A stretch of DNA of 64,000 nt, taken from the IMG/VR virus record IMGVR_UViG_3300017917_001903, positions 1 through 64,000 of that record, one strand, 5' to 3'. The notes beneath the pieces were generated by a model. It searched no databases. It had not been told where the DNA came from and saw nothing but the letters and a program-made list of their open reading frames with translations. The position numbers were made by a program, and so were the translations under genes. Positions 1 through 64,000 of this stretch are shown in pieces; positions within the stretch are counted from its first letter, which is position 1, and each line of letters starts with the position of its first letter. This DNA comes from a virus.

Positions 1-309
1 AACCCTACAAACAAGCCGCATAAGAACAATGCACAAAGGCTCGTTTATGTCTAGTCAACAAAACACAAAGTTGTTCTTAATTGAAAGGACTAGAGCACAC
101 AAGCAATAAGAGTTTCGAGCTCTTTGCTGTACGGAGTATGTATAAAACATACAGGTGTGTTGGTTCTCGTCTCTCTCCCAACTCCGGGCAGTTTACTATT
201 TCTAGCACTCTGCCAAAACTTATTAAGAGAATACACTAGCCTGGACCACGCATCGTAGGTATCGGTCATCCCCCTACAGCTAATCACTAATGTATTCACT
301 TAATAAGTC

Positions 310-1165
310 ATCTAACCAAGCCTGAGATTACAGCTTCGAGCGAGTGTCTTTGACTTGTACCCTGTCCCTTGCGAGGAAGGTTGAGCCGTTATCCACTAAG
401 GTCCTTGCGGATCACCTAGTAACACTCAGTGCTGCCTTTTTTGGAGAGTGGCGTTTCTCTCGTCGTATGTTGCTATTCGTCCATCTATCTTCCGCCAGCC
501 TTGCGAGCTGTTCGACTGCGCTAACAGTCTACGTCTTCTATCCGAACAATCACTTCTGCCTTGCGAGCTTCTGTGAACCCAATTCACTTGCGTGTCAGGT
601 ATTAAGCACCTTTCACAACATACCGGAGCAGTCTTTCGCTTTTTGTTACAAACTGGGAATTGAACCCAGATCGACTGTTTAAGAGACAGTTGCATTACCA
701 TTATGCAATTTGCGAACCTACCAAGATGTGCTGCTCCAGTTGCTCCATACCTTGTTAGATACAGAATACAACACACCTCATGCCTTTCCCCTTGCGAGGT
801 ACTAAACGGTTTTTCAAGTCTCCCCTCATCGGTTCAACTATCAAACTAGTACTCGGCCCTTCTGCGCGAACAGTCGAACCCTGTACCTACCTGTTGATCA
901 TCAACATTCACAAGTTTGGTATGTTATAGCTTGGCCACCACAGCCTCTTGGAACTCACCGACTGGCTCTGTTCCTATCCTTTCGGACTATAACACCTGCT
1001 TACTGTCTATCGCCAACCATTACAGTGACGAAGGTTGCTTTCGGATTACTCCGAGTCAACCCTGACCCAGGCTTGCATAAATGGACTCTTGCGAGCGCAG
1101 GTGCGTAGGCTTTCCTGCTTTAGCTACATTGCTGTAGTTACCCTAAGGACGTTATGCCGCCCAAT
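310..1165 (-). ncRNA. GOLLD-like giant structured RNA (~850 nt)
   Basis: No credible ORF; five CTCGCAAG and other GNRA-capped hairpins on the minus strand; own promoter; adjacent to phage tRNAs; size and context fit GOLLD. Ends approximate. Confidence 0.75.
646..715 (-). ncRNA. tRNA-Lys(CTT)-like domain embedded in the giant RNA, no CCA
   Basis: D arm GCAT/ATGC, anticodon arm ACTGT-CTCTTAA-ACAGT, T arm CTGGG-TTCAATT-CCCAG, imperfect acceptor stem. Confidence 0.75.
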
Positions 1166-1171
1166 TTTTAC

Positions 1172-1200
1172 TTTTCAAAGAACGTTGCTAATTTCTTAGC
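1172..1200 (-). promoter_or_regulatory. boxB-like hairpin plus boxA-like antitermination sequence
   Basis: GCTAA-GAAA-TTAGC hairpin followed by AACGTTCTTTGAAAA just after the predicted start site. Confidence 0.6.
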
Positions 1201-1210
1201 TTATGTTATC

Positions 1211-1238
1211 ATTATACACGAATTAAAATGTTTGTCAA
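1211..1238 (-). promoter_or_regulatory. sigma70 promoter of the giant RNA
   Basis: TTGACA-N16-TATAAT. Confidence 0.85.
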
Positions 1239-1272
1239 CTACTTTTTTAATTTTTTTCTACTCTTCATAATA

Positions 1273-1533
1273 TTAATTAAGTTGTCGATTTCTTTTTTGT
1301 TCTACGCTGTCTAAGTCTTCAATCATCTCTAGGTCACGTAAAATAGACTCACGTAAGTCATCGGGGAGATCATCAAAGTCTTCTTCAGTCATTTCCCTTG
1401 AATTTTCAAACAATGACCCGTCTCCGATCATGCCCTGAATCTGCTTTACTAGACTATCAAGCTCTTCCTGGCTACCGTCAAAATTATCAAAGCAGCCTGG
1501 CTGGAATACAATCTTAATTTCTCTGTCGGTCAT
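1273..1533 (-). CDS. acidic hypothetical protein
   Basis: 86-aa ORF between tRNA and promoter. Confidence 0.75.
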   Translation of the reverse strand: MTDREIKIVFQPGCFDNFDGSQEELDSLVKQIQGMIGDGSLFENSREMTEEDFDDLPDDLRESILRDLEMIEDLDSVEQKRNRQLN

Positions 1534-1549
1534 TATTGTCTCTTATGTG

Positions 1550-1626
1550 TGGTGCCCCAGCACGGATTCGAACCGCGGACCTACCGCTTACAAGGCGGTT
1601 GCTCTGGCCAACTGAGCTACTAGGGC
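1550..1626 (-). tRNA. tRNA-Thr(TGT)
   Basis: cloverleaf, encoded CCA. Confidence 0.95.
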
Positions 1627-1637
1627 AAAATTAAATC

Positions 1638-1712
1638 TGGCTCCCCAGGATGGGTTCGAACCACCGACCAGACGATTAACAGTCGTCTGCTCTACCACTG
1701 AGCTACTGGGGA
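1638..1712 (-). tRNA. tRNA-Asn(GTT)
   Basis: cloverleaf, encoded CCA. Confidence 0.95.
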
Positions 1713-1722
1713 ATATTTTTTT

Positions 1723-1750
1723 ATTATACACTAAACAGCTAGTGTGTCAA
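1723..1750 (-). promoter_or_regulatory. sigma70 promoter for tRNA-Asn/Thr
   Basis: TTGACA-N16-TATAAT. Confidence 0.8.
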
Positions 1751-1757
1751 CCTATTA

Positions 1758-3053
1758 TTATTGGCGTGTTGTTTTTATACCGTCTGCTGTAGGGACTGTA
1801 TCAACAACGTCAATGTCTATAACTATGCTTTTTTGTCTTACGTAGTCTGCAAGTGTTGCATAATCTTTAGACGTGATATTTATAAGCGGATTATCTCCGT
1901 TGTCAAAATTAATGAAATAGTTTAAAATGCCTGTGTCTGTTTCTAACATGGTCTTGAAATGACCTGTTAACATTTTTATACCATCTACTCGAATCCAGTT
2001 AGTGTCTAATAGTCGACCAACGTAACGTATTTGATTGTCATGCAAATCAACAATATCACCGGAAGGAAACTGTACACCATTTGGGCGCTCAATTAAAAGC
2101 AAACCACTAGTGGAATTAACACTGTAGCGATAATGATGGTTTATGATATTAAAACGTTTATCGGTTTCTGACAAGTTGTTTATGTACCTAACTGCTAACG
2201 GTGGGCTAGCTTCAGTTAGACCGTAAATGTCAACTACTGTTTGAGCACCACCATCAAACAAATGCTCTAGCAACTTTGGTTTTAAATAATCGCCGCCAGT
2301 TGTAACATACCGTAGTTTGGTACACTTGGGCATTTTATGTGTGTCAACCATAGTGTAAAAAAATTGCGAGTGTGTTGCTTTAAGCATTTCACTTTCCCAA
2401 TTGTCGTGGTTAGCAAAACTTAAAACACTTGCACCAAACACAGCCGGTAATATGGCAGTAGAGTGAACCCCCACGTGACTCATACCATGTGAGAACACAC
2501 AATAGTCATCGGGCCGAATATATTCATCAATAGCAATGCGAATGCTTAGTGCATCGTATCCAACTGAAGTTTTAATTAATCTTGGTTTGCCAGTTGTGCC
2601 GCTGGAAAAACTATATTTGTAGTTATGTTCTCGGAAGGTAATATCTAAGCTATGCGGAACAGCGTATTTTGTTGCAGGATGTTGATCTGCCAATACGATT
2701 CTGTTACTGCCTCGAAAGTCTTCTTCGGGAATTTTGATATCATAACCAACAACAAAAACCTTACCAAAGCCACCAAAGTTAGTTTCAGCTGACTTTACAT
2801 AATCAATAATCGGTAGGTAAGGATCAATCTTAACGTAATCCTTTCCGTAATCGATCAGCGCCAACAGTACAGCAACAGACGAAAAGCTAGTTGATCCTCC
2901 AGCATATACTATGCCAAATGGGTATCCATTATCGTTGTCTGCAATAAACTGTTTCCAATAACCTACTGCCGCCGCTAACTGCTCACGAGTATATTCGCCA
3001 GCTGGGTCTCGGATAATTAAATTTTTACTTACTTTTAGAACTATATCTTCCAC
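1758..3053 (-). CDS. AMP-binding (acyl-CoA synthetase/ANL family) protein
   Basis: SSGTTGKPR P-loop, YGLTE and SGD motifs. Confidence 0.8.
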   Translation of the reverse strand: MEDIVLKVSKNLIIRDPAGEYTREQLAAAVGYWKQFIADNDNGYPFGIVYAGGSTSFSSVAVLLALIDYGKDYVKIDPYLPIIDYVKSAETNFGGFGKVFVVGYDIKIPEEDFRGSNRIVLADQHPATKYAVPHSLDITFREHNYKYSFSSGTTGKPRLIKTSVGYDALSIRIAIDEYIRPDDYCVFSHGMSHVGVHSTAILPAVFGASVLSFANHDNWESEMLKATHSQFFYTMVDTHKMPKCTKLRYVTTGGDYLKPKLLEHLFDGGAQTVVDIYGLTEASPPLAVRYINNLSETDKRFNIINHHYRYSVNSTSGLLLIERPNGVQFPSGDIVDLHDNQIRYVGRLLDTNWIRVDGIKMLTGHFKTMLETDTGILNYFINFDNGDNPLINITSKDYATLADYVRQKSIVIDIDVVDTVPTADGIKTTRQ

Positions 3054-3240
3054 GTGACGCTAACCTTGCTAATGCTATTGTTTTTCTATATGAGTACGAA
3101 GTAAACACATTGGGAAAAACTGCATGCATGAGGCTAGCAATACCAGCTTTAATAAGCACTATGCCGGCGCCAGCAGCAAATTTAAAATGCTGTCTATAGG
3201 AAGTTTGTTTTTCTTTGATGTGTTTGAACATAGCAAACAC
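3025..3240 (-). CDS. small conserved protein (DUF6356-like)
   Basis: SYRQHFKFA...HAVFP pattern. Confidence 0.6.
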   Translation of the reverse strand: MFAMFKHIKEKQTSYRQHFKFAAGAGIVLIKAGIASLMHAVFPNVFTSYSYRKTIALARLASRGRYSSKSK

Positions 3241-3256
3241 TATTTATATTCAGAGA

Positions 3257-3330
3257 TGGCTGGCCCTCAAGGATTCGAACCTCGGCTGCCGGAATCAAAA
3301 TCCGGTGTCCTACCACTAGACGAAGGGCCA
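3257..3330 (-). tRNA. tRNA-Gln(TTG)
   Basis: cloverleaf, encoded CCA. Confidence 0.95.
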
Positions 3331-3335
3331 ATAAA

Positions 3336-3695
3336 TTATTTTGCTAAACTATGCTTGACGGGTTTACCGTCTTCATCGAGACACACAAAAACCATTTCGT
3401 CAATTTCAACTATGATGTTTTGTGTGGTTAAGTCTCGTACTTTTACTTCAATTGTTATGCTGGTGTTGCCAACTTTCTTAAGGGCTATACCAATTTCAAC
3501 AATATCACCTTGGCGTGCTGGTGCAACAAACTCAATTGCAGAAATGCTTTTTGTTACTACTTTTTTATGGCGTGCTTCGATGGCTGCATATATAACAGCT
3601 TCTTCATCTACCCACTGTAATAGCCTACCGCCAAATAGTGTGTTGTTAGCATTTAGGTCTTCGGGCTTTACTAATTTTCTCGTTAAAAACCGCAT
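3336..3695 (-). CDS. acyl-CoA thioesterase (hotdog fold, YciA-like)
   Basis: DLNANNTLFGGRLLQWVDE motif. Confidence 0.85.
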   Translation of the reverse strand: MRFLTRKLVKPEDLNANNTLFGGRLLQWVDEEAVIYAAIEARHKKVVTKSISAIEFVAPARQGDIVEIGIALKKVGNTSITIEVKVRDLTTQNIIVEIDEMVFVCLDEDGKPVKHSLAK

Positions 3696-3720
3696 GCATT
3701 ATGTTACCTCTTATTGTGTA

Positions 3721-3797
3721 TGGCGACCCGTAGGGGACTTGAACCCCTGGCCTCATGCGTGACAGGCATGCGATCTAACCAACTGATCTAACGGGCC
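3721..3797 (-). tRNA. tRNA-Asp(GTC)
   Basis: cloverleaf, encoded CCA. Confidence 0.95.
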
Positions 3798-3802
3798 ATG
3801 AA

Positions 3803-4016
3803 ACTTGTTAGGTGTGCTGCTACTAGTCCCCACTGGCCCAGCACTGAGTTGTTACCCTGTCCACAAGTGCATTTCTAGGTCGGCACTTGAACGCCCGCGC
3901 AATGTTATCGAGTCACCCATGTTAAGCGGGTCTCTGCGGCAGATTGCTTCGCCGGTATCTTTATGGCATGATACGTCTGCCCACTTTCGTTACGCCCAAA
4001 GTGTAATGCGGGGTTC
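3803..4016 (-). ncRNA. unassigned structured RNA between tRNA-Ser and tRNA-Asp
   Basis: GC-rich, several hairpins (CAAGTGC/GCACTTG, GTGCTG/CAGCAC, GGCAGA/TCTGCC), no credible ORF. Confidence 0.5.
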
Positions 4017-4109
4017 TGGCGGTGAGGGTGGGATTCGAACCCACGGTACGCCTATTAAGCGTACGACGGTTTAGCAAACCGCTCCTTTCGGCCTCTCAGG
4101 CACCTCACC
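4017..4109 (-). tRNA. tRNA-Ser(GCT)
   Basis: cloverleaf with long variable arm, CCA. Confidence 0.95.
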
Positions 4110-4739
4110 AACTAACTCATCTACAAACTGCAATAATAATTTATGATGTGCGGCATAATGCCAACTCTTTTTTAGATATTTTTTATTATACCAAAACTCT
4201 TCGCTTTCAGGATGACATCCTATTAGACCTATGTTACCTTGTATGATTGCCATTGGGTCGCTGTTAGCATAACTAGCAATAGTTTTATAACTACCAGAAC
4301 CAACAAATGTACAACCATCGTAAAAATACATAGGCATATATTGACCTTGCCAATTAACATTAGCTACAGTTGGGAAGCTTCTGCGTACATCGGCATTAGT
4401 TTGTTTAATATACTGCACTACTTGTATATTGTCAAGTATATCAAAATACCAATGCCCGGACCAATAGGCTCCCATGCATATGCCAAGATACTTTCCACCG
4501 CTGGTTACATAGTCTGCTATTTTATTTGATAACCTACGTGTAAAAAAATTATGGAAAGAATCGCTGTCGCCAATGCCGCCCGGAAACGCAACCGCGTCAA
4601 ACACTGCGAGATCCAAGTTAGTTAAATCTAACTCATTAAACGATATCAGTTGATATTTAGAAGATAATGCTGTAGTCATGCCCGATATACACTCTTTAGA
4701 GCATTCGGGGTGTCTTAAAAATACAGCGATCTTCTTCAT
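4071..4739 (-). CDS. class I glutamine amidotransferase-like (BPL_N-type) protein
   Basis: FPGGIGD, YLGICMGAY, GCHPE motifs; start moved to MKKIAVF. Confidence 0.8.
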   Translation of the reverse strand: MKKIAVFLRHPECSKECISGMTTALSSKYQLISFNELDLTNLDLAVFDAVAFPGGIGDSDSFHNFFTRRLSNKIADYVTSGGKYLGICMGAYWSGHWYFDILDNIQVVQYIKQTNADVRRSFPTVANVNWQGQYMPMYFYDGCTFVGSGSYKTIASYANSDPMAIIQGNIGLIGCHPESEEFWYNKKYLKKSWHYAAHHKLLLQFVDELVGEVPERPKGAVC

Positions 4740-4758
4740 TATGTACCAGCTGACAAAT

Positions 4759-4833
4759 TGGCATACCCTCAAGGATTCGAACCTCGACCAGCGGTTTTGG
4801 AGACCGTTATGCTGCCGTTAACACCAAGGGTAC
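4759..4833 (-). tRNA. tRNA-Trp(CCA)
   Basis: cloverleaf, encoded CCA. Confidence 0.9.
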
Positions 4834-4837
4834 AAAC

Positions 4838-4912
4838 TGGTGCGGGATGAGAGGGTCGAACTCCCGACATTCGCCGTGTAAAGGCGCTACTCTACCACTG
4901 AGTTAATCCCGC
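4838..4912 (-). tRNA. tRNA-Val(TAC)
   Basis: cloverleaf, encoded CCA. Confidence 0.95.
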
Positions 4913-4955
4913 ATAATATTACTTATGCTTAAACTTTCTATGTGCCATTAATGAA

Positions 4956-5033
4956 TGGCCGGCCCTGAGAGACTCGAACTCCCGACCTTACGGTTCGTAG
5001 CCGTATGCTCTAATCCAACTGAGCTAAGGGCCG
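4956..5033 (-). tRNA. tRNA-Arg(ACG)
   Basis: cloverleaf, encoded CCA. Confidence 0.95.
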
Positions 5034-5034
5034 C

Positions 5035-5111
5035 TGGGGTGAAGGACGGGACTCGAACCCGCGACAACCGGTACCACAAACCGGGGCTCTACCAACTGAG
5101 CTACCGACACC
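5035..5111 (-). tRNA. tRNA-His(GTG) with G-1:C73
   Basis: cloverleaf; two acceptor-stem mismatches. Confidence 0.9.
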
Positions 5112-5117
5112 ATAATT

Positions 5118-5193
5118 TGGTAGCAACGGGCAGATTCGAACTGCCGACAGGCGGCGTATGAGACCGCTGCTCTACCAACTGAGCTACGTTGCT
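5118..5193 (-). tRNA. tRNA-Met(CAT), probably elongator
   Basis: cloverleaf, paired 1:72. Confidence 0.85.
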
Positions 5194-5608
5194 AAATTTT
5201 TGCTTTACTAACTAAATCTTTGTAACCTCGCCAGCTAGGATGAATCTTATCTGGCTGTACATATGGTGTGCTAATAACATCATCGTTATATAGTGTAGCC
5301 ATATGTTCGACTACTGCATTTACTTTAGGCTTACAAAATCCTTTGTTGCATGGAGGCATAATCCAAACCACACGCATTGACTTAATACGATAACGAATCT
5401 TGTATAATTCCTTAAAAGTATTAACGCCAGGATGATCATTTGTGCCAAGACTAATAACAACAGTCTTAGCTTCTAGCGGAGTCTTGCCCCACTTACGATT
5501 CCATTGCCAAGTATTATATCCACCTTTGGAATATGACACACATTCCTTAGGGGCAAACATCTTAGTACCAACGGCGATTGAATCGCCCATAATCAAACAT
5601 TCTAACAT
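5192..5608 (-). CDS. SGNH/GDSL hydrolase-like protein
   Basis: GDSI, LGTND, DKIHP blocks. Confidence 0.8.
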   Translation of the reverse strand: MLECLIMGDSIAVGTKMFAPKECVSYSKGGYNTWQWNRKWGKTPLEAKTVVISLGTNDHPGVNTFKELYKIRYRIKSMRVVWIMPPCNKGFCKPKVNAVVEHMATLYNDDVISTPYVQPDKIHPSWRGYKDLVSKAKI

Positions 5609-5626
5609 ACTGCTCTCTTTCTAACC

Positions 5627-5701
5627 TGGTGCTCCCGGAAGGATTCGAACCTCCAACCTAACCGTTATGAGCGGTCAGCTCTACCATTGAGCTACAAGAG
5701 C
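5627..5701 (-). tRNA. tRNA(CAT), Ile2 or Met
   Basis: cloverleaf, CTCATAA loop. Confidence 0.85.
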
Positions 5702-5721
5702 TAACCAGGTAACTGGCGTTC

Positions 5722-5834
5722 TGGCGTTCCTTGTGGACTTGCACCACTGTACACCAAGGACAGGTTTGCAGAGCAGGTCATTAGCCTGTTACAGTGACCA
5801 GAGAGATCCTTGTGCCACCCTTTATGGAGGAACA
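5722..5834 (-). ncRNA. tRNA-like RNA with expanded anticodon domain
   Basis: acceptor GTTCCT/AGGAAC-GCCA, T-like arm GTGG-TGCAAGT-CCAC, D-like hairpin, large domain replacing the anticodon arm. Confidence 0.6.
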
Positions 5835-5840
5835 TAAACT

Positions 5841-5916
5841 TGGTGGACTGTGTAGGGATCGAACCTACGACTTACTGATTAAGAGTCAGCTACTCTACCT
5901 ACTGAGTTAACAGTCC
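5841..5916 (-). tRNA. tRNA-Lys(CTT)
   Basis: cloverleaf, encoded CCA. Confidence 0.95.
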
Positions 5917-5922
5917 TAAAAA

Positions 5923-5998
5923 TGGTGGACCCTCCGGGGCTCGAACCCGGGACCAATAGATTAAAAGTCTACTGCTCTACCTACTGAGCTAAAGGTCC
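5923..5998 (-). tRNA. tRNA-Lys(TTT)
   Basis: cloverleaf, encoded CCA. Confidence 0.95.
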
Positions 5999-6005
5999 GT
6001 TAACT

Positions 6006-6200
6006 TTAATTTCCGTCTACATATTCGCCGGCTGCGTCCCACGCTTCATCTTCGGTGTTGTAGATCTTCTGCAAACGAACTTCGTTGCCTTCGCAAAACT
6101 TTACACGCCAAACCCAGCGCCACAGTGCCGCGGGTTCAACCAAGCATTCTGTTGCGACGTCTTTTTCAATCATTGCTGAACGCATTTGCATCACCCCCAT
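6006..6200 (-). CDS. hypothetical protein
   Basis: start overlaps upstream stop (TAATG). Confidence 0.6.
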   Translation of the reverse strand: MGVMQMRSAMIEKDVATECLVEPAALWRWVWRVKFCEGNEVRLQKIYNTEDEAWDAAGEYVDGN

Positions 6201-6418
6201 TACATCCATGCACTTCGTAGAGCCTGGCGCTCCCAACCATAACCATCTGCATCAGGATCCTCATCGTCGTAGATGGGAAAGTCATCTGGTGCAATGTCGT
6301 TATACTTTTCCATAGCTAGCTCTTCTTCAAGGCTAGCCTTCTGCCACGCATAGTATTCATCACCTCGCGGAGTCATAAACTTCTGCATACCAATATCGTT
6401 AAGAACCGGATCAAACAT
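6200..6418 (-). CDS. hypothetical protein
   Basis: AAGGA RBS before MFDPVLND. Confidence 0.65.
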   Translation of the reverse strand: MFDPVLNDIGMQKFMTPRGDEYYAWQKASLEEELAMEKYNDIAPDDFPIYDDEDPDADGYGWERQALRSAWM

Positions 6419-6428
6419 CTGTTGTTCC

Positions 6429-6602
6429 TTAGTCAAAGAAGTTACCCTTAGCCCAATAGTAATCTCGGATCGAACTGTTTGCGACCCAAGCACCTTGCGG
6501 TAGAGGACCAAACAGCTTATTAGCTTTGTCCATTGCTTCAAGCATACGATTAGCTTCAACTTCAATCCGCTTACCGGCGGCACTAAACGAATAAGTAATC
6601 AT
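6429..6602 (-). CDS. 57-aa hypothetical protein, not in ORF track
   Basis: MITYSFSAAGKRIEVEAN..., coupled to upstream stop. Confidence 0.6.
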   Translation of the reverse strand: MITYSFSAAGKRIEVEANRMLEAMDKANKLFGPLPQGAWVANSSIRDYYWAKGNFFD

Positions 6603-6764
6603 TACATCACCTCGCTGGGCTGAAGAAGATAACCATCACTGTCTTCTCGAATGATCTGTATTACCGGGATCAACGCAACTGCAAGAGCAAACAAAAACAT
6701 CTAACTACTCCCTACTGCCTACATTTTAACAATAGCAGGTTTTGGAGATAAGTCAACCAAAAAA

Positions 6765-6971
6765 TTAGTCGTACGGTACGTTTTTATCTTGCTTACGTCC
6801 CATGTAGTGATCGTCACTTACACAAACCATTTGCGTAGTCCAGCTACGCACAGGAGGACGAATATAATCCATTGCAATATAACATTGAGCTTCATCTGCG
6901 TAAGCAATTTCACGCTTGCCCATAAACTCACCGTTGGGTGCAATAAAGAAAATAATTAACCAAAACTTCAT
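6765..6971 (-). CDS. small Cys-pair protein, paralog of next gene
   Basis: MKFWLIIFF...QC...CVSDD. Confidence 0.7.
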   Translation of the reverse strand: MKFWLIIFFIAPNGEFMGKREIAYADEAQCYIAMDYIRPPVRSWTTQMVCVSDDHYMGRKQDKNVPYD

Positions 6972-7168
6972 TAACCGCGATCCTGTTCCAAGCGATACTG
7001 TTCGTCGCTTACACAATGAAATTGTGCCTGCATCTGCGTATTGATAATAGTTCGAGTGTAATCGCCCGCAAACTTTTCGCACTGTTCAATGCCGGCAGTT
7101 TCGTAAATGTCTTTGGCTTGAAACTGACCGTTGACATCAAACAGGTAAACAATCAACCAATACGTCAT
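6971..7168 (-). CDS. small Cys-pair protein, paralog of previous gene
   Basis: MTYWLIVYLF...QC...CVSDE. Confidence 0.7.
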   Translation of the reverse strand: MTYWLIVYLFDVNGQFQAKDIYETAGIEQCEKFAGDYTRTIINTQMQAQFHCVSDEQYRLEQDRG

Positions 7169-7243
7169 AAAAATACAAGTCCGTTTTATCAACTTATATC
7201 TTGTTATAGCACACGTTGAGTATGTGTCAACCATAATATTGAA

Positions 7244-7439
7244 TTTGTTAAGTGCCAGCCACCACATACATTGACTGCATTATTCACAAATTATGGGCCC
7301 TGTGATTTTGAGCTTGCGCTCTTAGGGTACGTTAGTGATAGAAACTACTTGACCGTTGCTAGTTTTACCTCACTTGCGGAGTCGCCTCACCACTGTGTGC
7401 CCACAGTCGGTTTTCGTTACATCTAACACACTTAACAAA
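7244..7439 (-). ncRNA. stem-enclosed structured RNA 3' of tRNA-Ser(TGA)
   Basis: 11-bp terminal inverted repeat TTTGTTAAGTG/CACTTAACAAA, internal GNRA hairpins. Confidence 0.55.
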
Positions 7440-7442
7440 ACT

Positions 7443-7532
7443 TGGCGGAAGCGGTGAGATTCGAACTCACGGTCCCTTGCGGAACGTCGGTTTTCAAGAC
7501 CGGTGCAATAAACCAGACTCTGCCACACTTCC
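7443..7532 (-). tRNA. tRNA-Ser(TGA)
   Basis: cloverleaf with variable arm, CCA. Confidence 0.95.
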
Positions 7533-7539
7533 AATATGC

Positions 7540-7615
7540 TGGTGCCGAAGACCGGGATCGAACCAGTGACACGCGGATTTTCAATCCGCTGCTCTACCAA
7601 CTGAGCTACTACGGC
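7540..7615 (-). tRNA. tRNA-Phe(GAA)
   Basis: cloverleaf, encoded CCA. Confidence 0.95.
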
Positions 7616-7625
7616 ATTTAAGAAA

Positions 7626-7703
7626 TGGTCGGGGTAGCAGGATTCGAACCTGCGACCTCCTGCTCCCAAAGCAGGCCGTCTAACCAGACTGACGTACACC
7701 CCG
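7626..7703 (-). tRNA. tRNA-Pro(TGG)
   Basis: cloverleaf, encoded CCA. Confidence 0.95.
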
Positions 7704-7710
7704 ACAAAGA

Positions 7711-7786
7711 TGGTTGCGGGAGAAGGATTTGAACCTCCGACCTTTAGCTTATGAGGCTAACGAGCTGCCGACTGCTCTATCCCGCG
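7711..7786 (-). tRNA. tRNA-fMet(CAT), initiator type
   Basis: CGCGGG 5' end, C1:A72 mismatch. Confidence 0.85.
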
Positions 7787-7794
7787 ATAATATA

Positions 7795-7879
7795 TGGTGC
7801 CCTAGGAGAGACTCGAACTCTCACGATTTTACTCGCTGGAACCTAAATCCAGTGCGTCTACCAATTTCGCCACCAGGGC
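7795..7879 (-). tRNA. tRNA-Leu(TAG)
   Basis: cloverleaf with variable arm, CCA. Confidence 0.95.
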
Positions 7880-7908
7880 CTAACTTTATTTAGTATAGTT
7901 TTAATCTA

Positions 7909-7985
7909 TGGTGTCAGAAGGTGGACTCGAACCACCGACCTCTCCCTTATCAGGGGAGTGCTCTAACCAACTGAGCTATACTGAC
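7909..7985 (-). tRNA. tRNA-Ile(GAT)
   Basis: cloverleaf, encoded CCA. Confidence 0.95.
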
Positions 7986-7990
7986 AAATA

Positions 7991-8066
7991 TGGTGGAGAT
8001 GGACGGGATCGAACCGACGACATTTAGCTTGCAAAGCTAACGCTCTCCCAACTGAGCTACATCCCC
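7991..8066 (-). tRNA. tRNA-Ala(TGC)
   Basis: cloverleaf, G3:U70. Confidence 0.95.
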
Positions 8067-8073
8067 TTAAACT

Positions 8074-8151
8074 TGGAGCGGGTAGGGAGAGTCGAACTCC
8101 GCGATCTTCAGCTTGGAAGGCTGCTGGACGCCCCTTGTCCTGTCTACCCGC
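8074..8151 (-). tRNA. tRNA-Gly(TCC), atypical 8/4 fold
   Basis: CTTCCAA loop, U73-CCA, 8-bp acceptor and 4-bp T stem. Confidence 0.8.
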
Positions 8152-8155
8152 GTAT

Positions 8156-8242
8156 TGGTGGGTGAGGATGGATTCGAACCAACTCAGCCGTAAGACAACA
8201 GATTTACAGTCTGCCGCGACTCTCCAACTTCGCCGCTCACCC
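8156..8242 (-). tRNA. tRNA-Tyr(GTA)
   Basis: cloverleaf with variable arm, CCA. Confidence 0.9.
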
Positions 8243-8263
8243 AATACAAAATTTTTAAACTAT

Positions 8264-8426
8264 CCATGTTATAGTAAAGTATTGTCCGCATGCAAATTTT
8301 TCAGTCGATTGCAGTCGTGATAAGCCATTGCAAGAGTTATATCAGGACTGAGAGATGGCCCTACCCAGCCCGCCTAGTGTATGCGTCCATACACGCTACC
8401 TCTGACAATACTTTACTATAACATGG
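8264..8426 (-). ncRNA. structured RNA enclosed by a perfect 23-bp inverted repeat
   Basis: 8264-8286 is the exact reverse complement of 8404-8426. Confidence 0.6.
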
Positions 8427-8499
8427 TACACCGTACGGGAATCGAACCCGTCTTTCCGCCTTGAAAGGGCAGTGTCCTAAACCGATAGACGAACGGTGC
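8424..8499 (-). tRNA. tRNA-Glu(TTC)
   Basis: cloverleaf, encoded CCA. Confidence 0.95.
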
Positions 8500-8520
8500 A
8501 CAGTTATTTTAAATCCACAA

Positions 8521-8532
8521 TGTTAAAGAGCA
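8521..8532 (-). promoter_or_regulatory. rrn-type boxA antitermination site
   Basis: exact TGCTCTTTAACA between promoter and first tRNA. Confidence 0.8.
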
Positions 8533-8558
8533 AGTGCCAAAACAGCACAACAAAACAA

Positions 8559-8587
8559 AGTATATTACACTTTGCTCTGCTTGTCAA
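8559..8587 (-). promoter_or_regulatory. sigma70 promoter of the tRNA array
   Basis: TTGACA-N17-TATACT. Confidence 0.8.
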
Positions 8588-8701
8588 GTTCTTTTTTGTG
8601 GAACTTAACAGCACTATTTTGACCCGGAACCAAAAACTGGTCCCTTCATATACTGTACTTGACAGTATATGACAAAGGAATCATGCTGTCAAGTGATTTG
8701 T

Positions 8702-8878
8702 TTAGTCTCGAAACTCGTCGTCAGTGTTGCGAAAATGCGACGGCTTAATATTTTTTGCCGAGACGCGACTGTTGGGGCTATAGTCGCCCTGTCGCTTATC
8801 GAGTTCTTCCCAATAGGCTTCCTCGATATTCTCGTCGTCCAAATCTTCAAAATTATATTGATTTTTCAGATTCTTCAT
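8702..8878 (-). CDS. 58-aa acidic hypothetical protein, not in ORF track
   Basis: MKNLKNQYNFEDLDDE..., AAGGT RBS. Confidence 0.55.
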   Translation of the reverse strand: MKNLKNQYNFEDLDDENIEEAYWEELDKRQGDYSPNSRVSAKNIKPSHFRNTDDEFRD

Positions 8879-8944
8879 AATATTACCTTTTCAAGACCTC
8901 CAAGTGGTATATGATCATTTATTTATCAAACTTATAAAAACCCT

Positions 8945-9250
8945 TTAGAAAAAGTGTGCATTTTCTAACGAGTCTTTACTTATTGATTGTAGCGGAAATT
9001 TTCCAAATGTCAACTTAAACATAGCCAAGTCGCTGGCATTGTCAAAATCTGCTGTAATAGCCAGACGTAAACTATACGTAGAAATATCTTCGTTTATGTG
9101 CTTTTCAAAAGACACATTGATATCGTTCTCTGCGGTCCATTGCCAGTATGGTGCAAGTGTGTTCTGAATTGCGTGGTCGTAGATGTGGCTGTAGTCAGCA
9201 TCATCAGTTATTGCAGTTTTTATAATAACCAGTCTATTCATAAACATCAA
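8945..9250 (-). CDS. hypothetical protein
   Basis: ORF coupled to upstream gene. Confidence 0.7.
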   Translation of the reverse strand: MMFMNRLVIIKTAITDDADYSHIYDHAIQNTLAPYWQWTAENDINVSFEKHINEDISTYSLRLAITADFDNASDLAMFKLTFGKFPLQSISKDSLENAHFF

Positions 9251-10190
9251 TTCCTGTTACATGAGGATACTTTGATAAGTTGTTATAGTAGTACTCAAAT
9301 GGTTTTGGATCAATCAAACCAATTCGGGCGCGACCCAATCTATAGCGCGGGGCCGTAAAATCATATCCATATTGGTCAGCTTTTACATCCATACACCATT
9401 GATAGTACCTTTTATAAAGTTTACCTTGGTTGGCTGCACCATCGTCTTTTAAATAGTTTACACGACTAAGTTCAAAAAAGCAAGCACCTGATATGTAGCT
9501 CTGTTGTTTAACTTCACGACTTGTGACTAATATGCGATCATCAGTGAAAAACGCTGTACCTAGATCCTTGCCCACCGTCCAAAAGTCACTATACAAGTGA
9601 CCATCTATATAGTTGGTTTGGAAACGCATGTAATCTTCATCATCGCATTCTGGAAACTGTATGCCTCCGTTATTGCGCACGACATAAAATTCTTTTTGAT
9701 CGTCACCAAACAAATGTTCGTTTTCGCAGGTGTGTACTAGTTTGTTTAACCGCTCAAGTGCAATCAGAAAGTCTGGCGTAGCAGTATCATTGGCTTGATG
9801 CTCGTACAACCTGTTTTCAAAAGCAAAATGAATAGCATTTAAACGCCTGTGCATTTCATCTATATCCATACTACTGTCTACAAAGTATTCAGGACCAAAT
9901 TGCACATAGCCATGTTGGTTACAATAGTTCAACTCGGCATTTAAATCAGCAATGACTTCATCTAGCACCAAGCCCGACTTGTATTTGTTCCATCGAATAA
10001 AACTTGCACGAGCAGGATCCTTTAATGCCAATACATTGTTGTAAAACTTGTCAGATGTACTATTATCCAACAAGGTCCACTCAATGGAAAACTCTCCAGT
10101 TTTATATTCTGGTTGCATTAGCAGACTAGTGCCATTAGCATCAGTTTCTCCAGCTGGACTACTGCCGAAATGTACTACACATTTTCTCAT
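9234..10190 (-). CDS. hypothetical protein, paralog A
   Basis: extensive identity with the adjacent gene. Confidence 0.85.
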   Translation of the reverse strand: MRKCVVHFGSSPAGETDANGTSLLMQPEYKTGEFSIEWTLLDNSTSDKFYNNVLALKDPARASFIRWNKYKSGLVLDEVIADLNAELNYCNQHGYVQFGPEYFVDSSMDIDEMHRRLNAIHFAFENRLYEHQANDTATPDFLIALERLNKLVHTCENEHLFGDDQKEFYVVRNNGGIQFPECDDEDYMRFQTNYIDGHLYSDFWTVGKDLGTAFFTDDRILVTSREVKQQSYISGACFFELSRVNYLKDDGAANQGKLYKRYYQWCMDVKADQYGYDFTAPRYRLGRARIGLIDPKPFEYYYNNLSKYPHVTGIDVYE

Positions 10191-11131
10191 TCTTCAAACA
10201 CCTCTATGTTACAAACATGAGGATACTTTTTTAAATTTGAAATAAAATAATCTAAAGGTTGGTCCTCAATGACTCCCAAGCAGACGCGACCTAAGCGATA
10301 CCTAGGTTCTGTGTATGCATATCCTTTATCATGCGCACCTGCATTAAAACACCATGTATAATAATCTTTATAAAGTTCATTATACTCATGCTCGCTGACA
10401 GTCTGCAAATATGTTTCTGGGTTGAACTCTATGCACACTGATCCTGAAATGTAACTTTGCTGTTTTACTTCTTGCCGATTTACTAACTCAACATCGTTGG
10501 TATAAAAGGCTGTGCCTAGGTCCTTGCCTACAGTAAAGAAGTCTGCAAACAAATTACCATTGTTGTAGATAACTTCAAATCGATTATAGTCATCGTCATC
10601 GCAATGTGGATACTCGTCAAGCCCACTGTCACGAACCACATAAAATAGTTGGTTGGTTAAATGGTCACCTTCGCAGGCATGCACCAACTTATTTAGACGT
10701 TCTAGGCTGACTAAAAAGTCTTCAGTGGCGGTGCCGTTGGCTTGATGTTTATACAGCTCTGATTCAAATGCAAAATGAATTGCGTTCAATCTACGATGAC
10801 GTTCGTCCCAGTCCTGTGCTGGATACACATAAAAATCGTCTGTGAAATTAACGTAGCCTTTGTCGCGACAGTAATCCAGCTCAGAGTTCAACTGCTCTGC
10901 TGTGCGATCAAACTGCCCAGCTGACTCGTATTTGTTCCAATTAATGAAACGATTAGGTAGTGTCTTTTGTTGCTGTATTGTGCGATAAAACTTGTCGCTG
11001 GTACTGTTATCGTATAGCGTCCAAGTTATGGCAAATTCGCCTACAGGGAATTCAGTCAAGGTACAAGTCCCGTTAGGGTCAATCTTCCCCACGGGACTTG
11101 CAGTAAAGTGTATCCTACATTTTTTTGGCAT
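10187..11131 (-). CDS. hypothetical protein, paralog B
   Basis: shares RRLNAIHFAFE, TVGKDLGTAF, VKQQSYISG with paralog A. Confidence 0.85.
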   Translation of the reverse strand: MPKKCRIHFTASPVGKIDPNGTCTLTEFPVGEFAITWTLYDNSTSDKFYRTIQQQKTLPNRFINWNKYESAGQFDRTAEQLNSELDYCRDKGYVNFTDDFYVYPAQDWDERHRRLNAIHFAFESELYKHQANGTATEDFLVSLERLNKLVHACEGDHLTNQLFYVVRDSGLDEYPHCDDDDYNRFEVIYNNGNLFADFFTVGKDLGTAFYTNDVELVNRQEVKQQSYISGSVCIEFNPETYLQTVSEHEYNELYKDYYTWCFNAGAHDKGYAYTEPRYRLGRVCLGVIEDQPLDYFISNLKKYPHVCNIEVFEE

Positions 11132-11148
11132 ACACCTATTTAAACTGG

Positions 11149-11454
11149 TTACACCAGCTCAAGCATGTTTCCAGGCACACGCCAGTTAGTGCCAAAGATG
11201 CTGTTGCCATTTGGCTGTTCCTTAACAATAATAAACTTACGATTGATCTTAGTCACTTCGCCAATAACCATACGGCCCTGGCGACCTACAAACTTAACCT
11301 TACTGCCCACAGCCATCTCACGCTTGTTAGCCTTGAGAATCTGATTGCGTCGGTAGGTAATTGCGGCACCAATTGAGCGCAACTGCTCGTCAGTGAAATC
11401 GCCAAACATGATAGCGGTGTTAACGTCATTAATAGAAATATTAGTCATTGTCAT
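11149..11454 (-). CDS. hypothetical early protein (SH3/KOW-like C-terminus)
   Basis: GGAG RBS; VGSKVKFVGRQG...GEVTKINRK. Confidence 0.75.
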   Translation of the reverse strand: MTMTNISINDVNTAIMFGDFTDEQLRSIGAAITYRRNQILKANKREMAVGSKVKFVGRQGRMVIGEVTKINRKFIIVKEQPNGNSIFGTNWRVPGNMLELV

Positions 11455-11463
11455 TTCTCCTAA

Positions 11464-11814
11464 TTAGGCAACCAACTGGTAGGGCTTGTTCCACTGCCCA
11501 ACATTAATGTCAACATAGTAAGCGGTATTGAAGTAGTCGGTCATTGCGTCTGACTCGTCATACCAATCTGCACTCTTGAGCTCTTTGATAGCCTGCACAA
11601 GGAACTCCTTGGCCTTGCCCTCATAATGCTCATGAGCCCAGTAGGTATTGACCTGAATGCGATCACCACCGAAGTCAATTTTACCGCTTTTGAGATTCAG
11701 CACAATGGTGCTGTGATTGCGAACTGCTAGCGAACCCTTGAGTCCGTACTTCTTCAGCAACGGCTTGATACGGGTTGCAATTTTCGCCTTCTTTTCCTGA
11801 TTCATGTAAGCCAT
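11464..11814 (-). CDS. hypothetical early phage protein
   Basis: AAGGAG RBS behind early promoter; DESDAMTDYF motif. Confidence 0.8.
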   Translation of the reverse strand: MAYMNQEKKAKIATRIKPLLKKYGLKGSLAVRNHSTIVLNLKSGKIDFGGDRIQVNTYWAHEHYEGKAKEFLVQAIKELKSADWYDESDAMTDYFNTAYYVDINVGQWNKPYQLVA

Positions 11815-11846
11815 TTATCGCTCCTTATTTCTCATCCTACATATGT

Positions 11847-11876
11847 AGTATAGCATAAGGACAGAAAAGGTCAACC
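11847..11876 (-). promoter_or_regulatory. early promoter
   Basis: TTGACC...TGCTATACT; near-identical copies near 41.2 and 45.5 kb. Confidence 0.75.
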
Positions 11877-12051
11877 ACTTTTTTTGGTCTTTTTAGGGGT
11901 AAAAATGTTGTTAAAAAACAACAACTTACACGCCCGTGAGCAGTTTATAGCCCCAAAGTAGGGCAACAATTATGCAGAAAAGCACCAATCTGCCCAGGGC
12001 GGTTGTAAGGATAAACTCTGCAAAACGCTCAAACATGGTTATTCCCATCTA

Positions 12052-12453
12052 TTATCTAATACGATAGTTGAGGTGATTAAAACATTTAATATTAACAGGG
12101 GTAGATTTATTACAGCGATATAAATTATGTATATAATTAAGATTGAGGTTATCGGTAACTACAGCACGGTTTTTTGTAACAGTACCGTTATATCTGATAT
12201 TCCCGTGTTCAGTATAAACTATTGCAGTAAATCCTCGGTCGTTGACATTTATACTATTTAATTTAAACCTAGTACACCCGCCTTCGCAGATTAAAATCTC
12301 CCCTCGGAGACCGTTGCTAAAATCAAATAAGAAACTGAGTCCGCTACGATCACCGGTAGTACCACTTACCTCAATATTTGAAAACTGAGTGGTCTGTGCC
12401 ACTGCTGGTGTTGCTACTAGTGCGAAGGCTAGCAAAAGATATTTCAGTCTCAT
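12052..12453 (-). CDS. secreted hypothetical protein
   Basis: signal-peptide-like N-terminus ending AVA-Q. Confidence 0.7.
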   Translation of the reverse strand: MRLKYLLLAFALVATPAVAQTTQFSNIEVSGTTGDRSGLSFLFDFSNGLRGEILICEGGCTRFKLNSINVNDRGFTAIVYTEHGNIRYNGTVTKNRAVVTDNLNLNYIHNLYRCNKSTPVNIKCFNHLNYRIR

Positions 12454-13232
12454 AACAAAAATAATTTTCTATCGCTGTTGTATTGTTCAAATAATATAGC
12501 ACACTCTTGGGCATGTGTCAACGGTACATGATTATCACCAATATTTTCTGACCTAATTGCCATATGCCAAAAAGGTAGGTCAATTGCTGCCGTAATTGCT
12601 TCAACTTCCAAACTGTCTAATCCTGGGTTCAAGACAAAACAACAAGGAATGTTCTTAAATTGCATGAGCTTGTTAAAGTACTTTAGCGCCATCAAATTTG
12701 ATCTAAAGATCCATCTTGGGCTAGCACTTTCGTAGAATTTTCGTGCATGCTCAACCATTGAAATATCACGCGGATTCTTGTTGAGAATAAAGTTTTTCAG
12801 CATGTCAGGATCGTGATGCATAAGCCAGTAGAAACTTTGCACATGCTCTAAACCAAACTTTGAAGCATACTCGGGTAGCAGATCCTTATAGGCTTCGGTG
12901 TTGTTTTTTTGTGTTTCCACCAGCAATTCTTTGTTTTTCAAAAAATCGTTCATGAACACACTTCGATCAAAAGGATTCACAGAATCTGTAGTGACTAAAC
13001 TTGCTACTTCTGATCTAAAGAAATCGGGGACTTGAAAAAATACAAATTTAAAATTGTAAGGCTCTTTATAATAAATTTCAAATTCTGAAACAATGTTAAG
13101 TGCATTAGCACCGGGGTGAGCAAAATGTTCTACGTTCCAATCATACTTTTGTGCCCAAAGGTCAACCCAGTGCAGATGCTCCGGATCAAACTTTGCAAAG
13201 CTATCACCTATAACAAGAATGTTAGACATCAA
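12450..13232 (-). CDS. SGNH-like protein
   Basis: IGDSF, PGA-N, DNH. Confidence 0.7.
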   Translation of the reverse strand: MMSNILVIGDSFAKFDPEHLHWVDLWAQKYDWNVEHFAHPGANALNIVSEFEIYYKEPYNFKFVFFQVPDFFRSEVASLVTTDSVNPFDRSVFMNDFLKNKELLVETQKNNTEAYKDLLPEYASKFGLEHVQSFYWLMHHDPDMLKNFILNKNPRDISMVEHARKFYESASPRWIFRSNLMALKYFNKLMQFKNIPCCFVLNPGLDSLEVEAITAAIDLPFWHMAIRSENIGDNHVPLTHAQECAILFEQYNSDRKLFLL

Positions 13233-14001
13233 TTCCGTTTCTTGCTAAAGCAGGCAATATTACCGAATGCATAAACTGTTGGTGCGCACTTGGGGTCGGA
13301 TGAAATCCATCTTCCAAAAATTCCGTTGGTAGTTTTCTACGAGTCCACTCGTACATACCTTCAAGATGTAATCTATTGTTTTGCCTTAGCATTGTTGCAA
13401 GATGATCAATGTGTATAGCTGATACAGATTTCTCAACACGATCCATTGTTTCTTGCATGTCATTGTTCATGGTCATCCAAAAATATTTAATGTTTTTAGA
13501 TTCGCAAAAACTTTGTACAGCAAGCATGTTCCACAGTGTGTTTTCTAGTTGTTGTAGCGAGTTATCGTAGTCAGTGTACCACCTGGCAATTGTAGGCTCA
13601 ACAAAGTTTGGATTGAACCAAATCCAACTTGGGGTGTTGCTATCTATGCAATTATTTGCATGATCAGTACCCTGAATAAACAACTTATTATCAGTGAGGT
13701 TCCGCATCACAGATGCAGTTAGTTTATTTGTTCTGTTGTCAGAGAGAAACGCTTTTCTTGCAAGCCCACTCCACATAACAATTAAAACAATTTCATCTGA
13801 AGGATAACGCTCTAATGCTTGTTGGCATGCAAAAATTGCACGTCGAGCAATTAGCTCATTTCCGGCACTGCCTGCACCGTAATTTAAATTGAATTCAGGT
13901 TTCTGATGTTCTTTTAAAAAGCCTGGCCAACACCTAGCTAGCGAAAACTCATCTAAGTGTTCGCTAAAACTACATCCTGTTGTTAGCAAGGCACGAATCA
14001 T
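13222..14001 (-). CDS. SGNH-like protein
   Basis: GCSFS, GSAGN, DGFHP. Confidence 0.75.
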   Translation of the reverse strand: MIRALLTTGCSFSEHLDEFSLARCWPGFLKEHQKPEFNLNYGAGSAGNELIARRAIFACQQALERYPSDEIVLIVMWSGLARKAFLSDNRTNKLTASVMRNLTDNKLFIQGTDHANNCIDSNTPSWIWFNPNFVEPTIARWYTDYDNSLQQLENTLWNMLAVQSFCESKNIKYFWMTMNNDMQETMDRVEKSVSAIHIDHLATMLRQNNRLHLEGMYEWTRRKLPTEFLEDGFHPTPSAHQQFMHSVILPALARNGIDV

Positions 14002-14008
14002 CTATTAT

Positions 14009-14443
14009 TTAACCACGTCGCATGCGCGAAATTTCTTGTGCTTGTTCGTCGTTAATAACCGGCACAGCATTGCTCTTGTGCATAGTGGCAATACCTTTAA
14101 TGAGTGTACCCGTATACTTCTGTGGTTCTTTCTTGGCTGTACTACTAGCAGTACCAAAGCCATTGCCGCTGGGATACATTTCTTTGTGCTGACGAATACG
14201 GTCCATTGTTTCGTCGTGCTTTACCTGTAAAGGCACAAACTTTGGCCTGTCCGTCTTTACACGACCATGTAGCGCATCCACATATTCATCAAAGGTAGGC
14301 TTGGCAAGACCTAGGCGTTTGTTCTGCTTGCACTTCTCACGCCAGCCTTCCATCCACCGATTCATCTGCGCCTGTGTAACCTTAGTCTTACGCTTACGAT
14401 AATTAGTAGTTGTAAGATACGGACCTACAAGATGCATCGACAT
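14009..14443 (-). CDS. conserved phage hypothetical protein
   Basis: YTGTLIKGIATMHKSNAVP motif. Confidence 0.8.
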   Translation of the reverse strand: MSMHLVGPYLTTTNYRKRKTKVTQAQMNRWMEGWREKCKQNKRLGLAKPTFDEYVDALHGRVKTDRPKFVPLQVKHDETMDRIRQHKEMYPSGNGFGTASSTAKKEPQKYTGTLIKGIATMHKSNAVPVINDEQAQEISRMRRG

Positions 14444-14448
14444 AGTAA

Positions 14449-14706
14449 TTAATCCTTGTGGCCAAGTTTACGAAATGCAATATCAGTCTGAGTACGCTTG
14501 AATTCTTGAATAGATTCGTACAGACCTCCCATTGACCAACACATGAACATTACCGAAACAGTACCTAATGCATAGGAGATTGTTTGTACTGTAATATACC
14601 CATTGTCAACAAAAAAGGATACAACAAAATACAGTACAACAGCAGGAACCAAAAGGACTACGCCTGTTGCAATACGCTTGATTTCTTTAACAATATCAAT
14701 GGTCAT
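14449..14706 (-). CDS. small membrane protein
   Basis: two hydrophobic segments. Confidence 0.65.
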   Translation of the reverse strand: MTIDIVKEIKRIATGVVLLVPAVVLYFVVSFFVDNGYITVQTISYALGTVSVMFMCWSMGGLYESIQEFKRTQTDIAFRKLGHKD

Positions 14707-14908
14707 TTTTTAAACCCCATTTAATTTTTAGCCAAATACGCTCATGAATATAATAGTCAATACTGAGTAAAATATGCAGTGCCGTTGCAAAGCCTGTGGC
14801 ACTACCAATATCACCAGTGAACATGTATGTCCATAAGATTGTGAACAGCCAAGCCGTAATTCTGTAGCTGATCATTCTAATTATAGTACGAGTATGTGTT
14901 TCTGTCAA
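14696..14908 (-). CDS. DUF2061-like small membrane protein
   Basis: ETHTRTI...SYRI...YYIHERIW. Confidence 0.7.
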   Translation of the reverse strand: MTETHTRTIIRMISYRITAWLFTILWTYMFTGDIGSATGFATALHILLSIDYYIHERIWLKIKWGLKNDH

Positions 14909-15177
14909 GACCTATCTCCAACTTTTCTTGTAATTGTATCTTCAAAACTTTTGGTACCAAAGGGATTTTGGTCATCACCGAATCTACTGCTACCTTCCGC
15001 TACAGCCATTTCCATATCCCATCTCCCAGGATAATGCCTGAGCAATCTACCGGCACGAACACGAATGTCTTTAGGTACACGTGGAGTCTTTTTTGGATCC
15101 ATTAAATCACGCAAAAAATCATAAGTGTAGTTAACTGCTCGTGTTCGCTCGCTAGGTATAGTCATTTTAAACTCCAA
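14905..15177 (-). CDS. conserved hypothetical protein
   Basis: TIPSERTRAV...TPRVP...LLRHYP. Confidence 0.75.
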   Translation of the reverse strand: MEFKMTIPSERTRAVNYTYDFLRDLMDPKKTPRVPKDIRVRAGRLLRHYPGRWDMEMAVAEGSSRFGDDQNPFGTKSFEDTITRKVGDRS

Positions 15178-15403
15178 AGTGTTGCTTTATAGCATCCTTG
15201 CTTTTACGAATAGTTGCTTTAAACTGGCCTTCGTCAAATGTAGTATACACATGAGTAGTATTTGTATTCTCAATAGCAATGTAACATTCGTTGATAATAA
15301 GATTTGCTAGCCGGTGTGCTTGCTCGATGCTGATCCATTTACCACTACTGTCTGTGCCAGCTTGTTTAATTAATGCGTCAATTTTGTTCATCATAGTCCT
15401 CAT
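15167..15403 (-). CDS. hypothetical protein
   Basis: ORF in tightly packed run. Confidence 0.65.
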   Translation of the reverse strand: MRTMMNKIDALIKQAGTDSSGKWISIEQAHRLANLIINECYIAIENTNTTHVYTTFDEGQFKATIRKSKDAIKQHFGV

Positions 15404-15851
15404 CGGTTTCGGTAATATCCTGACCTTCTAGGTACTGATTGTAACGCTTCTTAATCAAGTGTACTAGCTTGCGATCACGATATGGATATACGTCAGGTAG
15501 TTTGAGATTAACCACAGTCTTGCGAGTTAACCCAATATCCATTAACAAATTTTTAACTGTGATCTCATGCTCAGTATCGGCGCATACAATCTCATCTGCC
15601 CATTCGAGCAGTACCTGATCAATGAGATTAAGTGCATAGCTTTCGTCAATACCTACACTGCGAGTATTGTAATTATAAGGCTCGGCTGCTAGTGTATGAG
15701 CGATGGTAGGACTGCGAAGCAATCCGCCACTGCATACTGCTAGTACACGCTTGTATTTGCCTTGATATTTGTTTGACGCATTACCGATGCGTTCGCGTTG
15801 CCAGTAGCTGTCTGGCAGTTTATCATATGATGAAGTGTATGGTGAGTTCAT
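15378..15851 (-). CDS. low-molecular-weight protein tyrosine phosphatase-like
   Basis: CSGGLLRS (CX5RS), WADEI. Confidence 0.8.
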   Translation of the reverse strand: MNSPYTSSYDKLPDSYWQRERIGNASNKYQGKYKRVLAVCSGGLLRSPTIAHTLAAEPYNYNTRSVGIDESYALNLIDQVLLEWADEIVCADTEHEITVKNLLMDIGLTRKTVVNLKLPDVYPYRDRKLVHLIKKRYNQYLEGQDITETDEDYDEQN

Positions 15852-15852
15852 T

Positions 15853-16044
15853 TTACCAATGGTGAATTACGTTTGCAATAATAAAGAAGCAGGTTACAAT
15901 ATGTATTACAACCCAAAAGGTTTTGAGAAACAATGCTATTCGCGCTTCCCTTACTGTGAGAATAGGAACATCGGGTCTGTCATCGTCTGTGTGTCCCATT
16001 AAATGTCCAGTTGCTCTGGCCCAGATTTTTTCTAAACTGTTCAT
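15853..16044 (-). CDS. small membrane protein
   Basis: MNSLEKIWARA..., hydrophobic C-terminus. Confidence 0.65.
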   Translation of the reverse strand: MNSLEKIWARATGHLMGHTDDDRPDVPILTVREARIALFLKTFWVVIHIVTCFFIIANVIHHW

Positions 16045-16045
16045 T

Positions 16046-16468
16046 TTATCCTTTATAACGTTCTGCAATATATTGATCGTGCCGCTTCCATATACCCTTA
16101 TCAATGAAGCCCCATTCGCGTACAGTAGGGCCAGGAATGAACAGCGTCCATGTATCTACGCCTGGCTCTAATTCAACGCGGTGCAGTGATGTTGAACGAG
16201 CCCAATTGATTGTGCCAGCACCTCGCCAAAACTTGCCTTTAGGTGTGTGTTCCCAATATCCACCTCTGAGAATAATGGTAACAAATGGCCACGGATGATC
16301 GTGTAAATCATCAGGGTCGCTTTTGTGAAAGTTATGTAAAAAGATATTAAATGGAAACCACTTACGATCTTTTAGAAATAGATAGTAGCGTGTCAAGTAA
16401 GGTTCTTGACTTTCTCTATCTAAAATAACACGTTTGCGTCCAATACGCTCTAAGAGTTTTAGCATCAT
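16046..16468 (-). CDS. cupin-like protein
   Basis: LHDHPW...GGYWE...HRVEL. Confidence 0.75.
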   Translation of the reverse strand: MMLKLLERIGRKRVILDRESQEPYLTRYYLFLKDRKWFPFNIFLHNFHKSDPDDLHDHPWPFVTIILRGGYWEHTPKGKFWRGAGTINWARSTSLHRVELEPGVDTWTLFIPGPTVREWGFIDKGIWKRHDQYIAERYKG

Positions 16469-16499
16469 ACAGCAAGTATAACATCTTTTAAACCTGATG

Positions 16500-16793
16500 T
16501 CAACCGTTTATAATAAGTCTGATCAAAGCAAATGTATCGATAGTGGTTAACATTAAATAGTTGGCCAGCATGCCTGTGCTGCCGCGAGTATACGCACAGT
16601 AAGCAAATACTGCACAATGGCTAATGAATAATGGATACAATATTAAGAAGGGCGGATTGGGTAAGGTGAGAGCCATTACTACTGCACAACCAATGCTGGT
16701 AAACCAGGCAGTGACTTCCAATACTGTTCGTATCTTATTCTCTGCCCAGTCCTCACGGATATAATCAACAACTGAACTTATTAATGCTTTCAT
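16500..16793 (-). CDS. membrane protein
   Basis: three hydrophobic segments. Confidence 0.7.
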   Translation of the reverse strand: MKALISSVVDYIREDWAENKIRTVLEVTAWFTSIGCAVVMALTLPNPPFLILYPLFISHCAVFAYCAYTRGSTGMLANYLMLTTIDTFALIRLIING

Positions 16794-17008
16794 TCATTAA
16801 TTGGAAAATACTTCTTAAGTGCTTCCAACTTATCTTCGTATTCGGCGATGTGTGCCAGCTCAAGTTCAATCGCAGTCATGATGTCTGTGTGATCATGGAT
16901 AGCAATCGGGTTACTAAGGATAACTTCAACGTTCATCTTGTGCTTCTGTATATGTGATTCAAAATGAGCAGCACTGGCTCGAATTAAATTTTTCTTAAGT
17001 AGTTCCAT
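16790..17008 (-). CDS. hypothetical protein
   Basis: coupled ORF. Confidence 0.7.
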   Translation of the reverse strand: MELLKKNLIRASAAHFESHIQKHKMNVEVILSNPIAIHDHTDIMTAIELELAHIAEYEDKLEALKKYFPINE

Positions 17009-17777
17009 AATATTCTAGCCTTTCAATGTCTTGTTCATTTGTTTCGCTGCCATATTGTATTTCAATGATGACTAAGTCGTCTTTGCTTTCGTTGTATAGC
17101 TGATGCCACTCTCCTACCTTAACAACAAAAATATCATGTTGGAAGATATCAATAAGCGCATAGTTCTTTAGTGGTTCTGAATCTTTAGAATGCTTTACAA
17201 CACCCTTGCCACTTTTAACAAACCAAACTTCGCTGCGCTTGTTATGCTTTTGATAGCTGATGCCTTGTCCGGGCTTAACAACAAGTTCTTTTACCTTGCA
17301 GCCTGTTGTGGTGTAAAGGTCAGCAAACTTGCCCCAAACACGTTCTTCTGTATGTGTAGCAAGTGCATCGCGTAAAATCCAACTGCTACTGTTGGCTTTG
17401 TGTGACCCACCTATGCCAAATGCAAAACTTATATCATTGACTTGCATTTCAGGAATGTTTTCTTTAGTGCGATCACCACCATTACAAAAAACTATTGGAT
17501 GGTTTGGATATAATGACTTCACACGTTCCAAACCATCAATAGCAGTATTATCCAAATCGTCAAACCCTAGCACCATAGTAACATTCTTGAAATTTTCTAA
17601 AATGTTTTTTCTTTCTGCAAAGGGCATGAAAGGCTTACCTTTTTTACGAGTAAGCCATTCATCACTGTTAAGCAATACAACAACTCTGCCAAGCGCGGCA
17701 GCTTCGTTGATCATGGAGATATGGCCGCTGTGGACGGGATCAAAACCGCCACTGACCACTGCTACAGTATAGGTCAT
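16995..17777 (-). CDS. cytidylyltransferase-like domain fused to mannose-6-phosphate isomerase cupin
   Basis: SGGFDPVHSGH (HxGH); RVWG, SYQKHNKRSEVW. Confidence 0.85.
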   Translation of the reverse strand: MTYTVAVVSGGFDPVHSGHISMINEAAALGRVVVLLNSDEWLTRKKGKPFMPFAERKNILENFKNVTMVLGFDDLDNTAIDGLERVKSLYPNHPIVFCNGGDRTKENIPEMQVNDISFAFGIGGSHKANSSSWILRDALATHTEERVWGKFADLYTTTGCKVKELVVKPGQGISYQKHNKRSEVWFVKSGKGVVKHSKDSEPLKNYALIDIFQHDIFVVKVGEWHQLYNESKDDLVIIEIQYGSETNEQDIERLEYYGTT

Positions 17778-18130
17778 TTCTTTTGGCGTTGTGCGTTTTC
17801 AAAAAGATTTGCGGCGTCCGATACTCTACGACGCTTACGCTTACTCTTCATGTACTTGGAATCTGCTGGTGGCTTAAGTGGCCATTTGCCTGCTAGCTTT
17901 GCGCTTAATACTTCTTTCTGCCAACGCTTTTTAGCAGCATCTTTAAGACGCTTACGCTTTACGCTGGGCTTTTCAAAGAATTCGTGCTTGGCTAAATCTT
18001 TTTGCCAGTTGTTGCGCTCTAGGATCTTTTTCATCCTGCGGAGTGCGCCATTTACGTCGTTGTTATAAACTTCAACTTTAGAACCCTTAATTACAAATTC
18101 GTCATTTGGATTCTTGTTCCACTTTTTCAT
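17774..18130 (-). CDS. rpsU: phage ribosomal protein bS21
   Basis: ALRRMKK...HEFFEKPSVKRKR. Confidence 0.85.
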   Translation of the reverse strand: MKKWNKNPNDEFVIKGSKVEVYNNDVNGALRRMKKILERNNWQKDLAKHEFFEKPSVKRKRLKDAAKKRWQKEVLSAKLAGKWPLKPPADSKYMKSKRKRRRVSDAANLFENAQRQKK

Positions 18131-19391
18131 GTGTTCCTCTGTATAGCTTGTATTCTATGTCTTCGCGTTGTGTGTTATCAGCAAAAACCAACGTTGGTTT
18201 GGTATTTGCTGTCACTGGATACTTATCAAATAAAATCTTTTGTACACCTAATTTCTTGAGTTCCGGGGCGCGATACATTACGCTAATTAGGCTTTGTTCT
18301 ACAATACCTTTAAGTGCTCTAGCACCTAGGTTCTTCTTTACAGCAAGTTCCGCTGCTGTATTAATATACTCATTGCTAAATTCTAAATTAATATTATCCA
18401 TCTCTAACAATTTCTTGTTCTGCTCTAGGATACTATTTTTTACAGATTTTAACACATGCACCATGTGCGTGGTATCAAGTTTCTCAAGTGTAGCAATGAT
18501 AGGTAAACGACCTACAATCTCAGGAATCAAACCAAACTCGATAACGTCTTCGGCACTGAGACTTTCCAGTAACTTATTTCGTTCCTTGCGATCAATTACA
18601 GTAGCGTTAAAGCCGATAGTAGTACTTTTCTTCAATCGCTTTTCAATGATTTTTTCTATACCAACAAATGCGCCGCCTAGAATAAACAGTACGTTAGTAG
18701 TATCAAAGTCGATATATTCTTCGCCAAACTTTTTACCGCTATTAATTTTTACTTTAGTAGTAGTGCCTTCAATTAGTCTTAACAGGGCTTGTTGTACACC
18801 TTCGCCGCTGACATCTCTGGTAGCTGTATTCGTTTCACTGCGTCTTGCTTTTTTATCTACTTCGTCGATGTAAACAATTCCTTTTTGTGCAGCGTCAATA
18901 TCAAAGTCTGCAACATTAAGCAATCTCTCTAATACGCTTTCAACATCTTCGCCTACATACCCAGCTTCAGTGAGTGTAGTAGCGTCTGCTATAGCAAACG
19001 GAACATTTAGTTTCTTAGCTAATGTTTTAGCAAATAGTGTCTTACCTGTGCCGGTTGAACCAATTAATAAAATGTTTGTTTTTTCTAGTTCAACATCATC
19101 GGATGAATTAAGCACACGTTTATAATGGTTATATGCACTAACACACATAAGTTCTTTAGCACTGTCGTGTCCTACAATGTATTGATCTAAGTGCTGACGA
19201 ATCTCAAGTGGGGTAGGAATTGCAGTATTTTCGCTGTCAATTTTTTCTTCATCGGCAGTTTTCTTAACAATATTATAGCTTAACGTGATACATTCATTAC
19301 AAATATAAACGCTTGGCCCAGCTATTAGTTTGTCAACTGCTTCTCTATTTTTACCGCAAAAACTGCATCTTAGGTTTTTCTTGTCTGTCAT
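18102..19391 (-). CDS. clpX: ClpX ATP-dependent unfoldase
   Basis: CSFCGK zinc finger, GSTGTGKT, RDVSGEGVQQALL, IGF loop. Confidence 0.95.
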   Translation of the reverse strand: MTDKKNLRCSFCGKNREAVDKLIAGPSVYICNECITLSYNIVKKTADEEKIDSENTAIPTPLEIRQHLDQYIVGHDSAKELMCVSAYNHYKRVLNSSDDVELEKTNILLIGSTGTGKTLFAKTLAKKLNVPFAIADATTLTEAGYVGEDVESVLERLLNVADFDIDAAQKGIVYIDEVDKKARRSETNTATRDVSGEGVQQALLRLIEGTTTKVKINSGKKFGEEYIDFDTTNVLFILGGAFVGIEKIIEKRLKKSTTIGFNATVIDRKERNKLLESLSAEDVIEFGLIPEIVGRLPIIATLEKLDTTHMVHVLKSVKNSILEQNKKLLEMDNINLEFSNEYINTAAELAVKKNLGARALKGIVEQSLISVMYRAPELKKLGVQKILFDKYPVTANTKPTLVFADNTQREDIEYKLYRGTHEKVEQESK

Positions 19392-20994
19392 GCTTTACCT
19401 ATATAACGTTTGTCTACTGTTGTGTCGCTTGGTTCATCGTTCTTTGGAAGAGGGATGGCCCAAAAACCTAACTTACGCTTAACATCTTCGTCAGATCCCT
19501 TCTTAAGTATATTAAAAATTTCATCTGCCGTCAAGTCCTCTTTATTTAACTCACTAGCGGCTAAAAGGCGTGCAGCCTGGCGTAAATCGCCTGTGGCAGC
19601 ACGTTCTACTTCCACAGGAACTTCTTTTTCAACTACTACTTGTTTTTCAACAACTACTTCTTTTTCAATTATTTCTGCTGGCTTTGATTCAAGCTCAACC
19701 ACACGCTTTTTAAGTTGGCGATTATCTTCTGTTAACTGCTGAACACGCCCGCTATCTTCAACCTTTACAATTCTTTCTACGGGCTTTTCTTTAATTACAT
19801 ATTCAATTGTAGGAACTTCTACCTGAACAATTCTCTCTGGTCCAGGTACTTCTCGGACAACTTCCACTTCTTTAATAACTTCAACAATCTTTTCAACAGG
19901 CTTTTCAATTATAACTTCTTTGATGATCTCTTGCGGTTTGCTGTTATTTTCTTTTTTGAGCTCTCTGACTTGTTTTTCGAGCTCGCGGATCTTTTTTTTT
20001 GAGCCGCTGTTTCTTCTATGCTAGCAAGTCGACTGTTGTCTTGTGGCTGGTCACTAGGTGGCCCAGACTGTTGTAGCAGTACACCATCTGTACTACTTGG
20101 TCTTGATTCAACGTTTTGAATGTTGTTACCTTCATCAAGGGTTCCTCCTTGGGATTGGTCTGTGGTTGGTGTGTTGGCGGAATCGTTGAGAGGCTCACTG
20201 GATTTATTTCCATGTGGATCGTCCTCTGGTTTTGATTTATTTTTGTGGCGGCTCAGTGATTGGTTGGCCGCAATAAGTAGTGCCACAGCAAGCGGATCAA
20301 ATACAATAACTAGTAGGATAATCATCCAACGTACTGCACGTTCCATTAAGTTAGCATCTGGGTTGTCGCCGTATATAAGTGCGGCTACATATTTAATTGG
20401 GCCAACTTCGCTTTCTACTTTCTTAAGCTCTACTGCTAGTGGCGCACGTTGCTCGTTCAGCTTTTGTATTTCTGCTTGTGCTGTGCTAATTTCTGTAACT
20501 AAACGCTGGCGGTCTCGGCTCTGGCTTCTACGTACCTGTAACGCACGTTCTGCGCCTTTGGCATCAGTGGTTCGACTTAGTGTTTGGTTAACCACATCGT
20601 CCATCTGAGCAATTACTTTTTGGTTAGTGTCAATAATCTCACGTTGATATTTGATCTTCTCATCAAACAGCGCAACTTGTTCGGCAGCGCCGCCCGACGC
20701 CAAACCTTGGTCACTGTGCGCTTTACTTAGGTAGCCAAAGATACCCAAGCTGGTAATAAACATTAACACAACCACGGCTGCTGTCAAATAACTTTTAAGC
20801 AACCATTTGGTTTCTTTCCAATTGCGGTAGAGCCAGCTAGCTGTAACTAGTTTACCTAGTTCTAAACTACCTGCCATAACAGCTACAGCCAATGCCGCGC
20901 CGCTGAAAATTGCCATGAGTCCGGCGATACTAAAGTATGCCGCAATACCCGCAATTAAAATTGATGTTATAAAAGTTATAATACCGGAAGCCAT
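19388..20994 (-). CDS. membrane coiled-coil protein; 361-aa short form (19909-20994) and probable -1 frameshift-extended form ending at 19388
   Basis: A9 run at 19992-20000; the -1 frame stays open into ORF 19388-19867. Confidence 0.7.
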
Positions 20995-21054
20995 AGTATT
21001 ATTTATCTACTTAAAAACTTACCATTGGCTATTATTTGACCCATAAATATTGGT

Positions 21055-22311
21055 ATGGTACACATAGAAAAACTTCAGTCACACCTTGATAAACCACACC
21101 TGACATTGGTAGACTTACTGCACAAGGATAACACAGATTCTGCTAACTATCTTGGAATTTATCCTGCAACACACCTATTAAAACCCTATATAAACACAAA
21201 ACTTGATAATATTGCCATTGGCGAGACTTACGGATATCGTGGTATATCAATAAATGAGTTACTTGCCGAAAACAAAAACATTATTGTTGAGACAACATAT
21301 CAGGACTTGCTAGGTTTACCAAAAGTCAAACAGGTTAGGCTATTAACAAACTACACTGTTATTCTTTCAGATTTAGAAGAAGGTGGTAGCTTCTTTGGTC
21401 ACATGGGGCCATGCTTATTAGGCCATATTAGAAAACTAGGAATAGTACCTAAAAAGATTTATTCCTTAAATGCCGGGCTATACCAACATGATTGTCCAGA
21501 ATTAAATATTCAATCAATTTATATTTGTTGTTGGGCTGCTTTTCCAGTTCTTGCCGAATCATATTATACTAATTTGCTATTCAACGAAGAAGCTAAACAA
21601 GAAGCCCAAAAGAAAATAGCATCCAACAATAAAACATTTGGATTGTATTTAAATAAAAAACCTAGATACAATCGAGTCAAATGTTTAGCAGAGCTGGATA
21701 AAAGGGGCATCTTAGATAAATTTGATTGGACATTGTTATATAGTGCTGAACCTCTTGGCAACGAAAATGACTACGGAAACTTTATTAAAAGCCCAAACAA
21801 CTTTAGATTTAACAAACAATTAAACTTATACGGCGATGAACACATGAATGTGTTTTTACAGAAATATAAATTTCCCAGACTTATGTCAGACTCAAAGCAA
21901 AGCACATATGGTGATTGCTTGGGGCCAGCGCCAAGTTGGCTAGGCAAATACAAATATTATATTAGCAATGAAACATATACCACTTGCATTCCTACTAGCT
22001 TAGGTACTACTGGTTTCCTAACGGAAAAAACATTCAAAGCTATGTGCATAGGAGCATACCCTTTTGTTATTGGTACTCCAGGTTCTGAGAAAAAACTATC
22101 TAGTTTAGGATTTCAACTACTGCCGCAGGACTATGACAGTTTAGCTGGCGGAGAACGTGTCAGTGCAGTATGCGAAATAATAGAATTGGCGACTAAGTCA
22201 AATTATGACGTAACTGAAATAGTTATGCATAATTTTAACTTAATCACCAATTTAGATTTTTTAGCTGGGCTTATTGCTAGCCCAGTAAATCAGATGTTTC
22301 AGCCTTCGTAA
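21055..22311 (+). CDS. putative glycosyltransferase-like phage protein
   Basis: FLTEKTFKAM...PFVIG motif shared with 30585 and 31840 genes. Confidence 0.6.
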   Translation: MVHIEKLQSHLDKPHLTLVDLLHKDNTDSANYLGIYPATHLLKPYINTKLDNIAIGETYGYRGISINELLAENKNIIVETTYQDLLGLPKVKQVRLLTNYTVILSDLEEGGSFFGHMGPCLLGHIRKLGIVPKKIYSLNAGLYQHDCPELNIQSIYICCWAAFPVLAESYYTNLLFNEEAKQEAQKKIASNNKTFGLYLNKKPRYNRVKCLAELDKRGILDKFDWTLLYSAEPLGNENDYGNFIKSPNNFRFNKQLNLYGDEHMNVFLQKYKFPRLMSDSKQSTYGDCLGPAPSWLGKYKYYISNETYTTCIPTSLGTTGFLTEKTFKAMCIGAYPFVIGTPGSEKKLSSLGFQLLPQDYDSLAGGERVSAVCEIIELATKSNYDVTEIVMHNFNLITNLDFLAGLIASPVNQMFQPS

Positions 22312-22859
22312 ACAGCACTGTTTGCACTGTGTTCGAACACTTCCGCACTACGTAGTTTTACACCTTGTCCGACCGGATAGCGACAAGTAAATGTCTTACC
22401 ATTGGGCAGTGTATAACTTTCACCACGCTGATAAGTTTCCAGAATGTCCTGCATAGTCTTGTATGCAAGCTCTGCAAACTTCTCACAGCCTACACCTTCA
22501 ACTAGACGCAGATCGCATACTGCACCACGTTCGTTTGGAATAGGGCTAGCGGGATCGTTGGTACTGTTAATAGTAACCAAATCATTCATCTGCTTGAAGA
22601 ACGGTAAGTGCGGATCGTCTTTGGCAATAATCATAGTGTGGTCGAACATGTATTCGCTCCACTCCTTGAATGCCTTAAGACCACCAAAGTCCATTACCCA
22701 GTTACGGTCATCTAGTGTTTCGCTCTCGAACACTAGCTTGATACCAATTGAGTAACCATGTAGTAAACTACAATGACTATGTGTGCTACGCCATTGTCTA
22801 AATGTGCAGCTGAGTCCGCGGTCGTTACCGTATGTTTTTGTTGACAAATATTTTGCCAT
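22299..22859 (-). CDS. queD: 6-carboxytetrahydropterin synthase (QueD-like)
   Basis: HCSLLHGY, WVMDFG, FDHT motifs. Confidence 0.85.
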   Translation of the reverse strand: MAKYLSTKTYGNDRGLSCTFRQWRSTHSHCSLLHGYSIGIKLVFESETLDDRNWVMDFGGLKAFKEWSEYMFDHTMIIAKDDPHLPFFKQMNDLVTINSTNDPASPIPNERGAVCDLRLVEGVGCEKFAELAYKTMQDILETYQRGESYTLPNGKTFTCRYPVGQGVKLRSAEVFEHSANSAVYEG

Positions 22860-22892
22860 CTCTTGCCTCTCCTTATGAGTAAGTTTGATGAC

Positions 22893-22933
22893 ACGCAGAA
22901 TATTTAAAGAGGGTTGAGCGTCCTAAGTCCTCT
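22893..22933 (-). promoter_or_regulatory. preQ1-I-like pseudoknot leader of queD
   Basis: AGAGG-loop-CCTCT stem, A-rich tail, loop ACGC pairs with tail GCGT. Confidence 0.5.
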
Positions 22934-22993
22934 ACTACTATTTAGATAGTCTTAGTATAATACTACAATTTTATTGGTTTGTCAACAGGTAGA

Positions 22994-23437
22994 TTACTTA
23001 CACCAACTCTGTTTGGCTTCGCCGTAATACTCACGTGCATAGCCCTTGCTGATTAGCAGGCCACGTAGACTTTGTCCATCGATGATTACATCGCCTAGTA
23101 CACGACCACCATACTTGTCCCAATCCATTAGAACAATCTGTAGCTTCTTTGCACCGGCAATTGAATCTTTGGTAAACTTAGTTGCTTCTTGGCCACGTGC
23201 ATCTTCGCTAGGGCACATAGCTCTGTGGCCTTTTTCTGGTGTGTCTACACCAAACACACGAATGCTTAGTTCTTTCTTAAGAGGTTCAGGCAACCATGGC
23301 GCGGCAAACGCAACTGTGTCACCATCAATAACTCTTAGTATTGTAGCATCGTATGTTACACCTGGCTTCTGCTTCTGTGCGAATGCTGGTGTTGCTGACA
23401 CTAGTAGGGCCGCTACTAGCATAATTTGTTTGATCAT
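22994..23437 (-). CDS. thermonuclease (SNase-like), secreted
   Basis: VIDGDT, IRVFGVDTPE, DKYGGRVLG. Confidence 0.9.
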   Translation of the reverse strand: MIKQIMLVAALLVSATPAFAQKQKPGVTYDATILRVIDGDTVAFAAPWLPEPLKKELSIRVFGVDTPEKGHRAMCPSEDARGQEATKFTKDSIAGAKKLQIVLMDWDKYGGRVLGDVIIDGQSLRGLLISKGYAREYYGEAKQSWCK

Positions 23438-23492
23438 AAAAATACCCCTGTGTGCTTTATTGTTATATTTATGCACACAGGGGTATCTAAAG

Positions 23493-24047
23493 TTAACTCA
23501 TCTTATGGAATGAGTGGTTTCCAATTGTAGCAGTTCTAATAAAGTGTCTGCTCCAATCCGGATTTACTATGTTATAATTAAAATAATGTGTTGCACCATG
23601 GGTAGGGTCGCGAGTCCTACCTGATAAAACTTGAAATGCAATACGCATACTTTTAATCCATTCGTCATGGCTTCTGATGCGATCAGAATTACCATCACAG
23701 ATCCAGCTGAATTGACAACTGCCTCCGATACGTTGGTAAACAACGCCACAAACTGATTTTGGAAATCTATGATGTGCTGCCCTGTTTAGTGTAACATGGG
23801 CTACAGCCTTCATTCCGCGCTCAGATTCGCCGCGGGCTTCAAAGTATACATTTTTAGCAAGACACATAAGTTGAGTTTTATCTATCGTGCTTACACTCTC
23901 ATTATTTTTTACCCTATTGGTAATGAGCCCTTGCTCTAACTCAACTCTAGTTTGAGCTATTGCTGGATCAATACCTTTAAGCATTAAAAATGACATCAAC
24001 GCGAATAACGCTACTGCTATTAATGCTTTTGTTCTTGACTTGGGCAT
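23493..24047 (-). CDS. SleB-like cell wall hydrolase
   Basis: CLAKNVYFEARGE, CQFSW, GATHY. Confidence 0.9.
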   Translation of the reverse strand: MPKSRTKALIAVALFALMSFLMLKGIDPAIAQTRVELEQGLITNRVKNNESVSTIDKTQLMCLAKNVYFEARGESERGMKAVAHVTLNRAAHHRFPKSVCGVVYQRIGGSCQFSWICDGNSDRIRSHDEWIKSMRIAFQVLSGRTRDPTHGATHYFNYNIVNPDWSRHFIRTATIGNHSFHKMS

Positions 24048-24142
24048 AGTCCTACCTCCTTTCGACTTTGGGTCTACAATCGTTCTGTAACTATGTCTTA
24101 TGTCTACTACAAAAGTTTTCCTGTTAGTAGAGATACTGTATG

Positions 24143-24430
24143 TTAGACCATTTTAATTGAAGATGTAGCTTCAATAAAGGCCTTTGCAATCTGCTCTTGT
24201 GTATGACCGTATGTAATGATTGCAGACTTATTTAGTCGAATACGGTCGGGCAAACTGCTGATCATCCAGGGTACAAAACCCATACCCTGTGCATTTCCAG
24301 CAAGTGTTACTGGCTTGCTGACATAGAAGCTGGAATCATCCTCGCTATCAAAACGAGCGATTACTTCCTCGCCACTAAGTAGTTTAATGGTGATTGTGTC
24401 ACCATTAGAAATTGGTTTTTGAATTAACAT
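24143..24430 (-). CDS. conserved phage hypothetical protein (possibly Sm-like)
   Basis: IKLLSGEEVIAR. Confidence 0.65.
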   Translation of the reverse strand: MLIQKPISNGDTITIKLLSGEEVIARFDSEDDSSFYVSKPVTLAGNAQGMGFVPWMISSLPDRIRLNKSAIITYGHTQEQIAKAFIEATSSIKMV

Positions 24431-24661
24431 GCTATTTAATTACCTTTTTATGCAGTAAAGTTACATTATACACTGGTTTTTTTAAAAAATCAACCGTTTT
24501 TTAGAAGAATTTTTGTTTTCTGTTAAATAATTGCGTGGACAGAATATGTTCAGTCTAACAATAAATGTTTTGCGTCCCTCTTAGTATACGCTATATAGTA
24601 GCCCAGTGCTGCAACTGACTGTCCTAATTTAATGAGTAGTTGGTAGGCGCCTACCAAATAC

Positions 24662-25498
24662 TTACTTAAATTCAATATTGACTGGTGCACCAGTCAAGTC
24701 TTTTACTACGTTTACGGTAGAGAACTCAAACTCTTCTCCGGTAATTCTGCGCCAAAGTTCCCATTGTAGCAATAAAGTATTGGCTGCACCGCGGGTGCCG
24801 TGTAGATGCATGATTTTTGCATCATTCATATGAATACCATTCCAATTTTTTAGATATGCTTGTAGTGCAGGATTGTCTACATCACCAAATGGTACATTCA
24901 TTGCTTGGAAGTTCATATCAGGACGCAACCAAGTTTTTACATCGGGGTCTTGGCTGTACATCATGGCATTGAAAATGATCTGCTCAGTACCCCAAATATC
25001 GTAATCCCAATCTTTTGCATAACTCCACCCAAGGTCCCAAAGTTCCTTAGGCATGGTGCTTGGATAGTAGCGCACGCCAGCGTTGAAATAATGTTCATGC
25101 TGTAGGCCATATTTGTTGTTAGCATCATCGCCTGACAATGTCTTTGGGTCAGTGTAATTGAACAACTGGAACCTATCAAACTTACCAAATACCTCAACTG
25201 GTCCAACAACCAATGTGTCGCAGTCTAGGAACAGGATGTTGTGCGGACCATCCGCGCTGTTGAATTCGCTGTATACATGATCAAAGTTCTTGTGGAAGAT
25301 TTCCTGATAACTGTCAACTTCGTCTTGGAACACTACGTATTCAAAATCTTCTTGAATAAAAGTTTCAGCACTGTGAATTACAATCTCACTCATTGCCTGA
25401 TAAACTTTGTGTGTGTTTTCGGCCCCCAACTGTTTGTTATATTCTAACTTACCGTTGGGCTTGATTTTGCTCACAGCCATACATAAGATATTGCTCAT
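24662..25498 (-). CDS. glycosyltransferase (GT-A fold)
   Basis: FLDCD, FNAGV, EQIIFN. Confidence 0.75.
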   Translation of the reverse strand: MSNILCMAVSKIKPNGKLEYNKQLGAENTHKVYQAMSEIVIHSAETFIQEDFEYVVFQDEVDSYQEIFHKNFDHVYSEFNSADGPHNILFLDCDTLVVGPVEVFGKFDRFQLFNYTDPKTLSGDDANNKYGLQHEHYFNAGVRYYPSTMPKELWDLGWSYAKDWDYDIWGTEQIIFNAMMYSQDPDVKTWLRPDMNFQAMNVPFGDVDNPALQAYLKNWNGIHMNDAKIMHLHGTRGAANTLLLQWELWRRITGEEFEFSTVNVVKDLTGAPVNIEFK

Positions 25499-26148
25499 AG
25501 AAATAACTCCGCTGGCATCAAATCAACCATACTAATATAATTTTGGTTAGCTGTAATAATCATTATGTTATTATCTGTTTTATTGCTGTTATGCTTTAGC
25601 TGTAGCAGTCTGGTAGAAAAACCTAAATCCGTTGCAATCTTTGCAAGCTCGGTTCTAAAGTAATTTAATTCATTGTTGGGGATATCTTCGATAATAAAAA
25701 TTCCCGTGGCACTAAGTTGTTTAAAACTATTTTCAAAAAATACTTTGTTGGCCTTGTATGTATGCAAGCCGTCGTCAATGATAATATCAAAATTATCCGC
25801 ACCTACCTGACTCCACATTTCACTAACAACAGCTGGGTTAGTTTGGTCAACGTAGAACTTGGTTATGCGTTCTTCTGGTTGAAGAATATCCTTGTCAATA
25901 TCTGCCGCGTAAATTTGTGCATTTGGAAAAAACTCTCGCCATCCACGTAGACTGCCACCGGGCGAATAAATCTGTTTCATATGGCTAGCGATTGAAGGGT
26001 TAACTGATCCAATTCCTAGCTCAAAAAGTTTTTTAACTTCGTTTCGCAAATTGTTAAACAATACAGAATAAATCTGCGTATAATTATGCCAATCATCGCC
26101 TTTATCACTGCCGTGATTTTTCATTATGTTACAAAGTTCTGTTTTCAC
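25495..26148 (-). CDS. SAM-dependent methyltransferase
   Basis: ELGIG, FDIIIDDGLH, IIEDI. Confidence 0.8.
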   Translation of the reverse strand: MKTELCNIMKNHGSDKGDDWHNYTQIYSVLFNNLRNEVKKLFELGIGSVNPSIASHMKQIYSPGGSLRGWREFFPNAQIYAADIDKDILQPEERITKFYVDQTNPAVVSEMWSQVGADNFDIIIDDGLHTYKANKVFFENSFKQLSATGIFIIEDIPNNELNYFRTELAKIATDLGFSTRLLQLKHNSNKTDNNIMIITANQNYISMVDLMPAELFL

Positions 26149-26227
26149 GGAATTTCCTATAAGCCTAAATACTGTTTCGTTATTTAACTGCTAAAACCTG
26201 TCAAGCAGGCTATTACTGGCTGGGGCA

Positions 26228-26431
26228 TTAGCCCATTATTTCTAATATTTCAAAAGCATCTCGAGCCCACTGTATATCGGGCTCATCTATAAAACCATTG
26301 TCCGATACCATGACATCTCGGTAGAAACAACGCTGTAGCCAAACCCACTTTCCGGTAACAGTCTTGTGCGGAAGCACAGCAAATGTATGCTTCCAATCGC
26401 TAACTGCATATAGGTGCAAATACTCAGCCAT
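26228..26431 (-). CDS. hypothetical protein
   Basis: coupled ORF. Confidence 0.6.
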   Translation of the reverse strand: MAEYLHLYAVSDWKHTFAVLPHKTVTGKWVWLQRCFYRDVMVSDNGFIDEPDIQWARDAFEILEIMG

Positions 26432-26654
26432 TCGTGTCTGACATAGCTAATATAAAGAATCCGGCATTTGCAGGAGTCATTGTGATAAATTCATGGCCGG
26501 GCCAACTTAGCATACGTACACCATAATGATGGCCTAAAAACCTGTCAACAATTTGTAGGCTAATGCCACGATACTTGAAATTATAGTGTTGCATCAACCA
26601 ATTTTCAAAGTTCTTAAACTGCGAATCAGTCAATTTAAACTTAGTTAGATTCAT
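26424..26654 (-). CDS. hypothetical protein
   Basis: coupled ORF (ATGA overlap). Confidence 0.6.
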   Translation of the reverse strand: MNLTKFKLTDSQFKNFENWLMQHYNFKYRGISLQIVDRFLGHHYGVRMLSWPGHEFITMTPANAGFFILAMSDTNG

Positions 26655-26881
26655 CCCCACCTCAGAATAAACATAGCTAAGTCTTCTTTGCACTCAAAGG
26701 TCAACACCATGCCTTCATGCTTATAACGAGCACCAATACCAGTATCATCTAGCCATTCAACAATGTGTTCAACATTGTCAACCCACCAGCTAGCACTTTT
26801 GATAATAGCATAGTTGCCTATGCCTTCTAAATCGCCGACTAGGAAATGTCCAGCATTGTCACCCAGTGTAACTTCGCCCAT
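26651..26881 (-). CDS. hypothetical protein
   Basis: ends MFILRWG. Confidence 0.65.
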   Translation of the reverse strand: MGEVTLGDNAGHFLVGDLEGIGNYAIIKSASWWVDNVEHIVEWLDDTGIGARYKHEGMVLTFECKEDLAMFILRWG

Positions 26882-26894
26882 ACGATCAGTTACC

Positions 26895-27920
26895 TTAGCC
26901 TTTTTGCTGTGCATGTTCGTAGAGTGCAAAACTAGCAAGATTCTTGGCCTTGCTTTCGCACATGATATCAAAGTTGTCGCGGAAGGTTAAGGCCCAGTCG
27001 TTAACTGCACTGTTCCAGTAGTAGTCGCTGTGTGCGCGAAGTTTTGCTTTCTTATGCCCTTGTGCAAGCAGTGTGTCTAAGCACGGGCGGCTGACACGGC
27101 AGGCATCAGGTAGTTGGTCTTCTCTGCTGACACTATAATGTATGACAGGACGCACACCACGCCAACTATCAATAACCCTTTTAACACGGTCGTCATTTGC
27201 ATCTATGTACTCTCCATTTCTAATCCAGTGGTGGTGAATGTCCAGTACCAGCGCACAGTGGTCTACAAGCTCTAGGCTCGAATTGAGACCCCAGGACATT
27301 TCGTCGTTTTCGATTGTGAGGGTGTTTCTTGCTTCGGTGCTGAGTCTTGGGATAACTCGCTTGATACCCTCGGGGCCTTGGCGACCCGCGATGTGGACGT
27401 TGATTTTAAAGTCCTGAAACGATTTACCATACCCCATCCATCGCGCCATATCTGCATGGTATTCAAATTCCTCTATACTGCGGTCAACAATGTCTGGAGT
27501 GTCGCTTGCAAGTACACAAAATTGTCCGGGGTGAAAACTAAGTCGGACGCCGGTGTTTCGAGCGAGCTCACCAATAGCTGCAAAACGAGGTACCATAGCA
27601 TCAATGACATCCACACGATTCCAAAAATAAGACCAGCTAGGCTCAGTATAAACGGGAAGAATATCACTGCCAAGACGCACCATGCGAAGATCTTCAGGTA
27701 ACGTGGAAACATACTCAACTAATCTCCTTGCCGATTCAGTGTTATGTAACATAATATCCCAAAGACGCTGTTCGGCATCATCCCGGGATTGTCTATTTAA
27801 CCAGGCTACAGTTGTAGCTTTGGTGTTTAGAGGACGCTGTAATTCCTCTAAAATACGTTTGGGCTGACTCTGATCTGGGTGCATATATTTACATGCAAAA
27901 CCAATGCGTTTAACTGTCAT
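26895..27920 (-). CDS. uvsE: UV damage endonuclease
   Basis: RIGFAC, RLSFHPGQF, IENDE, LDIHHH. Confidence 0.9.
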   Translation of the reverse strand: MTVKRIGFACKYMHPDQSQPKRILEELQRPLNTKATTVAWLNRQSRDDAEQRLWDIMLHNTESARRLVEYVSTLPEDLRMVRLGSDILPVYTEPSWSYFWNRVDVIDAMVPRFAAIGELARNTGVRLSFHPGQFCVLASDTPDIVDRSIEEFEYHADMARWMGYGKSFQDFKINVHIAGRQGPEGIKRVIPRLSTEARNTLTIENDEMSWGLNSSLELVDHCALVLDIHHHWIRNGEYIDANDDRVKRVIDSWRGVRPVIHYSVSREDQLPDACRVSRPCLDTLLAQGHKKAKLRAHSDYYWNSAVNDWALTFRDNFDIMCESKAKNLASFALYEHAQQKG

Positions 27921-28173
27921 GTTTATTTCTCATCAAATCAAGGGCGGTGTCAATAGCGGCATCGTGGCGTTTATTATGGTCAAACTCGTTAATGTCTATT
28001 ACAGACTTTGTTAGGCTGCTAATACAGTATACTAGCATACTGGTTAAATCAGCAATAGATGCGCCCGAAATAACCAAATCATGTTTGGCTACAGGATTTA
28101 GATCTTCATCAAATTCAACAAGATATACACCGTATGTGCCAGTATCGTGTACAATTCTATAGTCTGTGATCAT
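27910..28173 (-). CDS. hypothetical protein
   Basis: coupled ORF. Confidence 0.65.
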   Translation of the reverse strand: MITDYRIVHDTGTYGVYLVEFDEDLNPVAKHDLVISGASIADLTSMLVYCISSLTKSVIDINEFDHNKRHDAAIDTALDLMRNKHDS

Positions 28174-28257
28174 AGTTTTATTGTACGACTAAACTTGAGT
28201 TTTGTCAACCAACATTTGATAAATATGTTTATAAAACTTACCTTAATGGAGAATGCT

Positions 28258-28884
28258 GTGGTAGCACCTGTCAATAACAAAATCAAAAAATACAACTTAG
28301 CAGGTTTAAATGCTAATGTTGAATTAGGCAAACAAGGTTCATATATTTCAGGCAACGCTAGCGCGATTGGTTTCTATACCAGCGCAGGCGCATTACAAAA
28401 GATTGCTATTGCTAACGCAACTGTAGGCAACGAAGCTGTTACAAAGGCACAATTAGATGCAGCCGCTGGCGAACTAGTACAGCATATTACTGTTGATGTT
28501 GATTACAACTCCGGTAGTGCTAACCTAGCAAGCATTGCAGCCGGTAGCAGAATTTTAAGTGTTACTGTTGATATTCCCGGTGCATGGGGCGGTACTGCTG
28601 ACAATACTACTACATTCATTGAAGTAGGTGATAGCAGTAACGGATCACGCTTTATCCGCGCACAGGACGTTGATGTATTGAAGGTAGGACAATACCACAG
28701 CCAATATCAATATGAATATACCAGTGCCGGCACATTAACATACAGTGTAACGCAAGGCAGTGCAAGTAGCGGTGCAGCTACAATTAGTGTTGTTCTAGCA
28801 AGTGACGCTGTAACTGTTACAGACTACGGTTCAATTAACCAAGCACAAAACAGCAACGGCGATTTAGGCAACATTACGCTTTAA
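28258..28884 (+). CDS. putative virion structural protein
   Basis: GATAAATA upstream, GGAGA RBS, G/S/A/T-rich, paralog of next gene. Confidence 0.7.
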   Translation: MVAPVNNKIKKYNLAGLNANVELGKQGSYISGNASAIGFYTSAGALQKIAIANATVGNEAVTKAQLDAAAGELVQHITVDVDYNSGSANLASIAAGSRILSVTVDIPGAWGGTADNTTTFIEVGDSSNGSRFIRAQDVDVLKVGQYHSQYQYEYTSAGTLTYSVTQGSASSGAATISVVLASDAVTVTDYGSINQAQNSNGDLGNITL

Positions 28885-28896
28885 TAGGAGACCAGC

Positions 28897-29430
28897 GTGG
28901 TAGACTCAGTAAAACAATACAACTTAGCTGGCGTAGCTGCTAATGTTGAGTTAGGCAAGCAAGGTCCTGTTATTGATGGCAGTAACGCTAGTGTAATTGC
29001 TTTCAAAGACAAAAACGGTAATGCTAGTGTAATTACAGTAGCGGCAGGCACAGATCCTACTCATGCTGTCACATTAGATCAACTAGGCGACATCAGCGGC
29101 AACGCACTATCTTATGTAACTACTACAGTTAACTACAATTCAGGTAATGTTGTTGTAGGAAACATTAGTGCAGATAGCTTTGTTCATAGTGTGAGCGTAG
29201 AAAAGGGTGCCGGTAACTGGGCCGGTGCTGATGCAAATACAGAAATCACTGTAGGCGATACAGGTAGTGCCACTAGATTGTTTAGTGGGTTTGATACTTC
29301 TATGCAGGTCACACTTGATACAAAATACAAGTATGCAAGCGCCGACACAATTAGTATTTTTGTTACACAGGGCGGCGCAAGTTCTGGTACTGCAAAAGTA
29401 ACTATTTGGTATTCAGGAACTATTAACTAA
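28897..29430 (+). CDS. putative virion structural protein
   Basis: shares YNLAG-ANVELGKQG with previous gene. Confidence 0.7.
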   Translation: MVDSVKQYNLAGVAANVELGKQGPVIDGSNASVIAFKDKNGNASVITVAAGTDPTHAVTLDQLGDISGNALSYVTTTVNYNSGNVVVGNISADSFVHSVSVEKGAGNWAGADANTEITVGDTGSATRLFSGFDTSMQVTLDTKYKYASADTISIFVTQGGASSGTAKVTIWYSGTIN

Positions 29431-30341
29431 TGAAAATATACGATATTCTAGAAGGCAAGGGCGAAAACCGCGAACTGTGGGATCGCATCAAATCAAAAGG
29501 TGTAGTGCCCAGCATCGATCGCGAACGTTACACTGACATGTCCGGTGAAGGACTAGAAGGTCCGTTCCGTATGAAGAACGGACAAGTATTGTACTACGAT
29601 CCAAAAGAAGGCAAGTACTATAATCGAGATACAGATATGTACGTTGACTACGATGACTATCGTGCAATGAATGAAGAAGATGCATACGACAAAGATGTTA
29701 AACCTTCTGGCAAGCCACATGATAAAGAAGCGGCTGCAAAACGTGCTAAGGCAGCGGCATTGGCAGCAGCTAAAAAAGCCAAAGAGCAAGGTATGGCGGA
29801 AGCTAGCGGCGACCAAGTTAAAAAAGTGTTTAAGAAAAATGGCGAGCCAGTAGGCGAAGTTGGTATTGATCCAGAAGCAAGTCCTGGTAACGGTCAATGG
29901 TACATGAAGTGCTATGCTTACAATATAGACAATTCAGGCTACGACTCATACGAAGAAGCTGTAGAAGAATTAAAATATTGTTTAAAGCAAGGTGTAGCCG
30001 AAGGCGACAAGCGTCCAGACTACGTAGTTAAAGCCAGCGACAAACCAAAGAAGGTTAAGCCAAGCATGGGCGGATCAAGCCCCCATCCTTATCAGGGCAA
30101 GCTAGTAGGTGCCACAGAAGCAGAAGTTGGTAGCACAGACTATCAATGGACACACGGTAAAAAGCCAAGTGGTCAAGGTAGCTGGTTCTTTGTTGCACAT
30201 CGTGGCGGTGTTAACTTCTACAAAGATGTAGAGGGTGAAGATTACATTCAGCTACATGGCATGAGCTACGGAGAAGCAAAGAAAGCAGCCATCAAGTGGG
30301 CAAAGTCCAAAGGACACACAAGCCTATTTGTAGGAACCTAA
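29430..30341 (+). CDS. putative head-packaged modular protein
   Basis: MKIYDILE start; modules separated by GMAEA/GVAEG/GATEA. Confidence 0.6.
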   Translation: MKIYDILEGKGENRELWDRIKSKGVVPSIDRERYTDMSGEGLEGPFRMKNGQVLYYDPKEGKYYNRDTDMYVDYDDYRAMNEEDAYDKDVKPSGKPHDKEAAAKRAKAAALAAAKKAKEQGMAEASGDQVKKVFKKNGEPVGEVGIDPEASPGNGQWYMKCYAYNIDNSGYDSYEEAVEELKYCLKQGVAEGDKRPDYVVKASDKPKKVKPSMGGSSPHPYQGKLVGATEAEVGSTDYQWTHGKKPSGQGSWFFVAHRGGVNFYKDVEGEDYIQLHGMSYGEAKKAAIKWAKSKGHTSLFVGT

Positions 30342-30360
30342 CAATTTATTTTACAACACA

Positions 30361-30386
30361 ATGGGCCTTAATGGCCCATTTTTTTT
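30361..30386 (+). terminator. intrinsic terminator
   Basis: ATGGGCC-TTAAT-GGCCCAT plus T-tract. Confidence 0.85.
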
Positions 30387-30415
30387 CGCCGTAAGTAACA
30401 CACAGGAGTAGTAAG

Positions 30416-30565
30416 ATGGCAAAAAAATCACTAGGCGCTAATACAGCACCACACGTAAAGATTGAAAAAAGAACCAGCCAGGGTAGCAAAAACCCAAAGC
30501 CCAAGACCAGTTCAATGAATAAGCATAAACGCAGATCATTTAAGAAGTACCGAGGACAAGGCTGA
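30416..30565 (+). CDS. 49-aa basic peptide, not in ORF track
   Basis: AGGAG RBS; ends KKYRGQG. Confidence 0.7.
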   Translation: MAKKSLGANTAPHVKIEKRTSQGSKNPKPKTSSMNKHKRRSFKKYRGQG

Positions 30566-30584
30566 TCATAAGTATATTATACTT

Positions 30585-31865
30585 ATGGTTTCTGTTTATT
30601 ATAGTAATAACTCCACAGGCAATGAAGTTTACGATCTTTGTGTTTACAAAGACCCATCAACGTTGCCGTTCAATCTGCCGTTATATAACGGCAGCGGAAG
30701 ATACATCTATCCTATTCTCCTGAGCAGTCAAATTTGTACTAAATGGAATTCACACGTAACCGGTGCTGTTCCAAATATTGTTGAAAAAGAATTTGGCAGC
30801 TACGACAATTTTTTTATTGCCATTCCTGAAAAAGTACTCAGTGATGTTCGTAGCAACATTTGTAAAATTGTATTTGATTATTCCAACGAGCTAGCTGATG
30901 TTCTGCATGGTGCAGTTGGCGAATATGCTGTTCCTATCATTCAGAATACAATGAAAAAGTATAATCTGCATAAGGATCATGTTTTATTCTGTACAGGAAA
31001 CTACAAGTCGACCTGCGAACACGAATCATTTCATGTATGCATATTAAATGTATGCTGGCAAACTATACCTGTTAATCACCAACTAGTTGAAGAACAAAAA
31101 AAATTAATTTCTATATCGCATCAACGTAATAAAAAAATATTATGCTTGATGAGACTTCCGCATTCTCATCGTTTATTATTTGGGCAACTTATTCACAAGC
31201 ATCAGTTGTTATCAGATAACATAGTATCGTTGATGAATCCTAATCAAACAGTTAATATCAATGAAAAACTTTTCCTACAAAAAACACCATTCAACAAAGA
31301 ATTTATAGATAGCTTGCCATGGATTGCCGACATAGATCATAGAAATTATAAATTTGATCATAATAATATCTGGCAGCAAACTATTAAAGAAGTTCCTTGG
31401 TTTATTAATCGACCTGAGGAACAGCAACTATACTTGCAAACATACATGAACTGTGTGATTGAAACTGTGGTAGAAAGTACTACTGCCAGTTTAAATAATG
31501 TAGAGCTTGACTTTAGCGAAAAAACCTTTAAGCCAATTTCAACGCTGCAACCTTTTATAGTTTACGGACAACCAGGTATACTTAAATACCTAAGGGAACG
31601 CGGATACAAAACATTTGATCGTTGGTGGGACGAAAGTTACGATAGTACCTATCACACAAGATCTCGACAGTATATGGTATTTGAAATCTTTAAAAAATTC
31701 TCCAGCGCAAGTCATACTGAGCTTGCCAGTTTGTTAAATGAAATGTTGCCTGTACTAGAACATAACTTTGAACTGTTTGCTGATACTGTTGAGAATTATC
31801 GTTATCTAGATCATTTTAATCAAACCCTTAATACAATGTTTGGCAATTATGTACACAGCAATTAA
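30585..31865 (+). CDS. putative glycosyltransferase-like phage protein
   Basis: SEKTFKPI...GYKTFDRWWDESYD. Confidence 0.65.
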   Translation: MVSVYYSNNSTGNEVYDLCVYKDPSTLPFNLPLYNGSGRYIYPILLSSQICTKWNSHVTGAVPNIVEKEFGSYDNFFIAIPEKVLSDVRSNICKIVFDYSNELADVLHGAVGEYAVPIIQNTMKKYNLHKDHVLFCTGNYKSTCEHESFHVCILNVCWQTIPVNHQLVEEQKKLISISHQRNKKILCLMRLPHSHRLLFGQLIHKHQLLSDNIVSLMNPNQTVNINEKLFLQKTPFNKEFIDSLPWIADIDHRNYKFDHNNIWQQTIKEVPWFINRPEEQQLYLQTYMNCVIETVVESTTASLNNVELDFSEKTFKPISTLQPFIVYGQPGILKYLRERGYKTFDRWWDESYDSTYHTRSRQYMVFEIFKKFSSASHTELASLLNEMLPVLEHNFELFADTVENYRYLDHFNQTLNTMFGNYVHSN

Positions 31866-33036
31866 GCACACGCCTGGTCCAGCATCCGACGATAATTTTC
31901 GTTATTTGTATGATAAAAATCATTCGCCCGTATGGAAGCACTTTAGCGAGTACACCGGTAAAGGCAAATATCTTTATATCTACTTCATGCATAACGATGT
32001 CATGAGTAGAAAGAATGTGAGGAACATTTCTGTTGGTAAAGAAAATTACTTTTTACAACTTGATGATAAAATTGTCAATGACATAAAACATAATGTATGT
32101 AAATTAATATTTGAATACACTACTGAAGCACACGACTTTTTTTACAACACTGGCATAGATCTATCTTTGCACTATATACAGAATACAATTAAGCATTATG
32201 GGTTTGAAAAAGACCACGTGATTGTTTGCACAGGCAATTTAAAGGCACAGACTGAGAACTGGCCTTTCCATGCAACTGTACTTAATAGATGGTACCATTG
32301 TGAAGTTGCGCCAATGGGAAATAATTATGTTGAAACACAAACCCGTTTAATCAAAGAAAAAACTATTAGAAAAAACAAGCTATTATGTCTTATGCGTAAG
32401 GCACACTATCATAGACTATGGGCGGCAGAAAAGATATTTCTCAAAGGGCTAAAAGATGACAACTTAGTTAGTATGTCAGTTAACTCAAAGTTTGCCTGGC
32501 TTAAACAAAAATTTGACAATAACTTTATTGATTCGTTGCCCTGGCACTGTGATATTCCTACTACACAGGTGATACTGGATTTATTTAAACAGCCTGTATT
32601 TAATGTTGCAGAGAATCTGCACTTAGACACATATATAAATTTCACAGTTGAAACTTGGCTCGGGCATTCAGCTGTTGGGGATTGGGAATTAAATTTAACT
32701 GAAAAGGTTATTAAACCTATAGCAGCAATGCAGCCGTTCATACTAGCGTCCCAGCCACGTGCCCTAGAGTTTCTACGCGACGAAGGCTATAAAACGTTTG
32801 ATCGCTGGTGGGATGAAAGCTACGATACTGAGCTAGATCACTTCAGACGACTAGAATTGTGCGTTAACATTTTTGAGAAATTATCTGGTTTATCCCATAC
32901 TGAACTGGCACAAATGATGCACGAAATGCTGCCCGTGCTAGAGCATAATCAACAACTACATGCCGCTAAGTTCAAAGAACAACATAATTTTAAACAATTC
33001 CTAAATTTAGTGGACTATTGTTTCTCCACAAACTAG
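31840..33036 (+). CDS. putative glycosyltransferase-like phage protein, tandem paralog
   Basis: TEKVIKPI...GYKTFDRWWDESYD. Confidence 0.65.
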   Translation: MAIMYTAIKHTPGPASDDNFRYLYDKNHSPVWKHFSEYTGKGKYLYIYFMHNDVMSRKNVRNISVGKENYFLQLDDKIVNDIKHNVCKLIFEYTTEAHDFFYNTGIDLSLHYIQNTIKHYGFEKDHVIVCTGNLKAQTENWPFHATVLNRWYHCEVAPMGNNYVETQTRLIKEKTIRKNKLLCLMRKAHYHRLWAAEKIFLKGLKDDNLVSMSVNSKFAWLKQKFDNNFIDSLPWHCDIPTTQVILDLFKQPVFNVAENLHLDTYINFTVETWLGHSAVGDWELNLTEKVIKPIAAMQPFILASQPRALEFLRDEGYKTFDRWWDESYDTELDHFRRLELCVNIFEKLSGLSHTELAQMMHEMLPVLEHNQQLHAAKFKEQHNFKQFLNLVDYCFSTN

Positions 33037-33067
33037 ATAAATAGTTTTACTAAAAAAGGTACATGTC

Positions 33068-33469
33068 ATGAGAATTAACGATATTACTATTGTTGAAAGT
33101 CCGCAAGTAGGCGACTACTTTGATATAGAGTTAAACGAATCAGAGATAGCATCAACATGGATTCATTCTGTTAACGGCAATAATATTGTAATACACGCAG
33201 ACAATGAATTGTTTGAAGCTCTTACACAAGAAGCTGAATATCAAGGTCGCGACGTTCCGCTAGGTAAGCCTATGCAGGGCGATGTTAAGAAGTTTAAAGT
33301 ATATGTAAAAAATCCCAAGGGTAACGTAGTTAAAGTTAACTTTGGTGATCCTAATATGCGTATCAAGAAATCAAACCCCGCACGTCGTAAGAGCTTCCGT
33401 GCTAGACACAACTGCGACAATCCGGGTCCACGTCATAAAGCACGTTACTGGTCTTGCCGCAAGTGGTAA
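33068..33469 (+). CDS. conserved phage late protein (DUF6321-like basic domain)
   Basis: KVNFGD...RRKSFRARHNC...YWSCRKW; GATAAATA upstream. Confidence 0.75.
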   Translation: MRINDITIVESPQVGDYFDIELNESEIASTWIHSVNGNNIVIHADNELFEALTQEAEYQGRDVPLGKPMQGDVKKFKVYVKNPKGNVVKVNFGDPNMRIKKSNPARRKSFRARHNCDNPGPRHKARYWSCRKW

Positions 33470-34087
33470 ATGCTCAAACGGGCCAATACCCCCACTAGGT
33501 CAGACCCTATATGTTATCGCAGTGTAGATAACATAATTGTTACCGATTTCTATTACTACGACAAAGACGGGTTTGAGCTAAATCAGGCAGAGCAAAAATA
33601 TTATGCCGCAATGGGGCATCCTATAGATTATCCATGCTTGAATCATGTGTGCTGGCAAGAGCCTTGGTACTATTTAGAACCAAATGATTTACTGTTATTA
33701 GATCACAGTTTGGTCTTACATAGATGTAGATACGAAGGTGATGCAGCCAAGCAACTGCATGACATATCCAGATCAATACCATACGCACACTTACTATTGC
33801 AAACAAAACCTAAGTGGGGATTAGACTTTGCATTAGATGCAGTGTATGGAGACCACGTTTACGAAGTATTGCACATTGAATACGATAGCAGGGATTATGA
33901 TCAATTCTGTAATCAAAAAATAATACTAGAATATACTTTTAATCATATGGATTGGAATGATGCTGCCAGCCAGATATGGCAACATAGAAATGAATGGCAA
34001 CACCTTAAAGGTTACGATCAGAATCATTGGAAGGCCAAATATCTGCTGGGTTGGGACTACGCCGAACTTCTAGAAAAAGCAGGATAG
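33470..34087 (+). CDS. hypothetical protein
   Basis: 205-aa ORF. Confidence 0.75.
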   Translation: MLKRANTPTRSDPICYRSVDNIIVTDFYYYDKDGFELNQAEQKYYAAMGHPIDYPCLNHVCWQEPWYYLEPNDLLLLDHSLVLHRCRYEGDAAKQLHDISRSIPYAHLLLQTKPKWGLDFALDAVYGDHVYEVLHIEYDSRDYDQFCNQKIILEYTFNHMDWNDAASQIWQHRNEWQHLKGYDQNHWKAKYLLGWDYAELLEKAG

Positions 34088-34105
34088 CATCAATTAAATA
34101 GTGCT

Positions 34106-34666
34106 ATGGAATATGTTAGATTAATTGACACCAATATTGATGCTGACCTTCTCAAGGTTGAAGTATTTCAACTACTTAATAAACATTCACTGCTGGATAA
34201 ACAACAGATAAGTTTAACATCAATTACCGGTGACGATGACTGGGAGGCAGGTGTAGGGAAAATTGTAAATTTACCCAAACCCGAAAGACTATACAGTACA
34301 GTTATGCAATCTCTCAAGGGCACCTATATAGAGGAATGCATCCAACGCTACTCTAATTATTACAGGTGGCGATTATTAAAACTTGAAAGTCGTCAAACAT
34401 ATAGCGTACACTACGACGGCGACGGCGTTAATCAAAACTTTAGATTACACATTCCGGTAGTAACTAATCCAGATAGTTTCTTATGTTTTTTTGATCAACG
34501 TCCGCAGTCTGGCCAATCGGTTACACTAAGGCATGAGCATCTAACTGCCGGAAACAGCTATCGTGTAAACACAACCAATTATCATACGGCTGTTAATTAT
34601 GGACATGAAACCAGATATCACATTGTAGGAGTACGCTATGAAAATAGCAATAACAGGACACACTAA
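34106..34666 (+). CDS. 2OG-Fe(II) oxygenase (Asp/Asn beta-hydroxylase-like)
   Basis: HYD...RLHIPVVTN...HTAVN...RYHIV. Confidence 0.75.
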   Translation: MEYVRLIDTNIDADLLKVEVFQLLNKHSLLDKQQISLTSITGDDDWEAGVGKIVNLPKPERLYSTVMQSLKGTYIEECIQRYSNYYRWRLLKLESRQTYSVHYDGDGVNQNFRLHIPVVTNPDSFLCFFDQRPQSGQSVTLRHEHLTAGNSYRVNTTNYHTAVNYGHETRYHIVGVRYENSNNRTH

Positions 34667-35174
34667 AGGTATTGGTAAAGCAATTGCTGACTTATATTAT
34701 ACCGACGAAGTTGTAGGCTTTAGTCGTAGCAACGGATACGACATTGTTCATCCTGGTAATGTAGCACGAATAATTGCTGAAAGTGCCGAATGTGATATAT
34801 TTGTTAATAATGCTTATCACGACTTTGTTCAATGTGATTTGCTAGATGGGATATACGATTTATGGAAAAATGACCCAACTAAAACTATTGTTAACATCAT
34901 TAGCAGAGCACGTTATGGATTAGGCAAAGCAAAGTTCTATGGCCAGACTAAAATGGAATTATACAGCAAAGCTAAAACTATGATGTTTAGTGACAAACGC
35001 TGTCGTATTATTAACATTAATCCGGGTTATGTAAAAACAGATATGGTAGCACATGTACCTGACACTGTTAAGATGCTAACACCAGAACAGTTAGCAACTA
35101 TGATCAAATGGTGCTTAGACCAACCCCAAGGTGTTGAGGTTGGTGAACTAAGTGTTTGGTGTACTACTCTTTAG
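34638..35174 (+). CDS. short-chain dehydrogenase
   Basis: TGHTKGIG, VNNA, YGQTK. Confidence 0.85.
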   Translation: MKIAITGHTKGIGKAIADLYYTDEVVGFSRSNGYDIVHPGNVARIIAESAECDIFVNNAYHDFVQCDLLDGIYDLWKNDPTKTIVNIISRARYGLGKAKFYGQTKMELYSKAKTMMFSDKRCRIININPGYVKTDMVAHVPDTVKMLTPEQLATMIKWCLDQPQGVEVGELSVWCTTL

Positions 35175-35553
35175 CACAACTGCACTTGGCTTCGTAGTCG
35201 CTGATTGCTGCTTTAATAGCATCCTCAGCTAGTATTGAGCAATGTATCTTTACCGGGGGGAGTGCTAGTTCTTCTGCAATTTGGGTATTTTTGATTGTCT
35301 TAGCATCATCTAGTGTACGTCCTTTAACCCATTCTGTAACAAGACTTGAGCTTGCAATCGCTGATCCACAACCATACGTTTTAAATTTTGCATCAGTAAT
35401 AATACCATCTTCAACTTTAATTTGAAGCTTCATAACGTCGCCGCATGCTGGTGCACCAACCATACCTGTTCCCACTGACGGATCGCCCTTTTCAAAACTA
35501 CCAACATTTCGGGGATTTTCGTAGTGGTCAATGACTTGATTTGAATAAGCCAT
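35164..35553 (-). CDS. iscU: Fe-S cluster scaffold IscU
   Basis: GAPACGD, GCGSAIASS, LPPVKIHCS. Confidence 0.95.
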   Translation of the reverse strand: MAYSNQVIDHYENPRNVGSFEKGDPSVGTGMVGAPACGDVMKLQIKVEDGIITDAKFKTYGCGSAIASSSLVTEWVKGRTLDDAKTIKNTQIAEELALPPVKIHCSILAEDAIKAAISDYEAKCSCAKE

Positions 35554-35579
35554 AACCATCCTTTCTAAAGTGATACAAA

Positions 35580-35600
35580 TATTTATCACAGTGATAAATA
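35580..35600. promoter_or_regulatory. back-to-back late promoter palindrome
   Basis: TATTTATCAC-A-GTGATAAATA. Confidence 0.6.
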
Positions 35601-35605
35601 CTAAT

Positions 35606-37279
35606 ATGAACAAAGTCGTTATATACCCGGGTAGATTTCAGCCTATGCTGAGTCACCATGCTGAAGTATTCAAACAACTACATGCACAATTCCCCGATGC
35701 AGAAGTGTACATAGGCACTAGCGATAAAGTAGAAGCACCAAAGAGCCCTTTTAACTTTAAGGAAAAGCAAGCAATTGCAACAGCACACGGTATTCCTGCT
35801 AACCGCGTTTTGTCAGTAACACGCCCATACCATCAAGAAGATTATGCAAAGTATTTTGATCCTAATAGCACTATAATTATTTTCGCAGTTGGCGAAAAAG
35901 ATCTAGATCGTTTTCCGTTTAACAATGTAGACCCAAACACAGGCCTAGATATGACGGTGCGCGGCGAAGCTAGACCAAAGTACTATCAGAAGATAAATAC
36001 ACTAAAGGCAGATCCTCGTCCTATGAGTGAGCGCGGTTATATTACACTAGCGCCAACAATTATGACAGGGAATGAAGTTGCTAGTGCAAGTGCTTTTAGA
36101 GATGCTCTAAAGTCTGCTCCCGATAAAGAAGCAGCCAAAGCGGTTTTCCAAAAGCAGTTTGGACAGTATGACGACAAGATTTTTAACCTAATTTATAGCA
36201 AGGTAACAGGTGCAAATATGAGCGAACAAATTAATATTCTAAGAAAGCTAGCAGGTCTTCCAGTTGCAGAAGCAGCACCTGTTGAATTTGGTGCAAATGC
36301 AGATGCTAAGTCCGCAAAGTTTTTACCACCAAGCCCATCCAGTGCTAAGATGAGCATTGCTAACCGTTTCCCCAAAGGTGCAGACGTTAACGATCCTGCT
36401 ACCAAGCAAGAGCAGTTCATCCAGGCATTGCTACGCTCACCTGAAGCACTAATTTCAGAATTCAGCGAGCGCCTAGATCCTAAAGATGACAACAGCCTAG
36501 CAGTTGGCCAAAAGCTAAGTGATATTGTTCAGCTTATGAACCAAAAGGACATTGGTGTTTCAGGCCTACCAAAAGACCTAAAGCAGTTTGTACTAGACCT
36601 AACAGTTAATGCTGTCAAGAACATGGATCTAAGTGCCGGCGATACAAGCCCAGCATACAGCGACATGGACGACGAAGATGAGTTTAACAAAGAAAGTGTT
36701 GACCTATCAAACATCCGCGGCGAATATGGTATTGAAGAATCAAAGCCAGACTTCTTAGACCTAGATGATGATGGCAATGAAGAAGAATCAATGAAAGACG
36801 CGGCAGCTGATGCTGAAGAAGATGATGTAAAGGAAGGATTCAGCAGTGAAGCTGATCAAGTCTTAGCACAGTGCGGTTCAGGTGAACTAGATTGCTACGA
36901 TGTGATGACAAGACCACAAGGCCCTGCACAAGAAGAAGCAGCCAAAGTTATCCAAGATATGTATGACGAAGTATCAATTGATCATCACTTACACCCAGAC
37001 GACGACTTTGAGCAGATCCTAGATATTGTTGCAGACCAACTAGCGGATCAATATGGTGACAGCGACGAAGATACTCTTGAAGCTAAGAATCCGTATGCAG
37101 TTGGCATGGCATCTGCTATGAAGTCAACTGGGGACGAGCCACCACTCAAGAAGTCAACAATTAAGAAGGCACATAAGATTGCCAAAGCTGTTGCCAAGAA
37201 TGAAGCAGTTGACGAAACAGTAAACAATGCAATGAGTGCTGCTATGGCAGAACTACGCAAACTAGCAGGTTTAAGATAA
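35606..37279 (+). CDS. nucleotidyltransferase-like domain fused to acidic scaffold-like region
   Basis: YPGRFQP...HH, SPFNF, SAS; two LRKLAGL motifs. Confidence 0.7.
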   Translation: MNKVVIYPGRFQPMLSHHAEVFKQLHAQFPDAEVYIGTSDKVEAPKSPFNFKEKQAIATAHGIPANRVLSVTRPYHQEDYAKYFDPNSTIIIFAVGEKDLDRFPFNNVDPNTGLDMTVRGEARPKYYQKINTLKADPRPMSERGYITLAPTIMTGNEVASASAFRDALKSAPDKEAAKAVFQKQFGQYDDKIFNLIYSKVTGANMSEQINILRKLAGLPVAEAAPVEFGANADAKSAKFLPPSPSSAKMSIANRFPKGADVNDPATKQEQFIQALLRSPEALISEFSERLDPKDDNSLAVGQKLSDIVQLMNQKDIGVSGLPKDLKQFVLDLTVNAVKNMDLSAGDTSPAYSDMDDEDEFNKESVDLSNIRGEYGIEESKPDFLDLDDDGNEEESMKDAAADAEEDDVKEGFSSEADQVLAQCGSGELDCYDVMTRPQGPAQEEAAKVIQDMYDEVSIDHHLHPDDDFEQILDIVADQLADQYGDSDEDTLEAKNPYAVGMASAMKSTGDEPPLKKSTIKKAHKIAKAVAKNEAVDETVNNAMSAAMAELRKLAGLR

Positions 37280-37644
37280 TGAACGAGATTGAACGCTTAC
37301 AACATCTAGCTGGCATTATGCCAAGAACTATTGCCCTAGAAGCAGAAGAACCAAACACTGGCGATCAAGTTGTAAAAACTGTAGTTGGTCACGAAGACGA
37401 TGAACCTGGTATGATTCGTCAAGAGCTATTTAAGATTGGCAAGTATGCAGTTGAGCTTTACAAGATGCTAGGTACTGTGCCAGATGGAGACTTGCCACAA
37501 TGGTGGACTGCTAAGATTGTTAAGGCTGGTGAGTTCATGGATTCAGCTAAACACTATCTAGAAGCAGAACTCGAAGCACCTGATGCAGAAGTAAGTGTTA
37601 CTCCTGATGTAGAGGACAACACCGATCCTAGCGGTGTTAGTTAA
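37279..37644 (+). CDS. acidic late hypothetical protein
   Basis: RLQHLAGI start; coupled to upstream gene. Confidence 0.7.
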   Translation: MNEIERLQHLAGIMPRTIALEAEEPNTGDQVVKTVVGHEDDEPGMIRQELFKIGKYAVELYKMLGTVPDGDLPQWWTAKIVKAGEFMDSAKHYLEAELEAPDAEVSVTPDVEDNTDPSGVS

Positions 37645-38488
37645 GCCAACTAGTATTAAGAACTAATTGTTCAGCATAAACGGGCCAGAAGCGACCAGCT
37701 CTAGGCCCGTTATTTTTTCTCCCATCGCTTTCACCTGGGATTTTAATCCACAAGTAAGCATCGCATAGTGTATGCCCGGTATTAGTTGTTGGTGCTTGCC
37801 CAATAGCACGACCTGGTGGATTGCACCATTCATTACCATATGGGCCATTTCCATTGCGACTAGTATCTACTACATAGTGTTTGCAGTTAGCATATTCGCT
37901 TACACGCTCTGCCCACTTAACAGACTCTGCTGTGGTGCGGAAGTTACTTACATTAACGCTAAAGCCTCGCACCATAGGATTGCTGACTGTGTTCAACAGT
38001 TTACCTGCTGTTTCAGGATCAAGCCAATTGCTGTGGCCTATGTCTACATATACCAGTGCATTGGTACGCTCTGTGAGAATTAGCAATGCTTGACGCATCA
38101 GGTCGTAACGCCACAGTGCTTCAGCAGGATCCATCTCTGTACTGTGAGGTAACGCATCTGGTTCAAAGATAACAATGGGTGCAAGTTCTCCTACACCTAG
38201 TGCAAAACTTTCAATGAACTCTAAGTAACTGGCAGCACTGCCTGCGCCGCCTTTGCTATACTGCCCCATGTCTCGGTTAGGGAGGTTGTACAGCACAAAC
38301 ACAGGAAGGCTTGGCAATGTTCTGCGGAACAATCTTGCCAAGCTCTTTTCTAAATGTTTAACAGGTTTGCCGTTCCTTTGACCGTACCAGAATGCAACCG
38401 GATGCTTAAATATCTTTCTTACTAAAGGATACTTTTTGGCATGGTCTCGCACACGGTCAAAGTTGTTAACATAAAACGGATAGTCCAT
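37637..38488 (-). CDS. glycoside hydrolase family 6 (endoglucanase-like)
   Basis: YNLPNRD, EPDAL, DTSRNG, WCNPPG, WIKIPGESDG. Confidence 0.9.
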   Translation of the reverse strand: MDYPFYVNNFDRVRDHAKKYPLVRKIFKHPVAFWYGQRNGKPVKHLEKSLARLFRRTLPSLPVFVLYNLPNRDMGQYSKGGAGSAASYLEFIESFALGVGELAPIVIFEPDALPHSTEMDPAEALWRYDLMRQALLILTERTNALVYVDIGHSNWLDPETAGKLLNTVSNPMVRGFSVNVSNFRTTAESVKWAERVSEYANCKHYVVDTSRNGNGPYGNEWCNPPGRAIGQAPTTNTGHTLCDAYLWIKIPGESDGRKNNGPRAGRFWPVYAEQLVLNTSWLN

Positions 38489-38494
38489 TGCATA

Positions 38495-39085
38495 TTACTT
38501 TATGCGGCGCTCAATCTTTTTGAATCGCTTATCGCGCTTTTCCTTTGCACGACGAAGTTTGAAATCACTGACAATGTCAATAAAGTTTACACCTTGTAGG
38601 TGATCGTACTCGTGAAGGAAACAACGTGCATCAATCCCGTCCAACCACATTTCAACTTGAGTTTCACCGTCGTTTTTATAAAAACGAACTTTGATTTTTG
38701 CAGGACGTTTGATATGAATGTAGAGAAGTGGCCAAGTTAAACAGCCCTCCTCAATGTCTACTTCACCTTCAGTTTCTACAATCTCAGGCTTGTACACGCC
38801 AATGTCGCCCAAGAAGCTATGGCGCATAACAAACATATTGTAACTACTGCCCACTTGAGGTGCAGCCAAGCCTACACCTAGGTTAGCATGCATGAGCTTA
38901 ATCATTTCCTGTTCGCGATCAGCCCAATCAATGTCTCCCGAAAAAGGATCCACAGATGCACTCTTATGGAGGGCAGGATGATTTGGTTCTACCAAAGAAC
39001 ATTGCCAGTCCTCTACAAGGAAATCTCCTAGTGAGATATCTGAGCTACTAGCGTACTTATCGTAAGGGTTGTATTGTTTAATCAT
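38495..39085 (-). CDS. def: peptide deformylase
   Basis: GVGLAAPQVG, EGCL, HEYDHLQG. Confidence 0.95.
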   Translation of the reverse strand: MIKQYNPYDKYASSSDISLGDFLVEDWQCSLVEPNHPALHKSASVDPFSGDIDWADREQEMIKLMHANLGVGLAAPQVGSSYNMFVMRHSFLGDIGVYKPEIVETEGEVDIEEGCLTWPLLYIHIKRPAKIKVRFYKNDGETQVEMWLDGIDARCFLHEYDHLQGVNFIDIVSDFKLRRAKEKRDKRFKKIERRIK

Positions 39086-39129
39086 ACGTATATTTAATGC
39101 TGTTGAAATCTAGAGCAATAAAATACTGA

Positions 39130-39480
39130 CTATACAATAACAGTTTTTTGTTTGCCCATGCCTTCACCAAATAGCTTAACGCCACGCTTACGGATCATAT
39201 CTGCACACATTTGTGGACTAGCTTCCCACATGTCGCGCCAATCCTGCTCAGTGATACCCGGGTCGCAGTCTACAGCATATACTTCGTAGAACCGTTGAGC
39301 ATTGAACCGAGCTCGCATGAGTATAGCATTGAGCGTACTGTTGAGTGGATTAGGCTTGGTACTCTTACCTTGTAGTACTTCAAACGCACATGTAGTTTCC
39401 CAATCCTCGTATTGTGTGATTGGGATAATGGCTTCAACGCCTGTGCAGTCCCAACTCATTAAGAAAGCATTAACAGTCAC
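39130..39480 (-). CDS. hypothetical protein
   Basis: coupled ORF. Confidence 0.7.
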   Translation of the reverse strand: MTVNAFLMSWDCTGVEAIIPITQYEDWETTCAFEVLQGKSTKPNPLNSTLNAILMRARFNAQRFYEVYAVDCDPGITEQDWRDMWEASPQMCADMIRKRGVKLFGEGMGKQKTVIV

Positions 39481-39679
39481 GATTTTTCCAAGTCATTGTA
39501 AAGAATGCCGCATCAGCACTAGAATCAAATTTATATACTGCTAGTTCATCAGCACTAGGACTAAATTCGTGTATGTCGCAAATAGTTACACCTTGATAGC
39601 TAGAGCAACAGTCCCGAGCCCAACGATCGGCAGCACCAAAATTTTTGCATTCGCCATCGTCTAAATATACTTCAATCAT
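39470..39679 (-). CDS. hypothetical protein
   Basis: coupled ORF. Confidence 0.65.
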   Translation of the reverse strand: MIEVYLDDGECKNFGAADRWARDCCSSYQGVTICDIHEFSPSADELAVYKFDSSADAAFFTMTWKNRDC

Positions 39680-39912
39680 TTATCTACTAACATCTTATTT
39701 GGATTTTTAACACACATAACTTCATACAGTTCGCGGTAGTCAGGCCAGCCCTTTTCTCCGTTGCTTTCCTTAAAGGCTTTTACATTATCGCAATAGACTT
39801 GTTCTTCGCGCTGTGCATCCTCGTAGTCTGTTCTACCAGCAAGCCCTGCTAGCATAACAAAAACAACAAAACCAACACCGACCCAAAACCAATTGATATT
39901 TTTATTAGTCAT
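39676..39912 (-). CDS. small membrane-anchored protein
   Basis: N-terminal hydrophobic helix. Confidence 0.7.
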   Translation of the reverse strand: MTNKNINWFWVGVGFVVFVMLAGLAGRTDYEDAQREEQVYCDNVKAFKESNGEKGWPDYRELYEVMCVKNPNKMLVDK

Positions 39913-39924
39913 GTTTAATATCCT

Positions 39925-40317
39925 TTAAACCATTGTTAAGTGTTTACAGGTCTTACGGAAACCAAAGCCAGGACATGTGCAACTAGAGCGGCTTCCCTCC
40001 TTAATAACTGTATAAGTGTTACCCTTAGATCCTGCTACTGTACGCTCAATACGCTCCACCTTGGGCAGAGGTTTAAACTTTACTTCAGCACCATTTACCT
40101 CAAGAATGCGTTCGCGACGAATGCGTCGGAAAGGAAAGTCCGGGTTACCAGTTGTGATACCAATCTCATCATCAGCAAACCATTTCTCACGCATAATAGT
40201 GCCGGTATAGTAATTGTACTGCTGACTAACCACACCGGTAGCGTAAAGATGCCGGCTGGGCCAGAGAATGTTCTCTACCTTAATAGTAACAGTATTACCA
40301 ATTGCCAGCTGATCCAT
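39925..40317 (-). CDS. SWIM zinc finger protein
   Basis: GSKGNTYTV...CTCPGF...CKH. Confidence 0.8.
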   Translation of the reverse strand: MDQLAIGNTVTIKVENILWPSRHLYATGVVSQQYNYYTGTIMREKWFADDEIGITTGNPDFPFRRIRRERILEVNGAEVKFKPLPKVERIERTVAGSKGNTYTVIKEGSRSSCTCPGFGFRKTCKHLTMV

Positions 40318-40321
40318 ATCT

Positions 40322-40462
40322 TTAGCCCTGTACAATTAATTCTGCTCGACGCACACCGGTGCTACGACTTATACGATTGTAAAAACCTTTTGCCGCTACA
40401 TAGGTGTCGAAGCTCTTGCTTTGACGAGCGTAATTGTAATAGCTGTATGTCACAGTATACAT
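40322..40462 (-). CDS. 46-aa hypothetical protein, not in ORF track
   Basis: MYTVTYSYYNY..., GGAG RBS, TAATG coupling. Confidence 0.6.
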   Translation of the reverse strand: MYTVTYSYYNYARQSKSFDTYVAAKGFYNRISRSTGVRRAELIVQG

Positions 40463-40809
40463 TATGCAATCTCCTTAAAGCCAAAACGGTCAACCATAAC
40501 ACTACGACCTTCTTCGTCAACGATAATGTCGCCAACACTCACGCTGTGCATGCGGGCAAGTCGCGTAATGCTTTCTTCGGGACCAATGTTACCAACGTCA
40601 AACGCACGGTTCAAGTTGTCTGCTTCAATGATGCATACGGGCTTGTAAAACTCACTGTACTCGGGCTTGTAACCATCACTGCCCTTGAACATTGTGTCCA
40701 TATATGCACGATATTCGGGGAAAGCCTGAGCCGCTTCTTCATGACCCAAACGGTTTACTTGGTCGTAAACGCGATCTGCGATCTGGATTTGCTTTACGGT
40801 GAATTTCAT
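40462..40809 (-). CDS. YodL-like early protein
   Basis: MHSVSVGDIIV. Confidence 0.7.
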   Translation of the reverse strand: MKFTVKQIQIADRVYDQVNRLGHEEAAQAFPEYRAYMDTMFKGSDGYKPEYSEFYKPVCIIEADNLNRAFDVGNIGPEESITRLARMHSVSVGDIIVDEEGRSVMVDRFGFKEIA

Positions 40810-40880
40810 TTTCTGCCCTTTATCAAACACTATATGCATATAATAACATCTTATGCCCAATTGTCAACCATTTTTTGGTC

Positions 40881-41150
40881 TTAGGCTATTTCTTCGCCCC
40901 ACTCGTAAAACGTAACGCTGGGGTCGAGCTTCTTAAGTTGCTTTGCCGCACCCATTAGTTCGCGATAGCGACGGTTAACTTCTGCACGGGGCAGTTCGCC
41001 ATCACAGGTTAGGTTCTCGGGACTAAGTGCGGCATCGATCATATCAGCAACACGCTGGCGACCTTGCGCGGTCTTGATTTCGTACTGTTCGCCGTTGAAA
41101 AAGCTGTTCCAGTGATTTTTCTGGGCGATAAACGTTTGCAGTGCTTTCAT
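40881..41150 (-). CDS. hypothetical early protein
   Basis: LSPENLTCDGE; AAGGAG RBS. Confidence 0.75.
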   Translation of the reverse strand: MKALQTFIAQKNHWNSFFNGEQYEIKTAQGRQRVADMIDAALSPENLTCDGELPRAEVNRRYRELMGAAKQLKKLDPSVTFYEWGEEIA

Positions 41151-41299
41151 CTTTAACTCCTTATTTCTTACTATATACATAGTATAGCACAAATAAGAAA
41201 AAGGTCAACCGCCTATAAGTTGTTGATTTACAACAGAAAAACCCTGCTAAAAGTGTGGGTTTTTTACAAATAACCACAAAATAAGCAGGGTTTTAACGT

Positions 41300-41674
41300 T
41301 TATGCTAGGGGAATTTCGATTAAATCATGTTCGCGATCAATATACTTCATCTGCACATTAACCGGATCAAACTCCTGGATAGCGTTAACTACATCATACG
41401 GGTCTAACGTACTACATGTATAAACATCTAGTTGCATTAGGGCAGGTTCTTCCTCGTCCCAAACATGCATTGCTATATGACTAGTCTCAATAATAGTTAC
41501 CGCTGTGAGTCCTCTGTTGCCTACCATTTCGCTGTAAACAGAATACGGACCCATTAAGATTTTCATATCAATTTTTGCTACTAGCGTTCTCATCCATTCA
41601 TTAATGGCTTCTGAACATTTTGGCGGATTATTCAATTCAGCACGTACAATTAAGTGCTTATGAAATAATGCCAT
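41300..41674 (-). CDS. speD: S-adenosylmethionine decarboxylase proenzyme
   Basis: HKHLI, ETSHIAMHVW, LDVYTC. Confidence 0.85.
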   Translation of the reverse strand: MALFHKHLIVRAELNNPPKCSEAINEWMRTLVAKIDMKILMGPYSVYSEMVGNRGLTAVTIIETSHIAMHVWDEEEPALMQLDVYTCSTLDPYDVVNAIQEFDPVNVQMKYIDREHDLIEIPLA

Positions 41675-41688
41675 CTACCTATACCTCT

Positions 41689-41871
41689 CTATTGATCAAT
41701 TTTTAGTAATTCAATATCACCCTTTACTCTACGCCACTTTACAAAATTATTCTTAATCATCAAGTCTATAGTAATTGATGAGCCGCGTCTAACACCGTAA
41801 CTAAAGCCAAAGTGTAAGCCTACTAGTGTGCCAACGATGTACCCAACAATTAATACTAGTTCTACAGACAT
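41689..41871 (-). CDS. small membrane protein
   Basis: hydrophobic N-terminus. Confidence 0.55.
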   Translation of the reverse strand: MSVELVLIVGYIVGTLVGLHFGFSYGVRRGSSITIDLMIKNNFVKWRRVKGDIELLKIDQ

Positions 41872-41906
41872 CAGTTAAATCCTTCAGTGAGTTTTATTTA
41901 TATCAT

Positions 41907-42656
41907 TTAGTCCCAGAGGTTCTCATAATAACGACCAAAAAGTCTAAAGCCATTGCTGATACGCTTCTGGTAAGCCTTCAGTCCCTTCATGTCAACCTTG
42001 TGTGTATCATTAGGTCCTTTGACCAGTTGATATAACTTAGGCTTGCCGTTCTCATCAAACTCAGTTGCTTTGCTAACAAAATCATACTCACCAGTGTAGA
42101 ACTGATCTTCCCATTTACCTTCATCTAGTTTACTGCGGAAGGCAAAGATCATTTCGTCAAGCACCCACTCCCAACGCTTAAAGTGCAAGTCATCTACAGC
42201 ACCACAGTCTTTGTCCTTTTCACTTAGTGGAGGTGCGCTGGTGCTACGCAATTCCTTGGGCACATCCTTGTCGTCTACAAAAGGTGCGCCATGCTTAGTC
42301 TTTTGCAGTTGCTCTAGCATAGGCAATACAATATATGCTAGAGTATGATCCATACTCCAGGTATCCCAACGGTCAATATGTACTTGTAACTTACGCTTCT
42401 TCTTGCTGTCCACCCATAGTAGAAACTTGTAAAGCCAAGTGGTTGGGCGATCGTCTCTCCATTGACTGATTGGATTCTCTGGTGTAGGGTCAGGTAGAAC
42501 GCTACCATGTGCAAGCCATTCGCCAAAGTCGTGAACCCAATCAGGCTTGCTTTCAATACCCCATTCGTCTTTGACTGGCTTGGCCCAGAAGCAGAGCAGT
42601 TCTGCTAGCTGGTATGGACCAAACCAATTCTTATATGGTCCAATTTTAACTTTCAT
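41907..42656 (-). CDS. conserved phage hypothetical protein
   Basis: DTWSMDHTLA...WVLDEMIFAF...LFGRYYENLWD. Confidence 0.8.
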   Translation of the reverse strand: MKVKIGPYKNWFGPYQLAELLCFWAKPVKDEWGIESKPDWVHDFGEWLAHGSVLPDPTPENPISQWRDDRPTTWLYKFLLWVDSKKKRKLQVHIDRWDTWSMDHTLAYIVLPMLEQLQKTKHGAPFVDDKDVPKELRSTSAPPLSEKDKDCGAVDDLHFKRWEWVLDEMIFAFRSKLDEGKWEDQFYTGEYDFVSKATEFDENGKPKLYQLVKGPNDTHKVDMKGLKAYQKRISNGFRLFGRYYENLWD

Positions 42657-43110
42657 TTTGTTGTTCCTTAGTAAGTTTGCATACTGCAATGAAGTAGTCA
42701 AATGCATCACGTACATTAGGGTTCTGCATCAGCTTATTAGCTTCTTCCATCATTGCATCAATGCCAGCCTCTGCAATATCGCGCATACTTGAACCTTGCA
42801 GTGTAGCAAGTTCGTCGCCAAATGCTTCAGCAAGTTTCTTCCATGCACGTTGCTGTGCTGGAGTGATAGGTGTCTTAGCTGGACGAAGTTCGCTGGCCTT
42901 GTGCATAGCTTTACACATTGCATCTTCTGCAACACGGCCAGCGGCAATCATTGCCGCATAGTTAGGGTCAATGTTGAAACGACGACTTGATCCGCCTGGG
43001 TATACCATAACCAAATGATTACCCTTTGGAAACGCATCTAGAAGATCATTGTCATATTCGCTTACAGGAATATAACGACGACCCACCTTTTCGTAAAAAA
43101 TCTTTTTCAT
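42646..43110 (-). CDS. hypothetical protein
   Basis: coupled ORF. Confidence 0.75.
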   Translation of the reverse strand: MKKIFYEKVGRRYIPVSEYDNDLLDAFPKGNHLVMVYPGGSSRRFNIDPNYAAMIAAGRVAEDAMCKAMHKASELRPAKTPITPAQQRAWKKLAEAFGDELATLQGSSMRDIAEAGIDAMMEEANKLMQNPNVRDAFDYFIAVCKLTKEQQNES

Positions 43111-43120
43111 GTGAAACCCG

Positions 43121-43363
43121 TTAGGCATTTGTTAGTTTGAGATTTAATACAAAGTTTTCAACAAGTAGTTTAGTCAATGATGCAAGTGCAACAGTAAATT
43201 GTTCATCCTTGGGTACTTGGCTAAACAATTCTAGAAGATGTGAAGCCATAAGTGCATATGCTTCATCTTCGCCAATGTTGAGCATACCCCAATCAATGGG
43301 GTCTCCTAGTTCAACCTCTTTTGCAAGGCTTACTAAATCAGCTAATGTTAGAGGTTGCGACAT
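43121..43363 (-). CDS. hypothetical protein
   Basis: coupled ORF. Confidence 0.7.
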   Translation of the reverse strand: MSQPLTLADLVSLAKEVELGDPIDWGMLNIGEDEAYALMASHLLELFSQVPKDEQFTVALASLTKLLVENFVLNLKLTNA

Positions 43364-43706
43364 TGTTTTCCTTTGCTTTACGATTACGAACTGTCCACGG
43401 ATCTCGGGTTACTAGTAAACGATCAAACGCTTTGCGGACGATAGCATCCTGCTCTTGTTCGCTGTATTCGCCATTACCACGACGATGCGCATAACTCCAA
43501 GAGCAGATGTTTTTAATTAAATCACCTACTACTTCGTGATCCATGACTACTTCTGCATTCATTTGAATCTTGTGTAGCAGTTGTTCATAGACCTGTACCT
43601 TTTCACGTAGCTCTATGAGCTCACCTGCGTAACGTTCAAGCTCGAGGTTCATCGTCTGGCTTCCCGTAATGAAATCCTTTTTCGTCCTCGTAACCTTCGG
43701 GCGCAC
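43338..43706 (-). CDS. hypothetical protein
   Basis: ORF; start uncertain. Confidence 0.65.
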   Translation of the reverse strand: MRPKVTRTKKDFITGSQTMNLELERYAGELIELREKVQVYEQLLHKIQMNAEVVMDHEVVGDLIKNICSWSYAHRRGNGEYSEQEQDAIVRKAFDRLLVTRDPWTVRNRKAKENNVATSNIS

Positions 43707-43774
43707 GGTAAATCAAAAAGATTACAAAGCCTGCGGCCAGTAAAAACATTCCAAGTGCAACTTCCCACATCATA

Positions 43775-43981
43775 TTACCAATTCTCCACTCCTGAGATTT
43801 CTACGCGAAACTCTCCCGCTGTATTATTAACTGTTAAAGGAAAGTCTGCCTCTAGAATATTGCCAATGCCATTACCTGCGCTTTGTCGCAGTGTAACAAA
43901 CTCGCTGTCAAAATCATTCATCAGCTTGATGATTTGCTCAAGCTCTGATTTTTGTAACAACATTTTTTTCATTTGCGGCAC
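43775..43981 (-). CDS. hypothetical protein
   Basis: ORF; start uncertain. Confidence 0.6.
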   Translation of the reverse strand: MPQMKKMLLQKSELEQIIKLMNDFDSEFVTLRQSAGNGIGNILEADFPLTVNNTAGEFRVEISGVENW

Positions 43982-44180
43982 TCATATATTTAGCGGTGAC
44001 ATACTTTGCAATCTTAGCATTAATCATTGCTGGGATTTCAATGTACGGAAATTCAATTTGAAACTTACAAGTCTCTAACCAACGACCTTGCTCTAAATAT
44101 ATAGCATACTCTTTCAAATGATCTTCATTTGCTGGGTCAAATTTAACTTTATTGCGGACTGCTAATGAACTATATGACAT
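43938..44180 (-). CDS. hypothetical protein
   Basis: GAGG RBS. Confidence 0.7.
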   Translation of the reverse strand: MSYSSLAVRNKVKFDPANEDHLKEYAIYLEQGRWLETCKFQIEFPYIEIPAMINAKIAKYVTAKYMSAANEKNVVTKIRA

Positions 44181-44271
44181 ATGCCCTCCTTAGGCAGTTA
44201 ACTAACCTTTGTCAATAAAAGTAAGGGGCGTTACCGCCCCCTACCAGTTGAAGTAACGTCAGTGTCACTAA

Positions 44272-44592
44272 TTACTCAGTAACAGCGGTCTCAACAGCAG
44301 GAGCCTGCGTTACAGGAGCCTGGTAGGACGGGAAAGCACGGATTGGTGACTTCTTGTCCCAACGCTTACCCTGGCGAACTTCAACAGTTACACCGCGGTC
44401 ACGCTGTGTGTTGATATAGAGCGCCATATCAACATCTTCCTCAAGATAAGAGCTCTTGCCCTTAGTGTATGAGAACGCAGTAATCTTATCCGCGATACCG
44501 AGCTCAGCAAGCTCGCGGGTCTTTACTGCAAGCCAGCCGTGACCAGCATCAGAGTGAAAAAACTTAACAACATTTGCCTTAGACTTTGCCAT
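44272..44592 (-). CDS. hypothetical early protein
   Basis: DAGHGWLAV...YLEEDVD. Confidence 0.8.
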   Translation of the reverse strand: MAKSKANVVKFFHSDAGHGWLAVKTRELAELGIADKITAFSYTKGKSSYLEEDVDMALYINTQRDRGVTVEVRQGKRWDKKSPIRAFPSYQAPVTQAPAVETAVTE

Positions 44593-44694
44593 GATGATAT
44601 TTCCTTTTAGGTTAAATTTAAAATTGTAACAACGTTACTTCAACTTCTCAACAACATACATAGTATAGCACTATGTTTCTTTTTGTCAACCGGT

Positions 44695-45147
44695 TTAGGA
44701 ACCAGTTGTCAAAATCAGGTTATTGCCGTCCTGCACAAATCCTTCAATGAAGACGTGATGATCGTCTCCGCTTTGACGGATACATGCATTAGCGGCCATG
44801 TATATAGCGGCCCAAGTAGAACCGTATACTGCACAATGTACAGGCTTTTCGCCCCAGTGATCCTTGTACACAACAAACACATCACCAGCGAAAGGGTGGC
44901 GTTCGTTCAAATTCTCGATCTCGTAAACGCTCCAAATAGCGTCAAGACCAAGATCCTTGCGGACGCTTGCATAGTGATCTGACTTGCGCTCAAAGTCGCT
45001 ACGTTCTTGCTCGTATGCACCCTTGAGCGCACCGCGAATAGTCTCAACAAGCTCGCTTACCTTAGGATTGTCTAAACAATCCAAATAGTAGAGGCTGTTA
45101 TGGAGTGTCTTAAACTCTTCAGCTTTCAGTGTTACATCGCAGTTCAT
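44695..45147 (-). CDS. hypothetical early protein
   Basis: SGDDHHVFIEGF; RBS and promoter upstream. Confidence 0.75.
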   Translation of the reverse strand: MNCDVTLKAEEFKTLHNSLYYLDCLDNPKVSELVETIRGALKGAYEQERSDFERKSDHYASVRKDLGLDAIWSVYEIENLNERHPFAGDVFVVYKDHWGEKPVHCAVYGSTWAAIYMAANACIRQSGDDHHVFIEGFVQDGNNLILTTGS

Positions 45148-45224
45148 ATCAGTCCTTTATCAAACACTATATGTATATTATACCGGAATTTCGCAAAAGG
45201 TCAACCACTTGTAAGTTGTTGTTT

Positions 45225-45479
45225 TTACACAACAATTTTAGCGACCCCGTACAGCAAAAAGCCCAAACATACAGCATTCACCAAAAAAAGTGCGGATTCG
45301 CGCATTTTGTAAGCAGCCACTAACCACAAAAACGTGCCCAGTGCGCCAGCAACAAGATCAATGTTATGGTACTCAAAAGCACGGGCGGCAGTAGCAACAA
45401 TAATCAGTGCCGTAGCACCCCACTTAATACCATTCAATGCACTATCCTTCTTTCTCACTATATACATAGTATAGCACAT
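45225..45479 (-). CDS. small membrane protein
   Basis: three hydrophobic segments; true start probably downstream of the track start. Confidence 0.6.
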   Translation of the reverse strand: MCYTMYIVRKKDSALNGIKWGATALIIVATAARAFEYHNIDLVAGALGTFLWLVAAYKMRESALFLVNAVCLGFLLYGVAKIVV

Positions 45480-45524
45480 AGCAGGAAAAGGTCAACCGGT
45501 TTTTGACCAAAAAGAAACCCTTGC

Positions 45525-45562
45525 AAATCAATGACTTACAAGGGTCGCTAAGTTGTTGATTT
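45525..45562. repeat. inverted pair of the dispersed TAAGT(TG/CA)TTGATTT motif
   Basis: AAATCAATGACTTA-N10-TAAGTTGTTGATTT. Confidence 0.65.
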
Positions 45563-45570
45563 TATTAGGT

Positions 45571-45789
45571 TTATTTTAGCGGCTTTTTAAGCCCAATTTG
45601 TTGTGTTTTTACAACACGCATAATCAGGAAAAACGCTGAAATAAGCAATTGTAGCAGAACAAACCAACCAAACCCAATATGGAAACCATCAATAATCCAT
45701 ACAGCTAGTGCTACTGCTAAACTAACTGCACAGCTCTTGGCTAATATAGCCCACACTTCTTGCATATTATTAAATCTCCAGTACTTCAA
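45571..45789 (-). CDS. small membrane protein
   Basis: two hydrophobic segments. Confidence 0.55.
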   Translation of the reverse strand: MKYWRFNNMQEVWAILAKSCAVSLAVALAVWIIDGFHIGFGWFVLLQLLISAFFLIMRVVKTQQIGLKKPLK

Positions 45790-46588
45790 ATTTGTCTAGG
45801 ATTGAGTAAAAGTTAAAATTGTAAAACTTGTGTTTCAACGGCTTTACACGACAACGTAGTGTAATTGGTCTAGATGCAATCACAGATAAGAACGGAATCA
45901 GCGAATTCTTAAGTTCTGTTGCCAACGAATAAAGATATCCGTTAGAATCAGTAAAATAAAATTGATGTACCTTTTGATGCCGCCTATCAACCTTAACTTG
46001 ATCAACTAGGTTAAGTGTAACTACCTTAAACTCAGATACATTGCCACTGTCGGTTTCTGCGGAAGATACACTCTTATACTCACTAGTGAGCTTTTCAAGT
46101 TTAATATCTTCATTATAGAAGCTGGGCAGTTTAATCAGCATTGGCATAAAACTGCGCTTAGTTTGGCACATGTCTAGCAGAGCTAGTGCCATGATAAGAT
46201 CGCTACGATAGTCACTGCGCCGACGCTTTGAACTAAGAGTGTCAGTGATAATCTTAGCCCTATAGTACTCTTTAATCTCATCAGCTAGCTTAATGTTATC
46301 CTCTGAAATCTTTAGATCAGTTACAGATTCAACATGCATAGCATCAACGATTTCCCAAGTCTGCCTACCATTTTCTAGTAACTGAAGGATGACTGCTAGT
46401 GGAGAAACAATATAATTAAGTACTGTTTCGTTGGTGTCTTTCTTACGTTTCCATGGCGATTCGTTTAGGATATCCCCTAGTGAAAATGTGTCCACAGTAT
46501 CAGACGATCCAAGAGTAATTGTATTCATGTTATCAAATACGATAGTAGGACTGTCGCTTATTGAAATAGTGTAATCGTCGTCACCCAT
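45770..46588 (-). CDS. hypothetical protein
   Basis: 272-aa ORF with RBS. Confidence 0.75.
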   Translation of the reverse strand: MGDDDYTISISDSPTIVFDNMNTITLGSSDTVDTFSLGDILNESPWKRKKDTNETVLNYIVSPLAVILQLLENGRQTWEIVDAMHVESVTDLKISEDNIKLADEIKEYYRAKIITDTLSSKRRRSDYRSDLIMALALLDMCQTKRSFMPMLIKLPSFYNEDIKLEKLTSEYKSVSSAETDSGNVSEFKVVTLNLVDQVKVDRRHQKVHQFYFTDSNGYLYSLATELKNSLIPFLSVIASRPITLRCRVKPLKHKFYNFNFYSILDKFEVLEI

Positions 46589-46613
46589 GTGTGTGTGTCC
46601 TATAAAATAAAAA

Positions 46614-46697
46614 TGGTACGGATGGCCGGACTCGAACCGGCACGGATCAACCGAGGGATTTTAAGTCCCTTGCGTCTACCAATTTCGCCACACCCGC
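46614..46697 (-). tRNA. tRNA-Leu(TAA)
   Basis: cloverleaf, encoded CCA. Confidence 0.95.
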
Positions 46698-46715
46698 ATA
46701 TAAACATTCAACTCT

Positions 46716-46823
46716 TAAACTAGACCCCGCACTCGTTTTGTCGAGTTGTATCTACTGATACTGCACCTCACGAAGCCGCCCCTTTAAGAGGTTTTCAACA
46801 CTCTATCAGCCCCGTCTAGTTTA
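46716..46823 (-). ncRNA. stem-enclosed structured RNA between tRNA-Arg and tRNA-Leu
   Basis: 10-bp terminal repeat TAAACTAGAC/GTCTAGTTTA, internal hairpins. Confidence 0.5.
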
Positions 46824-46848
46824 TGCCCTCGTCTTTCCCTCTGTAATC

Positions 46849-46925
46849 TGGCCTGCCGAGAGGGGCTCGAACCCCCGACCTAGAGCTTAGAAGGCTCTTG
46901 CTCTATCCAGCTGAGCTACCGGCAG
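46849..46925 (-). tRNA. tRNA-Arg(TCT)
   Basis: cloverleaf, encoded CCA. Confidence 0.95.
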
Positions 46926-46951
46926 ATATGTAACGCTTTATTTATACCTTC

Positions 46952-46979
46952 ATTATACAAGGTTTTTAATTTTTGTCAA
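46952..46979 (-). promoter_or_regulatory. sigma70 promoter for tRNA-Arg/Leu
   Basis: TTGACA-N16-TATAAT. Confidence 0.8.
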
Positions 46980-46987
46980 TAAAAAAA

Positions 46988-48277
46988 TTAAATCTTTTCG
47001 CCTGGTGCAAATCCACGGAATCGAAGGAAACGTGGAAAACGCAAACTATAGCTACCATCCTGATTTTGTGTTACAGCATCAGCGCGGACTTCAACAATGT
47101 TACCAATACAGCTATCGCGGTGATTCCAAAAATCATCTCGATTAGCATCACTAAAGCCACTCCCAACATTGACAGTAATAGTTTTCCCGTCGTCAACTCC
47201 GGAGCAAACAAAAGCGCCAAGTCGTCCCACGTTTCTACCAGTGCCTTCTTCAACATGAGTTACCTCCAAAGAAACTTCAATGAAGGGCTTGAGCTTGAGC
47301 CAGGCTGTGCTACGCTTGCACTCATACGGAGCATTCAAGTCCTTAATCATGATACCTTCGTAACCATTTTCTACTGCACTCTTGTTGTACATAGAAAACA
47401 ACTTTTGTCCTTGATCCGTGTCGAGGTCAACTGTTGCATGATCAAGTACAGTTACGTTGGGCAACTTGGTCATGTTATCTTCGTACCATTGCTTAAGCCA
47501 AGCAGTACGTTCATGTTGCTTAACTGTAAACTTACCCTCTTGAAACTTATCAAGTGGAATAATATCAAACAAGTGCAACACAGCATCACCGGCTGTTACG
47601 TTTTCCTTGCGGTGAACCTGCTTCATCAGATCCTGGAAACTGCTGCTCATAATCTCCCCGTCGAAAACGGTCGGTGAGCTCAACTTGCTCGCTACTGTTG
47701 CGAACTGCTCTTTGATGTGTCCAAAGTTTAACAACTCCTTGCCATTGCGACTGAACTGGTCCACTCGCCCATCTGGATATACTACGGTCAAGACTCGCAC
47801 ACCATCCAGTTTTACTTCGATCATTTTCTTGCCGCATACTTTGCTTTCATGGTTAGCACTGTCATGACTTAGCTGACATTCAAAAATAGGGATAGCACCC
47901 TTAACTACTTTGTTGATAGTTTTTTCGCTTACGCCACAGCGTAGATCCTTAATAAGAATGCGACGATACCAATGATTCCACTGCTCTTGTGTAGCAGAGT
48001 TCATCATTGTTGTTACCATATCGCGAGCTGTATTGCCGGTGACGTTGCGAGTAACGAAACCAGTAAGAGCGAGAGTAAAACTATCCCAATCCAGACCAGG
48101 ACCATCTTCATTTGTTTTCTCCGGAATTTGTTTAAGCCCAAATGTAATCATTGGGTCAAGTGCTAGTCGGCAACCTTCTAAGAATAGGCTGTTGTCATGA
48201 TTAGCTTCAATAATCTGCTCCTTGTTGGTACGCAGATTGTGTTCTTCTAGGTCCTTGATAATTTGCCAGGGTTCCAT
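46988..48277 (-). CDS. ATP-dependent DNA ligase
   Basis: KLDGVR, FDGEI, EGIMIK, SLRFPRF. Confidence 0.95.
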   Translation of the reverse strand: MEPWQIIKDLEEHNLRTNKEQIIEANHDNSLFLEGCRLALDPMITFGLKQIPEKTNEDGPGLDWDSFTLALTGFVTRNVTGNTARDMVTTMMNSATQEQWNHWYRRILIKDLRCGVSEKTINKVVKGAIPIFECQLSHDSANHESKVCGKKMIEVKLDGVRVLTVVYPDGRVDQFSRNGKELLNFGHIKEQFATVASKLSSPTVFDGEIMSSSFQDLMKQVHRKENVTAGDAVLHLFDIIPLDKFQEGKFTVKQHERTAWLKQWYEDNMTKLPNVTVLDHATVDLDTDQGQKLFSMYNKSAVENGYEGIMIKDLNAPYECKRSTAWLKLKPFIEVSLEVTHVEEGTGRNVGRLGAFVCSGVDDGKTITVNVGSGFSDANRDDFWNHRDSCIGNIVEVRADAVTQNQDGSYSLRFPRFLRFRGFAPGEKI

Positions 48278-48278
48278 A

Positions 48279-48818
48279 TTACCTCGGTAGTACATTAAAA
48301 TGTTTAAAGGTTCGTTGTACGCATACTGCCTGCCAGTATGAGTCCTCGTCTGCACTGTGTAGGTTTTGCTGAATCTCTTTGCGAGGATCCTTCGGCATCA
48401 TATTAAAGATTGTGCGGCAATCACATACTTGCCAATACGCCCAGTTACGATGATGGTCAAACTGCCGGAACAGGTCTTCTAGGATCACCATGTCAAACTG
48501 TGGACCTTGGCACCAAATCTTATCTACACCAACTAGATAACGATTTAGGTCTTTAAAGAACATGTCAAGATCAACACGCCCAAATTCGCTAAATGCTTCT
48601 TCTCGAATATGTTCTGCTTGTTTGCCCCACCACTCTAGCGTACCTTGATCCACACTGCGATCAGCTTTTAACTGTTCATCTGCGCTAGGACGCCAAAGTG
48701 TTTTTGAGTGGGGCTCGTTAAGTGTATAAGGGTCAAACTTAACAGCACCAACACTAAGTACTACGCAATCTGGATTAGTACCTAATGTTTCAATATCGAT
48801 CATTGCATGTGTGGTCAT
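48279..48818 (-). CDS. 3'-5' exonuclease (DEDD family)
   Basis: MIDIETLGT, FDMVIL, HSADED. Confidence 0.85.
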   Translation of the reverse strand: MTTHAMIDIETLGTNPDCVVLSVGAVKFDPYTLNEPHSKTLWRPSADEQLKADRSVDQGTLEWWGKQAEHIREEAFSEFGRVDLDMFFKDLNRYLVGVDKIWCQGPQFDMVILEDLFRQFDHHRNWAYWQVCDCRTIFNMMPKDPRKEIQQNLHSADEDSYWQAVCVQRTFKHFNVLPR

Positions 48819-48853
48819 ATTGCTAGTATAACACAACTGCAATGTTTGTCAAG

Positions 48854-49711
48854 TCATAATGTGATAGTTTCTTCGTCTGCAATTCGATCTTTTTCAACTG
48901 CACCAAGCTGACCGGCTCCTTTAACGCCTTTGGCCCATTTCATTTTAACAAAAGGATCTTGCTTACCAGCAACAACATTGTCCCACCATGTGCTGTGTTG
49001 ACCAATTTTATCCAAGAACCATGCTAATTTATATGCCGTGGCTACTCGGGCTTGTTGCATAGTTGGATGACCAAAATCTTTAGGATCGCTCGGGTTACCT
49101 TCCATGTACTTGCGATTTTGGAAAGTTGAGTCATCGTTGTTGCCTGTAATGTCGGCACGGTCATGTGTAACATTTACATCTGTGCGTTCAAAGATGTCTA
49201 GCATATATGCAATGTGGCTTAGCCAAGCATCATTTTGTGCATTCTGGCTAAGATGATCTAACAACATATACCAGTCACGTGGAACAATTGGGAAAATAGC
49301 GTAAGGATGACCATTATGGTTATCAGTTGGTGCTAGTAACTTAAACTGCCCATCGTACCCGCGAATGATATCATCCCAACCTTCGCTGTTCATGATTGCA
49401 TCATCATTCCAAAAGAATAGCCAATCCCCGTTGCTGTATCCTGCTAGTGTATTAACATATGTGTGCAAGTTTTCATAACCAAGTGGTTTAAAAACATTTG
49501 CGCGGCACTCAACATTATACTTCATTAACATTGGTGCAATTTCTTTTTTAATGTATTCAGTTGTAGCTTGATCGTCGTCATCGAGGCCAAGTAACAGTTC
49601 AACACGGTTAGGCTGTGCAGCCTTTGTAATTAAACTTTCTAGACTATTCTTCAAGGTCTCAGTACGACCGCGAGTAGGGAGAAGAATTGAGATGATTGTA
49701 TCACTTGCCAT
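48854..49711 (-). CDS. glycosyltransferase family 2-like
   Basis: ILLPTRGR, WNDDA. Confidence 0.8.
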   Translation of the reverse strand: MASDTIISILLPTRGRTETLKNSLESLITKAAQPNRVELLLGLDDDDQATTEYIKKEIAPMLMKYNVECRANVFKPLGYENLHTYVNTLAGYSNGDWLFFWNDDAIMNSEGWDDIIRGYDGQFKLLAPTDNHNGHPYAIFPIVPRDWYMLLDHLSQNAQNDAWLSHIAYMLDIFERTDVNVTHDRADITGNNDDSTFQNRKYMEGNPSDPKDFGHPTMQQARVATAYKLAWFLDKIGQHSTWWDNVVAGKQDPFVKMKWAKGVKGAGQLGAVEKDRIADEETITL

Positions 49712-50639
49712 GCTTATTTTCACCTGTAAATAGTTTACGAATATTACCACGGAAGGTATAGTGACCAACGTGATTAAGTGCTGTGCGTGGATCCAAGTAA
49801 ACTTCGCCGCCCATCTGCTGCCACAAACGGCAGAACATATAATCTTCACTTAGATAACGTCTGCTCTCTGGGTCAATCATGGTATCAAACAGTGCATACA
49901 TATATGGCTCAAACTTATTATCAACGTTGATGTCGTTTACATACTTGAGTTCTGGATGAGCATCCATCATCTGTTGAATAACTTCTTTCTTGATGCACAT
50001 AAAGCCTGTACCAGCATCTTTAAGTCGTACTAGGTTATCTACAATCTGTACCTGTGGAGTACGGTTGCCGTTTTCATCTTTGAGGAAGTCAAAGTTTACA
50101 ACATAGTTTGAGCTGTGTCCTTCAATGGTATCCGGTGTCTCTTCGGGGATATTACGAGCAGCATGTACAATACTCTGCCAATTAATAGCCTTCTTAGGAT
50201 AAGCACCAACTACAATTGGCTTGTCATAAGCTACTTGACGTAGTAGGTCTTCTGGTTGGAATTCAATGTCAGCATCAATAAAGAACAAGTGTGTAGCATC
50301 CTTATTTTCCATAAAGAAACTAACAAGTGTATTACGTCCGCGAGTAATCAAACTTTCGTTTGCAAGTGTGCTGATGGTATACTTAATATCGTACTTGTTG
50401 CACAAAATAGCAAGCCTCATCATACTACGGAAATACGGTTCGCCAATCTGGCCGCCATAACACGGAGTAGCAATAAAGATATGTTTTGACCGTAATAGTC
50501 CAATTGGAATTTCAATTTTAGCATCAAGTAGACGATACATGACATCGTCTGTAGGTGCAGTATTTTCCGTTGATGCAGCAACCGGATTGGATTGCTTTTG
50601 TGATTTGGCAGCAACTCTGCGTTGATTTCTGTTTGACAT
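49701..50639 (-). CDS. glycosyltransferase (GT-A)-like
   Basis: IATPCYGG, FIDADI, LSEDYMFC. Confidence 0.8.
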   Translation of the reverse strand: MSNRNQRRVAAKSQKQSNPVAASTENTAPTDDVMYRLLDAKIEIPIGLLRSKHIFIATPCYGGQIGEPYFRSMMRLAILCNKYDIKYTISTLANESLITRGRNTLVSFFMENKDATHLFFIDADIEFQPEDLLRQVAYDKPIVVGAYPKKAINWQSIVHAARNIPEETPDTIEGHSSNYVVNFDFLKDENGNRTPQVQIVDNLVRLKDAGTGFMCIKKEVIQQMMDAHPELKYVNDINVDNKFEPYMYALFDTMIDPESRRYLSEDYMFCRLWQQMGGEVYLDPRTALNHVGHYTFRGNIRKLFTGENKHGK

Positions 50640-50729
50640 AATAATCCTGTATCTGTGTGTTATGTTTTCTACACTTGAAAAACCCGCATATTGCGCATCG
50701 TTGAGAGGCTTTTTGGGTGTTGTTAAACT

Positions 50730-50805
50730 TGGTGGAGGATAACGGGATCGAACCGTTGACCTATAGCTTGCAAAGCTACCGCTCTCCCAGCTGAGCTAAT
50801 CCCCC
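50730..50805 (-). tRNA. tRNA-Ala(TGC), second copy
   Basis: cloverleaf, G3:U70. Confidence 0.95.
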
Positions 50806-50843
50806 AGTCACTAATATATATCTTTAGCCACAGGATAGTAACA

Positions 50844-51509
50844 TTATTCTAGGCTATTATAAATTTGAAAATCTAGATCATAAAACTTGTATATGCGATC
50901 TAGTGTATGTGCAGGTAGTTCAGGCAAAGTAACTGCGGATGATCTCAGAGAGTAACTTGAGAAGTCGTCAACGCTGTCAATGTTATAGTAGCCTGCAATA
51001 GATTTTACCATATTCTTTATATCATGATATTTATAAATCTTATTAATACGCTGCCCATTAAATAATAGCCAGTTTGACTGTGGATACAATTTGTCAAAGA
51101 CAATGTCTGAGTAAACAATGTATTCTAAAAACTGTTGTTGCTTTTTAGGACTACTAACCTCAACTTTATAAAAATTATGTAACTGCCTGCAAAAACTTTT
51201 AAAGCGGTCTACTGGATCTCTGCATATTGCATATATGCTGTAATCCTGCCAATTGTGCTCTAACATGCCGTGTGCAATTATCTGCGGCAGAGTAAGATGC
51301 TGTGTATCAACATTGTTTATATTGTTGATATTTTTTGAGGGTAGCAGAAGATCTTCTACGTTTAAAGTACCAACAGAATCTGCTTCGAGTCCTGCATGGA
51401 TAATGCTATCTTCTAAATTAAGTCGATCGTGAATATACGATGTTACTGAAGTTGAACCAGTTCTGGGTACTCTTAAGTAAATGTACTTGTGTTTGTTACT
51501 GATAATCAT
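50844..51509 (-). CDS. sulfotransferase family protein
   Basis: VPRTGSTS and RDPVDRFKS PAPS-binding motifs. Confidence 0.8.
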   Translation of the reverse strand: MIISNKHKYIYLRVPRTGSTSVTSYIHDRLNLEDSIIHAGLEADSVGTLNVEDLLLPSKNINNINNVDTQHLTLPQIIAHGMLEHNWQDYSIYAICRDPVDRFKSFCRQLHNFYKVEVSSPKKQQQFLEYIVYSDIVFDKLYPQSNWLLFNGQRINKIYKYHDIKNMVKSIAGYYNIDSVDDFSSYSLRSSAVTLPELPAHTLDRIYKFYDLDFQIYNSLE

Positions 51510-51525
51510 TTACTATTCTTAGAAC

Positions 51526-51601
<76 letters not shown>

Positions 51602-51607
51602 ATACAT

Positions 51608-52234
51608 TTATTTATCCTTGGTAAATATTCGCCAATCGAAAACTTTGGGCAACTCTTTGTATTTAAATTTTGGTACTATATGATCGCATACAAAACCAAC
51701 TGTTGCTAACTTAGATTCTTCTTCACACATGTACGGATAAATTTTTGCGTAGTCATTGGAATTATTTTCAGCGATCCAAGTAGTATCATCAAACACTATC
51801 ATTCCATTTGGTTTAAGCAATTGATCTATCAATACAAATGCTAGTGCTGTATTATGAAAATCATGGCCGCCATCTATATAACAAAAATCAAAAATGGGTC
51901 CATCGTTATCTTTTATTAGTTTACCAAGTTCCCAATTAAAACTTTTTTCTGCTACTGTTTTTGTAACAAACTCTTCTAGATTAAAGAACTTTAATAGCTC
52001 GTCAACGTTAGGCTTTACTTGATTTTGTACTTTATCAAATGTATGTAAAGTACCAAATCCTTGCTCTTTTAATATTGCAGCGAGATAAGACGTACTCTTT
52101 CCATGATAATAACCTAGTTCACATAAACTGCTAAAACCATTAGAGAGTATTATGTCACGCAAGTATAGTGCATGATCATGAGTCATGTAGTTAAGATTAA
52201 TACATTTTCTAGATATTTGATTTATTAACAACAT
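51608..52234 (-). CDS. class I SAM-dependent methyltransferase
   Basis: ELGYYHGKST, YIDGGH, IVFDD. Confidence 0.8.
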   Translation of the reverse strand: MLLINQISRKCINLNYMTHDHALYLRDIILSNGFSSLCELGYYHGKSTSYLAAILKEQGFGTLHTFDKVQNQVKPNVDELLKFFNLEEFVTKTVAEKSFNWELGKLIKDNDGPIFDFCYIDGGHDFHNTALAFVLIDQLLKPNGMIVFDDTTWIAENNSNDYAKIYPYMCEEESKLATVGFVCDHIVPKFKYKELPKVFDWRIFTKDK

Positions 52235-52288
52235 GTCTCAGGTTTTAAAAACATCAGCGCACATAAGTACGCTGACGTAATATAGTTA

Positions 52289-52543
52289 TTAAGATTTCTT
52301 AATTTCTTTTTGACAATCTGAAAACAAATAAGCCCTAGCTGTTCTCATCTCAGCTTCGCTAAGAACATTATCATTATCTTTGTCTGCAAGCTCAAACAAC
52401 TGTTTAGATACTTTGCATTTTGATACGAGCTCTACATAGTTTACATGTAGATCTTTGTCAATATCAAACTTTTTAACTCTTTCGGCTGCATCTACTGTCA
52501 TAGATGACAGTCCAACTATTACTACTGCTAATAAACGGTACAT
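52289..52543 (-). CDS. secreted EF-hand protein
   Basis: signal peptide; DKDNDNVLSEAE. Confidence 0.7.
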   Translation of the reverse strand: MYRLLAVVIVGLSSMTVDAAERVKKFDIDKDLHVNYVELVSKCKVSKQLFELADKDNDNVLSEAEMRTARAYLFSDCQKEIKKS

Positions 52544-52621
52544 AAAATTACCTGCTATCTTGCTTAACCCCTGTACAGGTTATGTACAGGATAGCAGGTA
52601 ATATTTATGACTACTATGCAG

Positions 52622-53131
52622 TTATCCTACTAGAACTTTGCACACGCTGTTCATAACACTAGCAATGCGACCAATGTCTTTTAGCTGATCTAAACTATAA
52701 CCAGCTTCCTTAAGTGTATTAAAGTGACTCTTTACACAGAAGTGACACTTGCCCACAATGCTAGCTGCTAGGCTGTAGGCTTCAAAGTTTTCCTTTGAAG
52801 TACCACCATGTGTAGCAATAGCATTCATACGCAGTCCAGGACTCATGCCTTTGAACGCATCATCAACCATTTCATTATATGGGTACCAAATGTTATTTTG
52901 AGCCATGATACTAGCTGCTGTCATAGCAGCGTCGCGCTCTTGCTCGTTGGTCATACCACCTAAGATAATGCCAACGATCTTTCCGTTGCCTGTAGCAACT
53001 GCGGCAGCTAACGCACAACCTTCTGCAACAACTGGATCTAAACTTGAACGTAATAGTACACCATCCAAATTTAGTCTAGTATCTTTTGCGTAGTCGGGTA
53101 GAGCCAACTTAAACCCTTCTATCCAATTCAT
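52622..53131 (-). CDS. ahpD: alkylhydroperoxidase AhpD
   Basis: LPDYAKD, SIVGKCHFCVKSH. Confidence 0.9.
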   Translation of the reverse strand: MNWIEGFKLALPDYAKDTRLNLDGVLLRSSLDPVVAEGCALAAAVATGNGKIVGIILGGMTNEQERDAAMTAASIMAQNNIWYPYNEMVDDAFKGMSPGLRMNAIATHGGTSKENFEAYSLAASIVGKCHFCVKSHFNTLKEAGYSLDQLKDIGRIASVMNSVCKVLVG

Positions 53132-53721
53132 ATTGTTTCTCCTATAGGGGCATGTTCCATAAATGCCTCCTTGACAAACGGCTCGTTAACCATCATCTGA
53201 ATAGCAACAATAACTAACACGGCTGCACCAACCCAAATAGTCTTTGGCCAACGCAACATGATCTTAGATACCATTGTACTACCAAACAAGATGATTGGTA
53301 CACTAACCAATAATCCAAATATAATCAACCACCAGTTACCACCTGCGGCACCAGCAATAGCCAGTGCATTGTCTAATCCCATGACAGCGTCGGCCCAAAC
53401 GATAGTACCCATAGCACCCCAGAAGGTACTTGCGGCTGTGACATTGTGTTCACCATCTTCTGTGGTTACTAACTTGTAAGCAATGTATAACAATGCAATG
53501 CCACCAACAAGTCTAAGTCCAGGAATCATTAGCAAGTAAGTCAATGCCGCAACACTTAAGAAGCGAACAGCAACAGCACCAAATGTTCCCCAGAGCATAG
53601 CCTTGCGGCGCAACTCCGGTGGTAGCTTGTTAGCCGCCATAGCAATAACCAAAGCGTTCTCGCCGCCAAGCACCACATCAATTAAAATGATGGCTCCAAG
53701 AGCCCAGAGTAGTTCTAGCAT
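53128..53721 (-). CDS. TerC/YjbE-family membrane protein
   Basis: DVVLGGENALVIA, DAVMGLDNALA. Confidence 0.85.
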   Translation of the reverse strand: MLELLWALGAIILIDVVLGGENALVIAMAANKLPPELRRKAMLWGTFGAVAVRFLSVAALTYLLMIPGLRLVGGIALLYIAYKLVTTEDGEHNVTAASTFWGAMGTIVWADAVMGLDNALAIAGAAGGNWWLIIFGLLVSVPIILFGSTMVSKIMLRWPKTIWVGAAVLVIVAIQMMVNEPFVKEAFMEHAPIGETI

Positions 53722-54266
53722 TATAGTGTATCACCACCAATTGGACGGCTGCATGGGCATAGTTCGCCTGTCTGTAGTGCATCTAAAACACGAAGTGTTT
53801 CTTCAGGGCTACGACCAACGTCTAGATTGTTAACAGTTACGTGCTGGATAACATTGTCTGGGTCAACAATGAATGTTGCACGAAGTGCGGCGCCAGCTGG
53901 TGCATAGAAAATGCCTAGCTGATTAGCAAGACTTAATTCGTCACGAGCAACGTCTGCAAACATCCAACTGTTTGTCTTCTTTAGATCTTCATGGGCTGCA
54001 CGCCAAGCTAGCTTACAGAACTCGTTGTCTGTGCTGCCAACTAATAGTACCGCGTCGCGATCAGCAAAGTCACGGTTGAGCTTGTCGTAGGCTACAATTT
54101 CTGTTGGGCATACGAAAGTAAAGTCCTTTGGATAGAACACAATTACCTTCCACTTACCTTCAAAGCTCTTTTCTGTGATGGTCTCAAAAGCACCATCTGG
54201 TGTTAGTGCGCCTGGCTTAACACCTGTTACTGCAAAAGTTTCAATTTTATCACCAACTGTTTTCAT
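53721..54266 (-). CDS. ahpC: peroxiredoxin AhpC
   Basis: YPKDFTFVCPTE, ELCPC. Confidence 0.95.
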   Translation of the reverse strand: MKTVGDKIETFAVTGVKPGALTPDGAFETITEKSFEGKWKVIVFYPKDFTFVCPTEIVAYDKLNRDFADRDAVLLVGSTDNEFCKLAWRAAHEDLKKTNSWMFADVARDELSLANQLGIFYAPAGAALRATFIVDPDNVIQHVTVNNLDVGRSPEETLRVLDALQTGELCPCSRPIGGDTL

Positions 54267-54277
54267 TTAGTTTCTCC

Positions 54278-54625
54278 TTAATGTTTCTGTGCCTTACAAT
54301 TCGGACAGATCAGTACCAGGTTTTCCTCGGCACTGTTGTGAGTATTGCCATCAGCATAATCAATCGCTAATGGTATTTCCTTTCCGTTATGCGTTCTACT
54401 GCCACAGACTTGACAACTATGGCCTCTGACCTCAATGAGATATTTCTTAACCCATTCAGGTACCTGTCTCCACGCTGTAGTTTCAGGATGCTGTTTCCAT
54501 TCGTTAACTAATAGTCTGCTACGATGTTGCTGTTGGCAACTGTTGTTACAGTATTTGTTAGTATAACTGTGTCCTTTAACTGGGTTATTCTTACCACAGT
54601 TTAGACAGGTAAAGCAAGCGTTCAT
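54278..54625 (-). CDS. HNH-like zinc-binding protein, first catalytic His appears replaced
   Basis: CQVC...IDYADGN...NLVLICPNC. Confidence 0.7.
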   Translation of the reverse strand: MNACFTCLNCGKNNPVKGHSYTNKYCNNSCQQQHRSRLLVNEWKQHPETTAWRQVPEWVKKYLIEVRGHSCQVCGSRTHNGKEIPLAIDYADGNTHNSAEENLVLICPNCKAQKH

Positions 54626-54723
54626 TGTGTCCTCTTTGTGTGCAGTAGAGCATATCGTAAAGCACTCTATATGTATTTATTGCTCTACAACAATATCAGC
54701 GAATAAAGTGGCAAATTTTAGTC

Positions 54724-54758
54724 AAAAAAATAGGGTACGAAGACCCTATTTTCTTTTT
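54724..54758. terminator. bidirectional terminator
   Basis: AAAATAGGGT-ACGAAG-ACCCTATTTT. Confidence 0.8.
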
Positions 54759-54774
54759 GTAGCGTTGGTATTGG

Positions 54775-55389
54775 TTATGCTAACCAACTAGCATACTTTT
54801 TAGTTTTTTCAGCACGATCGTCTAAACCGTGTGTTCCACCATTGATGCGCTTTGTTAGCTCTAGGATAGCGGCATCGTTTACACCTTTATCACAGATAGC
54901 CCATAGCTTATTTGTTTCAAAGAAGAACATAGCACTTTCAAAAGCATACTTAGATGCAACAACATCTGGATTAGTCATTACTTCTGGATCACCGATGTAT
55001 TTTGAAAACGCTTCGTAGTTGCTCTTACCTGTTAGCTGAATAGCACCTCGGCCGCGGAACTTGTAACCATCGCCTGATGCTTCCGGACCATTGCCCATTC
55101 TGCCACCGTATACACGGTTAGCAATCATTTCTGGCTTACGCTCATACTTAGCGGCTGTAGCGGCATCTGGAAAATACTTCTTAAAGATACCTAGTAAGCC
55201 TTGTGCGCCGTAGTTTAGGTTTTCGTTGAATGTTTTAAATCCGCCCGACTCATGAGCGCACTGTGCAAAGAAGTGTGCTGCTCTAGCATCACTTAGTTTG
55301 TAAAATGCTTGTGCAGCCTTTAGTGTACCAGGACCCCAAGCACCATCTGCTGTAGCACCAACTTTTTCTTGTAGAATTTTTACTGACAT
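54775..55389 (-). CDS. GH19 endolysin
   Basis: FAQCAHESG, RGRGAIQLTG, INGG. Confidence 0.9.
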   Translation of the reverse strand: MSVKILQEKVGATADGAWGPGTLKAAQAFYKLSDARAAHFFAQCAHESGGFKTFNENLNYGAQGLLGIFKKYFPDAATAAKYERKPEMIANRVYGGRMGNGPEASGDGYKFRGRGAIQLTGKSNYEAFSKYIGDPEVMTNPDVVASKYAFESAMFFFETNKLWAICDKGVNDAAILELTKRINGGTHGLDDRAEKTKKYASWLA

Positions 55390-55398
55390 ATGTGCTCC

Positions 55399-55899
55399 TT
55401 ATAGCTTTTTCCAAGCATCTGTAGCATCAAAGTCATTGGTTGGTAGATACTTAGTTGATGAACCGTCTTTCTTAGCGATTAGTTTTTGTTTACGGTTTCC
55501 ACCACCCTTCTTAATAGATGCGTGTACCCACCCCGAGTTCTTATCACCCTCTACATAAAATTCTAGGATAACTTGGTCAAACTCTAGGTTTTCAGAAACC
55601 CAGTCTGCAACAACCTTGTTGCTGATGCCTTGGATTTCAAAGTCAACAGCTTCACCGTTAACGTGCTGACTTGTTGTTGAACCACCAACTGCCTTGTTTA
55701 ATGCTGGGCAGCGATAGCTTGAATTGATTGTTATTGGTTTACCAAAATGAGCGCGAGCTGGCTCAAGGATCTTCTCGCAAACATAACGCATGTTTTCGAG
55801 GTGTTCAGGTGTGGGTGTGTTTGCAATACCCTTAGCTTTTGCTGTTGGGCTTGCTGTAAGCTCTTCAACTGTGAAGTGTTCAGTTAATTTTGTAGCCAT
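55399..55899 (-). CDS. peptidase M15A
   Basis: SSYRC, SQHVNGEAVD, WVH. Confidence 0.85.
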   Translation of the reverse strand: MATKLTEHFTVEELTASPTAKAKGIANTPTPEHLENMRYVCEKILEPARAHFGKPITINSSYRCPALNKAVGGSTTSQHVNGEAVDFEIQGISNKVVADWVSENLEFDQVILEFYVEGDKNSGWVHASIKKGGGNRKQKLIAKKDGSSTKYLPTNDFDATDAWKKL

Positions 55900-56057
55900 T
55901 GTGTTTCCTTCCTGCTAGTGTTTATATACACTATTTATGAAAAGAAACACCAAAAATAAGTACTCGGTTTATCTCCGTCCGGTCGACACGGACTTGATCC
56001 TACTCATTGCCATCGCTGTGCGACAAACCTTACACCGAAAGGTAGGGCGGCAAATTC

Positions 56058-56133
56058 TGGTGCCCTCACCATGATTCGAACACGGGACCTACTGATTACA
56101 AATCAGTTGCTCTACCAGCTGAGCTATAAGGGC
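56058..56133 (-). tRNA. tRNA-Thr(TGT), second copy
   Basis: cloverleaf, encoded CCA. Confidence 0.95.
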
Positions 56134-56213
56134 GATGCATTATTTATTGGTTAGCTATATAAAGAATAAAAAAATAGGCCATATGGCCTATTTGTTTTGC
56201 AAGTCAAAAAGTA

Positions 56214-56384
56214 TTACTTGCTTTCGTATGGTTTCTTGCTTACGAAATCATTTAGCTTTTCGGCTTCTTTAATAACATCTTCTGTGCTTGGCATATCTTC
56301 TGGATTTTTAGCACGGGCTTGCAAAATTTCTTTTGCTTCACGCACCAAGTCCAAGCGGATTTCATATGGTGTTTTATTTGACAT
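56214..56384 (-). CDS. 56-aa conserved phage protein, not in ORF track
   Basis: MSNKTPYEIRLDL...AEKLNDFVS; AAGGA RBS. Confidence 0.7.
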   Translation of the reverse strand: MSNKTPYEIRLDLVREAKEILQARAKNPEDMPSTEDVIKEAEKLNDFVSKKPYESK

Positions 56385-56589
56385 AACTGTTTAAATCCTT
56401 AATACTTTTGGTATTATATAGAAATATTTATCACAAAATGTACTAATCATTAAAACAGTATATTGGCACTCTGGCCCAAATGGTAGCGAATCATTTGTTG
56501 CCCAGCAGTTCCCGCTGTTGACGCCCTGCCGCGAACGGTCCTAGGGACATAATAGTATTTATAAAAAAAGGAGCATACGCTCCTTAATG

Positions 56590-56760
56590 TTACTTCTTAC
56601 CTTCTTCTTTCTTAGCTTCAGGTTTTTTAGCCTCAAGCTTCTTAGCGTCTTCCTTTTTGGCTTCCGCTTTAGCTGGTTTAGCTTCTTCTTTCTTAGCGTC
56701 CGCTGCAACTGCTGTTACTGCAAATAGTCCTACAAATAATGATGCTAAAATTGCTTTCAT
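56590..56760 (-). CDS. 56-aa secreted K/E/A-rich protein, not in ORF track
   Basis: signal peptide plus AKKE repeats. Confidence 0.7.
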   Translation of the reverse strand: MKAILASLFVGLFAVTAVAADAKKEEAKPAKAEAKKEDAKKLEAKKPEAKKEEGKK

Positions 56761-56824
56761 TTTTATTTTCCTTATTAAAAAGCAGAAGTATTAGTTTCTG
56801 CTAATATATTTATAGGGAAATTTT

Positions 56825-57000
56825 TACAAGTGCGATTTTTTCTGTTGCTAGGAAAAATCGCAAACCCCGGAGAATTACGCTGCTAGAGCGTAATCACCAT
56901 ATGCAAAGTCATTATCGTTTGCAGTTACTTTTTTTGGCACTTTGCCAGTCAATCAGTCTCGGCATTCCTATTCCGCGTCAATCGATCCTATTTCAGGCCC
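56825..57000 (-). ncRNA. ssrA: two-piece tmRNA, coding piece; tag ANDNDFAYGDYALAA (56875-56922)
   Basis: GGGCCTGAAATAGGATCGA 5' end; tag frame ending LAA-TAA. Confidence 0.9.
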
Positions 57001-57001
57001 A

Positions 57002-57202
57002 TCATAAAAAAACTGCTGCTAGCGCAAGAAAAATAGCAAATGCAAGTAATGCTCTACCCCAATACTCTTGGTCGCTTTCATTGGGAATACTGCGACCATA
57101 ATATTTGTCTACTATCTTGTGCCATTCTGCTAATTCCTTGTCCGAGAGTGTCCCAGGAAAGTGATAGCCTCTCCAATATAAACGATTCTCTTCCTCAGTC
57201 AT
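57002..57202 (-). CDS. 66-aa membrane-anchored protein in the tmRNA intervening segment
   Basis: AAGGA RBS, ATG, C-terminal hydrophobic helix; fills the spacer. Confidence 0.7.
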   Translation of the reverse strand: MTEEENRLYWRGYHFPGTLSDKELAEWHKIVDKYYGRSIPNESDQEYWGRALLAFAIFLALAAVFL

Positions 57203-57215
57203 AGCAATTTCCTTA

Positions 57216-57280
57216 TGGTGGACCTGCCCGGTACTGCCCCGGGGTCTTGCCGCTTTTATTGTCAGCTGTCAACAACTGAT
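57216..57280 (-). ncRNA. ssrA: two-piece tmRNA, acceptor piece
   Basis: CCCGG-GGCAGTA-CCGGG T arm, CAGGTCC-ACCA pairing with GGGCCTG (G3:U70); 5' end approximate. Confidence 0.9.
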
Positions 57281-57900
57281 GTATTATTTAGTATTGTAAT
57301 TACGTCCTCAGCAAATTTATAGTGTGCAAGTTTTCCAGGATGCTCATTGTCTAACGCTGGAGAAAAATTAAGTGATATATCATTCATAAACACTTTTTCT
57401 ATTTTAGCTGTAGACCAACTAAATTTAACTATCATTCTCTTAGAAACTAAAAAGTGTAAAACTTTAATACCACGTTTTTTAAAATGTAAATCAGCATACT
57501 CAATTCTAGTATAAAGGTCAACGTTGGCATCATAGTCATCATATAGTGTATAAAAATGTTTAGTCGCTGGATCATCTGAATCAGCAGGAATGAAACGTTT
57601 AAATTTATTGGTAATGTGTGCATCTGCAGATTGTACAATGCAGGATCGTTCAGGGTACGTCCAAAGTATAACCACAATGTCATCATCTTGAAAAGCAAAG
57701 TTTTGTATCTTAAAAAGTATCTCTTTATTACTTGCGCCCGGAAAACTTGTGTTTATACATTCTCTTTTAAGATGCTTTGCAACCATAGCTGGCCAAGCAA
57801 ACGAACTAGGTTTACTAAGAGGCTTTTTTGCAACATGATCCCAACAGTCTGGTAAGCCGTGACCATATGTTAGACTGCATCCAAAGGTAATTAATCTCAT
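57262..57900 (-). CDS. SGNH-like protein
   Basis: FGCSLT, PGASN, DNEHP. Confidence 0.75.
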   Translation of the reverse strand: MRLITFGCSLTYGHGLPDCWDHVAKKPLSKPSSFAWPAMVAKHLKRECINTSFPGASNKEILFKIQNFAFQDDDIVVILWTYPERSCIVQSADAHITNKFKRFIPADSDDPATKHFYTLYDDYDANVDLYTRIEYADLHFKKRGIKVLHFLVSKRMIVKFSWSTAKIEKVFMNDISLNFSPALDNEHPGKLAHYKFAEDVITILNNTSVVDS

Positions 57901-58388
57901 GATTTGGTTCTGCTGTACGAATTGAGTTTATATGCCCATGGGTTGATTGCACAACTCATTCTCTCACCGGCAAACTTTTCAACTGCATGTTGTAAGCCCG
58001 GTGAAAATGCTATTAGTCTATTTTGTCTCGGTACTGCCAAGTGAGATTTAGTTACAAATCGTCCGCCGGACATGTTTTTAATATACGGATAATAAACAAT
58101 GCTACAAACAGGATGCTTTAATTCTTTAAGATCAGACCATGCTTCTTCATCTTTGTCAACATGCCAACTTGCTCTAGTATTAACATGCGACCAACATTCA
58201 TATCCAACAGCTTGACTTAGGTCAAATGTTTTAGATACTATATTGATAATTTTTTCTAGTGGGAAACTTACTTCGCTGCCGAGGTCTATCCAACTAGAGT
58301 TGCCGTTGCTCAACCCTAGAAAAAAGTTTCTAGTTGATTCCATCTCCTCCGGAGATAGTACATCGTCAACAACAAGAAAAGTAGTCAT
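57897..58388 (-). CDS. 2OG-Fe(II) oxygenase
   Basis: WHVDKD...HAV...R. Confidence 0.75.
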   Translation of the reverse strand: MTTFLVVDDVLSPEEMESTRNFFLGLSNGNSSWIDLGSEVSFPLEKIINIVSKTFDLSQAVGYECWSHVNTRASWHVDKDEEAWSDLKELKHPVCSIVYYPYIKNMSGGRFVTKSHLAVPRQNRLIAFSPGLQHAVEKFAGERMSCAINPWAYKLNSYSRTKS

Positions 58389-59095
58389 CAGACAAATCTA
58401 ATCCAGCTACTCATTGGTTGGAGACCCAGTGATCTACGATTGTTAGGATCTTTGAATGTCATTAGGAAGTCGCCGGAAATACTGATGCGACGATTTTTAA
58501 GCACCTCAGGATCCTTACTAGTGTCATCAATTTCGTATGGTGAATTTGGCGAGATAGTTGCATGTCGAAGTTTACCAGGAAACATTAGTAAGTTTCCCTC
58601 TAGTGCATCAAATGCCGGTGACGAATTAAACTCGTTGCGCTCCAAGACACTTGATTCGCCAGCATAACTATCTTGAAACAATCCGCTGGTTAAATCATTG
58701 AAATGATTGTATGGTGGCAAAAAGACTAACTTGTTACTGTTAGCTGGCACATTCAGATAATATACAAACGACAAGTGTGCATCGCTGTGATCGTGTTCTG
58801 GTATGTTTGATTTTTCGTTTGAATTCCACCACGACTTGACAAGATGGTAAGCCCATACATTAGGGTCAACTCCTAATTTAGAAACATACTGCTTGGCGCA
58901 ACTTGCAACAAAGGTATAAAACGGATTGAGTTCTTCAAACTTGTGAAGTACTACTGTGCCCGATTCATCCTGTGTACCACTGTCGTAGGGCGAGATGTAT
59001 TTGTCAATGTTTTCAAAAAATATCTTTTTAAAATCGTCGTGATGCTGATAATCATAATCACATATTAAAATAGGGAACAGCCCAATTGCATTCAT
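58388..59095 (-). CDS. 2OG-Fe(II) oxygenase (TIGR02466-like)
   Basis: HDH...LSFVYY...FPGKLRH...RISIS. Confidence 0.8.
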   Translation of the reverse strand: MNAIGLFPILICDYDYQHHDDFKKIFFENIDKYISPYDSGTQDESGTVVLHKFEELNPFYTFVASCAKQYVSKLGVDPNVWAYHLVKSWWNSNEKSNIPEHDHSDAHLSFVYYLNVPANSNKLVFLPPYNHFNDLTSGLFQDSYAGESSVLERNEFNSSPAFDALEGNLLMFPGKLRHATISPNSPYEIDDTSKDPEVLKNRRISISGDFLMTFKDPNNRRSLGLQPMSSWIRFV

Positions 59096-59274
59096 GTCTC
59101 ACCGGTACTTTCAATTTTTGAGATGTGTAAGCAACCGTTAATGACTTCAACGTTTAATGTGTCGCCTTCCTTCCATCCTGTGCTATTAATTATTTCAGGA
59201 GGGAAAGTTAGTAGTATATTACCGGCGTCACCTTCAATTTCGCTGAATAGATCTTCAGACAGATAAGTCTTCAT
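59092..59274 (-). CDS. AbrB/MazE-like small protein
   Basis: FPPEI...GWKEGDTL. Confidence 0.65.
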   Translation of the reverse strand: MKTYLSEDLFSEIEGDAGNILLTFPPEIINSTGWKEGDTLNVEVINGCLHISKIESTGET

Positions 59275-59743
59275 TTTCTAGCCCCATTTGTTTTTTGCAG
59301 TATCGCGCAAGTGCAAGCTCTTTGCTAAATGCTTCACGTTCCCACGGACTATCTCTGTACGGGTCAGCTTTTTTGCGTATGCGCCATATTTTCCCTCGCC
59401 ACGCATCAAAACCCCTAATCGTAGATATATCACGTTTTAGATACTGCTTTGCATGAATCATTTCGTGCGCAAGTGTACGTAGCATTAGTCCAAAACGCTT
59501 ACGTCTAGCTAACACTATGTCTATAGTCCAATACCCGTTTTTGAACTCACCAATGCAAGTACCTTGGGCATCACCGTCAATCCACTTATTTGTAACGCGA
59601 CCTAAACGAATGTTTAAAACACCGCGATGATAATTTAAGGCTAGCTTTTTGGACATTATATTTACAGCATGTGCGATACTGTTAGCCACCGTTTTACTGT
59701 ACGGTTTGCCTCCTCGCAACCCCTGTATTTTAACTGTGAGCAT
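59255..59743 (-). CDS. zinc metallopeptidase-like
   Basis: LAHEMIHAKQ, PWEREA. Confidence 0.8.
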   Translation of the reverse strand: MLTVKIQGLRGGKPYSKTVANSIAHAVNIMSKKLALNYHRGVLNIRLGRVTNKWIDGDAQGTCIGEFKNGYWTIDIVLARRKRFGLMLRTLAHEMIHAKQYLKRDISTIRGFDAWRGKIWRIRKKADPYRDSPWEREAFSKELALARYCKKQMGLENEDLSV

Positions 59744-59789
59744 ACGGTCTCTCCGCAGAATGTCCTCACTAGTATTTATCTGTTTTTAT

Positions 59790-59872
59790 TGGTGCCCCAG
59801 GAGGGACTCGAACCCCCACCCTTTCGGAGCGGATTTTGAGTCCGCTGCGTCTACCAATTTCACCACTGGGGC
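59790..59872 (-). tRNA. tRNA-Leu(CAA)
   Basis: cloverleaf, encoded CCA. Confidence 0.95.
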
Positions 59873-59964
59873 TGGTACCTCGGGCCGGAGTCGAACCGAC
59901 ATTGGCCAATTATCTGTTGCACACGGGATATAAATCCGCTGTTTTACCGTTAAACTACCGAGGC
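59873..59964 (-). tRNA. atypical tRNA-Ile(TAT) with extra arm
   Basis: normal acceptor, D and T arms; TTTATAT loop; 22-nt extra arm. Confidence 0.7.
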
Positions 59965-60054
59965 ATAGAACTGCTACTTTAGAGTACTCTAAAGCAAACT
60001 TTTAGTTCATATTCGGTGAGTATTAACAGTCATCATCTTACTAGTATTTAGTAC

Positions 60055-60549
<495 letters not shown>

Positions 60550-60584
60550 AATGCTATTATAGCAGATCTAGAACACATGTCAAC

Positions 60585-61610
60585 CTAGAAATCAAATCTA
60601 TATAAATTACACGGTTCTAAATTATTATCAATTATCAATTTCTGGGCTTGATCAAGAATTTTAGAAATTTTACCTTTTTGGTGATCACCAGAAGTTTTAG
60701 TAGCTATGTTTTTAGCCCATGGTTGCGATAATATCAGATCATACAAAGGATGTCTATATAGCTTATCAAATTGATTGTAAATACCAGTTTCCTGTGCAAG
60801 CATCTTTTTAACTGTTTCAAACCCTGTTGCTTTATATAATGGCGGCATTAACTTAGCGCCTAACAGACTATAGTAATGTTGCTTGTATAGGTAGTTTGAA
60901 TCCTGATATGAGCTCAGTTCTGCAAAATAGGTATTGCACTGCTGAATTACATCTAAATTAAACTTTAGCGAAAGATAGTTAGTATATTGATCCATCTTAA
61001 ATGGATCCTTAATCACTGGTATATTACTTTCGACAGCAAAGTTGTAAAAAGCACATAAATTATTAACTATAAATCCTTTGTGAGAATTTACCAAAGACAT
61101 ACTGTTTTTAGCCAAGTCATATTTAACAATTGTAGGGTCACCTCCCAAGATGCACACATTGTTAGCAGCGAGTTCTAGCATCTTAATTTGTGCTGTAATT
61201 TGAGGGCTCCCTGTGCGGTATTTCAAACCAATGCTAACATATTCCTCGCTTTCAAACAGTTCTTTAAGATCAAGCACAAACATACGATATGTGAGATCGT
61301 TTAAATTAGCATATCGCTGAGCAGCCAAAACGTCGTGGGCATTTACAGTAACATCGCCCCAACGCATGTCACAGATAACTGTATCAATGCTGACCTTTAA
61401 TGTCTTTAAAAGATGTAGAGAAAATTGACTATCTAAACCCCCGCTTAAAAACAGTTGGCATTCTTTAATATTCTTGAACTTTTCAGCCCAAATATCATAC
61501 AGTGTTATATTGTTACCCGGGTCTGCATAAAAGGATACTACGCTTGTTGTTGAGTAATCTACTTGTATTGCAGCCGGATCACCAATTTGTAAGATATTGT
61601 TAGACATCAA
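60585..61610 (-). CDS. PP-loop (adenine nucleotide alpha hydrolase-like) protein
   Basis: LFLSGGLDS. Confidence 0.65.
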   Translation of the reverse strand: MMSNNILQIGDPAAIQVDYSTTSVVSFYADPGNNITLYDIWAEKFKNIKECQLFLSGGLDSQFSLHLLKTLKVSIDTVICDMRWGDVTVNAHDVLAAQRYANLNDLTYRMFVLDLKELFESEEYVSIGLKYRTGSPQITAQIKMLELAANNVCILGGDPTIVKYDLAKNSMSLVNSHKGFIVNNLCAFYNFAVESNIPVIKDPFKMDQYTNYLSLKFNLDVIQQCNTYFAELSSYQDSNYLYKQHYYSLLGAKLMPPLYKATGFETVKKMLAQETGIYNQFDKLYRHPLYDLILSQPWAKNIATKTSGDHQKGKISKILDQAQKLIIDNNLEPCNLYRFDF

Positions 61611-61687
61611 TTTTTCTCTCTCGCATGCGCTGATATGATAAATACTTATAACTGAACTGTAAAAGTTTAATATAATTTGGAGCTCAA

Positions 61688-63235
61688 ATGGCTAGATATA
61701 TCGTAACATTAGACCCTGCGATTCATGCTAATGAAACTGAGGCTGAAGCTGCTATAGCATCAGCCGGTGCTACATTGCTTAAATCCTTTAACTTTAACCA
61801 GACTTTCTTAATTGAAGCTTCTAACGAGCAGAAGTCTGCAATTGTTGGTTTAGCAAGTAGTGAATTAGCGGATTCCCCGTTGCAGGTTTCACTACAAGTG
61901 TTAAACATTGATCACTTGAAATTAACACTATTAAGTGATGATGGTGAGCTTGTTCCAGCAACGTACAACCCAATGAATAGAGGTGCCGGACAGCACATTT
62001 ATTTGGTTGATACTGGTGTTAGAGCAACACACGAACAATTCACCGGTGTATCTATTAATAACCTATATTCAAACTTTACCGGTAACGATGCATATGATGA
62101 GTTTGGTGACACAACAGGTCACGGAACTATTGTAGCTAGTGTGATTGTTGGTAAAGACTTAGGTCCAGCCAAAGATGCTACATTACATAACGTAAAACTT
62201 TTTAATTCTGGTTCTGACACTAGTACTGTTGTAGAGATTGTGGATGCGCTAGATGCTGTATTACAGCATCACTTAGCAAACAGCCCTTCTCAAGCAAAGG
62301 TTGTGTGTATGCCATGGATTGCAACAAGAAACGCATTCATTGATAGTAAGGTGCTAGAAATGAATTCGTCAAACCTTGTTGTAGTTGCTGCTGCCGGTAA
62401 TAATGGTGCAGACGTATCAGATTATTCACCGGCTGGTATCAGACAAATTATCACAGTAGGTGCGTTTGACAGCCAATTTGCTGTAGGCCCATTTGTTAAC
62501 ATGCCATGGGATAACACAAACGCTGTAACTACATATAATAACTACGGTGCCGAGATTGATATTTTTGCTATGGGTGTTAATGTGTATACCGCATCAGGTA
62601 CTTCTGACACAGCCTACTTAGATACAGCAACAGGTACCAGTGTCTCATCAGGTATCACTGCTGGTGTTGCTGCACAATATATTGCAAGGTACCCATCATA
62701 TAACTCAGCTAAAATCAAAGATGTCATGCTACAAGAAGGTCACCTCTTAGGTATGGACTTACTTGCGTTTAATCAAGTCCCAGCTGGTGTAGATTACACA
62801 ACAGTAAACAAATCTATTGTTGTATTTGATGAACTTAACGAAGAAATGCTAACTACTCTACCGTCAGGCAGAATTGCAACACTAGCAGTTGGCCAAACTA
62901 CAACTGTAAACTTAGGTTTAAATAGTTCAGCAACCGAAGTTAGTGCATTAGACTTTGCTCCGCTACCACCATTTGCTACATTTGATACAGCAACTGGTAT
63001 TGTTTCAATTAACACATCAACAGTTGATTCTAGCGTTGTACCAGGTTCATTTGTATTTGCTATCAAAGGCAAGATCAACGGTGTAACCAAAGTTGAAGAA
63101 TTTAGTATTGCAGTGTACAACACTAGCGAAACTGAAATTGAAGGTTCATCACAGTATTATTATGATGCTGACTCAAACGCATACGATCCTGTTGTTAGCT
63201 TCCAAGTAGCACCAGGAAACGTTGCTAAAAACTAA
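61688..63235 (+). CDS. subtilisin-family S8 protease with prodomain and C-terminal Ig-like domain
   Basis: LVDTG, GHGT, AAGN, GTS; GATAAATA upstream. Confidence 0.9.
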   Translation: MARYIVTLDPAIHANETEAEAAIASAGATLLKSFNFNQTFLIEASNEQKSAIVGLASSELADSPLQVSLQVLNIDHLKLTLLSDDGELVPATYNPMNRGAGQHIYLVDTGVRATHEQFTGVSINNLYSNFTGNDAYDEFGDTTGHGTIVASVIVGKDLGPAKDATLHNVKLFNSGSDTSTVVEIVDALDAVLQHHLANSPSQAKVVCMPWIATRNAFIDSKVLEMNSSNLVVVAAAGNNGADVSDYSPAGIRQIITVGAFDSQFAVGPFVNMPWDNTNAVTTYNNYGAEIDIFAMGVNVYTASGTSDTAYLDTATGTSVSSGITAGVAAQYIARYPSYNSAKIKDVMLQEGHLLGMDLLAFNQVPAGVDYTTVNKSIVVFDELNEEMLTTLPSGRIATLAVGQTTTVNLGLNSSATEVSALDFAPLPPFATFDTATGIVSINTSTVDSSVVPGSFVFAIKGKINGVTKVEEFSIAVYNTSETEIEGSSQYYYDADSNAYDPVVSFQVAPGNVAKN

Positions 63236-63257
63236 ACCAAAAGTTAAATTTTGATAG

Positions 63258-63290
63258 AAAAACCGCGCTAAATACTAGTGCGGTTTTTTT
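63258..63290 (+). terminator. intrinsic terminator, loop contains CTAAATA
   Basis: AAAAACCGC...GCGGTTTTTTT. Confidence 0.75.
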
Positions 63291-64000
63291 ATGATCACAG
63301 TTGATATAACTACAAAGAATACAGTGTTTGATCCATTATCTGGGCAAGGTAGTTGGATTCAACATCGGTTTGGGCAAAGAAATTATCCTTGCTTAGATTT
63401 AAATCTCGATTGTATAACAGAAATTATAAATTCACATGATATAATATTTTTGCGATCTGTATACGGCGATCCGTTATGCCACCCTGAAATCAAAGAAATT
63501 ATTGGCGTCGCCAATAAGATGCGCAAAACTCTAATCATATTCTCTTATCTCAATACCAGCAACAGTGAGGTGCTAGATCAAATCCTACAGTCTGAAACTG
63601 TGTCTGTGTACGTGCCCGTAGATGGATTTGAGAATTATGGGTGTACAATACTAGATTCAAATAAGTCAACAGTGTTTGAAAATCTAATCAAATTAGGATC
63701 AAAAGCTACTGTTGAATTCTTATTATATAGTTACAATATCAATGATTTAAAAGATTTAAGAGAATTTTGTGATACTCACGGTTGTTTATTAAAAACTCAT
63801 CCTGGGAGAAACTTTGGGTTACCTGTTACATCAATTGTTAACAAAGACGGACATTGGTTATATGATGTGTTTCCGTTGACTTCAGAATTGGATGCAATTT
63901 GGGATAATCGTGTTAAAGAAAAAACAGTTGAAGGTTATAGATCACTACTAGACTACGTGGGTAAAATCGAGGGTATTTCAATATTGGATGATCCGGCTAT
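63291..64000 (+). CDS. partial ORF, degenerate radical-SAM-like protein
   Basis: YGDPLCHP and DGFE motifs but no CxxxCxxC; runs off the window. Confidence 0.55.
   Translation, partial: MITVDITTKNTVFDPLSGQGSWIQHRFGQRNYPCLDLNLDCITEIINSHDIIFLRSVYGDPLCHPEIKEIIGVANKMRKTLIIFSYLNTSNSEVLDQILQSETVSVYVPVDGFENYGCTILDSNKSTVFENLIKLGSKATVEFLLYSYNINDLKDLREFCDTHGCLLKTHPGRNFGLPVTSIVNKDGHWLYDVFPLTSELDAIWDNRVKEKTVEGYRSLLDYVGKIEGISILDDPA

Follow-up and report, generated by a model that had tools for sequence, protein, structure and literature searches.

GOLLD RNAs were reportedly described by Weinberg et al. in 2009 and are said to be named partly for lake metagenomes; the GOLLD of a Mycobacterium tRNA array is said to have been treated by Morgado et al. 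in 2020 as well. Two family members have been characterized by cryo-EM, the env-38 GOLLD as a 14-mer (PDB 9MEE) and the S. agalactiae GOLLD as a 12-mer (PDB 9L0R) (PMC12990946). The RNA adopts a cage architecture with the linker pointing inward, and GOLLD linkers sometimes hold tRNAs (bioRxiv 10.1101/2024.12.08.627333; PMC12990946). A further report places the Mycobacterium gene inside a horizontally transferred array of ~32 tRNAs and judges its nested tRNA-like gene to be a pseudo-tRNA, whose own expression was not detected (PMC6582537). The locus studied here resembles the Mycobacterium one in that a GOLLD with a nested tRNA-like gene lies in a tRNA array, but the Mycobacterium gene is chromosomal and actinobacterial and its nested tRNA is of type Phe (PMC12990946). 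ROOL RNAs are also large, ornate phage RNAs found by tRNA islands and form RNA-only cages (bioRxiv 10.1101/2024.12.08.627333); however, they are unrelated in sequence and secondary structure, and a ROOL match is absent in the window, by which we mean the whole stretch of 64,000 nucleotides that was analysed.

The first 64 kb of an 86.9-kb IMG/VR record (completeness 25% by CheckV) make up the window, which carries a GOLLD RNA gene in single copy from position 319 to about 1204 on the minus strand; the phage is an uncultured jumbo phage from fresh water. The best explanation overall, to which we assign a probability of about 0.93, is a GOLLD gene with a two-domain build and a tRNA-like module in its linker, the RNA being presumably transcribed and presumably assembled into a cage. 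An earlier note, made from the sequence without database searches, had proposed a GOLLD-like RNA at 310-1165, had left its strand unstated and had suggested an Infernal search, with a strong hit at the 3' end supporting GOLLD. That search (Rfam 15) confirmed the family assignment: GOLLD (RF02032) matched the 3' half of the region at 319-779 on the minus strand, on which all features described here are read, with 194.2 bits against a gathering score of 150. The match covered model positions 1-416 of 416 with a posterior of 0.93, and its E value ranged from 3e-53 to 7e-55. With permissive filters and E up to 1, only GOLLD and the nested tRNA were matched in bases 1-1400. The conserved RNA begins at ~1163 with GGGCGGC and ends at 319, in near-exact agreement with the extent first proposed; this core is ~845 nt long, and the RNA is ~885 nt with its leader.

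The gene has the standard two-domain GOLLD build, with a 5' domain at 1163-780, a linker and the Rfam-modelled 3' domain at 779-319. In the cmscan alignment, P1 of the 3' domain lies at about 779-722 and a long-range pseudoknot pairs about 624-615 with 474-465; the pseudoknot strands and nearly all helices of the 3' domain pair, few pairs being flagged as non-canonical. The domain includes several CGCAAG-capped hairpins and terminates in GCUGUAAUCUCAGGCU (334-319). The density of GNRA-capped hairpins that had been pointed out before stood up to counting: six with stems of at least 4 bp were present on the minus strand of 310-1205 and none on the plus strand, against a mean of 0.8 (sd 0.9, maximum 5) in 1000 shuffles. 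CGCAAG itself occurred seven times in these 896 nt, against 27 times in the remaining 62.7 kb (both strands).

The window gene thus shares with the GOLLD family its size (~850-890 nt), a full-length model match, the pseudoknot in the conserved 3' domain, a separate 5' domain, a variable linker able to hold a tRNA and a site in a phage tRNA island. A length above ~800 nt with a structured 5' domain upstream, by which a GOLLD is recognized, was found here too. No defining difference separates the clade of the window from the family, and the gene is a new member of an already known family, ordinary as a GOLLD gene. The peculiarities of the clade concern the linker element: a conserved degenerate acceptor end without CCA, cassette exchange and a fast-changing anticodon. 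Among cultured phages, the best matches came from roseobacter and rhizobial phages, all alphaproteobacterial (Phaeobacter phage MD18, DSS3_MAL1, Roseobacter phage DSS3P8, Sinorhizobium phage Phosso and Mesorhizobium phage Cp1R7A-A1), whose GOLLDs showed ~69-72% nucleotide identity to the window over the matched parts of the gene (blastn). In MD18 and DSS3_MAL1 the matched part was the 3' domain, and in DSS3P8, Phosso and Cp1R7A-A1 it was shorter; most of the 5' domain of the cultured-phage GOLLDs had no blastn-detectable similarity to the window. Except for Phosso, these phages are much smaller (131-150 kb). The GOLLD of MD18, which lies in a tRNA island, scored 169.6 bits and contains a nested tRNA-Arg(UCU)-like element.

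As the Rfam model is limited to the conserved 3' half, the 5' half of GOLLD was tested separately. A pattern of two conserved GOLLD motifs identified 36 viral contigs. Of the 27 homologous loci scanned, 24 scored above the Rfam cut-off for GOLLD; three loci gave no GOLLD row, and the copy in L010 is cut at the locus end. Most homologous loci share the 5' half of the window at 66-97% identity (blastn), and full homologue genes measure 845-909 nt. The 5' domain (780-1163, minus strand), which lies outside the Rfam model, was aligned in 22 sequences, the window and 21 homologues from viral contigs in which it is conserved. The RNAalifold consensus of these 22 sequences comprises 22 helices with a total of 96 pairs, and compensatory changes occur in 76 of these pairs. 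Pairing was observed in 95.7% of cells, compared to 32-41% when partners were slid by 1-3 columns, and the observed values were reached by none of 500 shuffles. The single-sequence fold of the 5' half beat shuffles only mildly (z = -2.1), and support for the fold of the 5' domain therefore comes from covariation.

The TTGACA-N16-TATAAT promoter suggested ahead of the gene is present as an exact sigma-70-type match (12/12) at 1238-1211 on the minus strand, ~40 nt upstream of the start of the conserved RNA, and predicts a transcription start near 1204. Five perfect TTGACA-N16-17-TATAAT sites are present in the window (1211-1238, 1723-1750, 14880-14908, 46952-46979 and 60556-60583), all on the minus strand, where 0.07 were expected. 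Three of the five precede stable-RNA genes, namely GOLLD, tRNA-Asn/Thr and tRNA-Arg/Leu. While the window gene has its own consensus promoter, the GOLLD of many relatives directly follows a tRNA: a TTGACA/TAnnnT promoter-like site was seen upstream of GOLLD in ~10 of 22 homologues, the others coming directly after a tRNA. We infer that the host RNA polymerase transcribes GOLLD from a consensus sigma-70 promoter, as it does phage tRNA operons.

Between promoter and position 1163 lies a poorly conserved, variable leader of ~40 nt (1164-1204), which contains the GAAA-capped hairpin GCUAAGAAAUUAGC (1200-1187) and a boxA-like GUUCUUUGAAAA (1183-1172) with 9 of 12 matches to GCUCUUUAACAA. The boxA-like motif reached at least 9/12 in only five of the 22 leaders (the window, L030, L037, L014 and L019), that of L019, GCUCUUUGACAA, having 11/12 matches. 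BoxA antitermination as a general feature of GOLLD was rejected on this count, and the motif is at best lineage-specific. Protection of this long untranslated RNA from Rho by the boxA-like motif in the leader is plausible.

Immediately 3' of GOLLD, a long stable hairpin of 93 nt occupies 217-309 on the minus strand (MFE -38.9 kcal/mol, z = -4.8). Its base is AU-rich, and a UUUU (218-215) overlaps or succeeds it. We consider this hairpin, presumably part of the GOLLD transcript, to be a candidate 3'-end, terminator or processing element. A consensus scan of bases 1-2000 found no intrinsic terminator after GOLLD, and a terminator role for the hairpin would be a guess. A hairpin with an outer stem of the same family follows GOLLD in most homologues with a readable 3' flank, and L043 has a classic intrinsic terminator at the corresponding spot; the probable end of transcription is therefore shortly past the GOLLD gene. 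Compensatory changes were seen in the outer stem relative to L032 and to Escherichia phage SU10, the pairs being GAAUACA/UGUAUUC in the window and GAGUACA/UGUACUC in SU10. L032 and L037 retain the outer stem of the window hairpin with a different interior, and a related outer stem, GAUGAAyACA...UGUrUUCUUC, was seen after GOLLD in many homologues. In its interior, the window hairpin shows ~77% identity to an intergenic region, without annotation, of E. coli Kuravirus phages (SU10, where the counterpart is L039 2501-2590, and nine others). The 3' hairpin looks like one of a family with exchangeable cargo, for which termination, RNase III cleavage or mobility as an element are conceivable roles.

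The sequence also turned up in runs from fresh water, ponds and rivers (14 studies, six of them RNA libraries), and three RNA runs and one DNA run were aligned to bases 1-6000. RNA-library contigs from three metatranscriptome studies covered 341-1121, 466-1121 and 364-1152, although contigs do not reveal transcript ends, strand or level. One of them, of 783 nt (341-1121), spans both domains and the module. Two RNA-library contigs stop at 1121, and the DNA-run contig extends to 1341. RNA contigs were absent from 1201-1400, which may reflect strains differing from the window; they were also absent from the bins at 1801-3200, but the DNA control run barely covers these bins either. Contig depth (up to 3673 in X17) is unusable as an expression level. 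Taken as such, the RNA-library contigs weakly suggest expression of the gene and a single RNA comprising both halves.

The linker contains a tRNA-Lys(CUU)-like module at 645-715 on the minus strand, called by ARAGORN and scoring 56.8 bits with the Rfam tRNA model. Its cloverleaf is intact, with a C-A mismatch at acceptor pair 2-71 and a G-U at 3-70, and it encodes no CCA, the next bases being AAAAAG; CCA is encoded in 31 of the 31 free tRNAs of the window. In 21 homologues, the D, anticodon and T arms of the module were 98-100% paired with compensatory changes, and the acceptor stem was only 66.7% paired, pair 2-71 being unpaired in 20 of 21, 3-70 in 11 and 1-72 in 8. In the modules of L030, L037 and L056, Infernal aligned no more than model positions 4-67. 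The canonical tRNA features present are the D, anticodon and T arms, the D/T-loop elbow and a 7-nt loop with U33 and a purine at position 37; those lacking are the 7-bp acceptor stem and the 3' CCA. From these data, the L-shape of a tRNA and a canonical anticodon loop are retained in the module, whereas a proper acceptor end and CCA are missing. A natural variant, present in an RNA-library contig, has 10 differences, all within or beside the module, of which six make three compensatory pairs. Two further ideas were discarded: charging of the AlaRS type through G3-U70, as a G-U at 3-70 occurs in just six of 21 homologues, and pairing of the anticodon loop with an AAGAG in the 5' domain, as this motif stays constant in the alignment (inspected by eye) while the loop changes.

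The module and the rest of the gene, its scaffold, differ in their patterns of similarity. The scaffolds of the window and L030 are nearly alike (identity of 96% in the 5' domain, 98% in the 3' domain), whereas the identity of their modules drops to 57%. L014 has a module identical to that of L030 on a scaffold with identities of just 65% (5' domain) and 83% (3' domain). Conversely, L018 and L024 show 86-88% identity to the window in the module, their scaffolds being 68% and 76-78% identical. A second scan, anchored on the conserved flanks of the module, raised the set to 48 modules. Among 34 complete scaffolds, scaffold and module identity correlated with r = 0.29; eight pairs had scaffolds at least 93% identical with modules below 75%, and eight pairs had modules at least 95% identical with scaffolds below 80%. 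Judging from these comparisons, the module behaves as a cassette exchanged between scaffolds.

Within the module, the anticodon loop is the part that diverges. In 47 pairs of distinct modules with a body divergence of at most 10%, pairs that are not phylogenetically independent, the anticodon loop differed by 0.356 per site compared to 0.062 for the module body (~6x faster), and the other loops of the same pairs differed by 0.059 (D), 0.073 (T) and 0.069 (variable) per site. U33 was nevertheless kept in 34 of 34 modules, and position 37 was a purine in 33 of 34. Two clusters of module bodies bear five loops each: CUU, UGA, AUG, UAG and UAU in one, and UGAU, UGA, UUU, UUC and UCU in the other. 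L030 and L037 differ at three of eight loop positions despite 98-100% identical loci. Anticodons found across the clade are CUU, UCU, UAG, UAU, UGA, UUC and UUU. Abnormal loops, of 8 nt or otherwise (for example AUUGAUAA and CUUAUGAA), occurred in seven of the 48 modules, from several lineages (L030, L014, L035, L036, L010, L017 and L059). The nested anticodon arm agrees with that of a free phage tRNA at 14 of 17 positions in the window and, with identical stems, at 15 of 17 in L044. The fast loop changes could partly come from gene conversion by neighbouring tRNA genes and not from selection. We found no description of cassette exchange or anticodon variability in the GOLLD literature consulted on nested tRNAs.

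By analogy with the cryo-EM structures of the env-38 and S. agalactiae GOLLDs, some twelve or more copies of the window RNA would self-assemble into a closed, protein-free cage, with the 5' domains as caps, the 3' domains as rings and the linker modules directed into the lumen. The rapidly changing anticodon, with U33 and purine-37 kept, hints that the anticodon may be displayed inside the cage. Such a cage would display or sequester 12-14 tethered anticodon arms, the module staying tethered and not being freed as a decoding tRNA; anticodon nucleases, anticodon-loop modification enzymes, synthetase anticodon-binding domains or the ribosome of the host might be its targets. Display or sequestration of anticodon arms towards host factors that read anticodon loops is our leading guess at the mechanism, speculative and held at well below even odds. 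A narrower version, which we hold to be doubtful, is an "anticodon display cassette": an unchargeable tRNA body inside the cage, exchanged by recombination and with its triplet under diversifying selection, that would act as a multivalent decoy or trap for host nucleases or anticodon readers. Recombination at the conserved flanks (GGUAGGUUCGCAAAU ... AAAAGCGA) would move the cassette from one phage lineage to another, and the decoy would be aimed at anticodon-directed host defence nucleases or other anticodon-reading factors. Our literature search found no paper linking GOLLD to anticodon nucleases or decoys.

Alternatively, the module could be a structural spacer or an RNase P processing handle (compare MALAT1 mascRNA), with a loop free of constraint. 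The anticodon loop is indeed the most variable region and the outer acceptor is degenerate, both as expected for a spacer. In addition, a nested tRNA call was absent in at least five of the GOLLDs scanned (L004, L009, L012, L015 and L021), and the module is therefore dispensable for the fold. However, a loop free of constraint would not be expected to retain tRNA architecture, as the invariant U33 (34/34) and the nearly invariant purine-37 (33/34) indicate, nor to change at 0.36 per site when the D, T and variable loops of the same pairs change at 0.06-0.07. The three loop differences between the otherwise 98-100% identical L030 and L037, and the resemblance of the nested anticodon arms to genuine tRNAs of the phage (14/17 in the window, 15/17 in L044), point in the same direction, and we judge the spacer or handle unlikely.

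Another possibility is that the nested element is a real tRNA-Lys(CUU) and GOLLD its precursor or "inhibited storage" form. RNase P and RNase Z would then release the module, CCA would be added and AAG would be decoded. This idea has been published (PMC12990946). The cloverleaf is a good one at 56.8 bits, the loop is a canonical 7-nt loop with U33 and A37, the stems covary, and the anticodons of the clade read A/U-rich codons of the kind often supplied by phage tRNAs. Many bacteria can mature a pre-tRNA that lacks CCA, using RNase Z and the CCA-adding enzyme, and release of a working tRNA is conceivable for that reason. Against this, the CCA carried by every free tRNA of the window is not encoded in the module, and the acceptor pairs 2-71, 3-70 and 1-72 are unpaired in 20, 11 and 8 of the 21 homologues. 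The product would also be superfluous: a normal tRNA-Lys(CUU) gene is present at 5841-5916, and the nested anticodon duplicates that of a free tRNA in 8 of the 11 informative loci, those with at least 12 free tRNAs and a 3-nt nested anticodon. Moreover, near-identical bodies with a short variable arm bear UGA ("Ser") or UAG ("Leu") anticodons. SerRS and LeuRS require a long variable arm, and these modules are therefore not substrates of either enzyme. The loop is 8 nt long or otherwise abnormal in seven of 48 modules, one RNA contig crosses the module unbroken, and in Mycobacterium expression of the nested pseudo-tRNA went undetected (PMC6582537). With this evidence, storage of a working tRNA appears rather improbable.

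The remaining two readings concern the region as a whole, and both have a negligible probability. A protein-coding region could be invoked from two open frames of more than 110 aa, the longest in the region (116 aa at 426-776, minus strand, and 112 aa at 344-682, plus strand), but the former contains 2-8 in-frame stops or a frameshift in 14 of 14 homologues, including those 92-96% identical, the opposite-strand frames of homologues range from 48 to 254 aa with no fixed position, substitutions are compensatory for base pairing and not codon-like, and Rfam assigns the stretch to GOLLD; ORF 426-776 was accordingly ruled out, in line with the first impression that the region holds no credible ORF. 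Another large structured RNA class is suggested by the size and the phage tRNA-island setting, which resemble those of ROOL, yet the models of ROOL, group I/II introns and RNase P, of which an intron or RNase P match had been named beforehand as evidence against GOLLD, gave zero matches in bases 1-1400 at E up to 1, compared to E = 7e-55 for GOLLD, and these identities were likewise ruled out.

The anticodon display cassette, acting as a decoy or trap, would, if true, give GOLLD its first concrete function. The value of the present set is that ~50 close relatives inform a family whose function stayed open for 15 years. The sole part that changes fast and hops between lineages is the anticodon of an apparently non-chargeable tRNA look-alike, located in the linker that the structures place inside the cage, and the question of what the cage is for becomes testable at the bench through the anticodon of the module. 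The finding also bears on annotation. The records of MD18 and Cp1R7A-A1 leave the GOLLD unannotated and label the nested element alone, as tRNA-Arg and tRNA-Leu, respectively (the latter in MT188704.1, the match record), and each annotated "tRNA" is part of an unannotated GOLLD gene. If these elements share the degenerate acceptor and missing CCA, which are established as a pattern of the clade and not for MD18 or Cp1R7A-A1 individually, they should not be counted as decoding tRNAs. The GOLLD region of MD18 is MT270409.1 22146-22822, equivalent to L001 3001-3677; a "hypothetical protein" CDS on the opposite strand (L001 3492-3677) abuts the 3' end of GOLLD at 3484.

The phage association and the tRNA neighbourhood that had been expected of a GOLLD were both found, the record being viral and a tRNA island adjoining the gene. 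ARAGORN detected 32-33 tRNA genes in the window (31 free-standing ones plus the nested module) together with a permuted tmRNA; every one of these genes reads on the minus strand, and the main tRNA island has GOLLD at its downstream end. Next to GOLLD, tRNAs are interspersed with small ORFs and with genes for an AMP-binding (adenylate-forming) enzyme (1758-3053, minus strand) and a 4HBT thioesterase (3336-3695, minus strand), the two enzymes being unusual cargo for a tRNA island. The DNA ligase of the phage is at most 36% identical to any cultured-phage sequence, and the phage is without a close cultured relative. Five complete relatives, with genomes of 283-382 kb, carry exactly one GOLLD each.

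Several other RNA elements were observed in these islands. The permuted (two-piece) tmRNA of the window is located at 56784-57308 on the minus strand, and others were seen at L001 3695-4110 and L032 11219-11698. The permuted tmRNA lies ~200 nt downstream of GOLLD in Phaeobacter phage MD18 and ~1.9 kb away in L032, GOLLD and tmRNA recurring together within such tRNA islands. A COG2908 RNA motif at 56008-56052 on the minus strand (70.3 bits against an Rfam cut-off of 58.7) is directly downstream of tRNA-Thr (56058-56133), with no COG2908/LpxH-type gene nearby among the genes inspected. Finally, the tRNA island of a related phage contains a manA RNA motif (L038 5770-5941; 59.3 bits against a cut-off of 55.2).

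Follow-up and report, generated by a model that had tools for sequence, protein, structure and literature searches.

GOLLD RNAs are among the largest non-coding RNAs of bacteria and phages, and the structure of their cage was solved in 2025. One of the few functional clues to GOLLD is a tRNA that some members carry in the inner linker. A 64,000-nt stretch of DNA (the window), which belongs to an 86.8-kb IMG/VR virus record estimated to be ~25% complete, encodes a GOLLD with such a tRNA-like module, and raises the question of what the embedded tRNA is for. It could be cut out of the larger RNA and used in decoding, or it could be a permanent part of that RNA, kept for its shape.

The carrier RNA was identified with cmscan. 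The minus strand of positions 319-779 matched the full length of the Rfam GOLLD model (RF02032, model positions 1-416) at 194.2 bits, where the gathering score is 150. A scan of positions 1-1300 at E values up to 1 returned only GOLLD and tRNA matches. The matched segment comprises the GOLLD 3' domain and the hairpin preceding the linker. The 5' domain, which is variable and lies outside the Rfam model, was assigned to 780-1152 on the same strand from RNA-library contigs, which reach 1121-1152 and together cover 341-1152, and from the published architecture, which likewise has a variable 5' domain (PMC12286853). Hexamers read from the sequence indicate a likely minus-strand promoter upstream of GOLLD, with TTGACA at 1238-1233, a 16-nt spacer and TATAAT at 1216-1211. 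No credible ORF was present in the GOLLD region, which contained only two overlapping frames of 112-116 aa. ARAGORN found 32 tRNA genes and a two-piece tmRNA in the window, and GOLLD lies inside the tRNA array. The locus therefore has the length (~800 nt or more), the variable 5' domain and the phage setting near tRNA genes by which members of this family are recognised. The env-38 and S. agalactiae GOLLD RNAs self-assemble into 12-14-mer cages (PMC12286853, PMC12990946), and in the env-38 14-mer the linker lies in the cage interior (Kretsch 2025, PMC12286853).

Within this RNA, ARAGORN called a tRNA-Lys with a CTT anticodon at 645-715 on the minus strand, with the anticodon CUU at 683-681 and the anticodon loop at 685-679. 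The Rfam tRNA model scored the module at 56.8 bits (E 2.7e-11, 1300 bases searched), inside the 44.7-72.9 bit range of the window's other tRNAs. In the RF02032 alignment it falls in an unpaired model stretch of variable length (roughly positions 63-140), between the first GOLLD hairpin and the conserved motif AAAGCGAAAGACU (Rfam consensus AAAGCAAAAGUCU). Read on the minus strand, the D, anticodon and T stems are all perfect at 4, 5 and 5 bp; the loops are CUCUUAA in the anticodon arm and UUCAAUU in the T arm, and GG is present in the D loop. The module keeps the requirements of the L shape, namely the three arms, U8, A14, G18, G53-T54-Psi55-C56-A58-C61, U33 and a purine at position 37.

What the module has lost are features of decoding: its acceptor end is not stable, no CCA is encoded and the anticodon is not conserved. 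Its acceptor is AU-rich and forms 6 of 7 pairs (U1-A, a C2xA mismatch, G3.U, C4-G and three A-U); 26 of the 30 free tRNAs in the window have the full 7 bp. When the isolated 71-mer was folded with RNAfold, the three arms formed and the acceptor stem did not. The discriminator is C645, followed by AAAAAGCG, and the trailer, CAAAAAGCG, encodes no CCA. CCA follows all 30 of the other Rfam tRNA matches in the window, leaving the module as the sole exception among 31. Of the properties of a decoding tRNA, it retains a cloverleaf with the universal tertiary nucleotides, and lacks the stable 7-bp acceptor and the CCA.

The window also supplies a direct comparison, a free canonical tRNA-Lys(CUU) at 5841-5916 on the minus strand (71.4 bits). 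All 7 bp of its acceptor are present, it ends in ACCA, and 5844-5916 folds into a textbook cloverleaf. Its anticodon loop, CUCUUAA, is identical to that of the module. The discriminator is C in the module versus A in both free Lys tRNAs. The idea that the module is a recent copy of this gene was rejected, since the two differ along the whole of the acceptor and of the D and T stems.

These features bear on the explanation that the module is an excised, working tRNA-Lys(CUU). RNase P and a 3' endonuclease would cut it from GOLLD, the host CCA-adding enzyme would complete it and it would decode AAG, perhaps after being stored in the cage until the cage opens. The idea of storage has been published (PMC12990946, PMC12286853), and the good score of 56.8 bits, the canonical anticodon loop shared with the free tRNA-Lys(CUU), and the retention of U33, R37 and all tertiary nucleotides are consistent with a working tRNA. 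They must be set against an acceptor with a C-A mismatch and a G-U pair that stays unformed in the fold, a missing CCA that is unique among 31 tRNAs, a discriminator that departs from both free Lys tRNAs, and redundancy with the gene at 5841-5916. No CCA-adding enzyme (PF01743) was found in the 86.8-kb record, which covers ~25% of the genome, so this search is uninformative. We consider excision and decoding unlikely, and return to them below where relatives and RNA libraries add evidence.

The folds suggest how the cloverleaf is closed in its native context. Folding of 620-740 (z -3.2) gave a cloverleaf closed by UCGC/GCGA and left an A-rich bulge of ~9-10 bases on its 3' side. In a longer fold, UUCGC at 716-712, consisting of the last leader base and module positions 1-4, paired with GCGAA at 639-635. 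The 5' strand of this predicted hybrid closing helix was read from minimum-energy folds; the 3' strand, which lies within the conserved GOLLD motif AAAGCGAAAGAC, was read from the Rfam consensus, the folds and pair counts. The A-rich bulge, at 640-649 on the minus strand, separates GCGAA from the inner acceptor pairs in the folds. Cloverleaf and closing helix were together nested inside a 10-bp helix, in which ACUGGAGCAG at 740-731 forms the 5' strand and CUGCUCCGGU at 631-622 the 3' strand of a long-range GOLLD helix around the linker (all on the minus strand). The enclosing helix was seen in the fold of 620-740 and finds support in relatives, where its 7-mers co-change (GGGACAG/CTGTCCC, GCGGCAG/CTGCCGC and GATCGGG/CCCGATC). 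We infer that it corresponds to the published P14.

Evidence for the hybrid closing helix was sought in 59 related modules, collected as described below. The 5' acceptor strand was 81% paired with the GCNAAAG motif, compared with 74% when shuffled and 27-56% when slid. A few double changes preserve the pairing (UUCGC/GCGAA, UUGCG/CGCAA, UUGCAU/AUGCAA and UUUGCA/UGCAAA); the pairing is absent in several lineages, and its covariation support is modest. By this comparison, the hybrid closing helix is likely, rather than proven, to be real for the window's clade. The fold of 620-740 also showed UCUU/AAGA as a short pairing lying between module and enclosing helix; we make no claim for it, since apart from the constant UC/GA its bases vary with no compensating changes.

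A sequence-only reading of this locus had described a tRNA-Lys(CUU) cloverleaf inside a giant RNA, with intact D, anticodon and T arms and no CCA, and had called it redundant for decoding in view of a normal tRNA-Lys(CTT) at 5841. ARAGORN, Rfam and the folds bear out each of these points, and the UCGC/GCGA closure with its 9-10-base bulge supports the further claim that a bulged helix extends the acceptor into the surrounding RNA. The description of the module as degenerate is apt for the acceptor end and not for the body, which is canonical.

To place the module in the GOLLD family, we drew on two scans of IMG/VR. Scan 1 used a GOLLD 3'-end pattern and yielded about 109 loci with enough upstream sequence; ARAGORN found a tRNA 214-252 nt before GTGGATAA in at least 13-14 loci other than the window's own. 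Scan 2 combined a T loop with GOLLD motifs and returned 105 unique stretches, about 40 of which were false matches in protein-coding DNA. Because scan 2 required a T loop, it is silent on how often GOLLDs carry the module, and the frequency comes from scan 1 only, which was not biased towards tRNAs and gives a lower bound. From scan 2 we used the 59 non-identical modules with an ARAGORN tRNA; four true modules that ARAGORN missed (L004, L155, L216 and L229) were left out of this set.

The 59 modules separate what is kept from what is free to vary. Their D, anticodon and T stems were 94.8% paired, with changes on both sides in 12 of 14 pairs, and the arm covariation score was 0.75 versus 0.20 in shuffled and at most 0.195 in slid alignments. 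The equivalents of U8, A14, G18, G53, T54, Psi55, C56, A58 and C61 were invariant, U33 was at least 90% conserved, and 50 of the 52 seven-base loops had a purine at position 37. Only 4 of the 59 had all seven acceptor pairs, the usual defect being two broken outermost pairs, and CCA was present in only three. Good acceptor stems together with CCA were found in lineages L133, L137, L134 and L119. These comparisons indicate that what selection preserves is the L-shaped body, together with the layout of the anticodon loop, and not the acceptor end, CCA or the identity of the anticodon.

Such a pattern also has to be weighed against simple decay, in which a tRNA gene landed in a tolerant linker and persists as a functionless relic. 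A frayed acceptor end, a lost CCA and a drifting anticodon are in keeping with decay; one GOLLD (L099) retains only the T arm, and most GOLLDs do without the module altogether. The strong compensatory change in the three arms and the invariant tertiary nucleotides of the 59 modules are not, and we regard decay as very improbable indeed, also in light of the population variant and the module exchange described below. The perfect acceptor stems and CCA of the L133, L137, L134 and L119 linkers bear on the working-tRNA explanation in the other direction, in its favour, and some linker tRNAs of this type may be processed.

We then considered the anticodon, which a decoding tRNA would be expected to conserve among orthologues. 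It was not conserved. The 59 modules carried CTT (9), TCT (8), TTT (6), TAG (6), TGA (6), GTT (3) and many singletons, and included the stop anticodons TCA, CTA and TTA as well as A34 anticodons. Seven modules had loops of 8-9 nt. Variation was evident even where the supporting stem was constant, with eight different loops on ATTCC/GGAAT and five on ACAGT/ACTGT, and the window's own body type (TCGCAAATTGCATAATGGTAATGCA...) elsewhere carries AUG, UAG, UAU or UGA instead of CUU. 'Ser' and 'Leu' anticodons occurred on short class-I bodies; seryl-tRNA synthetase needs a long variable arm. Among the 10 loci having at least 20 tRNAs, a free tRNA with the same anticodon as the embedded module was present in seven. 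For the working-tRNA explanation the difficulty is that relatives with the same body and an AUG, UAG, UAU or UGA anticodon, or an 8-nt loop, could not all be charged coherently. Kissing of anticodon loops inside the cage was also considered and dropped; UUAA in CUCUUAA is palindromic, and most other loops are not.

Loop variation of this kind also bears on the proposal, made in the sequence-only reading, that the displayed anticodon loop is a decoy for tRNA-Lys anticodon nucleases. In its general form, the anticodon arm would lure a host anticodon nuclease (PrrC, RloC or PARIS type) and so spare the tRNA-Lys of cell and phage. Lys anticodons are in fact the commonest class among the 59 modules (15, or CTT 9 plus TTT 6), the modules conserve the U33/R37 loop architecture but can dispense with the acceptor end, and an arms race would be in keeping with the rapid change of loops and the exchange of cassettes. 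The classical substrate of PrrC, however, is tRNA-Lys(UUU) and not CUU; the anticodon varies even among near-identical bodies; and loops of 8-9 nt, A34 and stop anticodons make poor mimics of host tRNAs. Pfam found no RNA-repair or nuclease-related gene among the 20 larger ORFs scanned. A T4-type RNA ligase 1 (PF09511) was not found in the 86.8-kb record (~25% of the genome), and since the control matched no genome this search is uninformative. Bait enclosed in a closed cage would, moreover, be hard to reach, judging from the published structure (PMC12286853). Comparing the embedded anticodon across relatives, as the sequence-only reading had recommended, left the tRNA-Lys decoy unsupported: bodies nearly the same as the window's carry AUG, UAG, UAU or UGA, and others carry stop anticodons. 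We think the chance that the module is nuclease bait is low.

Full-length GOLLDs of the window's clade were aligned, and identity in the module was compared with identity in the backbone. Between L210 and the window, identity was 97% in each of the two domains (5' and 3') and 95% across the 20-nt flanks; it fell to 63% in the module, which in L210 has an 8-nt loop. L211 and L214 presented the converse, with 94-96% identity in the module and 60-72% in the domains. From this contrast in identity between module and backbone we conclude that the module has been exchanged between backbones. Two conserved flanks, GGUAGGUUCGCAAAU and AAAAGCGAAAGAC, mark the limits of the exchanged segment. A module that is swapped between backbones, and not lost, argues against the relic explanation.

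The stretch was found in six metatranscriptome runs and in many freshwater DNA runs. Four RNA-library runs from four studies were compared as assembled contigs, a form in which RNA ends and levels are unreadable and DNA carry-over is possible. GOLLD was present in all four. One 783-nt contig (341-1121) bridged both module junctions uncut, and three more unitigs (598-737 or 598-744) bridged the 3' junction with >31 nt on either side. Uncut junctions exist in these libraries, and the contigs say no more than that. Contigs stopped at 341 in two studies and at 1121 in two studies, which hints at RNA ends weakly at best. Positions 185-340, 1201-1520 and 1761-2400 had no contig in the four libraries, an absence that is readable neither as silence nor as an argument against DNA carry-over. 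Depths in run X17 (module unitig, 815; 5'-domain unitigs, 893-1520; 3'-domain unitig, 3673) cannot rank the parts of the gene.

The libraries also captured natural variation in the module. One run contained a variant with 10 substitutions, all within 644-704, that left CUU unchanged. Six of these substitutions form three compensatory pairs, one per arm (A12-U22 to C-G, U28-A40 to A-U and G49-C61 to A-U), and the existence of this variant in a natural population counts against a decaying relic. Another contig diverged from the window exactly at the 5' boundary of the module.

The bridging contigs weigh against any explanation that requires cutting at the module, including release of a working tRNA. 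They also weigh on the possibility, raised in the sequence-only reading too, that the module is a processing handle. Acting like the tRNA-like punctuation of other transcripts, it would let tRNA-maturing enzymes split GOLLD into 5' and 3' halves, which the enclosing helix would keep paired. The location is suitable, the module lying exactly between two structurally separate domains (PMC12286853); the enclosing 10-bp helix could hold the halves, and the surrounding tRNA array needs RNase P anyway. But the contigs run uncut across both junctions, and a leader predicted to pair with the trailer should, on general grounds, make a poor RNase P substrate. Furthermore, most GOLLDs have no linker tRNA (about 13 of about 109 in scan 1 have one, a lower bound), and cutting is therefore not needed for the GOLLD family. 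A role as a processing site is, in our estimation, distinctly improbable.

An embedded tRNA or pseudo-tRNA in the GOLLD linker has already been published, and the module described here adds no new kind of element. PMC6582537 credits the original GOLLD paper (Weinberg 2009) with an embedded tRNA. tRNAs occur in the GOLLD linker, and the cage has been drawn exposing covalently linked tRNAs (Kretsch 2025, PMC12286853); a tRNA-Phe lies in J13/15 of Mycolicibacterium GOLLD, for which 'inhibited storage' was proposed (2026 review, PMC12990946). The GOLLD of M. aubagnense contains a pseudo-tRNA gene that gave no separate northern signal (Behra 2019, PMC6582537), an observation that also disfavours a working, released tRNA. 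The window's GOLLD resembles the published linker-tRNA GOLLDs (J13/15) in belonging to the same family, in having its insert between the pre-linker hairpin and AAAGCNAAAG and in its phage setting inside a tRNA array, and it shares with the M. aubagnense insert the character of a pseudo-tRNA. It differs from the published linker-tRNA GOLLDs in its sequence, which is new and comes from a fragment of a freshwater phage. Neither the CCA contrast nor the hybrid helix, the hypervariability of the loop or the cassette exchange was found in PMC6582537, PMC12286853 or PMC12990946, the three papers to which this comparison extended. We regard the CCA contrast, loop hypervariability and cassette exchange as useful refinements of a published feature, and not as a new class.

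Similar modules were present in cultured phages. Three alphaproteobacterial phages had GOLLD matches of 170-194 bits with a tRNA-like match at the same offset. The linker module of Phaeobacter phage MD18 is Arg(UCU) and that of Mesorhizobium phage Cp1R7A-A1 is Leu(CAG), 72 nt long, both with anticodons that differ from the window's; in Sinorhizobium phage Phosso the module was an Rfam tRNA match only. Like the window's module, those of the cultured phages have weak acceptor stems, and two of them have hybrid pairing of the TTGCG/CGCAA type. In GenBank they are annotated as ordinary tRNA genes or are unannotated.

Other large RNAs also contain tRNA mimics. The tRNA-like domain of tmRNA and the tRNA-like structures at viral 3' ends mimic the acceptor end and are aminoacylated. 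They resemble the module in being tRNA mimics embedded in a larger RNA; unlike them, the module keeps the elbow and the anticodon arm and has lost the acceptor end. Comparable in principle is the bacterial Y RNA YrlA, which has a tRNA-like domain (Chen et al. 2014, as cited in PMC9569102). Both would be non-decoding, tRNA-shaped domains inside a larger non-coding RNA, but there is no relation of sequence or family. YrlA is tied to the Ro protein, whereas the window's carrier belongs to an RNA cage family, and no Y-RNA match was found in positions 1-1300 (Rfam, E up to 1).

The pattern of conservation fits a retained mimic of tRNA shape, and not a decoding tRNA. We put at roughly 60% the probability that the module is such a mimic, non-decoding and retained in GOLLD, with 12-14 copies carried into the cage interior. 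On this reading the module would stay covalently in GOLLD and not be released. Its closing stem would consist of its own inner acceptor pairs and of the UUCGC/GCGAA pairing with the host RNA. If the cage resembles those of env-38 and S. agalactiae, its interior would hold 12-14 of these projecting modules. There the tethered mimic may attract or bind a factor able to recognise the shape of a tRNA, which appears to be its most likely mode of action. Counting against retention, the conservation of U33/R37 and the canonical loop would also fit a working tRNA.

A variation on retention would make the anticodon arm, and not the overall shape, the working part. The cages would display 12-14 exchangeable, fast-evolving loops on a fixed tRNA scaffold, as a multivalent bait or sponge for a host factor that reads anticodons, be it an enzyme that cuts or modifies them or a complementary RNA. 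We think this quite unlikely; if it were true, cassette exchange and loop hypervariability would be the footprint of an arms race, and GOLLD would have its first function.

The comparison sharpens one of the few clues to this family. The module appears to be selected for the shape of a tRNA, and not for decoding or charging, and it is exchanged as a cassette between GOLLD backbones. Models that have the cage hold or present a tRNA mimic are favoured by these findings over models that have GOLLD do no more than co-transcribe a useful tRNA, against which the findings argue.

Immediately 5' of the tRNA-like Lys(CUU) module embedded in the GOLLD linker lies an unpaired leader, GGUAGGU (716-722, minus strand). 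This heptamer is kept in most tRNA-bearing GOLLDs, with GTAGG present in most rows of the alignment; its conservation suggests that the leader makes a tertiary contact.

The module itself varies among other GOLLD-bearing loci from IMG/VR. In L099 (IMGVR_UViG_3300024273_002191) the linker, ~80 nt before that locus's AAAGAC motif, retains only a T arm (AGGGTTCAAAGCCCA) and the TCGC/GCGA flanks, and it looks like a module cut down to its T arm. The GOLLD backbone of L210 is 97% identical to that of the window, and yet L210 carries another tRNA-like cassette as its module (~404-499, minus strand), one whose anticodon loop (AUUGAUAA) has 8 nt. In a minority of cases (L133, L137, L134 and L119) the tRNA in the GOLLD linker has a good acceptor stem with CCA or ACC after it, and therefore some linker tRNAs may be genuine, excisable tRNAs.

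Downstream of GOLLD, positions 1-184 were covered by contigs assembled from three RNA libraries. These contigs are separate from the GOLLD contigs, which begin at 341, and the 1-184 segment may represent another stable RNA.

Several further features lie beside or among tRNA genes, all on the minus strand. Immediately 3' of tRNA-Thr(TGT) is a COG2908 RNA motif (56008-56052) that scores 70.3 bits, above its gathering score; here it occurs in a phage and does not precede a COG2908 gene. A predicted 'tRNA-Ile(TAT)' (59873-59964), at ~90 nt unusually long for an Ile tRNA, directly adjoins tRNA-Leu(CAA). Also among the tRNA genes is a 431-aa ORF (1758-3053) that matches, at E = 1e-11, the adenylate-forming (AMP-binding) family of enzymes.

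The window also encodes a two-piece (circularly permuted) tmRNA of the alphaproteobacterial type (56784-57315, minus strand; tag ANDNDFAYGDYALAA). Such a tmRNA is likewise present in the cultured Phaeobacter phage MD18, where it adjoins GOLLD. The alphaproteobacterial-type tmRNA in the window, together with that of MD18, thus points to an alphaproteobacterial host for this phage.

What the first reader, a model, noticed from the sequence alone, without database searches (positions are those of the whole stretch)
5722..5834. tRNA mimic with a large domain in place of the anticodon arm
Seen: acceptor-like helix ending GCCA, T-like loop TGCAAGT and a D-like hairpin. A CACAAGGA/TCCTTGGTG stem encloses ~45 nt with a GGTCA/TGACC helix. 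It resembles a miniature tmRNA-like layout with no tag frame evident, or a tRNA with a structured insertion.
Basis: partly seen in the sequence, partly recalled or inferred. Interest (0 to 1): 0.7.

Follow-up and report, generated by a model that had tools for sequence, protein, structure and literature searches.

The report
Oversized tRNA-shaped RNA in phage array
A 112-base gene in the tRNA cluster of a large freshwater phage encodes an RNA with the ends of a tRNA but a long rod where the anticodon arm should be. It looks real and conserved, but it belongs to a kind known since phages T4 and T5, whose function is still unknown.

Summary
On the minus strand, 5833-5722 is a unit built like a tRNA gene. 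It has the leader AGUUUAU, G+1, a 6-bp acceptor helix, a 4-bp D-like hairpin and an 8-bp bulged helix enclosing 46 nt. It then has a UACA linker, a T arm (GUGG-UGCAAGU-CCAC), G73 and an encoded CCA.

A scan for acceptor + T arm + NCCA hit only the tRNAs and this unit in the window. Chance gives 0.07 hits per strand.

No program or Rfam family recognises it as a tRNA, tmRNA or intron-bearing tRNA.

Five related metagenome contigs carry a homologue at the same slot, after tRNA-Lys(CUU). All keep the same 8 nt at the 5' end and 26 nt at the 3' end. The interiors fall into three size classes: 112-118, 146 and 206 nt. Other relatives have an empty slot.

Flanking genes are 70-82% identical, whereas shared element blocks and tRNAs are 97-100%. 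The few substitutions keep the helices.

Best reading: a non-decoding, tRNA-shaped stable RNA matured by RNase P and 3' trimming. It matches T4 rnaC and T5 RNA1/RNA2 in kind, not in sequence.

The scan noted the 146-nt form before, on other DNA (e1-5354835). Interest is moderate.

The parts
5834..5840 (-). 7-nt leader AGUUUAU between the CCA of tRNA-Lys(CUU) and G+1 of the unit, with U at -1
   Evidence: Many tRNAs of the array have the same kind of AT-rich (A)GUUU-type leader ending in U.
5722..5833 (-). Predicted mature 112-nt tRNA-shaped RNA (G+1 to the encoded CCA)
   Evidence: Homology to L207 ends exactly after GCCA. The empty-site joint 5713->5841 is.
5828..5833 (-). Acceptor helix, 5' strand GUUCCU
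   Evidence: Pairs with 5726-5731. Invariant in all five homologous contigs.
5815..5827 (-). D-like hairpin CCAU-AAAGG-GUGG
   Evidence: U5824 is C in L202 and in the X2 contig, which turns U.G into C-G. This slot carries a 41-nt insertion in the 146-nt form.
5752..5814 (-). Long arm in the anticodon-arm position. It has an 8-bp basal helix (5807-5814 / 5752-5760, G5755 bulged), conserved internal loops, and an apical hairpin CAGG-CUAAUGA-CCUG (5788-5774).
   Evidence: The bulge is A in L202. The X2 variant (G5755U + U5756C) shifts the bulge and keeps the helix. The apical hairpin is replaced by a different hairpin in L202.
5748..5751 (-). 4-nt linker UACA in the variable-loop position
   Evidence: A5748 is U in the 206-nt forms, which gives a 5-bp T stem.
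5733..5747 (-). T arm GUGG-UGCAAGU-CCAC
   Evidence: The same 15-mer is the T arm of genuine phage tRNAs (Met, Arg, Gly, Asp; Ser by my own reading of the sequence, where ARAGORN called no tRNA).
5722..5731 (-). Acceptor 3' strand AGGAAC, discriminator G, CCA
   Evidence: All 32 free-standing tRNAs of the window also encode CCA. An RNA-library contig has A5727G and A5731G, both opposite U.
5714..5721 (-). Tandem second copy of GAACGCCA, found only in this phage. It lengthens the 3' trailer.
   Evidence: It is absent from L202, L208, L201, L203 and L207 and from the X16 contig ('5713 left out 8').
5702..5713 (-). 12-nt spacer GUUACCUGGUUA before tRNA-Met. It can pair with the preceding CCA(G) as CCAG-UUAC-CUGG.
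   Evidence: The same spacer follows tRNA-Lys directly in the empty-site relative L010.

Best explanation
The unit is a gene for a non-decoding, tRNA-shaped stable RNA that sits as one module in the phage's polycistronic tRNA operon.

Inferred pathway:
1. It is co-transcribed with the flanking tRNA-Lys and tRNA-Met.
2. RNase P cuts between U5834 and G5833. Its guides are the coaxial acceptor/T-arm minihelix, the T loop and the 3' GCCA (an RCCA motif).
3. RNase P cleavage at tRNA-Met, followed by 3' exonucleases, trims the 20-nt trailer back to the encoded CCA.
4. The product is a 112-nt RNA. Its tRNA 'top half' gives it tRNA-like maturation, stability and CCA repair.
5. A roughly 63-nt irregular rod replaces the 17-nt anticodon arm, so the RNA cannot decode.

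The rod, and in relatives the D-slot domain, is the variable and presumably functional part. It most likely acts as a ligand or decoy for a protein or RNA partner that remains unidentified.

Shown here: the anatomy, the context, the conservation and the helix-preserving substitutions. Inferred: transcription as a stable species, the exact ends, and any function.
For: - Context is identical to that of a tRNA gene. It lies on the same strand as 32 tRNAs that all encode CCA, with AT-rich leaders ending in U. No terminator separates it from its neighbours, and promoter-like sites lie upstream of the array.
- The acceptor + T arm + NCCA signature is unique to the tRNAs and this unit in 128 kb. Chance gives 0.07 per strand.
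- Homologues sit at the same slot in L202, L208 (same contig as L039/L002), L201, L203 and L207. All share the 5' GUUCCUCC and the 3' 26 nt. The acceptor 3' strand was left free in the search pattern and is still invariant.
- Flanking coding DNA is 70-82% identical, whereas tRNAs and the shared element blocks are 97-100%. That includes 98/98 nt against L208.
- Substitutions respect the helices.
  - U5824C turns U.G into C-G.
  - The bulge G5755 is A in L202.
  - G5755U + U5756C moves the bulge but keeps the helix.
  - A5727G and A5731G lie opposite U.
  - In the 206-nt form, one 5-bp hairpin has three compensatory pairs between L201 and L207.
- The T arm is one used by genuine phage tRNAs.
- T4 rnaC and T5 RNA1/RNA2 are annotated stable tRNA-like RNAs with the same architecture and location.
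- RNase P is known to process non-tRNA substrates that have such ends (PMC11143913).
Against: - There is no direct evidence for a mature RNA. The only RNA-library signal is one depth-2 contig covering tRNA-Met through 5761. It could be precursor RNA or contaminating DNA.
- The fold is not more stable than shuffled sequence.
- The acceptor has 6 bp instead of 7, and the T stem has 4 bp in this copy. The coaxial stack is therefore 10-11 bp instead of 12.
- Only about five distinct sequences exist, too few for statistical covariation. The T arm was fixed by the search pattern.
- Relatives with an empty slot (L010, and X2 contigs) show the RNA is dispensable.
- No partner or target was found.
Confidence: 0.6

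Rival explanations
1. It is a decaying remnant. The window's 112-nt copy would be a deletion derivative of a larger functional RNA (the 206- or 146-nt form), or of an old tRNA gene. It would be kept only because it is harmless inside the operon.
For: - The three size classes are related by large indels. The short form's 5' 35 nt align with an internal segment of the long and mid forms.
- The slot is empty in close relatives.
- This copy carries a unique 8-nt tandem duplication at its 3' end.
- The partner of the GUCACUG segment present in the mid form is missing here, and L202 has mutated that segment.
Against: - The 98 nt shared with L208 are identical, while neighbouring genes are 70-87% identical.
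- The short form exists in at least three variants (window, L202, X2) whose differences spare the helices.
- The ends are invariant across all forms.
Confidence: 0.2
2. It is a cis-acting processing or spacer structure. It would exist to guide maturation of the neighbouring tRNA-Lys and tRNA-Met, not to yield an RNA with its own role.
For: It sits between two tRNAs. The spacer can pair with the preceding CCA as CCAG-UUAC-CUGG.
Against: - Relatives join the same two tRNAs with only the 12-nt spacer.
- In L207 the unit is followed by a different sequence.
- An acceptor + T arm + encoded CCA is not needed for a spacer.
Confidence: 0.08
3. It is a miniature tmRNA-like ribosome-rescue RNA: a tRNA-like domain plus a helix in the P2 position.
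For: The layout (acceptor, D-like loop, long helix, T arm) resembles a tmRNA tRNA-like domain. There is a very weak hit to tmRNA_permuted (10.4 bits, E 4.9).
Against: - Positions 3:70 are U-A, not G.U.
- There is no open tag frame with a stop. The GCU AAU GAC frame runs on into tRNA-Met.
- There are no pseudoknots.
- ARAGORN in tmRNA mode is silent even at relaxed thresholds.
- The phage has its own complete permuted tmRNA with G3.U70.
Confidence: 0.03
4. It is a decoding tRNA that carries an intron or another unusual insertion.
For: The ends are those of a tRNA. At very relaxed thresholds ARAGORN frames the whole unit as an intron-containing tRNA.
Against: - The relaxed calls name a different anticodon in each size class (cct, gca, gac, cgt) and fail at default settings.
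- The Rfam tRNA model does not score it.
- There is no 5-bp anticodon stem with a 7-nt loop at the right distance.
- The insert has neither group I size nor a bulge-helix-bulge motif.
- The apical loop is not conserved between the window and L202.
Confidence: 0.03

Closest known systems
Phage T4 species 1 RNA (rnaC, 139 nt, NC_000866 70908-71046) and species 2 RNA (rnaD)
   Same: It lies in the tRNA cluster on the tRNA strand. rnaC has an acceptor-like closing helix directly followed by a canonical T arm, and long hairpins in place of the D and anticodon arms. The record calls it a 'small, stable RNA'. Its size is similar.
   Different: - No sequence similarity was found.
- The T4 rnaC annotation ends without an encoded CCA, and its acceptor has two U.U mismatches. 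The present unit encodes GCCA and has a 6-bp perfect helix.
- The present family shows size classes and presence/absence alleles.
Phage T5 RNA1 (144 nt) and RNA2 (125 nt), annotated in NC_005859 as 'tRNA-like stable RNA with unknown functions'
   Same: These are a tRNA outer shell (acceptor, D-like arm, T arm) with an enlarged module in the anticodon-arm position. They are embedded among tRNA genes.
   Different: They are unrelated in sequence. The T5 RNAs keep a fuller D arm and a canonical UUCGAAU/UUCAACU T loop. Here the T loop is UGCAAGU and the D element is a 4-bp mini-hairpin.
tRNA-like domain of tmRNA
   Same: It has an acceptor helix, a D-like loop and a T arm, with a long helix leaving from the anticodon position. 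It ends in NCCA and is an RNase P substrate.
   Different: Here there is no G3.U70, no tag reading frame and no pseudoknots. The RNA is 112 nt against more than 250 nt for tmRNA.
Engineered 'tRNA scaffold' for recombinant RNA expression (cargo inserted in the anticodon stem; method paper seen, PMC3753655)
   Same: The cargo RNA replaces the anticodon arm of a tRNA frame, so that cellular tRNA enzymes process and stabilise it.
   Different: That scaffold is a laboratory design with a full tRNA body. This is a natural gene with a reduced D arm. The analogy is functional only and was not tested.

Membership tests
tRNA (Rfam RF00005 / ARAGORN) | Scores as a tRNA with the covariance model or the ARAGORN default | tested here: not met
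   No RF00005 hit even at E<=10. ARAGORN found nothing in the gap or with introns allowed.
tRNA (Rfam RF00005 / ARAGORN) | 5-bp anticodon stem with a 7-nt loop, conserved anticodon | tested here: not met
   An 8-bp bulged helix opens into a 46-nt irregular arm. The apical loop differs between the window and L202.
tRNA (Rfam RF00005 / ARAGORN) | Acceptor helix + T arm + discriminator + CCA | tested here: met
   6-bp acceptor, 4-bp T stem (5 bp in the long forms) with a 7-nt loop, G73, encoded CCA.
tmRNA | G3.U70 alanine identity pair | tested here: not met
   3:70 is U5831-A5728. The phage's own tmRNA has G3.U70.
tmRNA | Tag reading frame ending in a stop; detected by ARAGORN or Rfam | tested here: not met
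   No tmRNA call. Only a 10.4-bit, E 4.9 match.
Phage tRNA-like stable RNAs (T4 rnaC/rnaD, T5 RNA1/RNA2): a kind, not a homologous family | Non-tRNA unit inside a phage tRNA cluster, on the tRNA strand, closed by an acceptor-like helix next to a T arm | tested here: met
   Compared directly with T4 and T5.
Phage tRNA-like stable RNAs (T4 rnaC/rnaD, T5 RNA1/RNA2): a kind, not a homologous family | Accumulates as a discrete stable RNA | not testable with these tools
   Only Logan contigs were available. One depth-2 RNA-library contig covers 5622-5761.
Phage tRNA-like stable RNAs (T4 rnaC/rnaD, T5 RNA1/RNA2): a kind, not a homologous family | Sequence homology to T4 or T5 RNAs | tested here: not met
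   blastn against 50,697 phage records gave only two chance-level hits (E = 5).
Y RNA-like YrlA | Rfam RF02553 match; Ro/Rsr (TROVE) gene in the genome | tested here: not met
   No YrlA hit on the unit. No TROVE match in the 87-kb record, but the record is only about 25% of the genome, so absence of the gene is inconclusive.
RNA anti-CRISPR (solitary CRISPR-repeat mimic) | Contains a copy of a CRISPR repeat used by a host array | tested here: not met
   No CRISPR-DR hit in the window copy. The 206-nt relative has a weak CRISPR-DR9 match (E 0.094). Its 17-mer occurs only singly in GTDB genomes at the chance rate. A 12-mer gave no arrays in 401 genomes of one class. That set includes one unpublished genome, G043, which had a single hit.

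The most novel reading that the evidence does not exclude
The conserved tRNA shell is a delivery frame for exchangeable RNA 'cargo'. Under this reading, the slot after tRNA-Lys(CUU) is an arms-race locus. Closely related phages in the same waters carry different effector cassettes there: empty, 112-118 nt, 146 nt plus an alanine-type minihelix, or 206 nt with loop-loop complementarity and a CRISPR-repeat-like hairpin. Each would be matured by the host's tRNA enzymes and would act as a decoy for a host defence or RNA-binding factor.
Probability: 0.12. Interest if true: 0.75.

Novelty: new member of a known kind. Interest (0 to 1): 0.35.

Why it matters
tRNA-shaped stable RNAs have been known in T4 and T5 tRNA clusters for about fifty years, and no function has been assigned. 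This scan keeps finding unrelated examples in other phages.

This family adds a case from uncultured freshwater jumbo phages, and it has one useful property. The tRNA-like ends are frozen, while the interior exists as several alleles, including a null allele, among near relatives. That natural series shows which part is the handle and which is the payload. It also offers ready-made constructs for testing processing and function.

By itself it is not surprising to a specialist. Its value is as one more data point for an under-annotated class of phage RNAs that tRNA finders and Rfam miss.

Tried and rejected
- **Rfam.** At gathering and at E<=10 there was no family for the window copy or for the 206-nt relative.
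- **blastn against phage records.** Nothing was found.
- **IMG/VR scans.** Four element-derived patterns gave only one related contig. The 15-mer and 16-mer patterns otherwise gave chance hits or T arms of unrelated tRNAs.
- **Relatives of the neighbouring GDSL-like protein.** 80 loci were fetched. Only three carry tRNAs upstream and only one carries the unit.
- **tmRNA or intron-bearing tRNA.** Rejected.
- **Antisense regulator.** The longest complementarity to either strand of the window is 11 nt, the same as for shuffled elements. TCTGCAAAC occurs 5 times against 0.75 expected. This is not significant after allowing for about 100 nine-mers tested, and the sites share no context.
- **CRISPR-repeat mimic.** The lead came from the long form. 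No arrays with the motif were found, so it is not supported.
- **Loop-loop complementarities.** These are CAGUGAC/GUCACUG in the mid form and UAGUCA/UGACUG in the long form. They were noted, but matches of this length are expected by chance in RNAs of this size.
- **Ro/Rsr partner.** No TROVE match in the 87-kb fragment, which is uninformative.
- **RNA libraries X17 and X18.** Contigs stop at the spacer and do not cover the unit. Part of a stretch without cover is no evidence either way.

Full report
**Setting.** The window is the first 64 kb of an 86.9-kb IMG/VR virus record that CheckV estimates to be about 25% complete, so the phage is large. Its minus strand carries 32 free-standing tRNA genes, a GOLLD RNA with an embedded tRNA-Lys, and a permuted tmRNA. 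The finding is the 139-nt gap (5702-5840) between tRNA-Lys(CUU) at 5841-5916 and tRNA-Met at 5627-5701. All three lie on the minus strand. No ORF of 50 codons or more overlaps the gap. No terminator-like site lies between the neighbouring tRNAs, and promoter-like sites lie upstream of the array.

**Anatomy (read directly).** After the CCA of tRNA-Lys comes the leader AGUUUAU, followed by these parts:
- G5833 UUCCU pairs with AGGAAC (5731-5726), giving six Watson-Crick pairs.
- CCAU-AAAGG-GUGG (5827-5815) is a small D-like hairpin.
- CACAAGGA (5814-5807) pairs with UCCUU(G)GUG (5760-5752), with G5755 bulged. This helix encloses 46 nt.
- UACA (5751-5748) is a linker in the variable-loop position.
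- GUGG-UGCAAGU-CCAC (5747-5733) is a T arm.
- A5732 follows, then the acceptor 3' strand, G5725 and CCA (5724-5722).

The minimum-free-energy fold of the 112-mer is this four-way shape, but it is no more stable than shuffled sequence (z = 0.06). In this phage alone, GAACGCCA is duplicated in tandem (5729-5722 and 5721-5714). The 12-nt spacer GUUACCUGGUUA then leads into tRNA-Met.

**Is it more than chance?** I scanned both strands of the window for a 6-bp terminal helix, a 4-5-bp stem with a T[GT]C[AG]A 7-nt loop placed 0-1 nt before the 3' strand, and NCCA. The plus strand gave nothing. The minus strand gave the tRNAs and one other hit, 5722-5833. One hundred Markov-shuffled windows gave 0.07 hits per strand. 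All 32 free tRNAs of the window encode CCA and have AT-rich leaders, mostly ending in U. The unit is therefore framed exactly like its neighbours. The 15-nt T arm, although its loop is UGCAAGU and not UUCRANY, is the T arm of genuine tRNAs (Met, Arg, Gly, Asp, Ser) in unrelated viral contigs.

**What it is not.**
- Rfam finds no family at gathering thresholds or at E<=10.
- ARAGORN finds nothing with introns allowed or in tmRNA mode. At very relaxed thresholds it frames the whole unit as an intron-bearing tRNA but names a different anticodon in each size class.
- Positions 3:70 are U-A, so the alanine determinant of tmRNA is missing, and there is no closed tag frame. The phage's own tmRNA has G3.U70 and a normal tag.

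**Relatives.**
- IMG/VR holds one other contig with the unit, fetched as L002 and L039.
- One exact-pattern scan of metagenome contigs (T arm, seven free positions, GCCA) returned eight loci. Five of them are true homologues, and each lies directly after tRNA-Lys(CUU)-CCA-GUUUAU.
- L202 has a 118-nt form like the window's.
- L208, from the same phage type as L039, has a 146-nt form.
- L201, L203 and L207 have a 206-nt form.
- All forms share GUUCCUCC at the 5' end and GUGGUGCAAGUCCACAAGGAACGCCA at the 3' end. The seven acceptor positions left free in the pattern are identical in all of them.
- In L207 the sequence after GCCA is unrelated, which places the 3' boundary of the unit at the CCA.
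- In L010 the same two tRNAs are joined by the 12-nt spacer alone.
- Contigs of a freshwater DNA run (X2) include this empty junction (5713 joined to 5841) as well as a filled short-form variant.

**Conservation.** Against L208 the last 98 nt are identical. Flanking coding DNA in the same contigs is 70-87% identical, and the tRNAs are 97-100%. The neighbouring GDSL-like protein is 78% identical at the amino-acid level. The shell and the shared blocks therefore evolve like tRNAs, not like spacers.

**Do the changes respect the fold?** There are few changes, but they all do.
- U5824 is C in L202 and in X2, which turns a U.G pair of the D-like stem into C-G.
- The bulged G5755 is A in L202.
- In X2 the adjacent double change G5755U + U5756C moves the bulge by one position and keeps all eight pairs.
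- An RNA-library contig (X16, depth 2) has A5727G and A5731G, both opposite U.
- The apical hairpin CAGG-CUAAUGA-CCUG is replaced in L202 by a different hairpin, while the flanking internal-loop sequences stay identical.
- In the 206-nt form, L201 and L207 differ by three compensatory pairs in one 5-bp stem, and its 7-nt loop is nearly unchanged (YUAGUCA: U in L201, C in L207).
- With about five distinct sequences this is suggestive, not statistical. The T arm itself was fixed by the search.

**How the size classes relate.** The 5' domains of the 146- and 206-nt forms are homologous. The 146-nt form shares its rod with the short forms. The first 35 nt of the short form align with an internal segment of the longer forms. 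The family is therefore a mosaic produced by indels and recombination inside constant ends. Whether the window's copy is a streamlined version or a decaying one cannot be decided. Its perfect identity with L208 over 98 nt, and the existence of three helix-sparing short variants, argue for continued constraint.

**Closest known.**
- T4 rnaC, fetched from NC_000866, has an acceptor-like helix (CGAUUCG/CGUUUCG) directly followed by a canonical T arm, with two long hairpins in between. It lies at the end of the T4 tRNA cluster and is annotated as a small stable RNA.
- T5 RNA1 and RNA2 are annotated in NC_005859 as 'tRNA-like stable RNA with unknown functions'. They fold as tRNA shells with an enlarged anticodon-arm module.
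- No sequence similarity links these to the present unit. It is the same kind of RNA, not the same family.
- RNase P is documented to process non-tRNA substrates such as pre-tmRNA, 4.5S RNA, viral tRNA-like structures and phage antisense RNAs (PMC11143913).
- The unit offers U-1, G+1-C72 and an RCCA 3' end.

**Earlier notes of this scan.** The 146-nt form was examined on another genome and the same T4 analogy was reached (e1-5354835). At least eight other oversized tRNA-shaped units have been reported from other phages. In my own loci I saw two more, at L199 2181-2307 and L116 12818-12931.

**Mechanism.** I commit to a tRNA-scaffolded, non-decoding stable RNA (confidence 0.6 for the class and for the processing route). 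The steps are co-transcription, RNase P cleavage at U5834/G5833, and trimming to the encoded CCA. The acceptor/T minihelix would act as the processing and stability handle, and the rod as the effector. Nothing here identifies the effector's partner:
- There is no antisense target above chance.
- There is no Ro-type gene in the available fragment.
- A CRISPR-repeat lead from the long form failed two searches. The second search included one unpublished genome, G043, which contributed a single chance-level hit.
- Aminoacylation is unlikely on general knowledge of identity sets, because G73 with G1-C72, U2-A71 and U3-A70 matches none that act through the acceptor alone. This was not tested.

**Verdict.** The unit is a new, narrowly distributed family of a long-known but unexplained kind of phage RNA. 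Interest is moderate (0.35). The allelic series, with constant ends and exchangeable or absent interiors, is its most useful feature.

Noticed in passing
L208:1809-1860 (same as L039:2689-2740): In the 146-nt-form phage, an extra 52-nt unit sits between tRNA-Lys and the tRNA-shaped RNA. It has the same GUUUAU leader. It is an 8-bp terminal helix GGGCCGGC/GUCGGUCC with G3.U70, A73 and CCA (an alanine-type minihelix signature), and it encloses a CAUC-GAAA-GAUG hairpin. Its ends resemble the acceptor of the phage tmRNA.
   Followed up: partly
window 5714-5729 (minus): Tandem duplication GAACGCCA GAACGCCA at the 3' end of the unit. It is absent from every relative and from an RNA-library contig.
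   Followed up: yes
window 5705-5716 (minus): The spacer GUUACCUGG can pair with the preceding CCA(G) as CCAG-UUAC-CUGG. The 3' end of whichever unit lies upstream (tRNA-Lys in the empty allele) is then sequestered in the precursor.
   Followed up: no
L201:599-804 (minus), L207:22-227: The 206-nt form contains GUUCCCUGCC-AAGUAGC-GG(A)CAGG followed by AUUGAAAC. That is a hairpin plus an 8-nt tail shaped like a CRISPR repeat (CRISPR-DR9, E 0.094). It also has two hairpin loops, UAGUCA and GUGACU, that are complementary. No matching arrays were found.
   Followed up: partly
L199:2181-2307 (minus) and L116:12818-12931 (plus): Two further oversized tRNA-like units (127 and 114 nt; acceptor helix, T arm, ACCA) lie in tRNA arrays of unrelated viral contigs. 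ARAGORN calls neither. The L199 unit has the same UGCAAGU T loop.
   Followed up: partly
L199, around plus-strand position 4354 (the T arm; the unit reads on the minus strand): A roughly 94-nt class II tRNA-Ser(GCU) that ARAGORN missed. Its T arm UGUGG-UGCAAGU-CCACA is identical to that of the 206-nt form.
   Followed up: partly
window 8243-8423 (minus): A 181-nt ORF-free gap between tRNA-Glu and tRNA-Tyr, closed by a long perfect inverted repeat (UAUAGUAAAGUAUUGUC ... GACAAUACUUUACUAUA). It starts just after the tRNA-Glu CCA. A gap of similar size exists in relatives L203 and L208.
   Followed up: no
window 56008-56052 (minus): An Rfam COG2908 RNA motif (70.3 bits) lies immediately downstream of tRNA-Thr 56058-56133 in a phage genome.
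   Followed up: no
window 1758-4772 (minus): Genes interleaved with the tRNAs have Pfam matches of metabolic type: an AMP-binding enzyme, a 4HBT thioesterase, a BPL_N (glutamine-amidotransferase-like) domain and a GDSL-like hydrolase.
   Followed up: no
window 6068, 10542, 22471, 53953 (plus) and 5764 (minus): The 9-mer TCTGCAAAC, a conserved internal-loop sequence of the unit, occurs 5 times against 0.75 expected. Four copies are antisense to minus-strand genes. I judged this not significant after multiple testing.
   Followed up: partly

Follow-up and report, generated by a model that had tools for sequence, protein, structure and literature searches.

Introduction

Phage T4 encodes two small RNAs beside its tRNAs, species 1 and species 2 (rnaC and rnaD, of 139 and 119 nt), whose genes lie head to tail with phage tRNA genes on the same strand. 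They are released by the tRNA-type processing, and Paddock et al. (1976) reported that RNase III cuts species 1 RNA in vitro. We know of no function for either. The element described here, at 8264-8426 of a phage DNA stretch, is like them in its small size and in its position among same-strand tRNA genes.

The rRNA operons and the T7 early RNA provide another parallel. There, too, a long helix, in their case an RNase III stalk or site, surrounds a stable RNA in a polycistronic transcript, and in the rRNA operons it is formed from the flanks of the 16S and 23S rRNAs. The operon of our element shares boxA-like and tandem-promoter features with them and has a tRNA-Glu gene just upstream of the element. 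A tRNA-Glu gene is present also in some of the E. coli rrn operons.

Three further RNAs are comparable in part. The GOLLD and ROOL RNAs are likewise phage-borne, heavily structured and encoded beside tRNA genes. The pistol ribozyme (RF02679) has the same strand order of hairpin loop, linker, second helix, pseudoknot strand and third helix. The YrlA or Y RNA-like family (RF02553) likewise carries a structured module on a terminal stem made from the two ends of the RNA, and YrlA-type RNAs have been reported in phage tRNA arrays.

Non-tRNA stable RNAs in the phage tRNA clusters and processing stalks are already known, and the RNA family and the CCA-anchored stalk design reported here are new forms of them. 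We find it likely that 8264-8426 on the minus strand is a single-copy gene for a structured noncoding RNA of about 160 nt, which belongs to an undescribed phage family and is released from a tRNA operon transcript. Large phages encode tRNA sets of their own, and many non-tRNA genes that the annotation pipelines skip are found in these arrays.

Results

The window, meaning the whole 64,000-nt stretch analysed, covers positions 1-64,000 of the IMG/VR record IMGVR_UViG_3300017917_001903, which is 86.9 kb long and estimated to be 25% complete. Its source is a large phage of a lake or pond. It encodes phage proteins, a DNA ligase, an endonuclease and a ClpX-like ATPase among others, and ARAGORN made 33 calls in it, 32 of them for tRNA genes and one for a permuted tmRNA gene. 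An Rfam search also located a GOLLD RNA and a COG2908 motif in it.

At the locus of the element all the tRNAs are on the minus strand, in the order of tRNA-Glu(UUC) at 8499-8424, the element at 8426-8264, a 21-nt spacer and tRNA-Tyr(GUA) at 8242-8156. Because ARAGORN calls both flanking tRNAs on the minus strand, this is taken as the RNA-sense strand of the element, and all its parts are given on it below. The tRNA-Glu gene, which is matched also by the Rfam tRNA model with 55.9 bits, is the first of the operon. Ahead of it, a stretch of 8521-8692 (minus strand) has two promoter-like sites and a boxA-like site, all recognised from consensus matches only. The former are in tandem, TTGACA-N17-TATACT at 8692-8664 and at 8587-8559 with 11 of 12 consensus matches each, and the latter is UGCUCUUUAACA at 8532-8521. 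With these sites the operon looks rrn-like, and the element would therefore be the second gene of a stable-RNA operon. In 7 of 64 loci, similar sites (GCUCUUU[AG]ACA) precede the family member.

The element is closed by the longest perfect inverted repeat of the window. Its arms at 8264-8286 and 8404-8426, located by an inverted-repeat search, are 23 nt each, 100% complementary and 117 nt apart. The 5′ arm of this stalk (S0), CCAUGUUAUAGUAAAGUAUUGUC at 8404-8426, begins with the encoded CCA of tRNA-Glu (8426-8424), so the three bases double as stalk nucleotides 1-3, and the 3′ arm at 8264-8286 ends with UGG opposite the CCA. An earlier sequence-only reading of this DNA had claimed an exact 23-bp repeat starting at the tRNA-Glu CCA and, moreover, a stem that closes off a structured cargo immediately 3′ of a stable RNA; both are borne out. 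The stalk is an unbroken duplex of about two helical turns, 23 bp and perfect, formed from the flanks of a stable RNA as are the RNase III-type stalks. A 188-nt stretch holding the element folds at -66.4 kcal/mol (z = -6.4), and none of 200 shuffles did as well.

An inner 18-mer of the element, GTGTATGGACGCATACAC, occurs in 60 IMG/VR stretches, against about two expected by chance as estimated from the collection size, and the flanks of its matches align across the whole element. A covariance model, R1, was built from 42 distinct sequences including that of the window, so the window matches it by construction (100.5 bits, E 1.2e-23, full length with all parts located). On the loci fetched by a different 15-mer, R1 added 24 full-length members as well as two matches with truncated ends. 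A degenerate pattern with an unconstrained H1 stem brought in 83 new loci, every one of which R1 matched. The R1 matches thus number at least 149 (66 + 83) at E values of about 4e-16 or lower, all but two of them in IMG/VR phage contigs, and comprise at least 134 distinct complete elements. Hence, the element is no chance repeat but the gene of a conserved, uncatalogued RNA family, whose members are also carried by other contigs from uncultured phages, well over a hundred of them.

Several of the family-bearing contigs are 260-560 kb long and belong to jumbo phages. The DNA runs in which the stretch occurs come from pond, freshwater, riverine and aquatic metagenomes, with one labelled marine. 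The copy number is one in each of five records, including the contig of the window and three near-complete phage genomes of 342-345 kb. Among 185,579 species genomes the 18-mer occurs in three stretches, and one of them is a family member. This sole cellular-genome record with a member is a 3.9-kb contig of a Bacteroidetes MAG (L170, CAIWHI010000318.1), where the match of 91.8 bits is truncated at the edge of the contig. This contig is probably phage DNA that was binned with the MAG.

The element has no match at gathering score among the 4227 models of Rfam 15. At E values up to 10, in searches with 1.5-kb, 7.5-kb and 161-nt slices, the sole overlap was a chance one with the U54 snoRNA (E 8.6). 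A blastn search of the element against 50,697 phage records gave only chance matches of 19-22 nt. We found no description of the family in the literature searched, and it may be among the unnamed ones of the 10,006 candidate viral RNAs of PMC10690425.

The core inside the stalk, about 113 nt long, is as the comparison of relatives shows a four-way junction of the stalk, H1, H2 and a P4 helix that encloses H3, and it is locked by a pseudoknot of the H2 loop. After the 5′ arm of the stalk comes the junction J0/1, AGAGGUAGC at 8395-8403, with a conserved GGUA.C in invariant or near-invariant columns. The hairpin H1 at 8377-8394 has a 7-bp stem and a conserved GACG loop; its first two pairs, G-C and U-A, are nearly invariant, 99% of its cells are paired and five of the seven pairs have double changes. 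It is the GTGTATG-GACG-CATACAC hairpin that the sequence-only reading had picked out. The hairpin H2 at 8345-8371 is formed by GGGCUG and CAGUCC around a large loop, is 98-99% paired and covaries.

The A-rich linker J2/4, UGAUAUAAC at 8336-8344, is conserved with invariant columns, and its family consensus CU.A.AUAAC includes the preceding C, which is the last base of H2. P4 pairs UGCA at 8329-8332 with UGCA at 8291-8294, and covarying forms of it in relatives include UGCU/GGCA, GACCAA/UUGGUU and GAGCAA/UUGCUC. H3 at 8301-8320 has an internal bulge and a GC dinucleotide kept in its loop; its helices (7/8 and 6/7) are 85-99% paired, with double changes in all pairs. Between H3 and the 3′ strand of P4 lies the junction J3/4, AAAAUU at 8295-8300, with an invariant AAAU. 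The conserved unpaired bases, GGUA.C, CU.A.AUAAC and AAAU, thus sit around the junction, and the invariant bases together with the knot suggest a binding pocket or a protein site. A subfamily (L027, L033, L037 and L044) has an additional small hairpin, with a GUAA loop for instance, between P4 and the stalk's 3′ arm, and the insertion site marks a tolerant surface of the fold.

The pseudoknot pairs GCCAU in the H2 loop (8355-8359) with AUGGC directly 3′ of the 5′ strand of P4 (8324-8328). It makes 4-6 bp in all 64 sequences and has eight compensatory variants in the family: GCCGG/UCGGC, GCGA/UCGC, GCGAG/UUCGC, GCCAU/AUGGC, GCUUCU/AGAAGC, ACCAU/AUGGU, GCAU/AUGC and GCCA/UGGC. A possible pseudoknot had been proposed from the window alone; a genuine one does exist, but its strands are others than those proposed. 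Likewise, of the two overlapping pairings named then, GGGCTG/CAGTCC is the covarying H2, whereas AGAGGT/ATCTCT is not conserved. The latter helix was rejected, having 6 bp in the window only and 2-5 bp in the other 63 distinct sequences, and it competes with the true pseudoknot.

Overall, 92-93% of the pair cells are paired against 62-69% in shuffled alignments, and every helix covaries. In a first set of 64 distinct sequences, 93.0% of the pair cells are standard pairs against 68.7% shuffled, and 33 of 38 pairs have changes on both sides. The covariation score of 0.60 compares with 0.16 shuffled and was reached by none of 500 shuffles, and the controls with slid partners are only 27-43% paired. 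A second set of 72 distinct sequences, with none of its loci in the R1 seed alignment, gave 91.8% against 61.7% paired and scores of 0.73 against 0.19. Both alignments were fitted to R1, so these counts lean somewhat towards the model. The effect size and the raw MAFFT alignments nevertheless leave little doubt about the fold.

The pairs also tell the strand. A near-invariant pair of H2 (columns 55 and 78) is G.U in 58 of the 64 sequences, and the stalk contains U.G pairs; all of them turn into mismatches when read on the opposite strand. They are valid on the tRNA-sense strand only and therefore indicate an RNA rather than a DNA hairpin.

Among the 134 elements, the stalk is 18-25 bp long in 125, with a median of 21 bp and a GC content of 0.30, and comes in 102 different sequences; covariation is seen at all 12 of its modelled pairs. 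The interior is 102-134 nt long with a median of 113. The near-constant length with so many sequences implies selection on length and pairing, not on sequence. A length of about 20-22 bp is the usual quoted size of the bacterial RNase III substrates. Conservation along the stalk, compared between its inner and outer halves, showed no clear boundary to mark a cut site.

The tRNA neighbours are as regular. Same-strand tRNAs are in the locus of 131 of the 134 elements, and the next tRNA starts within 10 nt past the stalk in 91, mostly at 1-4 nt, while it is 21 nt away in the window. In 56 of the 134, the 3′ end of an upstream tRNA lies no more than 5 nt from the stalk; the stalk overlaps this tRNA in 48 of the 56, and in 38 it is tRNA-Glu(UUC). 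By these family-wide counts the arrangement in the window is typical. Some members have no tRNA ahead of them and are the first gene behind a boxA-like site. The stalk had been read as sequestering the tRNA-Glu CCA; it does start on this CCA in the window, but the overlap is not family-wide. Since it occurs in only 36% of the elements, it may be simply tight packing.

Closing stems are found around other inserts as well. Terminal stems were scored for 228 distinct gaps between tRNA genes, each 70-330 nt long, in the fetched phage loci. Among the 197 gaps outside the family, 23 have a terminal stem scoring 10 or more (up to 22.5), and as a control the best of 30 shuffles per gap scored 11 or more in only 10 of the 197. 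Many of these stems start on CCA (e.g. UACCAUAUUAAAG...) and enclose unrelated interiors of 70-243 nt, and the stems of different cassettes in these arrays are alike (CCAUAUAAAA...). In the best 150 of the 230 Rfam matches on the surveyed loci, only tRNAs, GOLLD and tmRNA were recognised. Large inserts of 125-243 nt with 19-24-bp stems lie at L034:5889-6131, L048:10570-10783, L022:3499-3673, L156:1785-1909 and L081:4909-5147; most of them start on CCA, and their interiors are foreign to our RNA family and unrecognised among these best Rfam matches.

The sequence-only reading had claimed four stem-enclosed cargoes in the window and, from them, a general packaging scheme. Besides the element itself, a hairpin with a 22-bp stem at 212-316, directly after GOLLD, stands well (z -5.9), and an element of about 200 nt at 7236-7442 (minus strand), after tRNA-Ser as the last tRNA of the operon, has a stem of about 15 bp and z -2.4. 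The fourth at 46716-46823, however, falls away, as the fold of 46700-46846 is not significant (z -1.8). Thus, not all four examples hold, but the scheme finds support in the similar and often CCA-anchored stems around unrelated interiors in 23 of the 197 gaps. A blastn search of the three other cargoes and of 5702-5840 against 168 fetched loci found no relatives but one match, a 59-nt part of 7236-7442 that is 80% identical to L008:4413-4471.

Discussion

Our best guess is a stable RNA cut out of a tRNA precursor. The gene would be the second of a polycistronic tRNA operon that is transcribed from the two strong promoters in tandem, and the RNA would be released by the same enzymes that mature the neighbouring tRNAs. 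The RNase P cut at the next tRNA would set the 3′ side, while the perfect two-turn AU-rich stalk would be cut, most plausibly by the host RNase III. Exonucleases would then trim the tRNA-Glu trailer to a free CCA end, and the core would be left on a shortened stalk that shields the RNA ends. The RNase III is assumed to be the host's because the phages encode none: no RNase III gene (PF14622) was found in the five records, including the three near-complete genomes with the RNA.

Some assembled sequences from RNA libraries, in which DNA is possible, touch the locus. On 8100-8700 such contigs (X15-X18) align at 90-99% likeness with tRNA parts only, leaving 8247-8414 uncovered. A riverine metatranscriptome contig joins a tRNA-Glu to the start of a family relative, with a loose end at 8423, and is a weak hint of transcription, DNA being possible in this library too. 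As to the role, we would guess that the released RNA acts in trans by binding a protein or a ligand and is tied to tRNA or to the translation takeover.

The stem alone could be what matters. The element may be a cis-acting processing or regulatory signal whose stalk pairs with the tRNA-Glu CCA or the next leader and so gates the tRNA maturation, the excised piece being jobless. This would agree with the stalks that start on or inside the upstream tRNA 3′ end (48 of 134) and in many elements (offsets -4 to -7) extend the pairing to the discriminator and an acceptor base, with tRNA-Glu as the usual upstream neighbour (38 of 56) and with the similar stems that other cassettes use around unrelated interiors. 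We hold it unlikely, however, as the core, with its length of about 113 nt, its four covarying helices, its pseudoknot and its invariant bases at the junction, far exceeds the needs of a processing signal, 64% of the elements do not overlap the upstream tRNA 3′ end and some members that follow a boxA-like site have no preceding tRNA. A new class of self-cleaving ribozyme is very unlikely, although the H2, pseudoknot, P4 and H3 strands follow the pistol topology, in which, past an A-rich linker, the strand joining the second helix to the third pairs with the hairpin loop, and the conserved unpaired bases concentrate at the junction. Small ribozymes such as theta and hammerhead cases are common in the phage DNA and beside tRNAs. 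Nevertheless, no Rfam ribozyme matched the 161-nt slice even at E values up to 10, the linker at the cut position of pistol is AAAU, not the G-U dinucleotide that pistol cleaves, and a cut inside the core, about 20 bp away from both tRNAs, would make no tRNA end.

The loop pairing might join different molecules, as in the phi29 pRNA rings or the GOLLD and ROOL cages. It is a loop-to-internal-strand pairing of 4-6 bp whose covariation is equally compatible with pairing within one molecule or between molecules, and the RNA shares arrays with GOLLD in some phages. Such a multimer-forming RNA is still highly improbable to us, since an ordinary H-type knot within a single molecule, with an A-rich third loop, is compatible with the strand order and GOLLD is absent from the three near-complete genomes with the RNA. 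Finally, the perfect 23-bp terminal inverted repeat and the resemblance of stems among different cassettes could be taken for a MITE-like mobile element footprint, or the repeat for a DNA-level hairpin or cruciform. This is barely credible in view of the 102 different stalk sequences with pairing kept by double changes, the G.U pairs valid on the tRNA-sense strand only, the exact junctions with tRNA ends and the lack of a transposase nearby. The sequence-only reading had itself named the ends of a mobile element with copies elsewhere as evidence against its scheme; there is one copy in each of the five records, and the arms covary instead of being conserved.

A bolder form of the preferred reading, the RNA released from the tRNA transcript, can be set beside it. 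The core would be a new functional RNA class, being a catalyst, a sensor or a decoy or partner of a tRNA-acting protein, and the stalk would be a general, swappable phage expression cassette that uses the host RNase III and RNase P to release many small RNAs from the tRNA operons. We regard this whole proposal as doubtful.

As to the described systems, the likeness of the element to them stops at several points. A long perfect stalk is absent from the predicted folds of T4 rnaC and rnaD, and at its end rnaC has a T arm like that of a tRNA. Homology with them was rejected, as R1 with filters off reached only 8.3 bits (E 0.3) on the T4 locus (L172), and this best match lies off rnaC and rnaD. 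Compared with the rRNA stalks, that of the family encloses a core of about 113 nt and not an rRNA, is about 21 bp long and perfect, often starts on a tRNA CCA and is a putative RNase III site.

GOLLD is found in the window (319-779) and in two related loci, but the element is four to five times smaller than GOLLD or ROOL and is unmatched by their models. A coupling of the RNA to GOLLD was also rejected, GOLLD being absent from the three near-complete genomes that carry the RNA. Pistol (RF02679) gave no match at E values up to 10 and has different linkers, while our element adds H1 and the stalk. YrlA was rejected as well, because the RF02553 matches fall on tRNA boundaries rather than on the element and the core has no tRNA-like T or D arm. 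Unlike YrlA, moreover, the stalk of our family has no conserved protein-binding sequence, with 102 different sequences.

The family is widespread with at least 149 model matches, strongly structured and uncatalogued, so it offers a well-defined RNA for the biochemistry of its fold, partners and processing. The shared stalk design hints at a simple rule for finding hidden phage RNA genes and also at a natural way to release RNAs from a tRNA transcript.

Some minor observations were made on the way. In T4, the 3′ part of rnaC (L172:1409-1547) folds as a tRNA-like T arm (GGGUUCGAAUCCCGG) within a strongly stable fold (z -4.6). In the window, the GOLLD RNA at 319-779 (minus strand, 194 bits) has a tRNA-Lys(CUU)-like element embedded at 645-715. 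The COG2908 motif (RF02939, 70.3 bits, full-length) lies at 56008-56052 on the minus strand, 5 nt downstream of a phage tRNA-Thr gene (56058-56133), which looks odd because Rfam files this family as a cis-regulatory motif. The tRNA genes at 1758-5608 (minus strand) have protein genes among them, which encode an AMP-binding enzyme (431 aa), a 4HBT thioesterase, a BPL_N-like protein and a GDSL-like hydrolase. This gene group resembles a small acyl-activation set and is unusual inside a tRNA region.
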